Origin: Adineta vaga
Lineage: Eukaryota > Animalia > Rotifera
Assembly: GCA_021613535.1 (NCBI GenBank)
Contig: CP075494.1
Location: 11,718,001-11,782,000, forward strand
Direction of reading: 5' to 3'
Length of the DNA stretch: 64,000 bases
Shown here: piece after piece, positions 1 to 64,000 of the stretch
Numbering within the stretch: the stretch's first letter is position 1
How the letters are laid out: each line of letters opens with the position of its first letter
The notes under the pieces: generated by a model
What the model was told of the DNA's origin: nothing
What the model saw: only the letters and a program-made list of their open reading frames with translations
The model's database searches: none
Program-made: the position numbers and the translations under genes

Positions 1-731
1 ATTTATGATTAATTTTTTCTGTGCTTTATCCTTAAGCAAATCATATATCGATTAGTATTTACATAGAATTTTTCTTTCTTTTTAATTAAAAACAACTTAG
101 GTTTACTCACGTTTTGTTTCTTCTGCAACGGTAAGGATGCTAACGAACGGAACGAATTATAAGCAAAAAGGTGAAACTAAAGCAAGTCGCTTATGATTGG
201 TCAGGAAATTTTTGGCAAGGTTCCTAAATAATTTTAACATCAGTGGATAGAGTATGTTCTTCTCTATCAATTTAGGTATTTGGTTTTTATTTAAAAATAG
301 GTATTGAGTGATAGGGGGCGTTTTTCTTCATATGGATGTCGTTGTATTATGAACGTATAGAATATGAATCACTATTGCGCATATCAATTGTTTTATATTT
401 GTAGTTTAATTAAGAAGAAAATTTATTAAAAATATAAAAGCTCTTAGAGAAATTGACTGTTATCTGTTGTTCTAGGATGCACAAGGGAAGAACTATATAG
501 TGTATTATGATTGAAATAATAGTTGATGATTAACCTAAATTTTGAAAAAAAGATATTTCTGATTGAAGTTAGATTCATTTTTTTCTATTGACAGATGAAA
601 TGAGTTGAGATAAAAAGACTTGTTCTGAAAGTCAAATTGCGGACAAATTATTAAACTAAATTCAAATAGACGTTACAGATTAATCTAATATTATATTGAC
701 TTAAAATAGACACGAATACATTTGAAAGATA

Positions 732-948
732 CTCAGGCAGACAAAATCGATAAAAAACGCGCTTTACCAGAAAAAACGACGTTCTTATGTTTGTGTTTTT
801 CAACAAAACATATTTATTACGTAAAAAAATACACTTTTGTGCGCGCACAAACGTTGTTATTGGCTATTTTCTGTTGGAAAAAACCAACATAAGAACGTTG
901 TTTTTTTTCTCGCGAATCGCGTTTTTTTATCGATTTTTTCTGTCTGGG
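732..948. mobile_element. Foldback MITE with C(T/C)CAG...CTGGG ends and TA flanks
   Basis: ~732-810 is an imperfect reverse complement of ~867-948 (ctcaggcagacaaaatcgataaaaaacgcg / cgcgtttttttatcgattttttctgtctggg). TA lies on both sides. Confidence 0.75.
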
Positions 949-2534
949 TATTATAGCCAGATTTCGTTGAGATGATCATTTGTGACAATATGTTCATGAG
1001 ATAGTAAAAGTTCAGAGATAAAAATAGACACAAATCTGTTTTTTTGACTGATGGAATCAAGATAAGTCCACCGAGTAGTATTCTCATGCGTTCTGACGTA
1101 CAAACCTACATATAGACAAAACTGTAATAATATTTGAAATAGTTAGACTTTGTCGTAACACATGATAACGCAGTTCATCAACTAAAGATCCTCATGAATG
1201 TATATTTGTCTCCAGAAATGATTTTATTCGAATAGATTGTGTTTATAGTTTAATTATCATGACTATGAGTGATAAATAAGATTTTATATATATCTCGTAT
1301 AGCGCATCATCAACATGAATATCTCAGAAAATTTAATAAAATTATAAATGAGATATAAATTATTAGGAATTATCAGATTCTTATAAATCTACTAATAAAT
1401 GAAACATATCAGTTTAAATGGGAAGATTTTTTATCACTGATTAGATTAGACTATCATATCTGATATTAGTATGAACATCACCGGACGGTTAAATGGAATT
1501 AGTAGATTGCAATCACTCGGTAAGAAGTTCAAATTTAATCAGAGGAAAATAAATAAAAAAATACATAGTGGTGTTTAATGAGTTGACCGAGGTGTTAGAG
1601 TATACCGTCTTAAAATAATGGATAGGTTACAAACATGGAAAGTGAAAGATTACAGATAGATGTCAGAAATAATATAACATCAATATGATAAATTTATTTT
1701 TTTCTAAAGCCGTTAATAACCGCGGTTTGAGCATACGGCGATCTCGAGCGGTGTAGAAAAACCTAATAAAAGGTCTGACTTTTTCGGTGCAAAATCACCG
1801 TTCAAAACCGCAAGTAATAAACCATTAATTGCCACGGTATTTCTTGAAAAATTTTTCCTTGGGAAAACAGATGAATCACCATGTGTCATTGTGGTACAGC
1901 AGTTAGTATAACCAAATAGATCAAACATACCAGTTGATGATGAAAACGTCTTAATGATCGATTGGAAATTTCTGTACGGTCATCATGCATCATCGGATTT
2001 TTTCCTGTTTTTACCAACTATCACTTGTAGGTATTCTCACCCATACACATATATACATACGTGTTTCTCTTTCTCTCACGCTTGTCGCTTCGACAATTCT
2101 TCTCTTGCTTTGTTCGTTGTTTCATTTTTCCTACTTTCTTTATTTTGTTCTTTTCTTGAATTTCTCTTGGATTGGTGAAACTTGAGACTTGTATGCACAG
2201 TATTGACAGAAAAACGGTTCAGCTGCTGTAGAATACATGAGAAAATGGAACAACATTGACAGCCGTTCTGTATATCCATGTCCAGTTAGACCGGGTTAAT
2301 TCTCATTACTTTATTTCGATTATCAGTTAACAGCACAACCATATTCAGATCACAAACGGTCAACGTCATTACCAAACTACAACATTGAAATAATTAGCTA
2401 CTAATGACTATCTTATACGATATTATTTCAGTCCCTTAAAGCGGTAGGAAAATATTTTAGACACTGAATAATATAACATCAGGCGGCCGTCAGCGGCCAA
2501 TATTTTAAATTCAGTAGTTGTAGTTTAGTAATGA

Positions 2535-2780
2535 CCCAGGTCGAACAATACGGTCCGTATACGGCTGGTTACAGCATAAAAACAGACCGTATACTGGCTG
2601 TAACAGCGGGCGCAGTAATACGGCCCGTTTTGAGGGAGAATACAGTCCGTTTACGAGGTCGTAATACTGCGCCCGTGATTACAGAGCGAACTGGCCCTAT
2701 TACTGCCGTAAAAGTACCGTTTTATCACAGTTTACGTCCTGAGAACGCACTGTAAACGGCTCCCTTTTGATCGATCTGGG
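2535..2780. mobile_element. MITE, CMC/EnSpm-like (CCCAG...CTGGG ends, 2-bp TSD GA)
   Basis: cccaggtcgaacaa and ttgatcgatctggg form terminal inverted repeats. GA flanks both ends. The GC-rich interior has short repeats. Confidence 0.7.
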
Positions 2781-2837
2781 GAGGCTAATTGTTTGACCTG
2801 AATTTAATCCGGTTAACTCATAACAGAAATTGGTTAC

Positions 2838-3060
2838 TGTAATGACAAACTGGTTGAGTAGCTAACCGCCTCTCACGGTATGATGTTTATTGACTACTCT
2901 ACATGACCAGAATGTCCCTACTTCACAATAAGACACACGCTTATATAGAGAGAGGAAGAGAAGTGTACATACAGACCAATGAAGCGAAGATAAGAACGAA
3001 AGAATGAACCGAGAAGTCAAACGGTAATACGACCGATAGAATGATATTGTTCTCGTCACA
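2838..3060 (-). mobile_element. Solo LTR (223 bp)
   Basis: TGT...ACA termini with a perfect 5-bp TSD GTTAC (2833-2837, 3061-3065). TATATAA followed by AATAAA on the minus strand. Confidence 0.8.
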
Positions 3061-3463
3061 GTTACCGGCTCAGACTGATATTAGGTGGTGATTTAGTTAG
3101 AAGTTGGATTGATTCGACATATATCTCATGTTTTCCTTTTCGACGGTATTCTCTTCCGACGATCACTTGGTTACCTTTGCATGTGTCATACATGTTTGAA
3201 TTTTCCCTTTCTGGAAAACGTTTACGTGTAGAAAAAGCCTGTTCGCCTTCATACGTGCACTATTGTATTTTTTTGAGTGTGGGTGTGAGTATCAATCAAA
3301 TTAGTAGATGCATACTCGTATCCACGCACCCTAAGCGGACGCCCTACGTATTTACTCCAACTGACTCTATTTTGAACTCATTATACACTGTAGAAATATT
3401 CATCCATTGGATAAATAAATCAAATCTATCATAGTATTCAGTACTTCCAATTGATTAATAAAA

Positions 3464-6277
3464 ATGGCCACTGCCACTACAACAACTGATAACCCTCGCG
3501 CAAAAGAGGATGAATCGGACGTTGAAAATTGGTGTGTTATCTGGCTTGACGCTAATGCAAGCACTGAAATTAATCAAAATGAAGAAGAACAATTACGTCC
3601 TATTGTTAAACATTTGAAGACATTTCAAGATAAAGCTTCATGTCGTAAATATCTTAAAGAACAATCCAAAGCAGACAAACTAAAATTAATAGTTAGTGGT
3701 AAATTGGGTCAACAAATTGTTCCTGCTGTTCATGATTTAGAACAAATCGCATCAATCTATGTGTATTGTATCGATTGTCAAAATCATATACAGTGGACTA
3801 AGTCACATCCCAAAGTAAAATTATGCTCGATGGTTTCTCTTTTATTTATGATCTTTCGTTAACAGGTAAAAGCTGTTATTGATAGTTTTGATCAACTACT
3901 GTCTGAAATGAAAGCTGATCGTAAAAACCCGACAACCGTGCAATACTCATTAACTATTGACGATACTGGTAGAACAACAGGACATCTCAATGCTCAATCC
4001 GTTTATTTTCAAAGATTGATTGATTGTTTTCTAGAACTAGAATACAGTCTAGAAGATAGAAACGAATTTCTCGATGTTTATGGAGACCTAGATGATGAAG
4101 GAAAATGCAAAGAGATTGAAGAATTCCGAAAATCTTATTCACCTCAATCTGCTATAAAGCGGTACACACAAGCCACGTTCTTTTACAAAGATCTCAATAA
4201 TGCTTTTCGCACCATGAACTACAGGACGATATTCTTATATCGTTCATACATCGCTGACATATATCGTCAATTAAAAGAAAACCAATCTACAACTCCTTTG
4301 AAAGTTTATCGAGGACAGTTTATGTCCAAATCGGAGATAAAGAAGTTGCAGCGATGTCGTGGTCAACTTATTTCAGTGGGTTCATTTTTTTCAACCAGTC
4401 TTCATAAAGAAACTGCTCAAGCATTCAAAAGTGATAAAGCAACTGACACTTTGGAACCGTTACTATTTGAAATAGATGCCGATCCAAAAATGGCTACTAC
4501 CACACCATTCGCTAAGATCAGTGAACTTAGTGCATTTCATCAAGAATCAGAAGTACTTTTTATGCTTGGCTCTATCTTTCGCTTGGATAGCATCGCTCCA
4601 AATGATGATGGTTCAGGATGGAACATGAAAATGACTTTATGCAGCGAAAATGAGCATGCTTTTAAGGACGATCTTGAGTATATGAAAAAGCAAGCTGACA
4701 ATAGACAAACAAATTATCAAATATTAGGAGACTTACTATTCATACTGCGTGAATTCAATTCAGCTAGACTATGCTTTACTCGTCATTTAGACAAACTTCC
4801 AGAAAATGATACACAGCGTCTTAAATTATATGAAGATCTTGAGAAGCTAGAAGCACAAGCTGGTTTTCATAATGAAGGTATGAAATGGCAAAGAAAGGCG
4901 CGCGCATTTCAAGATCAAAATCCTTCAACTTCTATACCCAGTAATACTGCTACAACGACCACTCACATTAGTAAGTTTACTAGAACGACTTATCTCATTT
5001 CTAAGTCGATACTCTATATAAATATATGAGTTGAGATGTTATTAGACATAGCACAATCGAATAGTGGATGTGCTTCTACACGAATAGCAAGGTCACATTC
5101 CCATATTAACCCTCACCCACCCACACCCACACCCTTATATCGATAAATCATTAATAATCATTTATTCTTAATAACAAAACAAGCCTAAAACATAGTTCAC
5201 CCTTCTCATGCTTAGCTTTTTCCGAGAAAAATTATCCCATTCGATCGCTGTCTTCATAAAAAACACAGTAACCAAATGTTTTATCTTATCAATATTTGCG
5301 AATTTCCTTCATTTCGACAGAAATATTTTTCGACTTTTTTAGTTCTTCCCAGCATACCTTCAGATGGAGAGTGGGAGAACGCAGGGTTCAGTGTTGCTGG
5401 AGGACATGATCGAGGCAACGGTAAAAATCAACTCGACCTCCCTATGGGTCTGTGTATTGATGATGATGATGATAATGATGATCAAACAATATTTATTGCT
5501 GACCAGTCGAATCATCGTATCATTCAATGCAAGAGAGGTGAGACCAATGGGGTAGTTGTTGCGGGTGGAAATGGCGAAGGAGGTGATGATAATCAGTTAT
5601 GTAATCCTAGTGATGTATTGATTGACAAACAGTCGAATTGTCTCCTAATTTGTGATCGAGGAAATCGACGGGTTGTACGATGGCCTCGATACACTGGCAT
5701 TGCTAAGGGAGAAACTCTGATCAACAACATTGACTGTCGAGGTTTAGCGATGGATAACCAGGGAAATCTCTATGTGTCTGACATTGAAAACCATGAAGTA
5801 AGAAGGTATGAAATACATAGAGGAGATACGAAAGGAATTCTGGTCGCTGGTGGCAATGGAAAAGGCGGTGATAAGAACCAACTCAAGTATCCAACATGCA
5901 TCTTTGTCGATCGTCAACAAAGTGTTTATTTGTCTGACAAAGGAAATCATCGTGTAATGAAATGGAAGAAGGGTGCGAATAAAGGCATTGTTGTCGCTGG
6001 AGGAAAAGGGTACGGCGCTTCTCAGCATCAATTGTGGAGTCCACGTGGAATCATCGTCGATATGTTGGGTAATCTCTATGTGGCAGAGTTTGGAGATGAT
6101 CGTGTGACATATTGGTCAGTTGGAGCGAAGGAAGGCATTGTGATCGCCGGTGGGAATGATGAAGGAGCAGCAGCAAATCAGTTCGATGGTCCCAATGGCT
6201 TGTGCTTCGATAAACGTGGTCGTCTCTATGTCGTGGATAATAGAAATCACCGAGTTCAATGTTTTTCACGTAAATAA
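3464..6277 (+). CDS. Receiver-like domain + Arg-type ADP-ribosyltransferase + TPR-like helices + NHL beta-propeller (exons 3464-3814, 3866-4970, 5343-6277)
   Basis: ART R-S-E motifs VYRGQ / FFSTS / QESEVLF. NHL repeats (VAGGNG..G...QL..P...lyvaD..NHRV). Splice phases join in frame. Confidence 0.85.
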
Positions 6278-6351
6278 AAAACTTCACTGATCTTAGTATC
6301 TATATGAGTAGATTTCATCGATTTCATGGAGTAATTTTTCGACTTTTTTAG

Positions 6352-7349
6352 TTCTCCCCAGCATACCTTCAGATGGAGAATGGCAGGAAAGAGGGTTCAC
6401 TGTTGCTGGAGGACATGATGGAGGCAACGGTAAAAATCAACTCGACCTCCCTCTGGGTCTGTCCATTGATGATGATGATGATAATGATGATCAGACAATA
6501 TTTATTGCTGACCAGGCGAATCATCGTATCATTCAATGCAAGAGAGGTGAGAACAATAGGGTAGTTGTTGCTGGTGGAAATGGCGAAGGAAATGGTGATA
6601 ATCAGTTATGTAATCCGAGTGATGTATTGATTGACAAACAGTCGAATTGTCTTCTGGTTTGTGATCACGGAAATCGACGGGTTGTACGATGACCTCGATG
6701 GATTGGGAGATGGCCTCGGTATAGTGGCATAGCTAAGGGAGAAACTCTGATCAACAATATTGACTGTCGAGGTTTAGCGATGGATAACCAGGGAAATCTC
6801 TATGTGTCTGACATTGAAAACCATGAAGTAAGAAGGTATGAAATACATAGAGGAGATACGAAAGGAATTCTGGTCGCTGGTGGCAATGGAAAAGGCGGTG
6901 ATAAGAACCAACTCAAGTATCCAACATGCATCTTTGTCGATCGTCAACAAAGTGTTTATTTGTCTGACAAAGGAAATCATCGTGTAATGAAATGGAAGAA
7001 GGGTGCGAATAAAGGCATTGTTGTCGCTGGAGGAGAAGGGAATGGCGCTTCTCAGAAGCAGCTGTCGGGTCCACGTGGAATCGTCGTCGATACGTCGGGT
7101 AATCTTTATGTGGCAGAATTTCACAATAATTGCGTGACACGTTGGTCAGAAGGAGCCAACGAAGGCATTGTCATCGCTGGTGGAAATAGGGCTGGAGCAG
7201 CAAAGAATCAGTTCGATGGTCCCAATGGCTTGTGCTTCGATAAACGTGGTCGTCTCTATGTTGTAGATAGTAAAAATCACCGAGTTCAACGTTTTTCTTG
7301 TGAAAGAAAAATGTTAACTAGCCTGATAAACTTTTTACGAAATATTTGA
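6352..7349 (+). pseudogene. Tandem duplicate of the NHL terminal exon with an in-frame TGA
   Basis: Same acceptor context (gacttttttag|tt) and phase as 5343. TGA at 6690-6692 lies within a 21-nt insertion; the frame is otherwise open to 7349. Confidence 0.75.
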
Positions 7350-8469
7350 AAGATAGCTCTCTCTAATCGAGTATGATAGAAAGAAGTTAATAACCAATTA
7401 ACGTAATATATAAAGTTACGAGTTCAATGAAGTATTTTTATATCAAAGTAAAAGACGCAAACAATAAATCATCGATGAATACACATATAAGTAACACAAT
7501 AATATCAATATAATGATAATGAACGGTAACGAGGTCTTTTGGTTCTTGTGTTTCTAATCATGGTGAGACTGTATGAGATTTTTCTTTATACGATTGATCT
7601 ACAAGTCTACTCATTAACAACTGAGTACTCATTCTTTTTCTTTCATTCGGTTCGCTCTATCATTCTCTCTCTTCTATTCTATTATTGAAGATAGAAGTTC
7701 ATGATTGAACGAGAGTCAACTTACACCATCGGATCAATTCATATCTAAGCAAGTATAGTTCTATTACTGAACTTGTCATCTTTCGCCTGTTAATGATTTC
7801 TAATCTGAAAACGAGCATCCTACTCTTATGTAATCCTTTTCGAATCTAGTGCTACCCAATATGTCAAGCCACATTATAATGCATGAATAATTCTCTGGCT
7901 ACTTCAATTCGATCTAAAGCCAAGTAAAGATAGGGACACGTAATATGTGAATAAGAGAAAAAGACTAACCGATCTTCTCTATGAGTAGAAAAGGTTATAA
8001 TGTTATTACTTAACATATAATCTGTTGGCACGTGATGGAAGTTAGCCGCAGATTCGACTATTTCCTGCCGACATTCGGTTAGATACTTGTGAGAGGTCTC
8101 ATACTTCTGGGATGGATAGAGTTCATCACTCTGCATTGAATGGTACCGGATGAGAGGAGATCAGTCACCGAAAACCAGGGTTTTCATCCAAAATACTATG
8201 AAAATAGGTGGTTTTACTCAGTAATCCTTGCTAATATTCACTTTGATACTTGGAATACATGCGAAATGTTTCCGTATGAATTACAGCATAGTATTTTCAT
8301 TGCTGTAATCTTTTGTAAATGAAGATTTTATACAACTGTAAGTTACGAAAATCCTTAAAAGTGAGCTTCAGTGTAAATTTGTACATTTAAATAATTGTAT
8401 ATGCCATATGTTCTATAATTTTCATGTGATAGATTAGAAATGTAGAATTTTTTCTAAAGTAAACTATTT

Positions 8470-8610
8470 AAAGCATCATATGGCAACTGTTTGTATCGTA
8501 GCTTTGTTACATTTTGGTACAAGCTGTCAAAATATTTTGAGTTATTATTTAGATCGGATTCAAAGAATAGATGTTGTGGCATTTCTCTGGCAATCTTTAG
8601 CAATTAAAGT
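8470..8610 (+). pseudogene. Possible OTU deubiquitinase fragment (frameshifted)
   Basis: GNCLYRS at 8482-8502, continuing in another frame as ALLHFGT...RIDVVAFL. Resembles the OTU catalytic DGNCLfRAls..lfG segment. Confidence 0.35.
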
Positions 8611-8933
8611 AAAGAAAGTATAGGTATAATTGATATGCGATGAACATATAGGTTGTCGTTAGGGATATTATGTGTTCAAATGAATGAGTTTAATGAAAAA
8701 CACAGAGAAATATGAAGTGACTTGTTTAAATGAATAACGACCGATCGGATAGAATACAGAGAAAATAAAAGATATCGACAGATATAAATCGGGTTGAGTG
8801 AAGGAAGAGAAAAAAATATAGACATCATATGTAATACAAGAAAAGTTGATATATATCATTAAATTAAGAGAAAATAAGATTCATCATATATCCCATTGAT
8901 TCCTTAATGTGTTTCGCCTAAAAAACGTGTTGA

Positions 8934-9504
8934 TTATAATTGCAATACGTATAGTGCCAATTCGACGAGCACGCGACCATCATGAATGACACATCCCAAA
9001 TGATTTGTATCATCGAAATGGTAATAAGTACCACCCTGTGCTTTGATAATTGCCGTGAAGTGTTGATTTGTGTTGTTGATACCGGCAGACAGATTATAGC
9101 TAAATATTATGCAAAATGAATGAGGTCTGCAAATGTTGTGAACTTACGTATATTCACCAATATAAAGAAGATCTGGTAATTCTGTCATGGATGCAGAATT
9201 TTTCCCAACATCAACAATAACAAATGGTGCTTTGTGTATAAATTTTGCTTTGTCTACTATTCGAGTAGCTTCACATATATAATGCTTTCTACAACTCAAT
9301 AATGTTTACACGAAAATGGGTAAGATTGGCACTTACTCCATACGAGTTACATTTGTCTCTACATCCACAACAGGAAATTTGTCGTCAACTGAATATTCTG
9401 CTGGATATTTTCGAGGTTTAAAACGACCGAGATCTATTCGACATTGATGTTCTCGTGTGTTGGCAAATTTCGGTATGAAATTCATGAATTCACGATTGAC
9501 TCTC
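8934..9504 (-). pseudogene. 3' fragment of a spliced USP/C19-like peptidase gene (exons 9504-9337, 9288-9148, 9099-8934)
   Basis: Two 48-bp GT-AG introns join in frame. The product ends YNLSAGINNTNQHFTAIIKAQGGTYYHFDD...LALYVLQL*, similar to the USP His box. The 5' part is absent. Confidence 0.55.
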
Positions 9505-9889
9505 CTACATTGAGAATAATACAAATTAAAAATTATATATGATGAATCAATAAAAAGAATTCAATCAGTATGTAAACAGTCGACTGATAAGACAACATTG
9601 TTTGATAAAGAATTAAATTATAAAACAATGAAATGTGTGACTAATTCAACATATCCTATTTATCTACTCGTTCTTTATCAGCTGCATTCATCGTTGATTG
9701 GCAACATATTGTATATTCATCTTACATGTTTGTCCTTCTATTACACTTTCTTATTCCTTCGGACAACGCGATACATACGAAAGAAGAAATAATAGACTAG
9801 AGACACATTCGTGTTGATTAAAAACACCTTCTGTCTCTTTTGTGCAATTTTGTATAGAAGAAGCTTTCTGCTAACTCAGAAACTTTACT

Positions 9890-10686
9890 GTCTTATTGTT
9901 GCTACATCATTTTTTCGTCCTGTGATTGAGAATGATAATATTATCGCTGTTAATACACAAGATCAATCAGTTATGACATGGACTGATATTACAAACAAGA
10001 ATGAATGTCTATTTTCAATTTTCATTTATTGTTCAAAGAAATTGCCGTTCATTCGACTGAATGATTTACCTTGTTTATCAAAACTGTTAAATGATAATAA
10101 ACAGGTTGTCACTTCATGTGAAATAACACGTTCCCATCATAAGCAAACCGATTTTATTAACTTCGATAATAACGTTTGGCTTTTTTCTCATGACAGACAA
10201 CCAATGTATTGTCAATTACAAACAGATATTGGGCTATATAACGGCTTTACGATTATCAATGAACCATCTATCTTACGTCTACCATGTGGAAATACATTGA
10301 ATTGTTCTGGTATTAAATTGACTTCGTCCAGTTGTACTGATCGAAATGTTTTAATTAAATCTTCAGATACAGAACAATATGTACAACTACAAACTATTCC
10401 ACGGTCTCTTAAAAATATGAATAAACAATTGTTTTCCACGCATCAGTCAATAATTAAAAATTCCTTTAAAACTATTCTTGATGACTTGAAAGAAAATAGA
10501 TTAACCATCAAAACTCTAATTACAGAATTCGGTGAAATCGGTTTATCAGCAATTTTTCTTATTTTTGCATCATTTATTTCACTTTTCGTTCGATGGACTA
10601 AGCGTTCGCTGTTGAAACGTATAGAACGACTTGAGAACAATCTAGATGATCTTGTGAATGCGTTTGCTACGCGTCTAGAAAGTTGA
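9890..10686 (+). mobile_element. C-terminal part of an env-like ORF of an LTR retrotransposon
   Basis: Cys-rich ectodomain, C-terminal TM segment (IGLSAIFLIFASFISLFV) and a short coiled-coil tail. Intronless and directly upstream of a PPT + LTR. Confidence 0.7.
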
Positions 10687-10799
10687 ACTTTCTGAAACAT
10701 TAAAAAATCATTCTTCATTATTGTAACTATCTTTTCTGTTAATAAATAAATAAATGAATAAACAAAGCAACTCTTATCTAGCATAGTCTAGTGGGAAAA

Positions 10800-11125
10800 T
10801 GATCAAGTATTGACGTCGCCTTCTACAACATATTGTATATTATTTCTTTGAATTCTAGAAATTCTTCATAGGAACAAGATATAGATATATTTCAATTCAT
10901 CTAATAATTCTCTCATTGAATATATATCTTCACATAGGATCTATCCATGGTTGTTATCTTTCACTCTGTCTCTCTTTCTCTCGCTTGTCTCTGATGAGTG
11001 ACGCGCTCACTCAAGGGAAAAGCTGAGAGCATGAATATAAGAAGAGAAATAATTTATAGAATGAAATATATAGCTAATTATCACCAAAGTTCATCGTAAG
11101 ACTCATGTCTTATCAAACAGGATCA
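10800..11125 (+). mobile_element. 3' LTR
   Basis: Purine tract AGTGGGAAAA directly before TGATC...GATCA termini. TATAA-like box near 11036 and hairpin TGAGTGA-cgcgc-TCACTCA. Confidence 0.65.
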
Positions 11126-12999
11126 GAGTCCGAACAATAGAAAACGATAACTGAGGATTACAAATATCCATATTAAAATTAATATTATAAATATCCGCAA
11201 AGTATTACAGAGTAAAACCACCTATTTTCATAGTATTTTGGGTGAAAACCCTGGTTTTTGGTGATAGACCCTCTCTCATGCGGCACCATTCGATGCAGAA
11301 TGATGAGTTCTATCCATCCCAGAAGTATGAGACCTATCCCAAGTACCTAAGCGAATGTCGGCAGGAAATAGTCGAATCTGCGGCTAACTTCCATCACGTT
11401 TTTCTCTACTATAATATAGATGATGTTTCAAGTGCTTCTACTCTCATGATCTAGAATACGAAAATAAAAAGATGGACTTAAAAAACATTGATCTACAAAA
11501 TGTACTCTATTTTTTATCGTTACGAATAGGAGTATTTTTACGTAAAAATATAACTATTTATTTTACTATATTCTATTTCAAGAATTATTCAAATATTATT
11601 ATCATAATTTATGCTTATTCCCTTTTCTGAAAGAAAAGGTTATAGGCTCGCTAAATAAGGGCGTTAAAATGCTTAAAGTTTGTTTGTTTGTCCAAGCCAA
11701 TCAGAAAACAGCGTTCATTAAATCAATCAAAACTTATTCATAGTCATTAGAAGATGATTCGCCAAAGGGTAATCGAGGTCGAAAATCCCGAATCCGTTTT
11801 TAGTTTTTCAAAATTTTTTTGGAAGCATCAGTTTTATTAGACAATGGATCATTCGAAAGAAAAATATCTAATATGTTAGGTCTGATGATAGATTATTGGC
11901 TTTGAAGAATGCGAGTGTGAGAATAGTTTTCTTTATAATTGTGTAGATGGATATAACTTCATGATAATACAAATAAGACAGCACGGAAAAACGTTCTGGG
12001 AGACGAGCAAAATCTTTGTATTTTTTTCAGTGTGATGTATATATAGATTATAGTTAGTAACATTGAGCGGAGTAAGCTAAAAAAATGATTAATCTCTCAG
12101 CTCATTTCAAAAGAAAGAGCAGTAAAGGCAGGTGTCCATTTAATGTGACTAACTTCATGAATAAAGGGATAAATAGATGTGATGGCGCTCGAAAAAGTTA
12201 TTTCTCATAAAATAATAATATTCTTGAATTTTCATAACATCGAGCTTGCATTTTTGGACAAAGTGGTAGCCGAAATATACGAAAAGTAGTATTTCCATAA
12301 CCTGAAGCTCTCGTGTATTTACATCTTTCGCAACGTTTTAGAGGCTGTGCGAAATTTTTATTGGTCAATTAAATGTTGTTTTGTGAGAAAGTCAACTGGA
12401 TGAAAAAAAAGGAAATTGCAATACTTTCTGCTTGATATACATTTACAATATGTTCTAGAGTAACACGATGGTTTTAGACCTTACAAAGTTTGTTATCAAT
12501 CGGTGTATATATGATTAGTGACTGTATTCAACTGTCGAAAATGTTAATACAAAAACAATGTTCTTTGTAAATACTATAGTTTACATAACTTGTCTGCGAC
12601 AAAGGTATAATTCCAATAATTATGAGGTTTATATTATCTATAGAAATCTTTGGACGACGTTAAAACATGTCATCATTTGCTTAAGTGTATGAAAAAATAT
12701 TCCGTGTTTTTAATGAGAACTCATATGGAATAATTGAATGTGTTTTTTAAATTCAACATGAAAAGAATTTAATTATTCTTTTGTTAGTCCACCATCGTCA
12801 TGTAATCATATATTTTTATCAGTTCTATATATTCTCATGTGTTCTTGTTGTTTTATAAGATAATATCATATGCAATCAATAAAGAGACCACGAAATACTA
12901 GTGTTCGTAATTCTAACGACACAAAACGAAGAAAACAAACAAGTAAAAGTTAAATTTGATCATTTTTTTTCATATGTCTTAGTGGAAACAATCAAGTCT

Positions 13000-14568
13000 A
13001 ACGTGGTTGTTGGCATAGCTAAAGGATCGGTTACACATTTAGAAGATTTATCAAATGAAACTATTTATTATTTTTTTCATGTTTATCAATCTTTCTTCAA
13101 CCTCAACATACGATTTCAAGATCAAATCTTGAATATTATTATAATGGTATTGTTATTCCTTGTTCACATCGAATTATTTCATTTAATATAACAAATGATC
13201 CTAATCCTGCTCCTAATATTCCTCCATATAATATTTTTCAAGAAATTTCTTCCTTATCAAATCTCTCTACATTAATTGTTATTCTTTGTGATGTACAGAT
13301 GTATCAACGAAATCATTTTCTTGAAATATTTCGTCTACCTTTCTTAAAATGAACTTATCTGAAAGTTATAAAATACCGTTTGTTACAACTGAATTCAGTT
13401 CAATTGAACAACTTGTTATAGAAAATCCAATTCATTTTGAATCTTTACTTAATATATTATCATATGTCGCAAAACTTCGTCGTTTATCACTCAATAATGT
13501 TGATAATATGATTCCAATTACAAAATTAGATAATCCCATTTTATTGAATCATCTTACACATTTATTTATCAATTTAAATGGTGTTAATTTCAATGCTTTT
13601 GAAATATTAACTAAACGATATTTTTGTTCAATTCAAGTATTACATATTACAATAGAAAATGGTGATGAGTTTATAAATGCTAATCGACAGGAACAATTTA
13701 TATTATCTTCTATGCCATTTTTACGTATTTTTGATATTTATATTAATGGATTGAGTTATCAATCATATGCATCACGTTGTCAAGAATTTAATTGGTCATT
13801 TTGGCTTGAACGACAATGGTTTTTTGCTAAGTATATTTTAAAAAGATTCAATCAAAAAATATCTTTTTCTCACATTTCTTTTCATAGTTCATTTCTCTCA
13901 GAAACGCCATCATATGATTTTCTATTCAATAAATCCGTCTAGGTAATGTTGATACTTATTTTGATAACAGAAAATATTCATTTATTTGTTTCTTAAAGAC
14001 GAAAAGAATATAAAATTTTATGGCAAATGGATAAATTTACTTATTTAGATGATCAGAAAAACAGTTTCAATTCGGTTCGTCATCTTCATATTTCAAGTAC
14101 AAAATCAATTGAGAATTGGATTCATCATTTTCCTAATGCTACTAATCTTACTCTTCAAAATATTTTTTGTAATAACTCAGATCAGATTTTCACTACTCTC
14201 AAATTATTATCATTAACACCAAATATTACTACATTCAAAAATTGACGAAATTGAAAATAGTGAAAGTTTTCAAACAGTATCAAAGACAAATATGATCAGA
14301 AATGTCGAACTTCAACAAATAAATCAATTAGAAAAAGTTCAATTATTATTTAATTTATGTTCTCGATTACAATGTTGTGAAATTGTTAAATATACAAATT
14401 GTACGATTATTAACAGCAAAAAACAATGATATTGCTCCAAATCTAATATCATTGTACATTATGATTTATGATCGAAGTTATTTGTATAGATTAAATATCA
14501 TGGTTCGAACAAAAAAATTACTGAATGACTGGCTTGTAAACACTGACGAGAATCTACTCTATCTATAG
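13000..14568 (+). pseudogene. F-box/LRR-type gene, decayed
   Basis: F-box-like start HLEDLSNETIY and Leu-rich repeats (LRRLSL, LTHLFI, LRIFDI, FWLERQWFF), split across frames by stops and frameshifts. Confidence 0.65.
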
Positions 14569-15802
14569 CGATAGTATGTTGAGGTTGAAAATCATGAATC
14601 AATCGACTTCATTATTTTGAATTTTTGACAAAAAAAATCATAGACATAAAAGTTTCACCACCCCTCATATGATCAAAACTTTAAAAAAAGAATACTTTCC
14701 GACTTAAAATCTTTATGAGCAATAAATGGACGTTTACATTGATTTTCATTTCGAAAGCCTTCATAAAGAGGATCGAGATCTTCACTAATTTGTTTTATTA
14801 TTTTTCAAAATCTTTTTCATTTAAAATAAAATTCTCAATTAGGTAAGTTTTTAATAAACCACAAGATAGATATTTACATGGAAGTGAAAATAACTGAGGG
14901 TGAGGGTACTCTCATCTCATATCCAAACCCACACCCTCAGGATTCCCCAAAATCTTCCAAAACATTAAATGAAATTCAGATTTCTACTATAGATTACAAC
15001 TAGTTTGAAAACTGCGGACTTATAATCATATGAGAGTCTGAATAATAACCACATAAATAGTATGAACTATTTAAACTTTCGCTTTTTAGAATATTTAATA
15101 TTACTGCTACTGTATTTACCGAACTAACAGTCAGTGCAATCAAAAATAAGTAAAATAATAATAAAAATACATAAAAAAACGAAGATGTATGACAAGCGAA
15201 TAGCAACAAAGTACTTTAAGAAAGAGAGTGCCAGTCAAAACAAATAAGAGAAAAAAATATTTATCCGAAATACAGAAATAAATAAGACAAACGATTTACT
15301 GACAACTTATCAATAATTGAAGACCAATTATCAACTATTAGACTTTTGTCGCTTAAATCATTTTATGTAAGAATAATATATTTGAAGACGGTGTATGAGT
15401 TTTACATTTTATTTTCAACGGAGCTGTACTGATAAGCTTCTTCTTATCTTTCAAAGGCATAAAATGATTCACTCTTCTTCACAACATAGATTGTGAAAGA
15501 ATACTTGCCGTTGTTGATTTAACTATTACTCATTGATATGGTGCATCGTCATTTTTTCCCATCACTGCATGCATAATATATGTATGTACGTATAAAGATT
15601 AGAGCTTCATGTAGAATAAGAAGACAAATTTTATATTCATCTTATCCCCTATGCAAATGTTTTTCTTGTGCTTCGATCTCAGATGACGCTCTGGAAAGAA
15701 AAATATCCATGTACCTTTATTCTTTCTTTCTTTCAGTCGATACACGATGCATTTCGTGGAAAGATTACATTTTTGTCTAAAACTTCTATATAATATATAA
15801 TC

Positions 15803-16462
15803 TAGTGTCCTGCGGGAACGAAATTTTTCCCTAAATTTCCCATTCCCATGGGAATGGGAACAAAACTAAAAATCAGTGTTCCCTAAATCTTGCCTATCTT
15901 GTTTCAACACATATTCTATGAAAAAATTATAAAACGTTACTGATTTAACGAGAAAAGGATGTCACCTATTTGATCATAGAAAAGCGTTAAAAATACGTTT
16001 TTTTAACGAAGTTTCATGAATTATGTTACGTTAATTTCGTTTACACAAGTAAACACACATAATAACTCATTAAAAGACGCATTTTGATGCGTTCTCACGA
16101 TCAAAAAGGTAACATTTTTTTCGTTTGTTCGTTAAGATTTTTTGAAATATTTAGATATGTAAATATTTCTATCTAATAACTGTTCATTTTTGATAAATTG
16201 TGAGCGTGGATGTGCGCGCTGGTATGAGGACAGTAGTCAATATACATCTACTATTTGCATATACCCACACCTACATTCTCAAGCATCCTACTTAATGAAA
16301 CGTCATGTTATGCGAGAACGTGATGCTGCTAGGATATGGTACACATATTTTGGTGATATTTTCTCAGAGATAAAATTGCGATATCAATGACTTTGGGAAC
16401 TATGGGAATAGGAATGGAAAAAACGGGAATGGGAACAAAAAAGTTGTTCCCGCAGGACACTA
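15803..16462. mobile_element. hAT-type MITE
   Basis: TIR tagtgtcctgcgggaac / gttcccgcaggacacta. 8-bp flanks atataatc / atataaag. Subterminal GGGAAT repeats. Confidence 0.8.
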
Positions 16463-16522
16463 ATATAAAGTTTCTGTTATAGATACAGATATGCACGTTA
16501 GTTTAACAAAAACAAAATATCG

Positions 16523-19500
16523 ATGCAGACCCACGCAGAAGCAAACACTTTATATACTCCTTTACATCGAAGGTAAGTTTGATATGAAAGAATAGAGATA
16601 ATGTTGATAACATCTCGATATAAGAGTGAAATTTCGAACGGATTTATAACATCTATTATTATTTCAGACAATCATATCGATTCCTTGGTATAATTATTAT
16701 TCTATTATTGAGTTTCCTTATCGCAATACTCGTTCTATATGGCATCGAAATAAACAAAACAAAATATCGATGTATAGGAACAACAGGTGCGTATATGTGA
16801 ATTCTATGTAAGTTTGATTGAATAATATTTTTAGTAGAAAATACTAGCGACTTGTGTTTAACTCCATATTGCATCAAAGCAGGTTAGTGAGTTTTATCAT
16901 ATTCATAAAAACTATTTTCTATTTTAAGCAAATTATCTGGCCAAAAGTATTGATGAAACAATCGATCCATGTGAAAACTTCTATGAATTCTCCTGTGGCA
17001 AATGGATTAAAAATGCCAGAGTATCATCGAAAAGTGAGTAAAAGAAGAATTTAAAAACAAATTCTATACTTTATCATTTACAGGTAATAAAAAGAGTCCA
17101 CTAATACAAATAGAAAAAAATTTAGAACATACACTTGCCGGTACGGTAGATTACTCTTGTGTTTTATATGTTCTTTCTCGTTTTTCGAAGATTTGTTATC
17201 ATCGTCACCATTAGATGGAACAAAGGAGTCCAAAGCACTTACTAGTGCTCGTCGTTTATATAGTTCTTGTATAGACGAAGATTCTATCGAAATGGAAGAT
17301 GTCGATGTGATAATGCCAATGGTCAATAAAGAGCTTGGAGGATGGCCTGTCTTGCAAGACTCAGCCTGGGATGAATCAACGTTTGATTTTAATCGATTGA
17401 TGCTCAAATTAAGTCAATACAATAACTACATGTTTTATACTGTAAACACAGATGCTGATGAGAAGAATTCATCGGTTCGAAGTATTTATGTAAGACTCGA
17501 TAGTTTAAATCATTGCTAATAAGTATTCCACGTTTAGATTAGACCCTCTAAACTGGTTCTAGACAATCTTATGCTCTATTCCAACGGAACGAAAAGAGAG
17601 GATGCTTACAGCCAGTTCTTTGAAGATTTTACTCTGGCATTGACCAATGATTCATCGACAATCTCTAATGATCTTACTACTTTATTAGATTTCGAAATGG
17701 ATCTTTTCGAAGTAAATTTCTTTTTTCGAGCAGACTTCCTGTTTCACTTCTTTTACTTAGTACTTCGTATTGATAGACGAACTAGATATTCTTGAAACTG
17801 TTCGCACAACACTCGGTAATCTTTCACATACAATCAGAGTAAGTGTCAACTTTCTCCTCTTCTTTCTTCATTTTTTTATTCAGTTCGATTCTTCTAACTA
17901 TATTCGTCGTTTGTATCTGTTGGCTAATGTCACTGTGACCGATGCCGACATTATAATTGTGACTGCACCCAAACTTTTGCGTGGTATTTCATCAATTATT
18001 GATCGGCAATCACCACGTACCATGCAAAACTATATGATATGGCGTTTTATGATGTATCAAGCCAGGCATATGCCAAAACGATTTCGAAATATTCTACAAC
18101 AATTTACTCATGTGTTTTATGGCACAAGTATTGAAAAGCCACGTACAATCACATGTGCTAAGTATGTCAATAAAATGATGAGCTTGCCGGTTTCAAAACT
18201 CTACATTGACGAACATTTCCATAAAGATACTCGAAAAGAAGTAATGAAAAAATAACTCGTTAACAGAAAATGTTTGTCGATCATGATTTTGATAGACCAC
18301 TGAAATGATCAACAATATTCGAAATACCTTCATCACGATGGTCAATCGATCGACATGGATGGATTCGAAATCGAAAAGTATAGCGATTAAAAAAGTAAGT
18401 TACTCATTTGATCAATTTTATATTGAAAATAAAACTATTTTTTTATAGACTCGAGCTATTACAGTAAAACTTGGTTATCCTGATTATTTAGAGAGTGATG
18501 ATACGACAAAAATTGATAAAGTCTATGCTGAGGTACGACATAGAATGAAAATCTATTATTCTTCTTTTTATTTCAAATCTAGTATAATTTCAATTTATCT
18601 TATATGTCGAATGTTTTGAGTGCCATGCAACTACATTCGAAAGCAAGTCTTCAAATGCTTCGCTATCCTATCGATACTAAAGAATGGAGTAGCATCTTGC
18701 CCACAAACGTCAATGCCATGCATAGATTCTTAGGGAACGAGATCTGTATGAAAGAATCTGTAACAATAAATATATGATATCGCCGTTTTGTTTTTAGTGT
18801 TTCCAGCTGCCATACTTCAAACACCTGTATTCGACAAAGATGCACCTAAGTAAAACATCATTTTCTCATATTATAACAACTTTCATATCTTTGATAGGTA
18901 TCTCAACTATGGCGGTAAGGAGAGATTCACCGAGAAGAAAGAAACAGAAAAATGATATTAAATTTAGGTCTTGGCATTTTTATGGGACATGAGATTGCAC
19001 ATGGATTTGGTGATGAAGGAAAAGAATATGATATGAATGGAAATAAAGTTTTATGGTGGACTAAGGCGACTGTCGACGCATTTGACATACGTAAGAAATG
19101 TATCATCAAACAATACGACAACTACACTTTGACTCAAGTCAATCGTACGGTATTTCTTTCTTTTGTTTTTGGTTTATTCAAACATAAAATCTTTTTCTTT
19201 TAGGTAAATGGACAAAAAACACAAGATGAAAACATCGCCGACGATGCAGCACTCAAACAGGCTTTCTTCGTAAGTTTTATCATTCACTGACTTAAGATTT
19301 AAACCTAAAGATATGATTAAGGCGTATCAGCAATGGAGTAATACTCATAAAAATGTTGACAAGAAACTTCCTGGTTTAACCAAATATTCAACAGAACAAA
19401 TGTTCTTTCTCAATTTTGGTCATACATGGTGTACGAAAATGACAGATGTAGCTGCGCGCTCTGATCTGTTACGGGATACACATTCCCCTGCACAATTCAG

Positions 19501-19655
19501 GTAGAGTTATTTGTATACGTCAGCCTGCTTTATCATAAATGATTTATGTTTCTAGAATAAATGGTCCTACCTCGAATTTTGTTGAGTTCGATCGAGTATT
19601 TGGCTGCAAAGCAGGTCAAGGCAATAGTCGAGTGAAGAAGTGCAACATATGGTAG
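16523..19655 (+). CDS. Neprilysin/ECE-like M13 metallopeptidase, type II membrane, multi-exon
   Basis: N-terminal [27 protein letters not shown] zinc motif, ENIAD, DTHSP..FR and C-terminal CNIW*. Confidence 0.9.
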
Positions 19656-22600
19656 TGACTTTGTAGTACTGTCCCAATCAATTACATCAAAGATGAAATT
19701 GATGAACATATATACACTTGTACAAAGCGTTTTTTCTCTCATAGAGAGAAATTTTTTTATTTTATTTTTTGTTTTATAATATGTGAGTGTTGATTATAAA
19801 TTAACATAAAATCTGCACCCACATTAAATAAAAACATGAGCAACTTATATTTGTGCAGAGTATGATGTTTCTCTTTGTATATCTGTTTGTTTCAAAGATA
19901 ATCACACAAAAATGTATTATTAACTAGAATTTCTTTTAAATACGAAACACAAATCCAATATGATAAAAATTATATAAAAACAACCGGAACTGAAAGAATT
20001 AACATAAAATTCAGATCAACTGATATATCAGTTGATTTCGATAGTCTGTTTTTAGAGTGTGGATGCGGGTATCGGTGAAATAAGAAAGAAACACCCTCAC
20101 ACCCTCAAGATGTTTCTTTGTTCCAGAAATCCACCCAATTGTGGGTTTTTCGATACTTGCTTGTGGATTGATCTAAGATTTTATCAAGTTACATATTGAA
20201 TCAGTCAAAACTCTACAATGGCTTATGTAAACGACACTATTTAATTAGAGTGTCTAGTACGATCGATAAGTAAAATGGAAAAACTACGAAGGCAAATGAG
20301 AAAGATGATAGGAAAACAACTTTCGTATAATGGAGAAATAGGATTGTATAGAACAGCAGCTAGTAGCATTAGGAAACTAGCATCATTAATACTGATTGAA
20401 AACATTTCAGGCTGATTAACGCTAGTTCGATCAGGTCATCATAATAGATTATGTCGCTATTGTTTGATTATTGAATTGTTCCTTCGATTATGATCAGAGC
20501 CATATGAAAAAAAGATTTGGTATATGGGTTTGAGAGAGCCGGTATTGGTTAATAGAATATCATTTAGGAGTAGATATAGGTAAAAAACCACACAGTTCTA
20601 GCGGTGTCAAGAAGTTTTTAAGGGCTATATTATGGAGGTACTAGATTAGAAGGAATTCAGTCAAGGGCTAAGCGAGTCTGCCTCGACGAGCGTTATTCAT
20701 TGAAGAAGTGTAAGTATTTGAAATGATTTTCTGAGATGAGTCGCAGTTTGTTTCTAAGGTAGTATGCTCTAGTTTGTATCATAAAAGAAACCTAAAATAT
20801 TGCTTGTTCTATAGTGAACTTCCTCTGCTGAGTGGCGCATATGTACGTACGATATCTTACCACTCGATTCGACGTTTTCCGGATTTGTTCGTTCGGAATA
20901 CGTTTCAGCTCTGACCTCACTAATTTCAAGCAGAACTTGATGTACTCTATCGATTTGAATTATAAAAGTTTCAGTACACCCTCACCCTCATCCACACCCT
21001 CAAGATGATACAGCGGTTTAAGGCTAAAACTAATATAGTGACTAACCACTAAGACCGCTATACCACTTACGCTGTTGAAACCGCCGTCTTTATAATATCT
21101 AGGCGTCAATACATGGTTCATTGCTGAAACTGCTTGATGTAATAGATAATTCAGTATTTATTTCGAGGTTAATGTTCATCTTAAGATTTGTTTTTATCGA
21201 CTTTGGTGAGAAAAGATTGACGTTTATTTGAATTTGCCACAAAATCGAATTCCTCATTACCTCTGTTTGCGGTCGTAACTCGTCGAGATGTGGGTGTTTG
21301 TGCCGTTTGCATAAATTTGTAATACTCAAAAAAATTCCGTATATCGATATAAATATGTATCCTAACAAAGAATTTTTTTTGGAATATTCGCAAGATTTGT
21401 CGCATAAACATTGTCGGAGTTTTAATTTTGCAAAAAAAAAGTTTCAATCTCGAAAAATCTACCTCATTTGTGTCTCATATCATACAGAGTATGGTCTATT
21501 ATAGATTACACAACGAAAGAAAGAAAAGAAAGTCTTGAAGAAAAAGGTGAAGAACGAGCAGATACACCGATAATATCTTCAACTCTGTGCGCGTTGGTAT
21601 AAATGCTTTCATGTATATTAAATTTGAAGTTATAATAAAGATTCTGAAAATAAGTATCGATGATGTAAATGGACAAAATTAAGCAGTAAGGTATAATCAT
21701 AAGTTTTCTGATGCTCGTTTACATCCAAATACTGACGAAATAATCAAACAAGGTGTTAAAAAAACGGGTAATAATATAGGACTAATAAGCAATTGCTTAT
21801 GTTCATGAAAACGTTGGTTGTTTTGTGTTGTTGATCGTTGCCGGTAACTTCAAAAATAATAAATAAAACTGAAAATAAATTAGTCAAAAATGGAAAAATA
21901 AAATAAAAAATAAAATAACAAGTAACGCGGCAAAATTGCCACTGACTCTCAAGTAAGAAAAGTTAGCACCATATTCGAGTACTTTTTGTCCAGATTCGCT
22001 TTATGACTTTTGTTGACTCTAAAAATGCTTGTGCTAGATTCAAAATTCAACGCTCTATCGAATAGTGGTACTTTCGAGGGGGGCTACCGGGAGCAAAAAA
22101 TCGATGCATCCACGCATCCTCATGCTCACACCCCTCAAGATTCAGCGACCAAATAATGAGGATCAAAACTTGTGTTATTAGATATTAACTTTAACTTTGA
22201 TTTCTAGATGTAGCGGAGTCAGACAATCTTTCCTATTCCAGTGAAATATTAAGTCTACTTGTACAAAAATTTAAGAACTTCGCTTGCTGGTTGGCTTCAA
22301 ACCTTGATTCTCTCAAAAATATCGATTTTCCTCAAGGTTTCCGATACTGAGAACTAAGTGAGTTGTTCTCAAATCACGAGATAAAAAATCGGTAATTGTT
22401 TTACTGCGATGCAAAATCATGTGTTTTCTATTTAAATGTTTTTCAAGTTGACAAGAAATGATGCACAAATAATGATGAGGAAATGAATCTATAAAAATTC
22501 AGTTTACTTCCGACTTTGTTGGCATTAAACTGAAATTATATATGAATTTCATATTGTTCAATTCATTTGTTTTCATGTAGATACGAGAGATATAATCAAA

Positions 22601-22779
22601 GATTGATTTTTGCACTGAAATAAAATAATAATTAAAGGAAGAAAATAAAATTTTATTATTCTTTCTAGTGGAACTTTTTTGATTAGTTTTCTTATTTGTT
22701 GAATATATATAAAGTTCTTTTAAACATTGTAGCAGTTAATGATATTTTAAAAAGAAAATTTGTTTTCTTAGCATATTAT

Positions 22780-25700
22780 ATGATGATTCTCAAAACTCTA
22801 TTTCATTGGCTTTATAAAAAGATCTATACTTACAATGTTTTTATACCAGAAGAAAACGATTATGATGATGAAATACAAGATCCGACAATTGTTCTTCGTC
22901 ATCAAAGATACGCAAGTCGATTGTATATTGTACTACTTGCAGGTAGGTAAACAAAAAGTCGTTTTTCATCTCAAAGAATTCCTGACAAAATAAATATCGA
23001 TTTTGAATAAATGTGAAAACTAGACAAGAGTTCAACACTATTACCATATCTTTTCAATTTTTCATTCCTTTTCTTTTTAGTGTTTTTCTATATTCTTTTC
23101 TCTACTATTTTAATGAATCCACAATCTCGAACAAGCATTGTTTCTTCTGTTAATCTTGAAGTTTATAATCAATTGTATTTTGAACATAATGAAACTCTTT
23201 CATGTCCATGTTCACAAATGACAATCATTTATCGAGATTTTGTCTCAAGTTCTATCCAATTGCATCCAGTTTGCAAAAGCACATTTGTTACTCAACCTTG
23301 GATCAATGCACTTTATTTTCCTAATGCGAGTATATATGGAGTGGCAGACTTTCGAACAACAGCTAATGCTCAGGTATAGATTGTTAGAGAATATGTTTCT
23401 CTATCCTTGTGGGATATAACAAAGTATAAAAGAACTAAACATATTTTCATTAAAAAAATCTGTACTTGATATTGACTAAAGGAAGGGTCATACAGAAGAA
23501 TGAAAGATTTCAACGTACATTTCAAATAATAAGAGAACAAAATCAATAACTGCAATGACTAGAAGCTACAAAATACTCTTCCCCAATAGTTGATGGAATA
23601 TGTGAGGGAAAATATCGTGCTGTCAGTCGTAGTGAACTTCGTATTTGATTAACATACTTCTCGATATTCTTTCAAATTACTTCAAGTTAAAAAGTGGTCA
23701 AACAAAGATTAATATTTTTCTTTAGTTTATATAAAACATATTCGCATTATCTTTATCATTTCATTGTACTGCAAGTCAATTATCAAGATGATTAAAAAGA
23801 AATTTGTGTACCCGGGCTCTTCTACTTCTTCGTTATCTTTTGATTTGATCACCTAAAAACTGAGTACACTACTAAAATCGGTCAGTATGTTCGTCCAGCC
23901 GGCCGTTTATTTGATAATTCACCAAAAACACAGGCAATTGCGCCCTAGTTTTTTTCCACAGAACTGTCTCATCAATATCTCGATCGAGTGCGAAGATGAC
24001 AAGGATCGTTAAAGATATGACTGAGTTATTCTAAAAATATTAAAAAGTCATCAGTCAACCCCTGAGGGGGAGTATAGGGATCTTTGCAAAAAAACATTTC
24101 ACATAAAATTGTTTGCAAGATATATAATTAATATAATAAGAGAAGTCAGTTTGGTGCAGGTACTATAGGTCCTAAAGTTCTATACTACGGAAATGGATTG
24201 AGTAAACGTCTGTATCAATGTACTTCTTAGGCTTTGTGAATGTCGTCGTTTCGTCCCATACGAAGTTGCGACCAGTTAGTTCCAAAGATTCTATTTTCCC
24301 TTTTGGGTGAAAACTTATTCATTGTTTAACTAGTAGGGTTCAGTTGAACATAGTGAAGGTATCGATAACGTTTTATGGACAAGAGATGTGAAACTTCTAA
24401 CTTTTTCTGATACATTGGAAACGTGAACGAAGTAGTCAAAGAAATAAAACGTCCGTCCATTCGTTTGTTTACAAGATAATTTCTGGAAGACTACTCCGAT
24501 TGTGATGAAGTTTCCTGGAGAATATTTTCATATAAAGATCTCGTCCGAGTTCCACGACGAGTCTGATTGGAGGAGCCATTCTATTGAGTCATTAAAAATA
24601 CTGAATATTCGATTAAAAATATCTCGATCATATAAAAAACAGTCTTGAATTATGATTAGTTGGTTTCCTTATCTATCCTTACCAATTTTGATACTATATA
24701 TTGTAACATCTTGAAATTTATGAGGAACTAATATTTCTCATGTTATTATTTAGTTTCTTTTTATTTAGTTTCGACTTTTGGCTAATTTTTGTTTATTTTC
24801 TGAAGATATAATATCTCAATATCAATTTGATCTTGATAATAATGAATTGATCAGCAGTTATCTTTTACATGAATCACAACTTCAATCAGAAGTATATGCT
24901 ACCATCGATTTACTCAAAAATATTCTTACTAATCAAATTCAAATATTTCTCAATTATCTTAGAATGGCCATACAAACAAATTATCTCATTCCAGCGTTCA
25001 ATACAAATTATTTGCTTACAGCGGAAATATATTCTACCACTATTTATGTAACTGTAGGACAGATAGGATATTTGTCATCACGTACAGAAGGAAATGATAC
25101 GTCTTCGTTTATTTCATGCAGTAATGAAAATGCAATTAGTCCAATGAGTTTTCTCTCAATATCGTCTAATGATAGTTATTTTAGTCATATGTATTGGATC
25201 GATACTCAACTTCAGTCTTCAATTGTAAATGGATTTTTTGCTGCATGTACTCCTTTCGAAGGTGTTCTTCAAAGTACACTCGATTGTTTATATCTTATTG
25301 ATTGTCTTCAATTATTATTTGATTATTTTCCGCTGTTAAAACAAGTATGAACGATATTTTTCTATATTGAATTTCTTTCATAATCATTCTATTTAGCTAA
25401 ATATTAGTTTGAACAACTCTGTTCTGCAATCAGAGAAATCCAATATATCTGTAAATAATCTTTTGTCCAGTTCATTTATTCATAATGAAACAACTAAGAT
25501 CAATTATATGAACTATTTTGAACAATGTTCTCCATCCTATTGCACTTATTCGACAATAGATAGAATAAATTTCTCTTACACAATCACTCTTTTCATTAGT
25601 CTTTATGGTGGACTTACTATTATATTTCGTTTAATTGCATCTTTTCTATCAACGATTCTATTGAAACTAAAACATCATTTGAAAAACACAAATATTAATC

Positions 25701-28700
25701 AATGCAGTAATTTAAAATAATTGTAATTATAAACAAATATTCTCTTTCATTTTTAGTATTTCCAAATATGAGACATATTTTTCAATTTATTCAATGGATA
25801 AAACGTGTAAATTTATTCAAAAAAATTAATGATCGTTCAGTAAAAAGTATTCAACAACAAAGAATTATTACACGTGTATATTTGTTGTTATTTACAGGTA
25901 TTGTTAATTTATTTAGAAATATTCGAAGAATTCATAAGACTGCTGGCAGATATATCACTTCATTTAAGCACTTGTTTAGAAAAGTGTTGAAAAAGTGCAA
26001 ACCGTGATTTCACATTGCTTTCGAAACGGTTCGAGCGACATAAGTATTCATGACATCACTGAGACGAACTTTTGTTATTAGATTTATTAGAAGGATAAAA
26101 CAAATCTCACATCAAAGAAAACTTTCAACACGGCTTTCATCGTAATAAAATGCGTGTTGTAAGGTAGAATCCATAAGAATCTTTTATCTCATAGCGACTT
26201 TATAAAATCCAGTAAAGAATGACACATTGTGGTTGGATTTATTATCGATAGGAAACAGATAAATGATTTCTATTACCTGTTTTTTTTGGCAACAAAATAT
26301 ATGATAAGTAGAGAAGATTGAATGATCAGTATTTCAGTGATCAGTAACAAAAACCAAAATGATCAGTTAATCGTCTATAATTACCAGTAGATCAAAAACA
26401 TTTACTACCATCCTTTTTTAAGTTGTTGGTAGTTTGGCAGGATGCAGAGATGTGCACCTCCCGGGACAGGCAACTCCAAATGCACTTCAACTCCATACCG
26501 GATGAAAAAATCAATCCCAATTCCAGGTAAAACAGTGTCAACTCCGGAGTTAACTCCAGTTCCGAACTTGCAGTTGTCCATCTTGAGTAGAATGCGATAG
26601 ATGAGTGTGAACATTGGTCCAGACTATGCAGTGATCCATACCAACTTCCATAACCCCACTCAACTAAAAAAAGGATAGTAGTAAATACTTTTGATCTACT
26701 GGTAATTATATACGATTAACTGATCATTTTGTTTTTTGTTACTGATCATTGTATGTTTTTTACTGATCACTGAAATACTGATCATTCATGTATAACTTTA
26801 CTGATCATTCAATCTTTTCCACTGATCAATCAAATCCATGCCTTTTTTTTTGATTACCAGGTTCAATGATCATATTTCTTTTCTTGAATATATTTATTAC
26901 TCAAATGACAATCATTAATATTCCAAATCCTTCATTAAATACTTACAAACACTTAGAAAACATGTATTCGTCTACACTTCGATGTCCTTGCACACGCACA
27001 AATATCTTATATCAAACATTTATCACTTTAACTCCAGTTTTTCATCAAGTATGTTCAAGTGATTTTATTACAGATGAATGGCTTGAAATATTAAGAAAAG
27101 GTTATGCTGCTGAATCGGATATTGATTGGCGTAATCAAGCTTTATCACAATTTCGGTTATTATCCAGTTTTTGTCAATTCTCTAATCAAACGATGTATGA
27201 TGCTCGTCGTCGTTTTCTTGTCGAATCATTTGTTACTTCGAATGCCTTAACTGAAAACGATTTCAAAACACAAATAAATGTAATTCTCGACGAATTTTCC
27301 CGATCAACAACTGTTTATTTTGATCTTCTTGTTAAAACAACACGTCTTTGGATGCAAGTCGATCAACCATATATGGGATTAATTCATCAGGGCAGTGCAC
27401 TGCCTGAATCGGACTTATTTTTAACAGCATCAATAAATAATGAAACAGATGATATGAAAACTATTCAGGTATGTTTTGTGAGAATTTGTTTATTTCACGA
27501 TTCTTCGTTGTTCTGTTTAGATCAAATTTACGATGTCTGGAACTCGTGATATTAACACAACAAATATTAATTGTATTTGTGCAACTAATCCTCATTGTCG
27601 AAGTCCAGCAACTATTTTTGATTCTGGTTTAAGTTATAATGACACAAGCATTGTTCGTCCGGGTTATGTCGTACCAGGTTTTAGTACAGGATGTTCATCT
27701 CTTGAATCTCTCCGACTTTCAACGCTCGAATGTTTATATTCTACATCACACTGTTTTTCAATTTTAACCGAATATATTCGTATACCAGGTATCAACTATA
27801 ATGAAAATCCATTCTGGTCTCATTTTCGTCTTCTTATTTACAATTCACAATTGAGTCAATTTCCTCCAGATATTTCAATATCATTTATAATTAGTAAACT
27901 TATGACTGAACGATGGGATTCGACTATTTCTTATGAACAATTTTATCAATCATGCGCACCTAATCATTGTTCTTATTCTGATAGGATTCACACAAAAACA
28001 GGATTTGAAATCATTATCACTCTAATATCCATGATTAGTGGTGTTCGTATTCTATTTCGATTGTTAATACCTATTCTCATCAAGTTTATAATAAGATTAT
28101 TCACAAAGAATAGACAACGACAACAAGGTAATTTTTTGAAAATCAAAAGAGTCTTTTCACCTTGCTTTTTTCGATGTTTATAGTTCGAATGAAACTTTAT
28201 GATCGATTGAAATTGATCGTACAAAAGTTGAAGAAATTAATGTCAACTATCGTAATCAATTTGAACTTTTTTCCATCCAGACATTTTGGAAACAATGTAA
28301 ATCAAGCAACAGCTAAACGTCTTAGTCAATGGACTACTCGTCTCTATATATTTCTATTGATTATTATTGTTATAATTCTTGCTCTATATTCTATTGCTCA
28401 ACCACAAGTAATGACGAAAATTTTTAATAAACCATCTTTGAATATCTACAATCATCTCAAACAAGAATATAAAGATACATTAAAATGTTCGTGTACATCA
28501 ATTGCATCAACATATAATCAATTTGTAAATATTACAGCGAAATTTCATCAAGTAAGTGTTATACATATCTATTGATTAATTAATCGAATTTTAAACTATA
28601 ATATATTATAGATCTGTACAAGTCATTTTGTTTCGGATGAATGGAGAAATAATCTAATTGTTGGACATGTTGCTAATTTATCTATTTATACAGAAAGAGA

Positions 28701-31700
28701 TTATCGTCGATTTCTATCTGCTCATTTACAATTTCTTCAAGGTCTATGTTATCTTTCAATACAATCAGTGAATAGTTCAATCAATCAATTTCTTTCTTCA
28801 CTTTTTATTACTGCACAATTATTATCTTTTGAAGATTTTAATATTCGTCTTGAATTAGTAATCAATGAAACTAAAACAAATGCTCCAATTATATTCAATC
28901 GTCTTCTCTCATTAATTCGTATTGTCAACGATGGAAATGCTTTTCTAACAAGATATGGAACTAATTTTAATTATATACTAAAATTAAATGATTTTTATTA
29001 TACTTATGCATGGACAAGAGCTGTAATTTATGACAAGAATTGTTCTTGTGGATTATTATCCAATTGTACAACTCAAGCATATTTTATTGAATCTAACTCT
29101 ACTGATGAAGTGAAAGGATTGAGAATAGGATGTACACCAAGTGAATCATTTCTTCAATCAACTTTAGAATGTTTTTATGATCAATTATGTCTTAATCTCA
29201 TTCAAAAATATACAAATTATACACAAACTATCATACCTCTTAACCAAACAACACGATTCCTAATGAATATAACAATAAATGAAATGATTAAAAATGTATT
29301 TGTTGACGACTGGGAAATATTTATGAGTTATTCATCTTATTTTAATAAATGTTCACCTTCAATGTGTTCATATACTTATGTTAAACAATTTAATCTATTT
29401 AATACAATCACTTTTTTACTTAGTGTTCAAGGTGGTTTGATTATTATTCTCAAATGGATATGTCCTCATATAATTCGAGTTTTATTTACAATATATCAAT
29501 ATCGTAAAAAGCGAAACGTTGTTGTTCACACGATTTCGTCTATAGAAATAACATCCATTGAAAATGCTAACGACAATATTCCTAGTCGCATTCCTCCCAT
29601 GAAATCACAGTCAACAACAAATGAATTAATTGAGTATATCTTGTTTCTATTTATTTCTTAATATTATTATAATATATTTTTATTAGAGTTACTGCTGTAC
29701 CACCCATCCGATGTTCTTTTAAATGTATCATCATATTTATTATATTGATCATTGTGATGATTATTATGATTATATGTTCCATATATATTTATCGATATAA
29801 TAGAAAGCAACTGATTTCAATAGGTAGAGATCTTTTCATAGTTTTCTTTTTTCAATTAGAAAAACTCAAAGAAAATATACAATATGAGAGTAACTATGAA
29901 TTTATCTGATAATACTTTAGTTATAACTTGTAAATATTGAGAATTTAATCGGTAGATGAGTAACTATACATCTTGAAGGTGAAATAACTCGTTGGAAGCG
30001 ACATGGGACTCGAGATGCATTGTTGTTTAGCTACTCACCTGGAAGAAACTGCATCTATTGTAGTGTTTGATATGATTTTTAGAAGAAAATATGAGACCTT
30101 TATCCCTTTCTTTCTATGTCTGAAGAGAAGAATCGTCTTATTTTATGAATACACTTGATAATTCTTTCATCTTTCTTTTTACTATTTTGGTCTTACTTCT
30201 ATTCTTGCTCGTTCCATTGTTCCCCTGATTTCATTATGAGAAACACATGGAATAATGAGAAAGAACCATATAAGAAGATCCAGACTATTCGATGCAACAA
30301 ATATTTCTACACTCAAATATGTAAAGAAATACTTCAGATCTTTGAAAAGTCTATTCTTGTGACGAACTTAGCGTGTAACTATAATACATCAGACTTGGAA
30401 CCGGGTCGGCCGGTCTTCACCGGTATTTTACCGGTCTTTTTTAGTTTTAAAAATCTTTCAAAGCACTAAAACCTGTCTATTTTCCTTGTTTTCAGCGGTT
30501 TTTATAATTTCTATCATTATGGGACATGACTCTGGAAATTTCCAGCTAATTAATTTCTATAAACTTCAAGATTTATCAGTCTAAGATCGAAAATCTTCGT
30601 TGAACTGACATAATAGACTATTTTTCGAAAATATTGATTGGTTAAATAATGTACGAAATGCACCGGTTAAGGGACGGATTCGGACCGGTTCCAAGTCTGT
30701 AATATATAAGTTAATAAACTTGTTTCTAAAATTAATTTATTAGTTTCTTCGACTACAACGACATACAATACCATCATCAACTCAACGATTCCGTCTATAA
30801 CAGCAAACACTACAAATATTCCACGTAAGTATATCAAACAGGTTTTGATTAATTTTTGAAAGCAAGAATATTTGACAATTTTTCTTTTCATTAGTATCAC
30901 TGTGTCAGCCAACATTTCATAGAATATCAATATATGAAGATAACGATTTTACTTATTCCGTATATCCTATTTTTGGAGATTTTAATAATGATGATCTGCT
31001 CGATATTGCTTTTATGTCTTATTCGGTTCAAATCATATATGTGCTTGTGGGAATTGGTAACGGAAGTTTCGAACAAGATAGAAAGTTTTCTGCTATAAAT
31101 ATAGATGGCATGTCAGAATTAGGTGTCGGTGATTTTAACGAAGATGATTATTTAGATCTCATTGTTTTAAGTATGGACAACCAATATCTAGGTGTTTTAC
31201 CCGGCCATGGTGACGGTACTTTCAGCGCATCATTGATATTGACGTCCATCAATTTTCTTATTTCCCGCGCTCTCGCTGTATCGGATATTAATGATGATAA
31301 AAAATTGGATGTTATCTTTGTTAGTCTTTACTATGAGAATGTTGCTATATTTTTAGGAAACGGTGATGGTACATTCAGAGAACATAAAGGTTTATACACT
31401 GGTTTTGCTAGTAGACCATACTCAATTGTTATTCGTGACTTTAATAACGATAATTATCCAGATATTGGTGTTATAAATGTGTTTAGTAGAAGTTTTGGTG
31501 TATTTCTAGGCTATAATAATGGCAGTTTTCAAATACAGATAGAATCTTTCACTGGTGGAATTGATCCATGGTATATAGTGGTTACCGATTTGAATTATGA
31601 CAATTATTTGGATATTATCATTTCTTATCAATCAGAATCTGCTATCGGTATTTTATTTGGATATGGAAATGGAAGCTTTAGTAATATTATGAAACTTTAC

Positions 31701-31988
31701 AAGACATCAACTCTTATATATTTTCCAGTGGTTGTCGTTGACCTTAACAGTGATAATCTTTTAGACATTACATTTTATGAAACTAATCCTTTAAATATGG
31801 TTATTCTACTTGGAGATGGAAAAGGTTATTTTCAAAGACAAATTTTATTTTCAATAGAAACTACAGAAACTTATGCAGAACTACAAGTCGGTAGTTTTAA
31901 CAATGATAAACATCAGGATATAATTAGTATACTACACACACCTCTTTCTATTGATATATTATTAAACACATGTGAATGTTGCACTTAA
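22780..31988 (+). CDS. Large membrane protein: three TM/Cys-rich/TM modules, an extra TM, a Thr-rich linker and FG-GAP/VCBS repeats (~12 exons)
   Basis: The module L.CPC/CSC...(F/L)H(Q/P)VC.S...QSTL.C.Y...C.P..C.Y...GG occurs three times. The last exon has repeated DFN.D...DI..../GNGDGTF motifs. An upstream exon is possible. Confidence 0.75.
26288..26842. mobile_element. Intronic foldback / MULE-like non-autonomous element
   Basis: GGCA...TGCC ends, long inverted arms (~26288-26425 vs ~26661-26842) built of TGATCAGT units, and poly-T on both flanks. Confidence 0.75.
30390..30699. mobile_element. Intronic hAT-type MITE
   Basis: TIR cagacttggaaccgg / ccggttccaagtctg. TSD taatacat / taatatat. 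Confidence 0.85.
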
Positions 31989-32281
31989 AATTACTTAGAC
32001 AAACAACGTCACCATCTTAACGATGAAGATAAAAGTGTCTCATTTGTATGTACATTCACCTTCGTTATAATATGGTAAATGATTTTTTCTTTAATGTATT
32101 CATATTCAAATAAAATTTCATTTTCAATAATAAAATATTATCTTCGTATAAGTTTTCTGATTATATTCGTTTTTGTTTCTAGTTCTTAGAAGAAAAAGCG
32201 AAAAAATAAATACTTTTTCCTCTTATATTAATGACTTAATAATTTTATTCAGAAAGTTTTTCTTAAAAAACATAGCATCGC

Positions 32282-33391
32282 TAGAGTCCGGTAGGGTTGC
32301 CCCTGGTCCCGGTCCCAACGGGATCGGGACACAGTAATTATAGCATACCGACATCACACTTCTATTTATTCGAAATTTAGCATAATCTTTCATAAAAATA
32401 AAAGTAGAAAGCACGATATTAATGAATGAAAGAAATCTGATACTGAAGAAGAAAATGATTTCCTGTCCAGACTATATCAATACATATAGTGATGAGATGA
32501 TTGTAGAATATTAGATATATTGTCGTGAATCACCCTCAAAAAGTCTTGAAATCAGAGTTGAAATTGGTCCGACCGGTCACTGACCGGTTTTAAAACAATT
32601 TTAAACCGACAGGATTAACTGGCATCTTAAGGTACTAATTACCGTCAGGAATAGTGATACTTAAAAAACTTCTAGTTTTTGTATCTGTAATTAGATCTGC
32701 ATCATTTATTGAAATAATACATTGCTCTACAGTCATCGAGATGTATTATTTGATATTCAATGAGTATACGACGTTTATTCATGAGAATATAAACTCTCTA
32801 ATCAATTTTAGACTACTAACCTACAGTTTTTCATATAATTTTACAAAGTATTTCATACTTTTCTTCAAACCACAGTTGGCAACTAAATGTGATTTGTAAA
32901 AAAGTATCGGTTAGATAGAATGAAAACTCAGTGTCTACTAGAAAATTACCTCTACAGAATAAAATGAATACTTTCTGAAATAAAACAATTAGTATGATGA
33001 TAAAGGAATAAAATATATTTTTTGTAACTAAAAACTACGGGAGATTACAGCAGTAGAAAATTTCTGTTAGACCGGCCGATCTAAGCAATTGAACTGGTCT
33101 GGCTCGATTTTGCCGGACCGATTCCAACTCTGTTTGAAATATTTTATCTGTCTCAAATAATAACATGCGTCGCAAAACCGAATAATTTGAGATAGTATTT
33201 GACTGATCGAATTCAGAGTATTAGTATACACACGTCAAGTTTATTCTTTCACCAACAAATATAAGACTGGAATGAAATACTATCGATTTATATTTCATTA
33301 CACGTGCTATCTGAAAAAGTTTTCAAGCTCACTCAGAAAAGTTGAGACTAAACGGGACCGGGACGAAAAACCCTGACCCCGCCGTACTCTA
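32282..33391. mobile_element. hAT-type non-autonomous element hosting a nested MITE
   Basis: tagagtccggtagggtt / accccgccgtactcta ends with CGGGAC/GTCCC subterminal repeats. TSD not convincing. Confidence 0.6.
32553..33132. mobile_element. Nested hAT-type MITE
   Basis: TIR cagagttgaaattggtccg / cggaccgattccaactctg. TSD cttgaaat / tttgaaat. Confidence 0.8.
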
Positions 33392-33519
33392 GCACCCTCG
33401 CCTTCAACCTCACTCTAAGTAACTTTTTGTTCTTTTAATTTTGAGCAGTAGTGTGTATAGTATCTACTATTGACTTCCGTGAGATCCAATGTTATCTTTA
33501 CAGCAATATAAACCGATCA

Positions 33520-34260
33520 GTCTGTCTACTCCTCTTTCTGTTAGACAAAAATTCGAGTAATCAGTCGATCGAAGATCACGTGACAAATGAGTAATTAAGA
33601 GCAGGCTTCTTCACACTTTCCTTGATTACTTCAAAGAAAAAGCTATGAGTAGATCAGATGATCATATGGTTACATGGTACATAAATGTTTCATAGGATGA
33701 TTCAGTTCATCAATTTTCTCATTTGAGAGCGTAGATGAACAACTATTGCATTAATCACAGACCGCACGGTAAATAAATATATCTTAGGATAAGGTGTCCG
33801 AAAATAATGACCAAGAAGATACTGTTCACCTTCTTTGCTCACTATGAAGCAAAGATTTTGATTAGGTCAGCTGATCAAGAAGCATATGGTAAATAAATAC
33901 TTCATAGTATCATAGTTCTATTCACCTAATCTTCTTATTGTTAAGTACATGTTATCTGTTAGTCACCTGATTTAAGACTACATGGTGACTCAATACTTAT
34001 AACCATTATAGTTTCATCTACCTACTTCGTTCACTTCAAAGCAGAGATTTCGATTTACTCGGTATGCTAAAGATCACACGACTAATGAATAATTGTAACC
34101 GACAATACATTTATATTCAATTAGCTTGCTCATCCGAAACAAAAATTGTAATTCAGCCAACTGTTACAAAAACACATGACAAGTAGATACCTAGCACGAT
34201 AAGTCTAATGATTATTTTCACCTATTTCATTAGTTTGAAGCAAAGATTACGCACTGACCT
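33520..34260 (+). repeat. Degenerate tandem array, ~8 units of 92-120 bp
   Basis: Recurring TTCAC...GAAGCAAAGAT...AAGAyCACATGGTAAATAAATAC-like unit. Cores start at ~33545, 33637, 33730, 33850, 33946, 34042, 34140 and 34241. Confidence 0.7.
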
Positions 34261-34267
34261 ACTAGTA

Positions 34268-34800
34268 TACACTTGGACCATTTATGGAAATGATGAAGAT
34301 GCTTTATATGACGAATTAAAAAAGATCACATCAAATAATATCTATTATTTAATAGAATAATACCAGCAACATCTTGAGGTGATGTTTTACAACGTTTAAA
34401 ACCTGAAATAATAAAAAATATTCGTCTTTTTGCAATGGGTGGATCAATTTATGTTGAATTCATCTTGGACTTATTTTGGATTAGCATCATTAGATACAAC
34501 TATTTTTATGCAGTTTAATGATCTTGTATAGCAAGAATTTCTTTCCTATCGTAGTAAAAATTAACATGTATACTTAATTCTTGATTCATATACGATTTGA
34601 TATAATAATGGTGGAAAACATGCTGGTAGTTTACAACCATTTAATCCTAATATAGGTACAAGTACAATGTATGATGTTTTAGCCGCTATTCTAAGTTTAT
34701 ATCATTCGAAAACAATTATAATGATAACAAATGACGGCTATACTCAAATTAATGCTACACAAGAACAACCAGTGCAATCAACAGTGATGTTTCAATGTTA
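34268..34800 (+). pseudogene. Probable inosine-uridine nucleoside hydrolase remnant
   Basis: Fragments TLGP, KNIRLFAMGGSIY, ASLDTT, MYDVLAA and ITNDGYT appear in the family's order, with stops and frameshifts. Confidence 0.5.
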
Positions 34801-35557
34801 ATGCTTGATGTTGTTGTGTTGTATTCGATTATGTCTTCTTAAATAATCTTCAAATAAACCATTTTTGAGGTTTTTCTGCTTCTTTTCATAAAAGTTGATG
34901 TATAATCATATAACAATACCATATTCTTTATGATAACCACGAATAAATTTGCGATAAACTTATATTTTTTTACATTATCTGTTTTTTGAAAACTGCTGTT
35001 ACCGCGCCGCTATGGACATCTCTAATGAGAAACATTATGCGAATATTTTTGTTGATTGAGATAAACGATCGTGTAAACTTATCAGATGACGTGATGTTAG
35101 TTCCTTCGCAATTAAATGAGTACATAAACGTGCTTTTTCTTCATCAACAATTATTTTATAATTATAGTTTTTATATTTCATAATATAAGAGCTTAATTAA
35201 CAAACATATCTACTAAATTTTCGGTGTTCAGAATCAGCTTTCAGGATTTTTAGCTTAGTTTCTTTTTATAACATTTTAAACCATACTTTTTCGTTTTTTT
35301 GGTTGAAAAAACAAACAAAAACAATTTCGACTATCACCAGCGTATCGTTCAAAAGTTTCAATATTAATCATATTTCTCATTGTCAAAGAACTAAAGTTTA
35401 TTTTAAGGCTTTTTTAATGAGGTAAAGGAAACACAACTCATGTGCTCACTATCCCAGTTTGTGTTCCGTTGTTAAAGATTAGATAGATAATTTAAACATT
35501 TATTACTTTCTATTATTTGATGCACACTAGTTATTTTCATCCATTTAACATTCAAAG

Positions 35558-35990
35558 ATGAACTCGACGACCGTATTATTAGAATCATGGTTTATTCCTA
35601 TTGAAATTATCAAAAATATTTGTAATAGTTTAACAATTATCTTCTGCATTTTATTTCTATGTTTGATTTTATTCGATAAAACATGTCATACTGTACCAAT
35701 GATCTTAACTGCTAATACATGTTTTTCTACACTTGTTTTCGCATGTATTATGTTTAGTATAAGTTTTGTTACACTTCAGAATGATTTAAATCAAATATTT
35801 TATCAAGATTCATTATGTATTAGTCGATGTTATATCAGTCATATTTCAGGATTTTGGCTTAGTTGTTCATTTCTAATTGAAGCATTGTATCGATATATGA
35901 TTGTTATTTATCCTACGCGATTATTCTATCAAACAATTAAGTTTCAAATCGTTATTATTTGTTCATCATGGATTATTGGTATTATATATC
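35558..35990 (+). pseudogene. Truncated rhodopsin-like 7TM GPCR (TM1-TM4 only)
   Basis: Four hydrophobic helices, Cys before TM3 and an ALYRY motif. Coding similarity stops at a CACTA terminus. Confidence 0.7.
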
Positions 35991-36500
35991 CACTAGCGGA
36001 GATACCCGCTGCAAAAACGACACAATTTACGTTTTTCACCTACAGCAGTGCTTTTCTTATCACCCACAGGACCTCTCCGTTCGTATTTATCCGTCGTGTA
36101 TCAAAAAATCCTCACACCCTACTTTTCCACCCTGACTTAGTTAGTGTAATCTTTCAGCTCGTCACTCAGCGTACGTTACCTGTCCCCACACGTCTTTGTT
36201 CTCCGTACTGAGATCCTTCCTATATCCCTTTTCGGGTCATGCACCAGGTCTTTTTTTCAGAACTTCGCAACGCTTCATAGTTCTTTCCTACTGATTTTAT
36301 CTCGCTATGTATACGACATACAGCTCTGTTCCTCTTAAATCCACTCCTACTGTCCCGCTGCAACTCCAGTCCCATTCTATACCCACTGTCCCGCTGCAAC
36401 TCAAGTCCCATTCTACACCCACTGTCCCGCTGCAAGTCATTCTCTACTTTATAAACTTCACTTCTACTCTATACAGGTAGAGTAGTCATTTCACTCCAGA
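35991..36500. mobile_element. CACTA/EnSpm-like element end (one terminus only)
   Basis: Starts CACTAG at the GPCR breakpoint, with a compositional shift and ~36-bp tandem repeats at ~36349-36435. The second TIR was not found and the right limit is approximate. Confidence 0.45.
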
Positions 36501-36864
36501 TTCAGTTTTTTTGAGAACCTAACCCACGCTTTGTAGTTGTCTATCCTGGATGCAGACACCCACACCCTCAAGATGGCTTCTTAATTTTACTTTGCAGAAA
36601 AATCTTAGAAAGTAAATAGATGGAAATAATACATATTAGAGCTCCCAGAAAGTGGCAAGACATTTGATGCTATTACAGTGTATAACTTTTGATGATGATT
36701 TGATGAATCATCGCCTTAAGCTTCCGTACCAGGATGGTAGACACTAATATTCAAGCTGCACAATAAAATTAAACAGTTTCTATATTATGATGAATACATT
36801 ATATTAGTCCATAAATATGTTTAGTAAAAATGGGGCACAACAACTGTTGAAAGAAAAGCGCTTT

Positions 36865-39236
36865 CTATTCACTAGGTCCACTATGTTCATCCATCATAGA
36901 TCGAAAACGACATAGTTCGATCAGAGATATGTTTTGATTTGTTAGTCGTAATGAATCCTGTTGAAGTAATGATAGAATCTGTTGTGTATCACCTGCTTTT
37001 ATATAGCTGTGAAGATAAACTAAACTTCGACCATCACACCCATCTAGAAGCCGAAGTATCTGGACGAGTCTATGCTCAGTCAGCCATTGTTGGACTTGGA
37101 ATTGTGACCATGCTGAAATCTTTCGAGACGAAGATGTCCCGGTCGTTCGAGCCTCTTCAATGTGAATGTTCACTGTCGATTGGATAGGTGCGGTGTTGGT
37201 TTCATGGTTATCGTTGGCTCTGAGTTCTTTCATCAACATTTCCATTGCACGATCAAAGTCATATTTTGTAAAGTCAACATACAATAGTTGACCGATCAGA
37301 AATAACAACCAACCATCGGGTTTGTAATGCTTTTGCATGAGAACAGGAACAATTTGACGTTGTCGTTGAAATGCATAATGTGCTTCTGCTCGACAAAAGT
37401 TACTCTTTCGATATTGTTCACTCATACAGATAATGATTGTTTGTGATCGATCGATGGCTTGTGCCATTGCATCCATGACATTACCATGCATTTGATCAAA
37501 GTCGATCCATACTCGATAGTTTCGTCGAATGAGTTCATCATAGAGCTGTTTACAAAGTACTTTATCTTTGTGCGAATAGCTGATCATGAAATCGAAAGTG
37601 TCTTTGGGTGAGATGTCGTCATTGTTAGGATGATGCTGTTGATTGATCTGGAGATTCCAAAGAATACCAGTGGTTGCTTTTCGTATCTGTTCATCATCCG
37701 ATTGTTTTGACAAGTGAGATAATTTCTCGATGAATGTTGAATTGGAAAGAAGTTGTTGTTGAATATCATGATTGAATGAAAGTGCCCAGATAATATCGAA
37801 AACAATTGGATATTGGTCAGACATATCAATAATAAGTATTAGTTTATTTGAATATGCCGTTCTTTCTTGTATACTATCATTTTTTGATAAAATTTGAAAA
37901 CCTAGAACCAAATAGAAAATTCATTTCAATCTATATTGATAGAAAAATAGTTATCAATGTATATATGTTGCAATTCGGTGTACATTTTTAAAGATCAAGT
38001 ACCTTTTAACATATATTCTAGTGGTATTTGTCGAAACACTTTCGATACACATTTCCATGCTTCTTCCATTATTTGAAAGAAATAATCATTAATATTATCA
38101 GCAATCTTTAAATCTTTCAATTGATCCTCTGAAAGAGTTTCACCAAGTATGCAATATCCACATAAACAAACTTCATCATTTAGTGCAAGTTCAGCCACAG
38201 ATACGATTGTGTCTCGTACAGTAGTATTTGAACGAAAGAACCAATTTACGTTCTGACTTTGAACGATAGTTAATAAAATCATCAAAATTGAATCGATTAA
38301 AGTTGTTTCATCATTTGATCGGATGGATTTTGTTTGACCATAAAATTGTTTATGAGCAATAATACGAATAAGATCTTCTATGTGATTACATGTAATTTGT
38401 TCCGTTGGAAAAATGATTTTTAAGTGTGTTCGTTGTTTTCCATCCCACCAAAAACATTCGGAAAGCAAGCCAGTAAGCTGTGCAATACATCCAAGTAAAT
38501 TTTTATTCCACGACTTTACGGTATGACTATGAAAACGGATGATTTCCAGATAATCATCGTAGAGAAAAGAAATCATTTGATCGGCAGTGTATGGAAAAGA
38601 AGAAAGTTTTCTAATCTTGTAAGTATATGTATAAAATGTGCATGTTTTCAAATAAAACAACAATTTGCTTGTGAACATCGACTCTGACAAATGTAATTGC
38701 CGAAGTTGGGTGAGATAAAACTTATGCGTTTCGTTCATGATACAATTGTGGATGATATATTGATCAATATGATCAACAACGGATGGCACGTTATGTTGTG
38801 GATTTTCATAAAGAAAATACGAGTAATTATCGAGCCAAAGACTAACAAAGGTAATAAATAAATCATTCTGATCGTTTGTTTCATCGATTTGTCTGCATAT
38901 AGATTTAATTTGATCAACAGTTACACAGAAAAGAAGTGTTGTCTTATGAGTAGCGTCAATATCATCATTATTGAAAATAAGTTTCTTATTGAAGATTGCA
39001 ACATTATGAAATAATTCCACATATGAATATTCTTCCAATCGTTGGCGATCATTTTCACTCAATAGTTTCCACATCCACCTTTCCACAATCAACAATGATT
39101 CATATGATTGATTAATAAATGATGACAATGACTCGTCAGTTTGTTGTTTAAAAATTAGGTTTAATTGTTGAATAGTGTCGATTGAGATATGACATGCTTC
39201 CAACGATGAAACAAGTTCATTAAAAGTATTATTCAT
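36865..39236 (-). CDS. ARM-like/TIR/SAM protein, copy A (exons 39236-38003, 37901-36865)
   Basis: ARM-like IIWALSF...ATTGILWNL; TIR FDFMISYSH...VWID...SNFCRAEAHYA; SAM-like WSQFQVQQWL...DGRSL. Confidence 0.85.
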
Positions 39237-39640
39237 CGTCTTTCGTTCTTTCTGAAATGGTATCATATAATGTGTCTCAAATAAATATATTAGTTTCATC
39301 GATATTTGTGCATATGAATATTATTTTTACTTTCGTCATTTTGACTACAATTATACATGCGCATTACCTGTCACTCGATATTTCTGTCAACATATTATCG
39401 ATCTTCGAGCACTATTTGGAATACGATTGACGAACATTCTTTCTTTTTTTCATTCATCAAAAAAGACTCTTATGTCGTCATACGACATTCATTTGTATTA
39501 GTCTTATACATAAAATGACGATTGAATTGAATAAATTAAAAAGAATGACACAGTTTTTCTGTATACTTTGTTTGAATACTGACGTCATTTCGAAAAGAGA
39601 GAAACATTTTGATGTTGTATAGAAAACTAAGATTATCAAT

Positions 39641-42064
39641 TTATTTCTTTGTAATATTCTCGTTCGTTGATGACACAACATCTACTTTATCTTTCTGTTC
39701 AGAGTTTGTTGCTGACTGATTGTATTTTTGTTGATGCATCAATGATTGAAAACGCGACAGTTCAACCAATGATACACTTTCATTCAGTCGACGAATACTA
39801 TCTTCTTGAAGTAATGATAGTACTACGGATGATTGACCATGTTTCACGTATTTATACAAATGAATCAAACTTCGACCATCGTAATCATTCAAAAGACGAG
39901 ATAGTTGAACAAGTTGATGATCGATCAACCACTGTTGAACTTGTACTTTTGTCCATTCTAGCATTAGATGAGGCTTTGCTGCAGTTGATGGTACTCGAAC
40001 GGATGAAAAAATGGCTGGAATAGAAGTTACACTAGTTGTCTCTTGCTTTGATGGAACAAGTGTAATGTTGGTTCCACGATTATCGTTGGCTCTGAGTTCT
40101 TTCATCAACATTTCCATTGCACGATCAAAGTCATATTTTGTAAAGTCAACATACAATAGTTGACCGATCAGAAATAACAACCAACCATCGGGTTTGTAGT
40201 GCTTTTGCATGAGAACAGGAACAATTTGACGTTGTCGTTGAAATGCATAATGTGCTTCAGCTCGACAAAAGTTACTCTTTCGATATTGTTCACTCATACA
40301 GATGATGATTGTTTGTGATCGATCGATGGCTTGTGCCATTGCATCCATGACATTACCGTGCATTTGATCAAAGTCGATCCATACTCGATAGTTTCGTCGA
40401 ATGAGTTCATCATAGAGCTGTTTACAAAGTACTTTATCTTTGTGCGAATAGCTGATCATGAAATCGAAAGTGTCTTTGGGTGAGATGTCGTCATTGTTAG
40501 GATGATGCTGTTGATTGATCTGGAGATTCCAAAGAATACCAGTGGTTGCTTTTCGTATCTGTTCATCATCAGATTGTTTTGACAAGTGAGATAATTTCTC
40601 GATGAATGTTGAATTGGAAAGAAGTTGTTGTTGAATATCATGATTGAATGAAAGTGCCCAGATAATATCGAAAACAGTTGGATATTGATCAGACATATCA
40701 ATGAATAGTAGAATCTTTTTCGATTTGGCTGTACCCTCTTGAATGAAATCATTTTTGGATAAGTTAAGAAAACCTAGCATGAATTATATATAAACTTCAT
40801 GCATTTATAACAGTTTTCAATATTATTTACCTTTTAGGAAATAAGAAATTGGTATTTGTTTAAATTTCTTTGCGGGATTTTGCCATGCTTGTTCTAACAT
40901 ATTAAAGAATAGAATTTTTATACTATCAGCAATTTTTAGCTCTTTTAAATGTTCTTCTGTGAGTACTTCACTTAATATTCCATATGTGCATAAATATATT
41001 CTGAAATAGACTGGTGTTTCTGCTAATTCCAGAAGAACATTTGGTAATTGTACGATAGAGCGAAAAAACCAATTGATATTATGTGTATGTATAATATTCA
41101 TTAGAAAGAGCAGTACAGAATCCATTAAAATTGTTTCATCATTATACCATTGTCTCATAAGTAGTTTGTAAAATGGTTCATATTCGATAATACGAAATAA
41201 TGCTTGTATGTATTCGCAGAGTACTTTTTCTGTTGAAAATAAATCTTTTATTTTAATTCCTTGACCTCCATCCCACCAAAGAAATGCACGCATAAAACCG
41301 ATCAGATGGGTAATACAAGCAAGTAGCTCTTTACTCCAGAACTCAACAGTAGAACTTTGTACTTGTATCATCTGTAGATATCCATCTGTCATATGTTTCA
41401 AAATCTGTTCTACATTGCAATTGAAAATCGTTGGATTCGTATAAAAATAAGCATTCAATGACAATGGACATGTTTTCATGTAGAATAATTGTTTAGATGT
41501 AAATATCGTTGGTGACAACTGTATTTGACGAAGTTGACTAAGATAAAATTGAAATTTCCTACTAAGAAGAAAATTCTGTCCAATATATTCATTTATATGA
41601 ACAATAATAGGTATTTGTTTTAATTGAGGATATTCATGAACCAAATACGAAAGATTTTCAAACCAATAATTAGCGCAAGTAATGAATGGATGGTTATCAT
41701 CATCAGTTTTCTCAATTCGATCAAATATTGTATTGATTAATTCAATAGATTCAGGAAGGAGAAGTGATATTTTAATCTCATCTTTAATATCATCTTGTTC
41801 AAAAATTAAATTCTTATTAAATAATGCCAAAGTTTCAAAAAGTTTCAAACAATATGGTTGATGAAACCAATCATTCGAACTTTCAGTCAATATTTTCCAT
41901 ATTTTATGTTCTAACCGCACTAATGACTCATTTACTTGTGTAACGAATACCGGTAAAGATTGTTCAACGTGTTGTTTGAAAATCAATGTTAATTGTTGAA
42001 GAACATCAGTACATGCAGAAGATATATTTATTTCAGTAATAAGTTGCTCAAAGGTTGCTTGCAT
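39641..42064 (-). CDS. ARM-like/TIR/SAM protein, copy B (exons 42064-40831, 40773-39641)
   Basis: Same architecture and intron position as copy A. SAM-like WTKVQVQQWL...DGRSL. Confidence 0.85.
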
Positions 42065-42424
42065 GTTTTTGTAGCACGTATTGATTATTTTAAAGCATAG
42101 ATATATACGTTCTTTGTTCGATTAGTTCGATGCGCACGGACAGATACGATCGTATTTTATACACCTACATATTTCCACAATATGTGTCACAATCATTATT
42201 AGTTATTCATGCGTATCTAATTGTTCGATATGGAAATAAGAGACAAAATAGTATGACTCATACTTAGAACAAAGCGGTTTTGTTAGTTGACGAGATTTAA
42301 AAGTAAGATTGTATTATATGCACTGAATCGACATATTCATACATGTGTACGCAAATAAGAAATCATATAGAACAAGAACAGAAGAAAACACAATCGTATA
42401 AAACAAAAATCAGAATTTTATTGA

Positions 42425-43943
42425 CTAATTTGTTGATGCTCGTTTCGCTGTTGGTATTAATGATTGCTGTTGTTGTTGCTGCTGCTGCTGTTGCATCTGA
42501 GTACATTCAGAACAGTACCATTTTCCTTTTGGCGGTGTAATAATACCAACACAAGGATAATGAAACCATTCCCGACGGCATGCCTGATTATCACATGCAA
42601 TCATATCTCCATAACTCATTTCATTACAAAAGCAATATCGGCGTTCATCAATCGTTTGCCCTGGAAAGTTTGATAGAACATTTGCTGAATCAAAACCACC
42701 ATTAGTTTCATCATCGAATAGATTTGGTGATGCTGTTTGGTTTGGTAATTGAAAATAATCAGCTGTTGACGGATTATTCGATTGTAAATTTGATGCTGAT
42801 GATGATTCATCACTATCACTTGGTGGCAGAATATGATGTAATGGATGAGATTGATATGAATCATTAAGAAATGGATTACGTGTTGCACTTCGTTTTCGAT
42901 GTTTGCCAATATTATTAGATGATGATATACCTTGTAGACGTTTTCGACCACGTGTTGATCCAGATGGATTTGATAGAAGACGTTGTGGATGTTGTTTACG
43001 ATTGAATAATGACGAAGAATTAGATGGAAGTAGACCTGTATCATAAAAATGCATTTTGAAAAAGAAAATACAATTGGTAAGTAATCTTACCCGATGATAA
43101 ACGACGAGAATGTGATGACATTAAATAACTTAATGTTGATTGACTTGTATAATCATCATGTATTGAACTGGACATGGTAATATCATCAAGTGGATCAAAG
43201 AATGGTTCCGTATCCAAAAGAGATGGATCGATATTACCTTGAATAAGAGAAAACAATTTATACGTATGATTATATCTTTGATGACATACTATTTTCGCCA
43301 GCCATATTATCATATTCATTGAAACCTTCGCTTGCAAATCCTAGAAGATAGTTTGTACATGATTAATTGTTGATTTTTAAGAAGAAATAAACAAACGTTT
43401 TTCTAATGTTTCTGTTATTCCTGAGTAATCTGCTTCTAATTCCATTTTAAATTTATTTAAATCATTCTCCAATTTTTTATAATAACGTTCAACAATATCA
43501 TGAGAATCATTAGCTAAATTTGCTTTTGCTTGTGTTGCTTTGAATAATTGCTGATGTCTTTCAACAAGTTTATCATATTCAATTTGTTTTTGTTGTTGTG
43601 CAGCTAATTGCTCTGGTGTTAATTGTTGTTCACTGGTTTCAGTCATAGATTCTTCAATCGTACTAGTTAAACGATGTGTATTAATTTTTGATCGTGTTGG
43701 AGAAAGGGAAGATTGCTGTTGATATTGACGATAACTAGTAAGAAATTGTGATGCATCTTCTTCTAATTGAGCAAATTCAGCTTGAATTTTTAAATCATTT
43801 TCACGCATGAGAGTTAATTTTTCACGCATTATTTCTGGTAAAGGATCGAGTACTATCATCAGAAAATATGTATAAATTACAAATAGAATGAGGAAAAATA
43901 TACAATTCAACTTACATTCAAGATAATCTTCGAGATAATGCAT
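42425..43943 (-). CDS. ING3: Inhibitor of growth protein 3 (PHD finger)
   Basis: MHYLEDYLE start, [16 protein letters not shown], and [20 protein letters not shown]...WFHYPCVG...KWYC. Confidence 0.9.
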
Positions 43944-44419
43944 TGTGATTAAAGTAATGTATATTAATTTATAGTTCAATAGGATTGTCTAATCTATTAA
44001 CACAAGATAGATATTAACAAACAATTTATTTATTGTGATTTATTTATCAAAGTAAGAAAGATATTTATCGACTATATTTCAAGAAAACGAGTAAACTGGA
44101 TATGAATGTTCCAAAAAGGGGAAAAATGATATGATCGTGATGTGTCAAAGACATCAAATCGAAATGTTATTGGTATTTTTATTTGCCAATCAGTTAGTTA
44201 CCTATAGCGTCATCTATTTCTATCTCGCGAAAGAAATTGTCATTTTTCTTAATCTAGTTGTAAAAGAATTCAAAATAAAAATCTTAGAATCGAATATTTC
44301 AGAATCATTAGCGACATAATTATGATTCGTTCAATCTCGTAAACACATTTGTTCTCATCGGATTTTGTCTTTTGCATGCAATCAATAGACTACACATCAC
44401 TTAATTGAAAAAAATTCCA

Positions 44420-45481
44420 ATGACTTTAACTATAATTCATCGAACTACTCGCCAAAATCAACACATATTGTTCTCTATTCTTCGTAATTCATCTTCGTCA
44501 TCATCCAGTCAAACAACAAATCGTTGGAAACGTCTTGCTTATCAAATAAGTGGTGGTCTATTAACAGCTGGAACATTAGGTTATACTTGGGCATATTCTC
44601 AAGCTATTCATGCATCCGGTAATAAAGCACATTTAGTTCCTTTACCTTGGTCGTTTAGTGGTCCATTTGATTCTCTTGATCATGCATCTGTTCGTCGTGG
44701 TTTCGAAGTTTACAAGCAAGTTTGTGCTGCTTGTCATTCAATGAAATTTCTTGCCTATCGTCATTTGGTTGGAGTTACACATACAGAAGCAGAAGTAAAA
44801 GCAATTGCTGCGCAAGATCAAATTACTGATGGACCTGATGATCAAGGAAATATGTTTCAAAGACCAGGAAAACTTACGGATTATATGCCATCACCTTATC
44901 CAAATGATAAAGTTTGTCTATTTGAATATTCATATATATATATATATAATACTTTCGAAATGGTTTCTTTTTTAGGCAGCTAAAGCTGGTAATGGAGGTG
45001 CTTTACCACCCGATCTTTCGCTTATTACTCTTGGTAAATTTGAATTATGATAATCATGTTCGAATAATAAATGTTTTCATCGATGTTTTGTTTTGTAGGC
45101 CGTGAAGATGGTTGCAATTATGTGTTCAATTTATTAACTGGCTATCAAGATCAACCTGCTGGTGTTAAAGGTGAACCCGGTTTACATTATAATCCATATT
45201 TTAGTGGTGGTTGGATAGCAATGGCTAAACAATTATATGACGATCAAATCGAATATTCAGATGGCACAAAAGCAACTGAATCGCAATTAGCTAAAGATAT
45301 TACTGAATTTCTTAAATGGTCAGCTGAACGTGATCATGATGATCGTAAAAAATTGGCTATTAAAGCTATTCTTATATTTGTTCCATTGATTGTATTATCT
45401 TATCATTGGAAACGTGTTAAATGGGCTTCACTCAAATCGAGAAAGATTGCTTTCTACAGACCTAAACCAAAAAATGATTAA
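44420..45481 (+). CDS. CYC1: Cytochrome c1, mitochondrial precursor
   Basis: SVRRGFEVYKQVCAACH heme motif, PPDLS, YNPYF.GG.IAM and a C-terminal TM. Two introns. Confidence 0.95.
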
Positions 45482-45702
45482 CTGATATAATACCAGTTTT
45501 CTATATATTTTTTTTCTTTTCTTCCCTTTCCGTAGAAGTAAATTTTGATTCTGTTTCTTTTTGCCTCGTTTAACAAGTCAATCATGGACGAGAGCAATTT
45601 CAGTTTAGTTTTTTTTTTCCATTTTCAACAACAAAGAAAAAAGAAAGAATATATAATACGTGATTCATTTTTCTTTTCATTATGTGTGAATATTTTAGAA
45701 CC

Positions 45703-46712
45703 ATGCCATGGTATTGGCCATTCAAACATAATGATGAAATACATTCATCATTGATTCAAGGTATCAATGATGATACATTATTGTTAATCTTTATCATTGC
45801 TGGTTTGATTGGACTTTGGATTTATTATACAAGGTAAGCATTACCAATTCGAAGTATCGAGATGTATTGATTTTCTTCGATTAGACGACAACGTGCGAAT
45901 ATGATTCATCCAGATAATCGACAAGATGTTGAATTGTTACGACAACGGAGTCAAGATCATGGTGATTCAACGAGTCAGACGAGACGTAGTGGACGATCTC
46001 CACAAGATATATGTCCAATTTGTCTAAATGATCAATCAGTTTTAACTGTTGAAACGAATTGTGGACATTCATTTTGTGGTTTGTAAACTAAAATTTGATT
46101 ATATGTTTTCATATTTCTTTTGTCAATATAGGTAAATGTATAATTGCTTATTGGAAATTTCAATCAAATTGGATGAGTGGATTGAAATGTCCTGTATGTC
46201 GACAATCCGTACGTTTTTATGCATTTTAATTTATCAATTATCATTGAGTAGAGAAACTTTGTTTATAGGTTACAGTGCTTCTCACATGTTTTACTACTGA
46301 AGAACAAGCAACAGCTAATAGTGGTGATCGTCAATTGGTTGTCGCTGATGTAAAAGATTTCAATCGACGATTTTCTGGTGCTCCTCGAACAGTAAATTAT
46401 TTCTATGATATATCTATCTTTCTATAAACTATAACTTTGTTTCTTTTTCAGTGGCTTGAATATTTTCATGATATTCCAGTTTTAATTCCACACATTATTC
46501 GTCAAATTTTTACATCAGAAGGTTTAGCATTGGCTTATCGTCTACGAACGTTCCTTGTACTTGTAACAGTTATCGCATATGTTATCTCACCATTAGATAT
46601 CTTACCGGAAAGTTTATTAGGTATTTTCGGTTTAGTGGATGATTTTCTTATTGTTCTTTGCACAGCTCTCTATTTCGTGATAGCTTTTCGACAAAGTTTA
46701 GCACGTGGATAA
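45703..46712 (+). CDS. RNF170: RING E3 ligase RNF170-like
   Basis: N-terminal TM, C3HC4 RING (CPICL...ETNCGHSFC...CPVCRQ), FNRRFSG.PR and YVISPLDILPE...G.VDD. Confidence 0.9.
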
Positions 46713-47467
46713 ATTTATTCACTTTTTTTTTTATCTAGTGATGTTATTGCTTTTTTTGTAATTTGACATGTTTGGTTTTCTTTATAGACGAGACTTACAT
46801 AAAATGATAGTGTCATTAATAGATATTCTTCATCAATCTGAACTTATTGTTAGCTCGAAATATTTAGTGAGATACGAGAAGGACGTCATGAGAAGAAAAT
46901 CAAAGAGTTCGTTAAAGATCGATTGATTTCAATAATAATGAAATCAAAAAATACATTCATTCTAAAACTATTGAATAAGGACGATATCATTGTATAACAG
47001 CATTATCTAATTTCAGCGAGTAGGTTGCCTTTCGTCCATTGTCAACTAATAATATAACAAATTTAGCAAGATTTCTTTAACGTCTTAGTGCATGTACATG
47101 TCATTATTGTGTGTATCTAAGCTATCATCATAAAACAGCAGAATTTTTTTGCAGTGAAGAATTAAATAATCCTACTGTCGCACGATTAAGTTCATGTATT
47201 GTAGGTAATTATTCAGATAAATAACTTGAAAGTTATTTGATAGAGAAAACAATTGAAATTTTTAAACAAATGAATAAATGTCAAATGATTCTGTCTGATG
47301 ATGTACTCATTGAAAATACTCAAGCTGTTCATTTTATCGAAAAAAAATTATTTTCAACAATCTTTTTAAGTCATAATGGTTACGAATGTAAAGATGGTTT
47401 GATGGGAAGTTGATTTATAAATAAATTGAAATAAAAAGGACAGAAAAATAGAGTTGAAAGTTGCTTT

Positions 47468-48869
47468 TTAAAAGTGTCCCGATGCTGAAGCGACATTTCC
47501 ACAGATATTTTTTGTCGAGATTGTATATGTATCCATACTTGATGCATGATTGGTGTTAACAAGGTTAAATTGAACTGAACAAGAATAATTACCTGGTGGT
47601 AATTGGCCACTTGCAATAAAAAAATAATAGTATATCGCTGAACTATCAGTTGTGTGGTTAAAATCAATTGTTGGGAAGTAACTGCTATATGCGTTCGCAT
47701 AGGTTGGATTATCTGTTAGTGGAACAGTTATTTTCACTGCTAATTCAGTAGTAGTCATATTTGTTTGAAACACAAGTTGTTCATCACAAAAGTAGGCGTT
47801 ACAGGAGTTAATACCAGTGTAGGTTATAAGACCAGGCGCTACTGGAGAATTCGACTAGAACAGAAGACAATGTGTGGGAAAATAAAAAGAAATCGTTTAT
47901 ACTAAAGATGAAGTGCCAGATCCTGATCCAGATGCATTTATACTTGTTCCGGAAGCTAAATTTGAAAAGATTATAGGTAGATAATTTGAAATTACAATTT
48001 CATCTTGCTTACCCGATGTCTTCCAAAGAATGAGAATAGGAACAATGGCAAGTAAACTTAGTAAAAGTCCTAAGAAAACACCAAGTGTTGTATATCGACA
48101 TTGAAGCGATCTATAAAACAAAGAATCTGTCGAAATCATTTGGTAAAACCCGTCGAATATGCAAAATATTTTCTAAAAAATCTTTCTTGAGTTCAAGTGC
48201 TTGATATAAATCTCTGTGTGAATTGCTCGTGATCAGTTTCAAGCAGACATACAAAAATTCAATCAATAAAAGAAGAATACAAATAGTCCTTTCTTATTTG
48301 AAATTAATGTATCAATAGGTTTTCTTCTCCGATTGAAAAGTTCATTTATTTAATAATTCGAACTTCTTTGTTTTGAGTGCAAAATCCAAATGAAACTTTA
48401 CAGTTAAGAGACATTTCTAGCACCAAACATATATCCTAATCGAAACATTTAAAATTGAACAGGATTTCGATGGATGTATGAATAGCTTTTCAACAATCTA
48501 TTGTCACTTACGTTAGACATGATAAGCAGCCTGGTTTCAATGAACTTCGTCGTCTATTTGTTTTCTCAGCATCGTGACGAATCCAATTTTGTGATGGAGA
48601 AGTTGGTGAATCGATAAGACGCGGAGTAGAATGATTTGTTGTTGAAAATATATCTGTTAATGTTCTTTGTGTACCATTTTCTGGCGTCACTTTTCGAAAA
48701 TTATTTGTCAAACCAAGTTTTGCTGTATATTGTTTTAAAGCTAATTCAGCACTTGTAGGACTTTGCTGAGCATGATATCCTACTGATGGTGAAGATGTTT
48801 CATCCTAAAAGATATTTTATTATTCTTCTCATTTCATACAAGCATTGTTTAACTTACCCAGACTGACAT
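47468..48869 (-). CDS. Uncharacterised single-pass membrane protein
   Basis: Exons 48869-48858, 48804-48512 and 48110 onward splice in frame. TM segment LGVFLGLLLSLLAIVPILILW, then a Ser/Gly linker and a small Cys-containing domain. Confidence 0.6.
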
Positions 48870-49137
48870 ATTCGGAAAAAAAATGAAACGACATCATATG
48901 ACAATAAAATATTTATACAATCTTGATTAATGAGATGTACCAGATGATTTTTTACTATGTATTCTTTGTTTATTTATTTTGCTTTTAGTCGAAGATAAAA
49001 AGAATTTTTTTACAAAAAAAAGGGCTGATGTAACTAAATATGAAAAAAAAGTATCGAAGAGTATTTGTCCTCAAATATACATTTTACATTTAAACAGAAA
49101 AGAAGAAGAAGAGAAACTGCAACAAATCTAATTTGTT

Positions 49138-51927
49138 TTAAGAGAAACCATCAGGTGCACCACCTTTACGAATATCACAGTTGGCCCAATATTGGTTTAC
49201 TTCGTCACGCCATTCAATTCCTTGAATGATGGATCCACCATAGGCGCTACATGTTATATTGTGACCACGTTGTTTTAAAAGTTTTAAAATGTTCTAAAGA
49301 GAAACGTTCGGTAGAGTTCTATTAATAGTGCAAAATCTTACATAATCAAAACCCTGTTCAGCCATCACTTCTTGTGGTAATAATTGTGAGTGAAGTCGAG
49401 GAGCATCAACGGCATCTTTGATATTTTCATTGAACCATAGATTAAGCATGGCAACTTGTGCAATACTAGTAGTAATTTTAGTTCCACCACTAGCTCCTAA
49501 AACTTGCTGAACACGTTGATTATGATCTTCAACTAAAATTAAGGGAGACATTGATGACACAGGTCGTTTGCCAGGTGCAATAAAATTAGCTGGACTTGCA
49601 GGAACACCAAAGTAATTGACTGTATTAGGAGTAGAGAAATCGTCCATTTCATTATTATAGATGATTCCTGTTTCTGAACCAATAACTTTTGAACCATAGC
49701 TAAATAAAAAAACTCTTCATTAAAGTTTCAAACATGAAAATTTCCTTTTCATACTAGAGATTGATTGTAGATGTTAGTGCAACAGCATCACCATCAGGTC
49801 CAGTAACAGATATATGAGCTGTACCTGGTTTTACTTTATCAAGCCAGGTTCCACCATAATGTTCAAACCCATATGTTTTATAATCACTAGAAAACGAAGC
49901 ACAAACAAGATAATGAAACACCGGTTGAAATTTGATACATACTGAATTTGTGCTCGAACACTATCAGCATATTCTTTTGAAGTTAGATTTCGGATCAACT
50001 ATAATAGAAACTTGAATTAAAAGTCAATCGATTGATTTATTAAATACTAACATTATCAATATTGATAACTGATGGATCACTAAGTTCACTTCGTTTAGCA
50101 TAGGCAAATTTGAATGCTTCAATAAGTCGATGATAAAATAATGCGGCAGTTCTTGTATCTTTCAAATCGTCTGCATGAACATTATAACCTTGATAGAAAG
50201 AAGAAGAAAAAAAATATATTGATCAAATCGGCAATAAAAATGAAGATGTCTCACCTCGAAGAATATTTAAAATAAACGTCAGAATAGGTCCACTTGATGG
50301 AGCATGTGTAGTAAAAGCAGTTAATGAAGCATTCATTTGAACACTTAAAGCTTCACGAAAATCAACTTGATAATCAGCAAGATCTTGTTTTGTTAGAATT
50401 CCTTGATGACTTCTAATTTCCTTGATAATTTTATCAGCAAGCATACCGGTATAGAAAGTTTCGACACCTTGTCGAGCAATAAGTTCAAGTGTAGCAGCAT
50501 ATTTTGGTCGTTTCATAATATCACCAGCTGCATACAGCTCATTTGTAGCTTTATTTTTAATAAATAATTCTCTAAAGAAAAAAAAGGAAAAGATTAAGTT
50601 TGATATCTCTTAGCACTTTTTAAGGTTACAAACTTTAAAACAGGATCTTCATAAATGAAAGATTCAATTTTTCTTATACCAGCAGCTTGTGATGCACTAA
50701 TAACGAAACCATTTCGACACAATCGAATCGTCGGTTGAAATAGATCACTCCATGAAACACCACCACCAAATTCATCATAAGCTTTTTTATAAGCACGTAA
50801 TTCGCCAGGAACAGCAATAGATAAACCGCCTATAGAAAAGAAAAATTGAATTAATAAATTCATGTTCATCAAAATTATTACCATTCATTGACATATTTTC
50901 TCTGCCAATAAACATAGTCGAATGAGCTGCTAATGGTGCACGTTCTCTCTACAAATATCAATGATTTGATCATATGTCTATTGATAAGTTTTTACTTACT
51001 GCTATAAGACTATATGCTTTATTTCTTTTCCTAGAAATTGAAAAGAAATTATCGTTAGAATTCGAGAAGATCTTGAGGATGAATTTTACTTCGAATAAAT
51101 CAAGATCGTACATCCACCACCGATGCCCATTGAATGTGCATTCATGACACCATTACAGATAGCTGCTGCTAATGCTGCATCCATAGTCGTACCATTTTTC
51201 TCTAATATCTGACGTCCAATTTTTGAACATTCACCATTATCAACAGCTACAGCTGCACGAGCATATTTTCCTAATATAGATGAACCATTGATATGATAAG
51301 TTTCATGGCTGGCGCCACAAAATTCACTATTAACTGTGGGAAAAGCTAAAACAAACACATTTATAATAATACTGAACAATATCATAACAATTAAAGAAAC
51401 AAATTTCAGACTTTTATCTCGACTCAGCCTATCCTGCCTTACACCTTTATCTATTTGCACTCTTTAACTCCAGTTGTTGTTCACATTAATCTATTGAATT
51501 ATAAAAACTTTCTTACGTCCTTGTGAACCATAAGCAAGACCAGCAACGACGCCAGAGATGATCAGGACAGTGAATATAGCAAGAGTAAGAATAACCATTC
51601 GTCGCCTAGATAATAAAAAGATTCATTAATAGAATTCTTTGAATGAAATGTACAAAAAAAAGTTTGGAACTATAATAAACCTTCGTCTTCGAAAGATAGT
51701 TGCTTTTTTGTAAAGTAATACAATATGTGCTCGAACAAGGAATGATCGTAATGATTCACTAAGCATTGTTATAAAGATAAATCCAATAGAACTTAGCTGA
51801 ATTTAACTAACCAATGTAAATTTGAACGTCGGATAGGTACATTGGAATATTCGCTTAAGTTATTATTTGAAGAAGAAGATGAGGACGAAAGTAAGGGTTC
51901 ATGTTGATCTTTTGATATATACATCAT
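49138..51927 (-). CDS. Gamma-glutamyl transpeptidase (GGT1-like)
   Basis: N-terminal TM, HSMGIGGG, IAVPGELR, catalytic GTAHISV, NEMDDFS, PGKRPVSSMSP and GASGG. Confidence 0.92.
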
Positions 51928-53225
51928 AAGAACAGGTAAACAAGTTTTGATTAATTTTTTTATCATTATTTATTATTGATCGTCATAATAAAGGCAATTT
52001 TTTTTGCTAGTATATTCAAACAGCTGACTATACATTCATAAGGCAAGAGGCGTGTTCTCTTCTCTATGTCTGTCTGTGAGTCGAGTAGTTGAAACGAACT
52101 AATCAATCATATGACAATATAGAGGGTGCTAGTCATCAATATGTTGGAACTAGTAGAGAGTCATATGAAACATAAGTAGTGAAGCAATAATTCAATTATT
52201 TGCAAGAACACAGATCTAGGATAAAACTTGGCATTATTTATGAATCTCAATTGACTAATGAGAGTTTCGTAGCATTATGAATTGACATATAACGGATAAG
52301 GATATTGTAATAACTTATTAAATAAATGTTTCAAAGTTCCATATATAAAGAAATTCTTCTCTAATCTTATCAGTTCAATTTTATGTATTCTTAAATCATA
52401 GGCACATAATCGATGAATAAAAAACTTTCGCTACTGTTATCTTTACTTTCAAAGAATGTCTAATCAGTTTATTCTTGAATGAGAAATATCTTGCTAAACA
52501 TAATCTCGTTCCTTTACAAAAAATAAAAATATATTATGTGAATTACCTTATTCTTCTGTTCACGATATCTTACCTCTCAGTAAAGAGTGTTCTCTATTGA
52601 ATGATAGCGTCGTTCACAGCCAGTCAAACTCAGTGACTTTCTAGTAGTTAGAATCAAAGCAATGAAACGATAGAACAACTGTTTATAAATAAAAATGATA
52701 TTTAACGTGTGGGTTCATGCAGTTGCATACTGTTGACATTTTGAAGTTATTTGCTAATTATAAAAGGACGTTCGTGGTTCGCTTGAAGAATACATTATTT
52801 AAATCTTCTATTTGTCAATGGATCAAAATCACGAAGAAAAATAACGACAAAACAAGAGAGAAAGGTTCTTTTCTAATCTCAATTTTGGAAGTACATTCGA
52901 AATCGAAATATAGCCAATCAGATTAAATATGTGAACTTTCCATAGAATTTCTAAAATCATCTCAGAACGTTACAGATAATTATTAAGGCTGCATGAGCAT
53001 CACGATTAAACTTTGTCGTAGTACTTGAAGAGTATTCTACAATACTTTCTCTTTTATTGATTCATAGCAAATGAAAGGAAATAATTTAAATAAGTAGGCA
53101 ATATCTTGTACATGGATAGTTTTCTTAATTACATTTTTGGTACATAATGAGAGGATTTTTATTCGAAAACAAAAAAGCATTCGTGGATGTCAAATAGAAT
53201 CTGTTTGTTTTTCGTATTTTGTGAT

Positions 53226-54578
<1,353 letters not shown>

Positions 54579-55194
54579 ACAGTTATATTACTTGTTTTTT
54601 TTCTCTGTACGATCGTCCGTTAAATAGCAAAAAAAATTCAAACTAACCAAACATTTATTCTATGTCACTATATATATATATATATATATGAGGAAGAATG
54701 GAAGCAGAGAGAATTGAAGAATGAGTATACGAGTTTTTCTCCGACTGACGTCCGCAGTTGTGTTCTCTCCTGCTTTTTCTTTTCTTCATTTTACAACATG
54801 ACGACAGCATATATTTTTCTTCCTGTCAGATTCTCAAGGCTAGCAAAAAATAAACGCTCTATAAAGAAGTTAAATATATAAATTTGAGTAATCGAAATTT
54901 AGATTCAGTTTTCGATTAGATATCAATGAATACAATCGTAGATCTTAAATTTCACTGAGAGTTTTAGCATCTATACAATAATGAATTTTGTATTCCTTTA
55001 TTTTTGATTAATCATGCCGCTGAGTAGACGGTTTATATTATTTAATACGATTTTCGTAAATTAATGATTCCATTAATCTACAATTTAGCTCCTAATAACT
55101 TCGATATAGAAAAACCGTTTTGTTTCACACTTGTGTTAAATTTATTTATAAATATAATGGTGTTAAATAATCAACAAAATCTCTTAGTCATTTT

Positions 55195-58100
55195 TTATGA
55201 TATTAATTCCAATTCTGATGGTTTATTCATCAATTCCATAGGTGTACTTTGAATATGTAAATATCGTCCCGGAAAAGCCTAGAAATAGATAGATTTAATT
55301 TGAATTGATATTTCATACTCGATAATAATACATACTGTTATAGATAGATTTGGAATTTCTAGATTATGAACAGTATGATAGCCTGAATAATCTTTTTCTT
55401 CTGGTCTTGATTGACGAATAGCTTGATTTTGATAATCTTTTGCAGTCTAAGAAAATATCAAACAAACAAATTTTTTCGGAAAAAATCAAATCATCTATCA
55501 TACCACAAGTAATGGATATTTCGATGTTCGTGCAACCAATGATTTCCATTGTTCTGTTTGTTTTTCTTTGTATACATGATTTTGTACAATCTGAAAGTAT
55601 TCAATTATCAACAGTTATGCAAAATTCATTTCATTGCACATACATCACTATAAAATGCTTTTTCAACTTGTAAGTCTTGTTTATGGTATTGTTCTAAGAT
55701 ATAATTTTGCGTTGCTGCTACCGCTAAATGAATATTTTACATAAGAAAATTGTTCATACGAGTTGACCTAGTTTTCCTTACCTAATCCACGTTCTTCTGT
55801 CGCTCGTATAATCGTATCTGCAGCTTCATTATCAGGTGCAATTAATTTCACACCTTCCATATCCAATTCAGTAACCATTTCTTGCCAAATTTCACCCATT
55901 TTAAAGTCCAAAAAGTTCTCAATAATACATAATGTTACAAAATCTTCTTCATGTAAACCTGGTAGTTCTGTAAAACCTAATTTACAAAAAAATCCATAGA
56001 TTTTCGATCGCATATTATCAATTAAATCTAAAACAGCTCGTGATGGTTCTAATGGTGCAAGTGGAATAATTGGAACTGTTTGTTGAAGAAGACCCATCAA
56101 TGGTTTTTTATGATCATGGATGACGCCTTTTTCCGTTCGAGAAACCTTGGAAAGAAATTTGACTATAAATTTCGCCGAAATCAGACAAAAACGTTTTATA
56201 TTTACATATATTTCACGTTCTTCGTCTCGCCATAATTCACAAAGAACATGTGTAAATTGTTGTTGTTTACGTCCTTGCCATGCCATAATAAAATGAAGAC
56301 ATTTGCTATTTTCAGACAGATCTAATACAGAGCCAAGAACAATATTTTGTAAAGATTTTGGATTGGACTATTCAGAGAGAGAGAGAGAGAAAATTAGTTT
56401 TTTAATCAATGAAATATAGTTCATTTTTACTTCGATAAGATCAAGTAAAGCAAAAATGCCTTGTTTTTGGATGAATTCATCTTCATTGATAACACTACCA
56501 ACTACACAACACCAAACGCAATCAATTGCAGCAACTAATAAACGATGATAACCAAGGCCACCACAGACATATGGAGATTCGATAAGTAATAATTGAATGA
56601 GCATTTCAATACCTTCGGAACCAAAAATTTCCTAATCAAAATACGAATAAACTCAATTTCAATCTTTTGAATTCTTTCAAATTTACTTTTCTATGCACAT
56701 CTAATTCACATAAACAACTTAGAATGAATAATCCATCACAAATGACATCTAAATCCAATTGATCCATATGCATTGATTTTTGTTGTGATATACGTCTTAA
56801 ATAAACTTTATAAAAGAAAAGAAATAAATACTTGTCAAACTTTGAAAGATTAATTGATTTATTTACTTGTAATGGATGGAATAATTCCTTGATCAGATAA
56901 ATCAAGTTGAACACGTTCATCTCTTGTCGAAATAATACTTCGAAATAATCGAAGAATATATCTTAATTGTGAACGTTTATTGTTTCGACCACCTTTTCCA
57001 AAGAAACTATTTCCATGACTTTGATATTCATCTAAAATCAAATCACATATTTTCTTTATTCTATGTTCACGAACATCCTTACCATCATTAATAGTCCATT
57101 CATAGAACAATAACAATCGTGTTCCAACATGATATTCAAAGTATTCATTTAATGACTGTGGTAACAGAATCGAAAGAGCAGCTATTGCATGTAATTGAAG
57201 TTCTTCAATTTGAGCTGATGACCATTCAAAACCAGTTCCCGGAGGATTTTTTCGTGGTAATGGTTCAACATAGGATAAAAGTGCCAATAATACTCGACTA
57301 TCAATCATTAACTACAAATATAAAATAAATCTTTCGAATGAATCTCAAGAAATAATATGTGAACTACTTCATGCACTGCTGGATTTCGACTGAGAACAAC
57401 AACAGTATTGAAAAGTAATTTTTTAAATTCGAAATCTTCTTGTGATGTTGTTAATTTGGAATTTTTCACTAATGGACTATTGCTTCGTACTAAACAAAAG
57501 AGAAAGATAGAGCAAATTGATTCGAAAATAGAAATACATACATTCGGGATAGGAAGCAAAGAGAAGTAATTGTTTTGCAAATCCAGTTTCAACAACTGGA
57601 GCATCTGGTTTAAGACCAATAATTAATGAGCAAACAACGAGAATATCGTTTCTAAAAATATTTCCTGTCTTTTATAATGATAAAATATTCGAAATACAAA
57701 CCTTAATTGACGATGATATTGACTATGACTTTGTGTAACTTGACCGAGAAATGCTTCTTGTAAAAGACTAAATAGAAATTCGATGAAATAGAAAAAAAAA
57801 ATGAGAAAGATTGTTGAAATAAACTTTATAGTCACACGAGAATTAAGTTGATCACTAATTTGTTCTTCATCACCATGTTCAAGAATATTCCAAAGTGTTT
57901 CAATTGTACGAAATAAAAGTCTAACAAAAAAAAATATTCTCTTTTGAAAATCTGTCGATAGAAAGACAACAATTCTATTAAATTTCATGATTAACTTCAC
58001 TTACTCTCCGGTTGCATCCGTATCATTGATTTTCAATACTAAACGATTGACACAATCATGCGTTATCATTTTTGCTACACATTCAACTAGAAAAGAAAAT

Positions 58101-59100
58101 TCATTATCATAGATTTACAAATCACATTTCTTATACGTGATTTTGCAGAAAATATTTGTAATAATTTAATTACTAAAATTCGTAAAGATAAATCATTTTC
58201 CACGAGAGAAAGTGTCTAGAAGAGAGAGCTTTGTTTAGATACATCGAATTCACTTGAAATGTTTTACTTTCACAAGTGTTTCACAAAGATCACTGTTACA
58301 TTGAATACGAAGAAGATATTCAATTGTTGCTGGCTTTAATCCATCATAATTATCTGAAGGTATTGGTGATTTATTCGATGATTGAATTGATTTGAATAAT
58401 GTTTCAAGTACACATTTTTGAATACGTCTTATTGGTATACGAAGAAGATAACCTGATAGAATCGAAGTTATTTTTTGCTTGGAAAAATTCAAAAATGAGA
58501 TTTCGTTCTTACCAAAATCTGAATAGAAAGCGATTAATGCTGATGAATAGATTTCTGCATCAGTTGATCTATCCAATAGAAATGGTTTCGAACAATTTTG
58601 TAAAAGTTCTACAAATATATCGATATAATTTGGTTGATCTTGACAAATATCTGCAAGTATATTGAAGATTTTCATCAGATAATGTAGATCTTTCAAAATC
58701 TAGAATGAATAGTTATTAAATAAAGAAATGTTAGACAATTTTCTTCTTACATATCCATTTGTATGATGTCGATGGAGTTTTTGTAATTGACGAATCCTTC
58801 GATCAATAAGATGTGACTGAAAAGAAACAGTGCGAAGATTTAATCATTATTATATGTTTATCTATTTACTGCATGTGGATCAGTTAAAAATTTGATCGTC
58901 TTTTCAAAATCAAATGGATCTTCTTTCTAAATATACACAGGAGATAAGAAAGATTAAATTTCATATAAAAATCTTCTCACCTTCTCATCATTATTCTCCG
59001 GTTTGGATGTTAGAACATGTACAAGAGGAAAATGTTTTTGTGATATACTTTCTATTGCTGTATTTTTCATCATTGGTTCAAGTTGTGTTAGTGTAGCCAT
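55195..59100 (-). CDS. CFAP69: Cilia- and flagella-associated protein 69
   Basis: ARM-rich multi-exon gene with WS.AQ.EELQLHAIA.L, HGNSFFG.GGR.NKRSQLRY and NMRSKIY segments typical of CFAP69. Confidence 0.85.
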
Positions 59101-59854
59101 CTTTGATTACTAGATAAATAATAAAAAAAAGTGACAGTGTTCACTTATAAAATTCTATCCTTGTCTGCCATTTGTAATCTTTCGAAGGATTGTTACTTAG
59201 CAACAACTTGCTACAAGTCATTCAATGATTTATAAATATGAAGACATTGAAATGATTAATCTTGTAACATGAATTTCAGTCAGTTGTAGTCTACCTTGAT
59301 TATCGAATTCTTTCAATCGAAGAGCAGATGGCGCTATGTTCATCAGTATTATATACACATACACTTAAAAAAAACAGCTCATATAACGAACAATGAAGGT
59401 GATTGTTCATATAATACTATTGGAAAAGAAACTAATAATTCTTTATTCTATACTGTTACAGCTGCTATTGCAAAGACTCATCGTTACGAATGAAATTTGA
59501 TCTTCAAAGAAATAGTTATTGATCGATCATGTCGAGGTCGAGGTCACTTCTACCATGAAGAAAAGCAATACATCTACAAATTCTTTTTTAATTGTTCATT
59601 CTTTTCTACAGACAACAGATGATCTGTTTGATTCTATATCGTATAAAAGAAAAAAAGAAAAAGTGAAATAAGCAGATTACATGTTCAAACATATGAAAAG
59701 AAAAGAAATTACAATGGACAAAAAAAAGCCATAACATCAGTAACAAAATTCAAATATTGTTTATAAAGAGTAGCGAGAAAAAATAACTTAGATGAAACTT
59801 TCCTACTGATCAAATCTTCGACTATTCATCAGTAAGTATATGTATGGATATGAA

Positions 59855-62087
59855 TTATTTATTCAGAAAATCGATCGTTGCTCGTACACATTTGCCGGTT
59901 GTTACATCGAGTGCGCTCACTTTAATTTCAGTATCACCGAATACCATACGTGTTTGAATTTCACGTCGCGGACGATCTTTTGAAAGCGTCGATGTATTCA
60001 TAGGAAATCCATCATGAAACATATCCAAAACCAATGTACCTAAACCAAATCAAATGAAGATTCAAGAAAACAACTATTCTTTTTTGTTCCAAAACAATTC
60101 GTACCGATTTTCCTCACACCAACATCTGTAACATAGATTGGTTTATCGGATTCCGAACAATAGAATGAAATGATACATTGTGCTTGATTATGTCTTGCAG
60201 GCGTATATTTTCTAACCACAATATCACCAAGACCAATCGATTGATCAACAAGAACAAATTTATCGAATATATCCGCACACCATTCAATATTATCTTTGAC
60301 AATTTTCTTTTCTATTTGATGATAATCCGCAACGAAACGATTTAGAACAGAAACTCCGTATGTTAAACGAGAACGACGAACATTGACAATAGTTGGATCA
60401 AGACCAAATAGGACGGCACCTAAAAACAAAAGAACAAATTGCATATTGTTCTTCTGTTTTTAAAATGAGAACGAAATGCAAACCTTTTAATATAGTTAGT
60501 GAAACATCTTGAGGAATGATCACTTTAAGAATTGATGAAAAAGCACGACGTATTTCATATTGAAGGATCGGAGATTCAGCGAAACCACCGACAAGAAAAA
60601 GATATTGAATACCTATATAATTCAGTTGTTTTAAGTCAACGTCTGATGAATTGATATTCTCTTACCCTTGACGTCTGGACTGTTTAATACATCTCCAATC
60701 GAACTTTTTATTCTTTCGACTGTATGATGAAAAAGACGTTTCATTGCATCTGGTGTTAATCTCATCATTCCCTGCGTCGACCATTTAATATCCGGATCAT
60801 TAAAACGACGAATAGCAGACTCAATAGTTGAACCCTACAATCATCTTTTCATTAGTTTTATTTACTTTGATAAATAATCGTACCTTTTTCTTCTTGTAAA
60901 AATCAATAAATGAAAATGGCAATGAAATATTTAATGGATTATTTTTAAATGGACTAGCCGTTCGTTTTCGTGCTTCAAATGCAATCATTAAATCAACATA
61001 ACCAGCTGGTCGTTTCATTTTAAATTCTTCCAATAATTCTTTACCAAATATTGTACTCATTAATTTTTCAAATTCTTGATCCACACCTTAAAATCAATTG
61101 AATAACATCTAAACTTTTCTTCAAACAATCCAACGAACATACCAACAGAACCATATGGTCCACCCGTTGCTTTATATAATTCTTTTAACGTGCCCATTTT
61201 GTTATCTAATTCATGTACAGTCATATCAACAGTACCACCACCACAATCCACCACAATATAACGTGTACCAGTATCAAGGACAACTTCAAATGATTGTGTA
61301 TTTGGATGATATTCACTTTGCTCAGTTGATACTAATCGAATAAATAAAGAAAATAATTCAATCTTATGAAACACTTTCTAATAACGACCATGATAACATG
61401 ATTGTTAGAAGGACATATGAATGTATATATATACAAAAAATTATGTTTAGTCGGTAAAGATTCTCTACATCTATCAACAGAATGTTTTTCTTTCGATAAA
61501 AGAAAGATAAACGTTCATTAACTATTTTTCCTTCCATCGCATACTAACATTTATCAGAATCAAAAAAAATTGGTGATGATTGATTAGACAAGGAAGATGA
61601 TAACGTTCCATGCTCACGTTTGATTGAATTCCGAGAGAAAGGTGGTGTTTCATCAGGAACAAATTGATGCATTCGAAGTTTTCGAATATAAATCGAAGCA
61701 GCTTCAGGTTCCAGAGCAATAAGTAATTGTTCAGGAAATTCACGTGATGCAATACCAGCCTAAAAATTTCGAGATTATTGTTGAATAGAAGAGATCATTT
61801 TCACACAAACTTGATAAGCCGCTTCTCGCATGAATTGTTTAGCTGATTGCTTCCATATTGCTGGTACAGTAATAACCCATCGAACATCTTCATTAACAAA
61901 TCTTGTACCTGATTGATCAGAAAGTTCACGTAAAGCATGTTCTTTGAAATATTGTAATGCATAAGTAAATATTGCTAATGCAGGAACTTTTCGACCATTA
62001 CTTGCAGTAATTAACGTTTGAGTATTAAGATCCTAAATTAATTTATCGATTGTGAAAAGAATCAATCTAAGTCAAACAATACCCAAT

Positions 62088-62118
<31 letters not shown>

Positions 62119-63069
62119 AAACAAAAGAATAGACATGTAGACATAACTGTTTACTTTAATTATATTTCCACTCATATATACATTAGTATTTTTGACTCTT
62201 ATCAAGATAGATACATGTACAGTTTGCATGTTTGAGAAAGAAAGTAAAAGTATGAAAGTTGGAAAGTGACATGTGCATGTTTTCCTCAAACAATTACTCA
62301 GTAGTTACTATTCTCTAACATGAAGATATAATTAATCAGTCAATATATCATATAAAAACAAACTTTAGACGTCAGAAAACTATTCATTATGATTTTTCAC
62401 TCTATTAAACAATCGTCCATCATGATCGTACTTTACTTCAATGATGTAATAGATCATCTATGCAATGAATGTTACTATTTTCTTGCATAATACTGATTAG
62501 TCAACATTCGTTTATTATTTTTTTTCTCAGAAAAGAAAGAATGCTTACTTGAACATAATGAAGATGCATTTTAAATTTTTCGAAAAATAACCATCGTTTA
62601 GCTTCATCGGGATCGAGATCATGAAAGAAATCTCTTGCGAAAAAGCCAAATGAATGAAAATCTAAATTTGGTGTTAATAAAATTGTAGTTGGCGTTTTTT
62701 GATTGATTACACCTAGAAGTACTCATTTGTAGATGAAGGAAAAGGTTGAAAGTGAGACAAACCGGGATCATTTCCATCAACTTTGCGCATCATTAAAATC
62801 GAATCAATATCTCGTGTAAATGCAAATGCATAACCACTATATGTTGTACCGAAATCAATGGCGACAACAACGAAGTGTTGACTCGATTTTTGACGATAAT
62901 TTATTGATGATTCATTTCCTGAATCATCTGATGTAATAAGTTTAGTAGGATTTGTTGGGTATCGATATGATCCAGGACTATAGGAAGATGAAGCCATGTG
63001 TTTTTGATTTGAAGAAGGAAGTTCATGTGATGAATGAGGATAATCTTCTGATTCATTGGAAGGATTCAT
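59855..63069 (-). CDS. HSPA12: Heat shock 70 kDa protein 12 (HSPA12A/B-like)
   Basis: [52 protein letters not shown] and FGDTEIKV. Confidence 0.92.
62090..62118. repeat. (GA)n microsatellite in an HSPA12 intron
   Basis: About 13 GA units. Confidence 0.9.
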
Positions 63070-63570
63070 TGATTGTGATTGATTGAGATTGATAGCTTCA
63101 GGTGAGTCTAAAAGTCATCGAAAAAAGAAAAAGAAATCTTTAGATATTTCCAGACAAAAAAAACTTTTGTTTTTCTTACCCATAAATTTCGTCCCTTTTT
63201 CTTTTCAAAAGAAAGATTATCAAATCATTGTCTTATATTTTTCTCTAATAATCGCACAAAAAAAAATGTTTTCGTCTTCTTGTTCTTACTGAGTTTTAAC
63301 GTATAAAATAAACATCAATGATTACTCTAGTCGAGAGTTATAGAGATGGCAAGAAGCAAATGATGAATGATCGGTTGTTCGCACGACGAAGAGAAGAAAA
63401 AGACGGTGTTTATTCCACTCACTGTACAATTCTATCTTCCTCTTCTTCTCTTTCTTTTGTTCTTCTTTTCTTTATGACTGTCTTGATCGAATACAGGAAA
63501 GAAAAGGAACAAGAAAAGATGATGATAAAGCACAAGCATCATCGTACAACGACTACTGCCATCATACTAC

Positions 63571-63615
63571 TATCATCATCATCATCATCAACAACAACAA
63601 CAACAACAACAACAT
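63571..63615. repeat. Compound (ATC)n(AAC)n microsatellite
   Basis: atcatcatc... followed by aacaacaac..., upstream of HSPA12. Confidence 0.85.
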
Positions 63616-64000
63616 CAATGAAAGAAAGAGAATATGAACTCTCATACAGCATCAAGAATGGCAAGGTGATCTCTTTTGCTATCCTATCAGATGATATGTC
63701 GGATGGTATCTGCTCAGCAGTAGATTCTTTGCCTTACTATCAAAGATGATGATAAGCAGATGGCTAATAGAGAGAGAATGAGGAGAATCTACGTATGAGA
63801 GGATTATTAGGAATAAGAAGTAAGGATTAGACTAAGACAAAAAAATAAGGGAGAAAGAAAGAAAGACAACCTCTTGACACACTTGTCTACTTCATCTAAT
63901 CATAATTGTTTAAACATACACAAATGCATACAATCATTATGTTCTCAAATAGGATTAAAGAATAAATTCATTTGATACATATTTCGATGAAAAGAAGAAC

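Follow-up and report, generated by a model that had tools for sequence, protein, structure and literature searches.

Among described systems, the mammalian TLR1/TLR6 genes are the closest precedent for the locus reported here. They are tandem paralogs whose N-terminal parts follow orthology, and in their C-terminal block, which includes most of the TIR domain, paralogs are closer to each other than to their orthologs through independent conversion in each species; co-evolution of the two receptors with shared partners was proposed (Kruithof et al. 2007, PMC2077338). We analyzed a 64,000-nucleotide window of the genome of Adineta vaga (contig CP075494.1, positions 11,718,001 to 11,782,000), a bdelloid rotifer and thus in keeping with the probably asexual animal that had been predicted as host. 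Two genes in this window, A and B, resemble TLR1/TLR6 in being tandem paralogs with N-termini that follow orthology and apparently species-specific TIR conversion. They differ in that the predicted products are cytoplasmic ARM-TIR-SAM proteins rather than LRR transmembrane receptors, in that at least five genes over ~50 kb take part, with further tracts in other arrays, and in a second, partner-specific exchange over the linker and SAM domain.

SARM1 and C. elegans TIR-1 are similar to A and B in their ARM solenoid, SAM and TIR with a Glu in catalytic position, and full-length SARM1 and TIR-1 were among the Foldseek matches to the exon-2 model. The order of parts is ARM-SAM-SAM-TIR in SARM1, as opposed to ARM-TIR-linker-SAM with a single SAM in A and B, and membership of the SARM1 family was rejected on domain order. 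The TIR profile matched tir-1 (E 3e-4) more weakly than bacterial Cat1 (2.8e-8) and TLR2, and SARM1 was not among the top 50 structural matches to the N-terminal solenoid. The A/B family is uncharacterised and has so far been found only in bdelloids, and its SARM1-like parts follow one another differently; literature searches on bdelloid TIR families and ARM/SAM TIR-DC classes returned nothing specific to it.

Plant TNL clusters and paired NLRs also combine clustered immune-type TIR genes with exchange between paralogs and differing recognition parts. Typical paired plant NLRs are arranged head-to-head, whereas A and B are head-to-tail, have neither NB-ARC nor LRR, and showed no integrated decoy. 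Exchange in plant NLR clusters often diversifies the LRRs, in contrast to the bdelloid exchange, which homogenises the TIR.

Table S2 of a preprint (10.64898/2026.04.20.719644) lists cluster A0A0B7AZE4_1, in which bdelloid proteins carry helical repeats at the N-terminus together with a TIR (~508-645) and a Glu (~578-587). In the A/B family the TIR starts at 509-516 and the Glu lies at 579-587, and the lancelet and alga TIRs tested in that preprint carry, by eye, the same motif set (MISY...RVW.D...AMA...ICMS..Y..S..CR.EA.Y.FQ...IVP....YKPDGWL). Matching of UniProt accessions of the family to the preprint's tables gave no match among the rows compared; on the listed positions and motifs, membership in this eukaryotic ‘helical repeat + TIR’ cluster is probable. 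Table S4 of the preprint reports assays in E. coli lysates, in which the four TIRs tested from the probably matching subfamily showed no activity and other rotifer TIRs were active.

Structure and domains of the two genes

Genes A (36865-39236) and B (39641-42064) are both on the minus strand, separated by a 404-bp spacer. Based on open reading frames and reading of the sequence, A consists of exon 1 (39236-38003), a phase-1 intron (38002-37902, GT..AG) and exon 2 (37901-36865, including the stop), which together encode ~756 aa, and B consists of exon 1 (42064-40831), a phase-1 intron (40830-40774) and exon 2 (40773-39641, including the stop), encoding ~788 aa. Public full-length models of family members had a matching layout of 411 aa, a junction Gly and then exon 2.

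Domains and folds were searched exon by exon. The TIR domain of A (37213-37602, minus strand; exon-2 aa 100-229) matched Pfam TIR_2 with E 4.6e-25 (88.9 bits vs. a cut-off of 28), and that of B (40085-40474, minus strand) also matched TIR_2. A TIR profile search of the PDB matched Cat1, TLR2, RPV1 and tir-1, and the modeled fold aligned in Foldseek with the Hydra TRR-2 TIR (4w8h; TM 0.81, rmsd 2.8). Both proteins carry the motif CRAEAHY, the Glu of which (GAA at 37386-37384 in A; codon at 40258-40256 in B) was aligned by HMMER with the Glu of Cat1 and TLR2 and was invariant across 11/11 aligned A. vaga paralogs, occupying the catalytic position in the catalytic-type motif S..Y..S..C..E. The original prediction of a catalytic Glu at this site was therefore confirmed as to position.

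The remaining domains were recognized mainly through structure and family profiles. The SAM domain of A (36892-37113, minus strand) shares 61-64% nucleotide identity with that of B; when the SAM family profile was compared to the PDB, all matches with E<1 except one were SAM/PNT domains (best E 1.5e-4), and the AlphaFold2 (AF2) model showed a five-helix bundle at residues 266-339 (pLDDT ~80-86). Pfam SAM_3 was above its cut-off of 22.6 in the Rotaria protein P0147 (25.3) and sub-threshold in A (15.3), and the SAM tail of A used as a single-sequence PDB query had no match. Exon 1 of A (38004-39236, minus strand; 411 aa) was modeled by AF2 as all-helical with a pLDDT of 84.9, and this ARM/HEAT-like solenoid had Foldseek probability 1.0 to importin-alpha, beta-catenin and designed ARM proteins, at low TM (0.2-0.35), and VIA Z scores of 17.7 (6swy, a GID E3 ligase complex chain), 15.2 (APC-ARM) and 14.5 (p120). 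Exon 1 of B (40832-42064, minus strand) encodes the corresponding solenoid. Pfam found nothing above threshold in exon 1, with Arm sub-threshold, and the N-terminal profile had no match when run against PDB sequences.

Pfam TIR_2, AF2 with structure searches and the SAM family profile thus agreed with the ARM-like/TIR/SAM architecture that had been proposed. We consider it likely, jointly with the conversion account below, that A and B are cytoplasmic proteins composed of an N-terminal solenoid, last ARM repeats, TIR_2, a variable linker and SAM. By analogy with known TIR proteins, such a protein probably signals through TIR self-association and possibly cleaves NAD+; the SAM would drive oligomerisation, with regulation or ligand binding falling to the ARM solenoid.

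A near-identical tract within diverged genes

The last ARM-like repeats and the whole TIR domain are contained in a tract at 37208-37830 in A and 40080-40702 in B (both minus strand), and the alignment of these copies had exactly 7 mismatches in 623 bases (98.9% identity). In A coordinates the mismatches are at 37816, 37805, 37699, 37486, 37432, 37387 and 37327, with 6/7 being synonymous and the remaining one an Ile->Thr change at 37805. Outside the tract, identity between A and B was 59% in exon 1 (40% aa), 46% in the linker and 61-64% in the SAM (flanks overall ~60%), and the introns, of 101 and 57 nt, were unalignable. The nearest outside mismatches directly adjoin the tract (37831/40703 and 37207/40079), and identity in 60-nt windows rose from 0.55-0.68 to 0.97-1.00 before falling back at the borders. 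The longest identical run was 212 nt; when the mismatch vector, in which aligned columns from both exons were pooled, was permuted 10,000 times, no run exceeded 47. The about seven, mostly synonymous differences, the sharp borders and the diverged N-terminal parts, introns, linkers and SAM tails noted in the original prediction were all recovered.

Synonymous divergence followed the same borders. dS between A and B was 0.052 in the tract, compared to ~1.35 in exon 1 and 1.35 in the SAM (SAM dN 0.42), and for the TIR codons of the tract it was 1.3-1.8 between orthologs and 1.3-2.7 once distant paralogs were included. The low dS in the tract indicates that its identity does not result from protein constraint alone.

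We then compared per-domain phylogenies. A and B belong to a bdelloid family with 12 intact A. vaga paralogs, all sharing the phase-1 intron, and the N-terminal tree of 67 proteins placed them in separate orthogroups: A with orthologs in A. steineri and Rotaria (R. magnacalcarata), and B with Rotaria proteins and with As1, which in A. steineri occupies the syntenic locus. A and B as sisters were rejected for exon 1 (p-AU 4e-6), and the exon-1 topology was rejected for the TIR (p 0.0018). Likewise, ortholog clades were rejected for the TIR (p 5e-7 and 6e-8) and species clades for exon 1 (p 3e-4, 2e-35 and 6e-5), so that exon 1 tracks orthology throughout and the TIR tree groups by species and array. 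Trees of such families that are based on the TIR would mislead on orthology.

The dS contrast, the tree conflict and the AU tests support the earlier suggestion that gene conversion underlies the A/B identity. The near-identity of the two TIRs is likely a recent interlocus gene conversion patch within array-wide concerted evolution: the TIRs would be almost identical because one copy recently overwrote the other. The N-terminal parts had been thought to be newly diversifying sensors; this did not hold, as they represent old orthogroups across bdelloid species with omega of ~0.25-0.38 between orthologs.

Probable exchange across the array and in other bdelloid species

The array is ordered ING, B, A, and then P5, P4 and P3. 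Upstream of B lies the last exon of a PHD-finger (ING-like) gene (42425-43054, minus strand; Pfam PHD), which serves as a synteny anchor with A. steineri, where, at locus L024, the ING/PHD gene is followed in turn by the orthologs of B, A and P5; ING-B-A-P5 is thus common to both species. P5 is directly before the start of the window (G000:C5, ~11.7153-11.7179 Mb), and P3 and P4 are 45 kb from A/B. The A/B TIR tract had 94-95% identity to P3 and P4 and 85% to P5 (94% in the core), and homogenisation of the TIR in A. vaga thus takes in five members of the array.

A second exchange tract in B covers the linker and SAM (39716-40079, minus strand; SAM 39737-39958), where B is 95-99% identical to P5 with dS of 0.00-0.03. 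In this region B resembles P5 and not A, and the SAM tree grouped B and P5 with support of 100/99. B is a mosaic of three parts, in which exon 1 is its own, the TIR is A-like and the tail is P5-like. The linker and SAM are common to B and P5 in both A. vaga and A. steineri, whereas A, which is between them in A. steineri, has a different tail.

Other tandem pairs had TIR tracts of their own (P3/P4, 675 bp at 98%; P8/P9, 365 bp at 97.5%; C2a/C2b, 195 bp at 96%), while the unlinked paralogs C1 and C3a/b have intact TIRs and no exchange with the array. Nucleotide identity of TIRs within species was 93-99% in A. vaga, 94-95% in A. steineri and 93-98% in R. magnacalcarata, compared to 72-83% between orthologs, and exon 1 showed the reverse pattern. 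A same-species paralog was closer than the ortholog in 2/54 comparisons for exon 1 and in 21/54 for the TIR, and whole exon-2 tails were common to different orthogroups in several species. TIR homogenisation is independent in A. vaga, A. steineri and R. magnacalcarata, as judged from these sequence comparisons. The homogenised TIR in five members and in other species, together with the B/P5 tail, points to an array-wide exchange network, and the notion of a private A/B pair was abandoned since P3, P4 and P5 also carry the tract and the tail of B matches P5. For an animal TIR family, this is a clean case, with strong statistics, of concerted evolution that is confined to one domain; it is found in three bdelloid species and over tens of kilobases, which suggests that ectopic homologous repair shapes bdelloid rotifer gene families.

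Mechanism and competing explanations

The TIR-coding segment of one gene would have been copied onto the other during homologous repair, and this ectopic conversion between A and B would be one event within long-running concerted evolution of the exon-2 TIR core. Purifying selection keeps the TIR most alike and therefore the longest identical runs occur there: among non-exchanging paralogs, the median longest exact run was 24 nt in the TIR, 15 in exon 1 and 10 in linker plus SAM. Repair would start in this region, and every event would leave hundreds of identical bases on offer for further repair. Loss of homology would set the ends of the tracts: 3′ in the linker, which is rich in indels, and 5′ in the ARM-C region or the intron. 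Patches into the diverged N-terminal part would either fail to form or be removed by selection. This mechanism is inferred, and such neutral, homology-driven conversion fits the pattern about as well as selected co-assembly does.

The B/P5 tail sharing that skips A in A. steineri is not obviously explained by a purely homology-driven model, though self-reinforcing homology could still yield it. A starting identity of 75% with 24-nt runs is also a poor substrate for recombination, and selection may be needed for such consistent targeting of the TIR.

TIR signaling depends on TIR-TIR assembly. It is possible, if somewhat doubtful, that selection maintains the homogenised TIR since array members have to co-assemble via their TIRs into mixed filaments or oligomers, with the ARM solenoids being distinct sensors in a sensor/helper-like network. 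This would be consistent with TIR homogenisation having been repeated independently in three species while orthologs reached dS >1, with exchange spanning 45 kb in A. vaga, with partner-specific tail exchange of B with P5 past A in two species, and with the conserved array and gene order; an equivalent argument was published for TLR1/TLR6 (PMC2077338). However, A and B differ strongly in the SAM (dN 0.42), the domain that likely mediates oligomerisation, and therefore co-assembly of A with B is not favored over that of B with P5. The unlinked C1 and C3a/b retain intact TIRs without exchange with the array, and a neutral model predicts an equal TIR-centred pattern. The genes are also not head-to-head, and the layout expected of the paired immune receptors that had been envisaged, with a common promoter between the two, gave way to a head-to-tail arrangement with a 404-bp spacer and at least five exchanging genes.

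An extended form of the co-assembly reading, which we regard as unlikely, is a cooperative receptor network in which distinct ARM sensors feed into one mixed TIR assembly, the interface is kept compatible via selected conversion, and sub-pairs of the B/P5 type form hetero-oligomers through the SAM tail. Plant sensor/helper networks would then have a counterpart in animals, maintained through ectopic recombination in a lineage that has long been considered asexual. Independently of this reading, the pattern of exchange yields predictions as to which members should co-assemble (all via the TIR, and B with P5 via the SAM), and it raises the testable question of whether TIR identity matters for signaling.

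Unequal crossing-over or exon-2 shuffling would generate chimeric genes with copy-number change instead of non-reciprocal patches. The three-part mosaic of B, the whole exon-2 tails common to orthogroups in several species and the copy number that varies across species (e.g., Rm1/Rm2) would be expected under this process, yet the A/B tract is an internal patch with both borders in exon 2 and diverged flanks on either side. A. vaga and A. steineri have kept the same gene order and orthogroups, which argues against repeated crossovers, as these would delete or duplicate intervening genes, and we consider this origin improbable.

We give very little credence to an assembly or polishing artefact by which the tracts were collapsed or cross-polished. 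Cross-mapping of short reads in polishing can erase small differences between similar copies, but it cannot raise ~72% identity to 99%, and the window is without any N. Collapse is rejected because the copies have 7 private differences and unique flanks, and because the same domain-restricted pattern occurs at P3/P4, P8/P9 and C2a/C2b and in the independent A. steineri and R. magnacalcarata assemblies.

The reading that the TIR is under extreme purifying selection or codon constraint, without DNA exchange, carries practically no weight: no other part of the protein is as conserved as the TIR (omega ~0.05-0.16 between non-exchanging copies), but purifying selection alone is rejected by a tract dS of 0.05 compared to 1.3-2.7 for the same codons in orthologs and distant paralogs, the tract takes in 90 aa of otherwise variable ARM repeats, and the trees are incongruent with strong support.

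GC content at third codon positions (GC3) of the TIR was 0.33-0.39 in exchanging genes and 0.10-0.26 in others, a difference that fits GC-biased conversion.

Gene models, domains and paralogs

Genes A and B, delineated from open reading frames and sequence reading, lie head-to-tail on the minus strand with 404 bp between the B stop and the A ATG. Gene A consists of exon 1 (39236-38003), a phase-1 GT..AG intron (38002-37902) and exon 2 including the stop (37901-36865), and gene B of exon 1 (42064-40831), a phase-1 GT..AG intron (40830-40774) and exon 2 including the stop (40773-39641). Relatives with public full-length models are organized alike, with 411 aa, a junction Gly and then exon 2. Upstream of B, an exon on the minus strand (42425-43054) encodes an ING-like PHD finger and contains a poly-Gln run; it is a neighbor conserved in A. 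steineri. About 430 bp downstream of the A stop, a 36-bp tandem repeat (36349-36439; 2.5 copies, 94% matches) gives rise to short repetitive ORFs on both strands.

Sequence searches and folding were performed on each exon separately and bore out the ARM-TIR-SAM architecture proposed in the original prediction. Exon 1 was modeled as an all-helical solenoid (pLDDT 84.9, pTM 0.87), which Foldseek grouped with importin-alpha, beta-catenin and designed armadillo proteins at low TM, as is customary for solenoids. Its VIA-align Z scores were 17.7 against a GID E3 ligase complex chain (6swy), 15.2 against APC-ARM and 14.5 against p120 catenin. Exon 2 begins with further ARM-like helices, followed by TIR_2 (88.9 bits against a Pfam cut-off of 28) with a fold that agrees with solved TIR domains (TM 0.81 to Hydra TRR-2). 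The Glu of its CRAEAHY motif aligns to the Glu conserved in Cat1 and TLR2 and was invariant across 11 aligned A. vaga paralogs. The exon-2 tail is a SAM domain, modeled as a five-helix bundle; all but one of the PDB matches of the family profile at E below 1 were SAM or PNT domains, and one Rotaria member passed the Pfam SAM_3 cut-off. SARM1 has the same kinds of domain (ARM, TIR and SAM) but in a different order; the A/B proteins, ARM-TIR-SAM with one SAM, were therefore not assigned to its family. SARM1 was not among the top 50 VIA-align matches of the exon-1 model.

Across the A. vaga assembly (100.8 Mb, 6 contigs; the window being C5:11,718,001-11,782,000), 12 intact paralogs share the same intron. 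Two of these are the window genes A and B. P5, P4 and P3 share their strand and lie just ahead of the window, P8 and P9 follow after another 20 kb or so in the opposite orientation, C2a and C2b form a tandem pair on contig C2, C3a and C3b are inverted copies on C3, and C1 is a single copy on contig C1. The P8 product matches UJR22645.1 exactly ('hypothetical protein I4U23_025685 [Adineta vaga]'). Searching 1.84 billion cluster representatives with an N-terminal-domain profile gave just 137 matches, and the named ones, among those looked up, were all bdelloid (Adineta, Rotaria, Didymodactylos). C3a and C3b (G000:C3 5,270,062-5,270,656, plus strand, and 5,105,260-5,105,854, minus strand; loci L019 and L020) are 98% identical over the whole gene at a distance of 165 kb; either they arose by a recent inverted segmental duplication, or the assembly contains a duplicated haplotype.

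Near-identity of the A and B TIR tracts

The 623-bp tracts covering the last ARM-like repeats and the whole TIR (A 37208-37830, B 40080-40702) aligned without gaps and with exactly 7 differences, 6 of them synonymous and one changing Ile to Thr at 37805, which confirms the count of about 7, mostly synonymous, that the original prediction had made by eye. Identity in 60-nt sliding windows was 0.45-0.70 in exon 1, stepped up to 0.97-1.00 over the tract and was 0.2-0.65 beyond it, in the linker and the SAM tail; the introns could not be aligned. The sharp borders and diverged flanks claimed earlier are present. The longest identical run was 212 nt; permuting the mismatch vector 10,000 times gave no run above 47. 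Synonymous divergence, proposed as a further check alongside window identity, gave the same contrast between tract (dS 0.052) and flanks (1.35 in both exon 1 and SAM).

Assembly artefact is a very unlikely source of this identity: both copies carry variants and flanks of their own, and the same pattern recurs in other arrays and in assemblies of other species. The window contains 0 N bases. Protein constraint is ruled out, since the same TIR codons reach dS 1.3-2.7 between orthologs in other species.

Tree topologies differed between the two parts of the genes. A grouped with P4, P5 and C3a/b in the exon-1 tree (100/99), with B outside, while the TIR-tract tree placed A, B, P3, P4 and P5 together (100/99), with C3 outside. 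For exon 1, a sister relationship of A and B was rejected in AU tests (p = 4e-6); for the TIR, so was the grouping seen in the exon-1 tree (p = 0.0018). Together with the dS contrast, these sequence comparisons uphold the proposed cause, with the A/B tract identity being real and well supported as interlocus gene conversion.

Exchange across paralogs and bdelloid species

Conversion extends beyond A and B, such that the original reading of a private pair did not hold: the TIR is common to at least five genes. Tract identity between (A,B) and (P3,P4), which are 45 kb away, was 94-95%, and identity to P5 was 85% overall and 94% across a 410-bp core. Other paralogs have tracts of their own, each centered on the TIR (P3/P4, 675 bp, 98%; P8/P9, 365 bp, 97.5%; C2a/C2b, 195 bp, 96%). 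The linker and SAM of B (39716-40079) were 95% and 99% identical to those of P5 (G000:C5 about 11,715,340-11,715,780; L018 1920-2290), with dS 0.00-0.03, compared with 46% and 61% identity to A. These comparisons make B a mosaic of three parts.

A tree built from the N-terminal parts of 67 family proteins placed A, B, P3, P4, P8, P9, C2a, C2b and C1 each in a separate orthogroup with orthologs in other bdelloids. Most orthogroups include both Adineta and Rotaria members, which indicates that the A/B split is older than the split between these genera. Gene order in A. steineri (L024) is a PHD/ING gene, As1 (B ortholog), As2 (A ortholog) and As3 (P5 ortholog; 76% aa identity to P5 in exon 1), matching the order of PHD gene, B and A in the window. 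TIR nucleotide identity among As1-3 was 94-95% (dS 0.25-0.31) versus 82-83% between orthologs (dS 1.3-1.8), whereas exon-1 identity was 70-72% between orthologs and about 60% between paralogs. The same pattern was found in R. magnacalcarata (L023), where TIR identity between Rm1 and Rm3 was 93% (dS 0.3) and exon-1 identity 56%. As1 and As3 were also alike in the tail (linker 86%, SAM 89%), despite the A ortholog lying between them.

The proposed per-domain trees across species separated the two histories, with exon 1 tracking orthology and the TIR grouping within species. In AU tests, ortholog clades were rejected by the TIR data (p = 5e-7, 6e-8 and 5e-4), while the exon-1 data rejected species clades (p = 3e-4, 2e-35 and 6e-5). 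Of 54 proteins, those with a same-species paralog closer than any ortholog numbered 2 in exon 1, 13 in ARM-C, 12 in SAM and 21 in the TIR, where there were also 2 ties. These results show, at the level of sequence, recurrent and independent TIR-centered conversion from which exon 1 is exempt.

Two further differences were observed in A. steineri. Exon 1 of As3 (L024 13010-14242) has an in-frame stop at codon 135 in the assembly at hand, and the gene is divided in two in the public annotation (134 + 613 aa), reflecting either a pseudogenized allele or a sequencing error. The P5 ortholog lies about 460 bp after the A ortholog, while about 37 kb with unrelated genes separates A and P5 in A. vaga (window 1-36864 compared with L024), owing to either an A. 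vaga insertion or an A. steineri deletion.

Why the TIR is exchanged, and possible function

A neutral account of the TIR as conversion target fits the data. Among paralogs that do not exchange, the TIR was the most alike region (75%), and its exact runs, with a median of 24 nt and a maximum of 39, were longer than those in exon 1 (median 15) and in linker plus SAM (median 10). Each conversion event would leave hundreds of identical bases, easing the next, and tracts would end at the indel-rich linker on one side and the ARM-C region or intron on the other. TIR GC3 was 0.33-0.39 in A, B and P3-P5 and 0.10-0.26 in the other paralogs, which hints at long-running GC-biased conversion.

Alternatively, selection may maintain TIR identity because mixed assemblies require it, by analogy with TLR1/TLR6, where identity was argued to serve shared assemblies (PMC2077338); the partner-specific exchange of tails between B and P5 leans toward this account. 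Co-assembly of A and B as paired receptors is one hypothesis of this kind, but the strong divergence between their SAM domains, the head-to-tail arrangement and the sharing of the TIR by at least five genes all argue against a specific pair. TLR1/TLR6 is the closest precedent for such tract conversion, and the A/B tract is a new example of a known phenomenon in an uncharacterized bdelloid ARM-TIR-SAM family.

In a working model drawn from SARM1 and other TIR systems, the TIR would self-associate and perhaps cleave NAD+, with SAM oligomerization as driver and the ARM solenoid as gate. A 2026 preprint reports that several animal TIRs, among them rotifer ones, produce cADPR (10.64898/2026.04.20.719644). 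One of its clusters combines helical repeats with a TIR, at TIR and Glu positions compatible with those of the A/B family, which probably belongs to this cluster on architecture and coordinates rather than by accession. Four assayed TIRs of this probably matching cluster were not active in E. coli lysates (10.64898/2026.04.20.719644).

CaaX-like C-terminal boxes, often preceded by basic residues, occur in 6 of the 12 paralogs (P3, P8, P9, C2a, C2b and C1; loci L017, L016, L021 and L022; endings CSMM, CQTM, CEIM, CQIM, CNIL and CQIL) and suggest prenylation; A, B, P4, P5 and C3a/b end without one. In the Didymodactylos carnosus gene models P0207 and P0260 (1747-1865 aa), a distant relative of the N-terminal domain plus TIR_2 is joined to an extended ankyrin array and a TRP-like channel domain (Ion_trans); this may reflect a genuine fusion or the merging of separate gene models.
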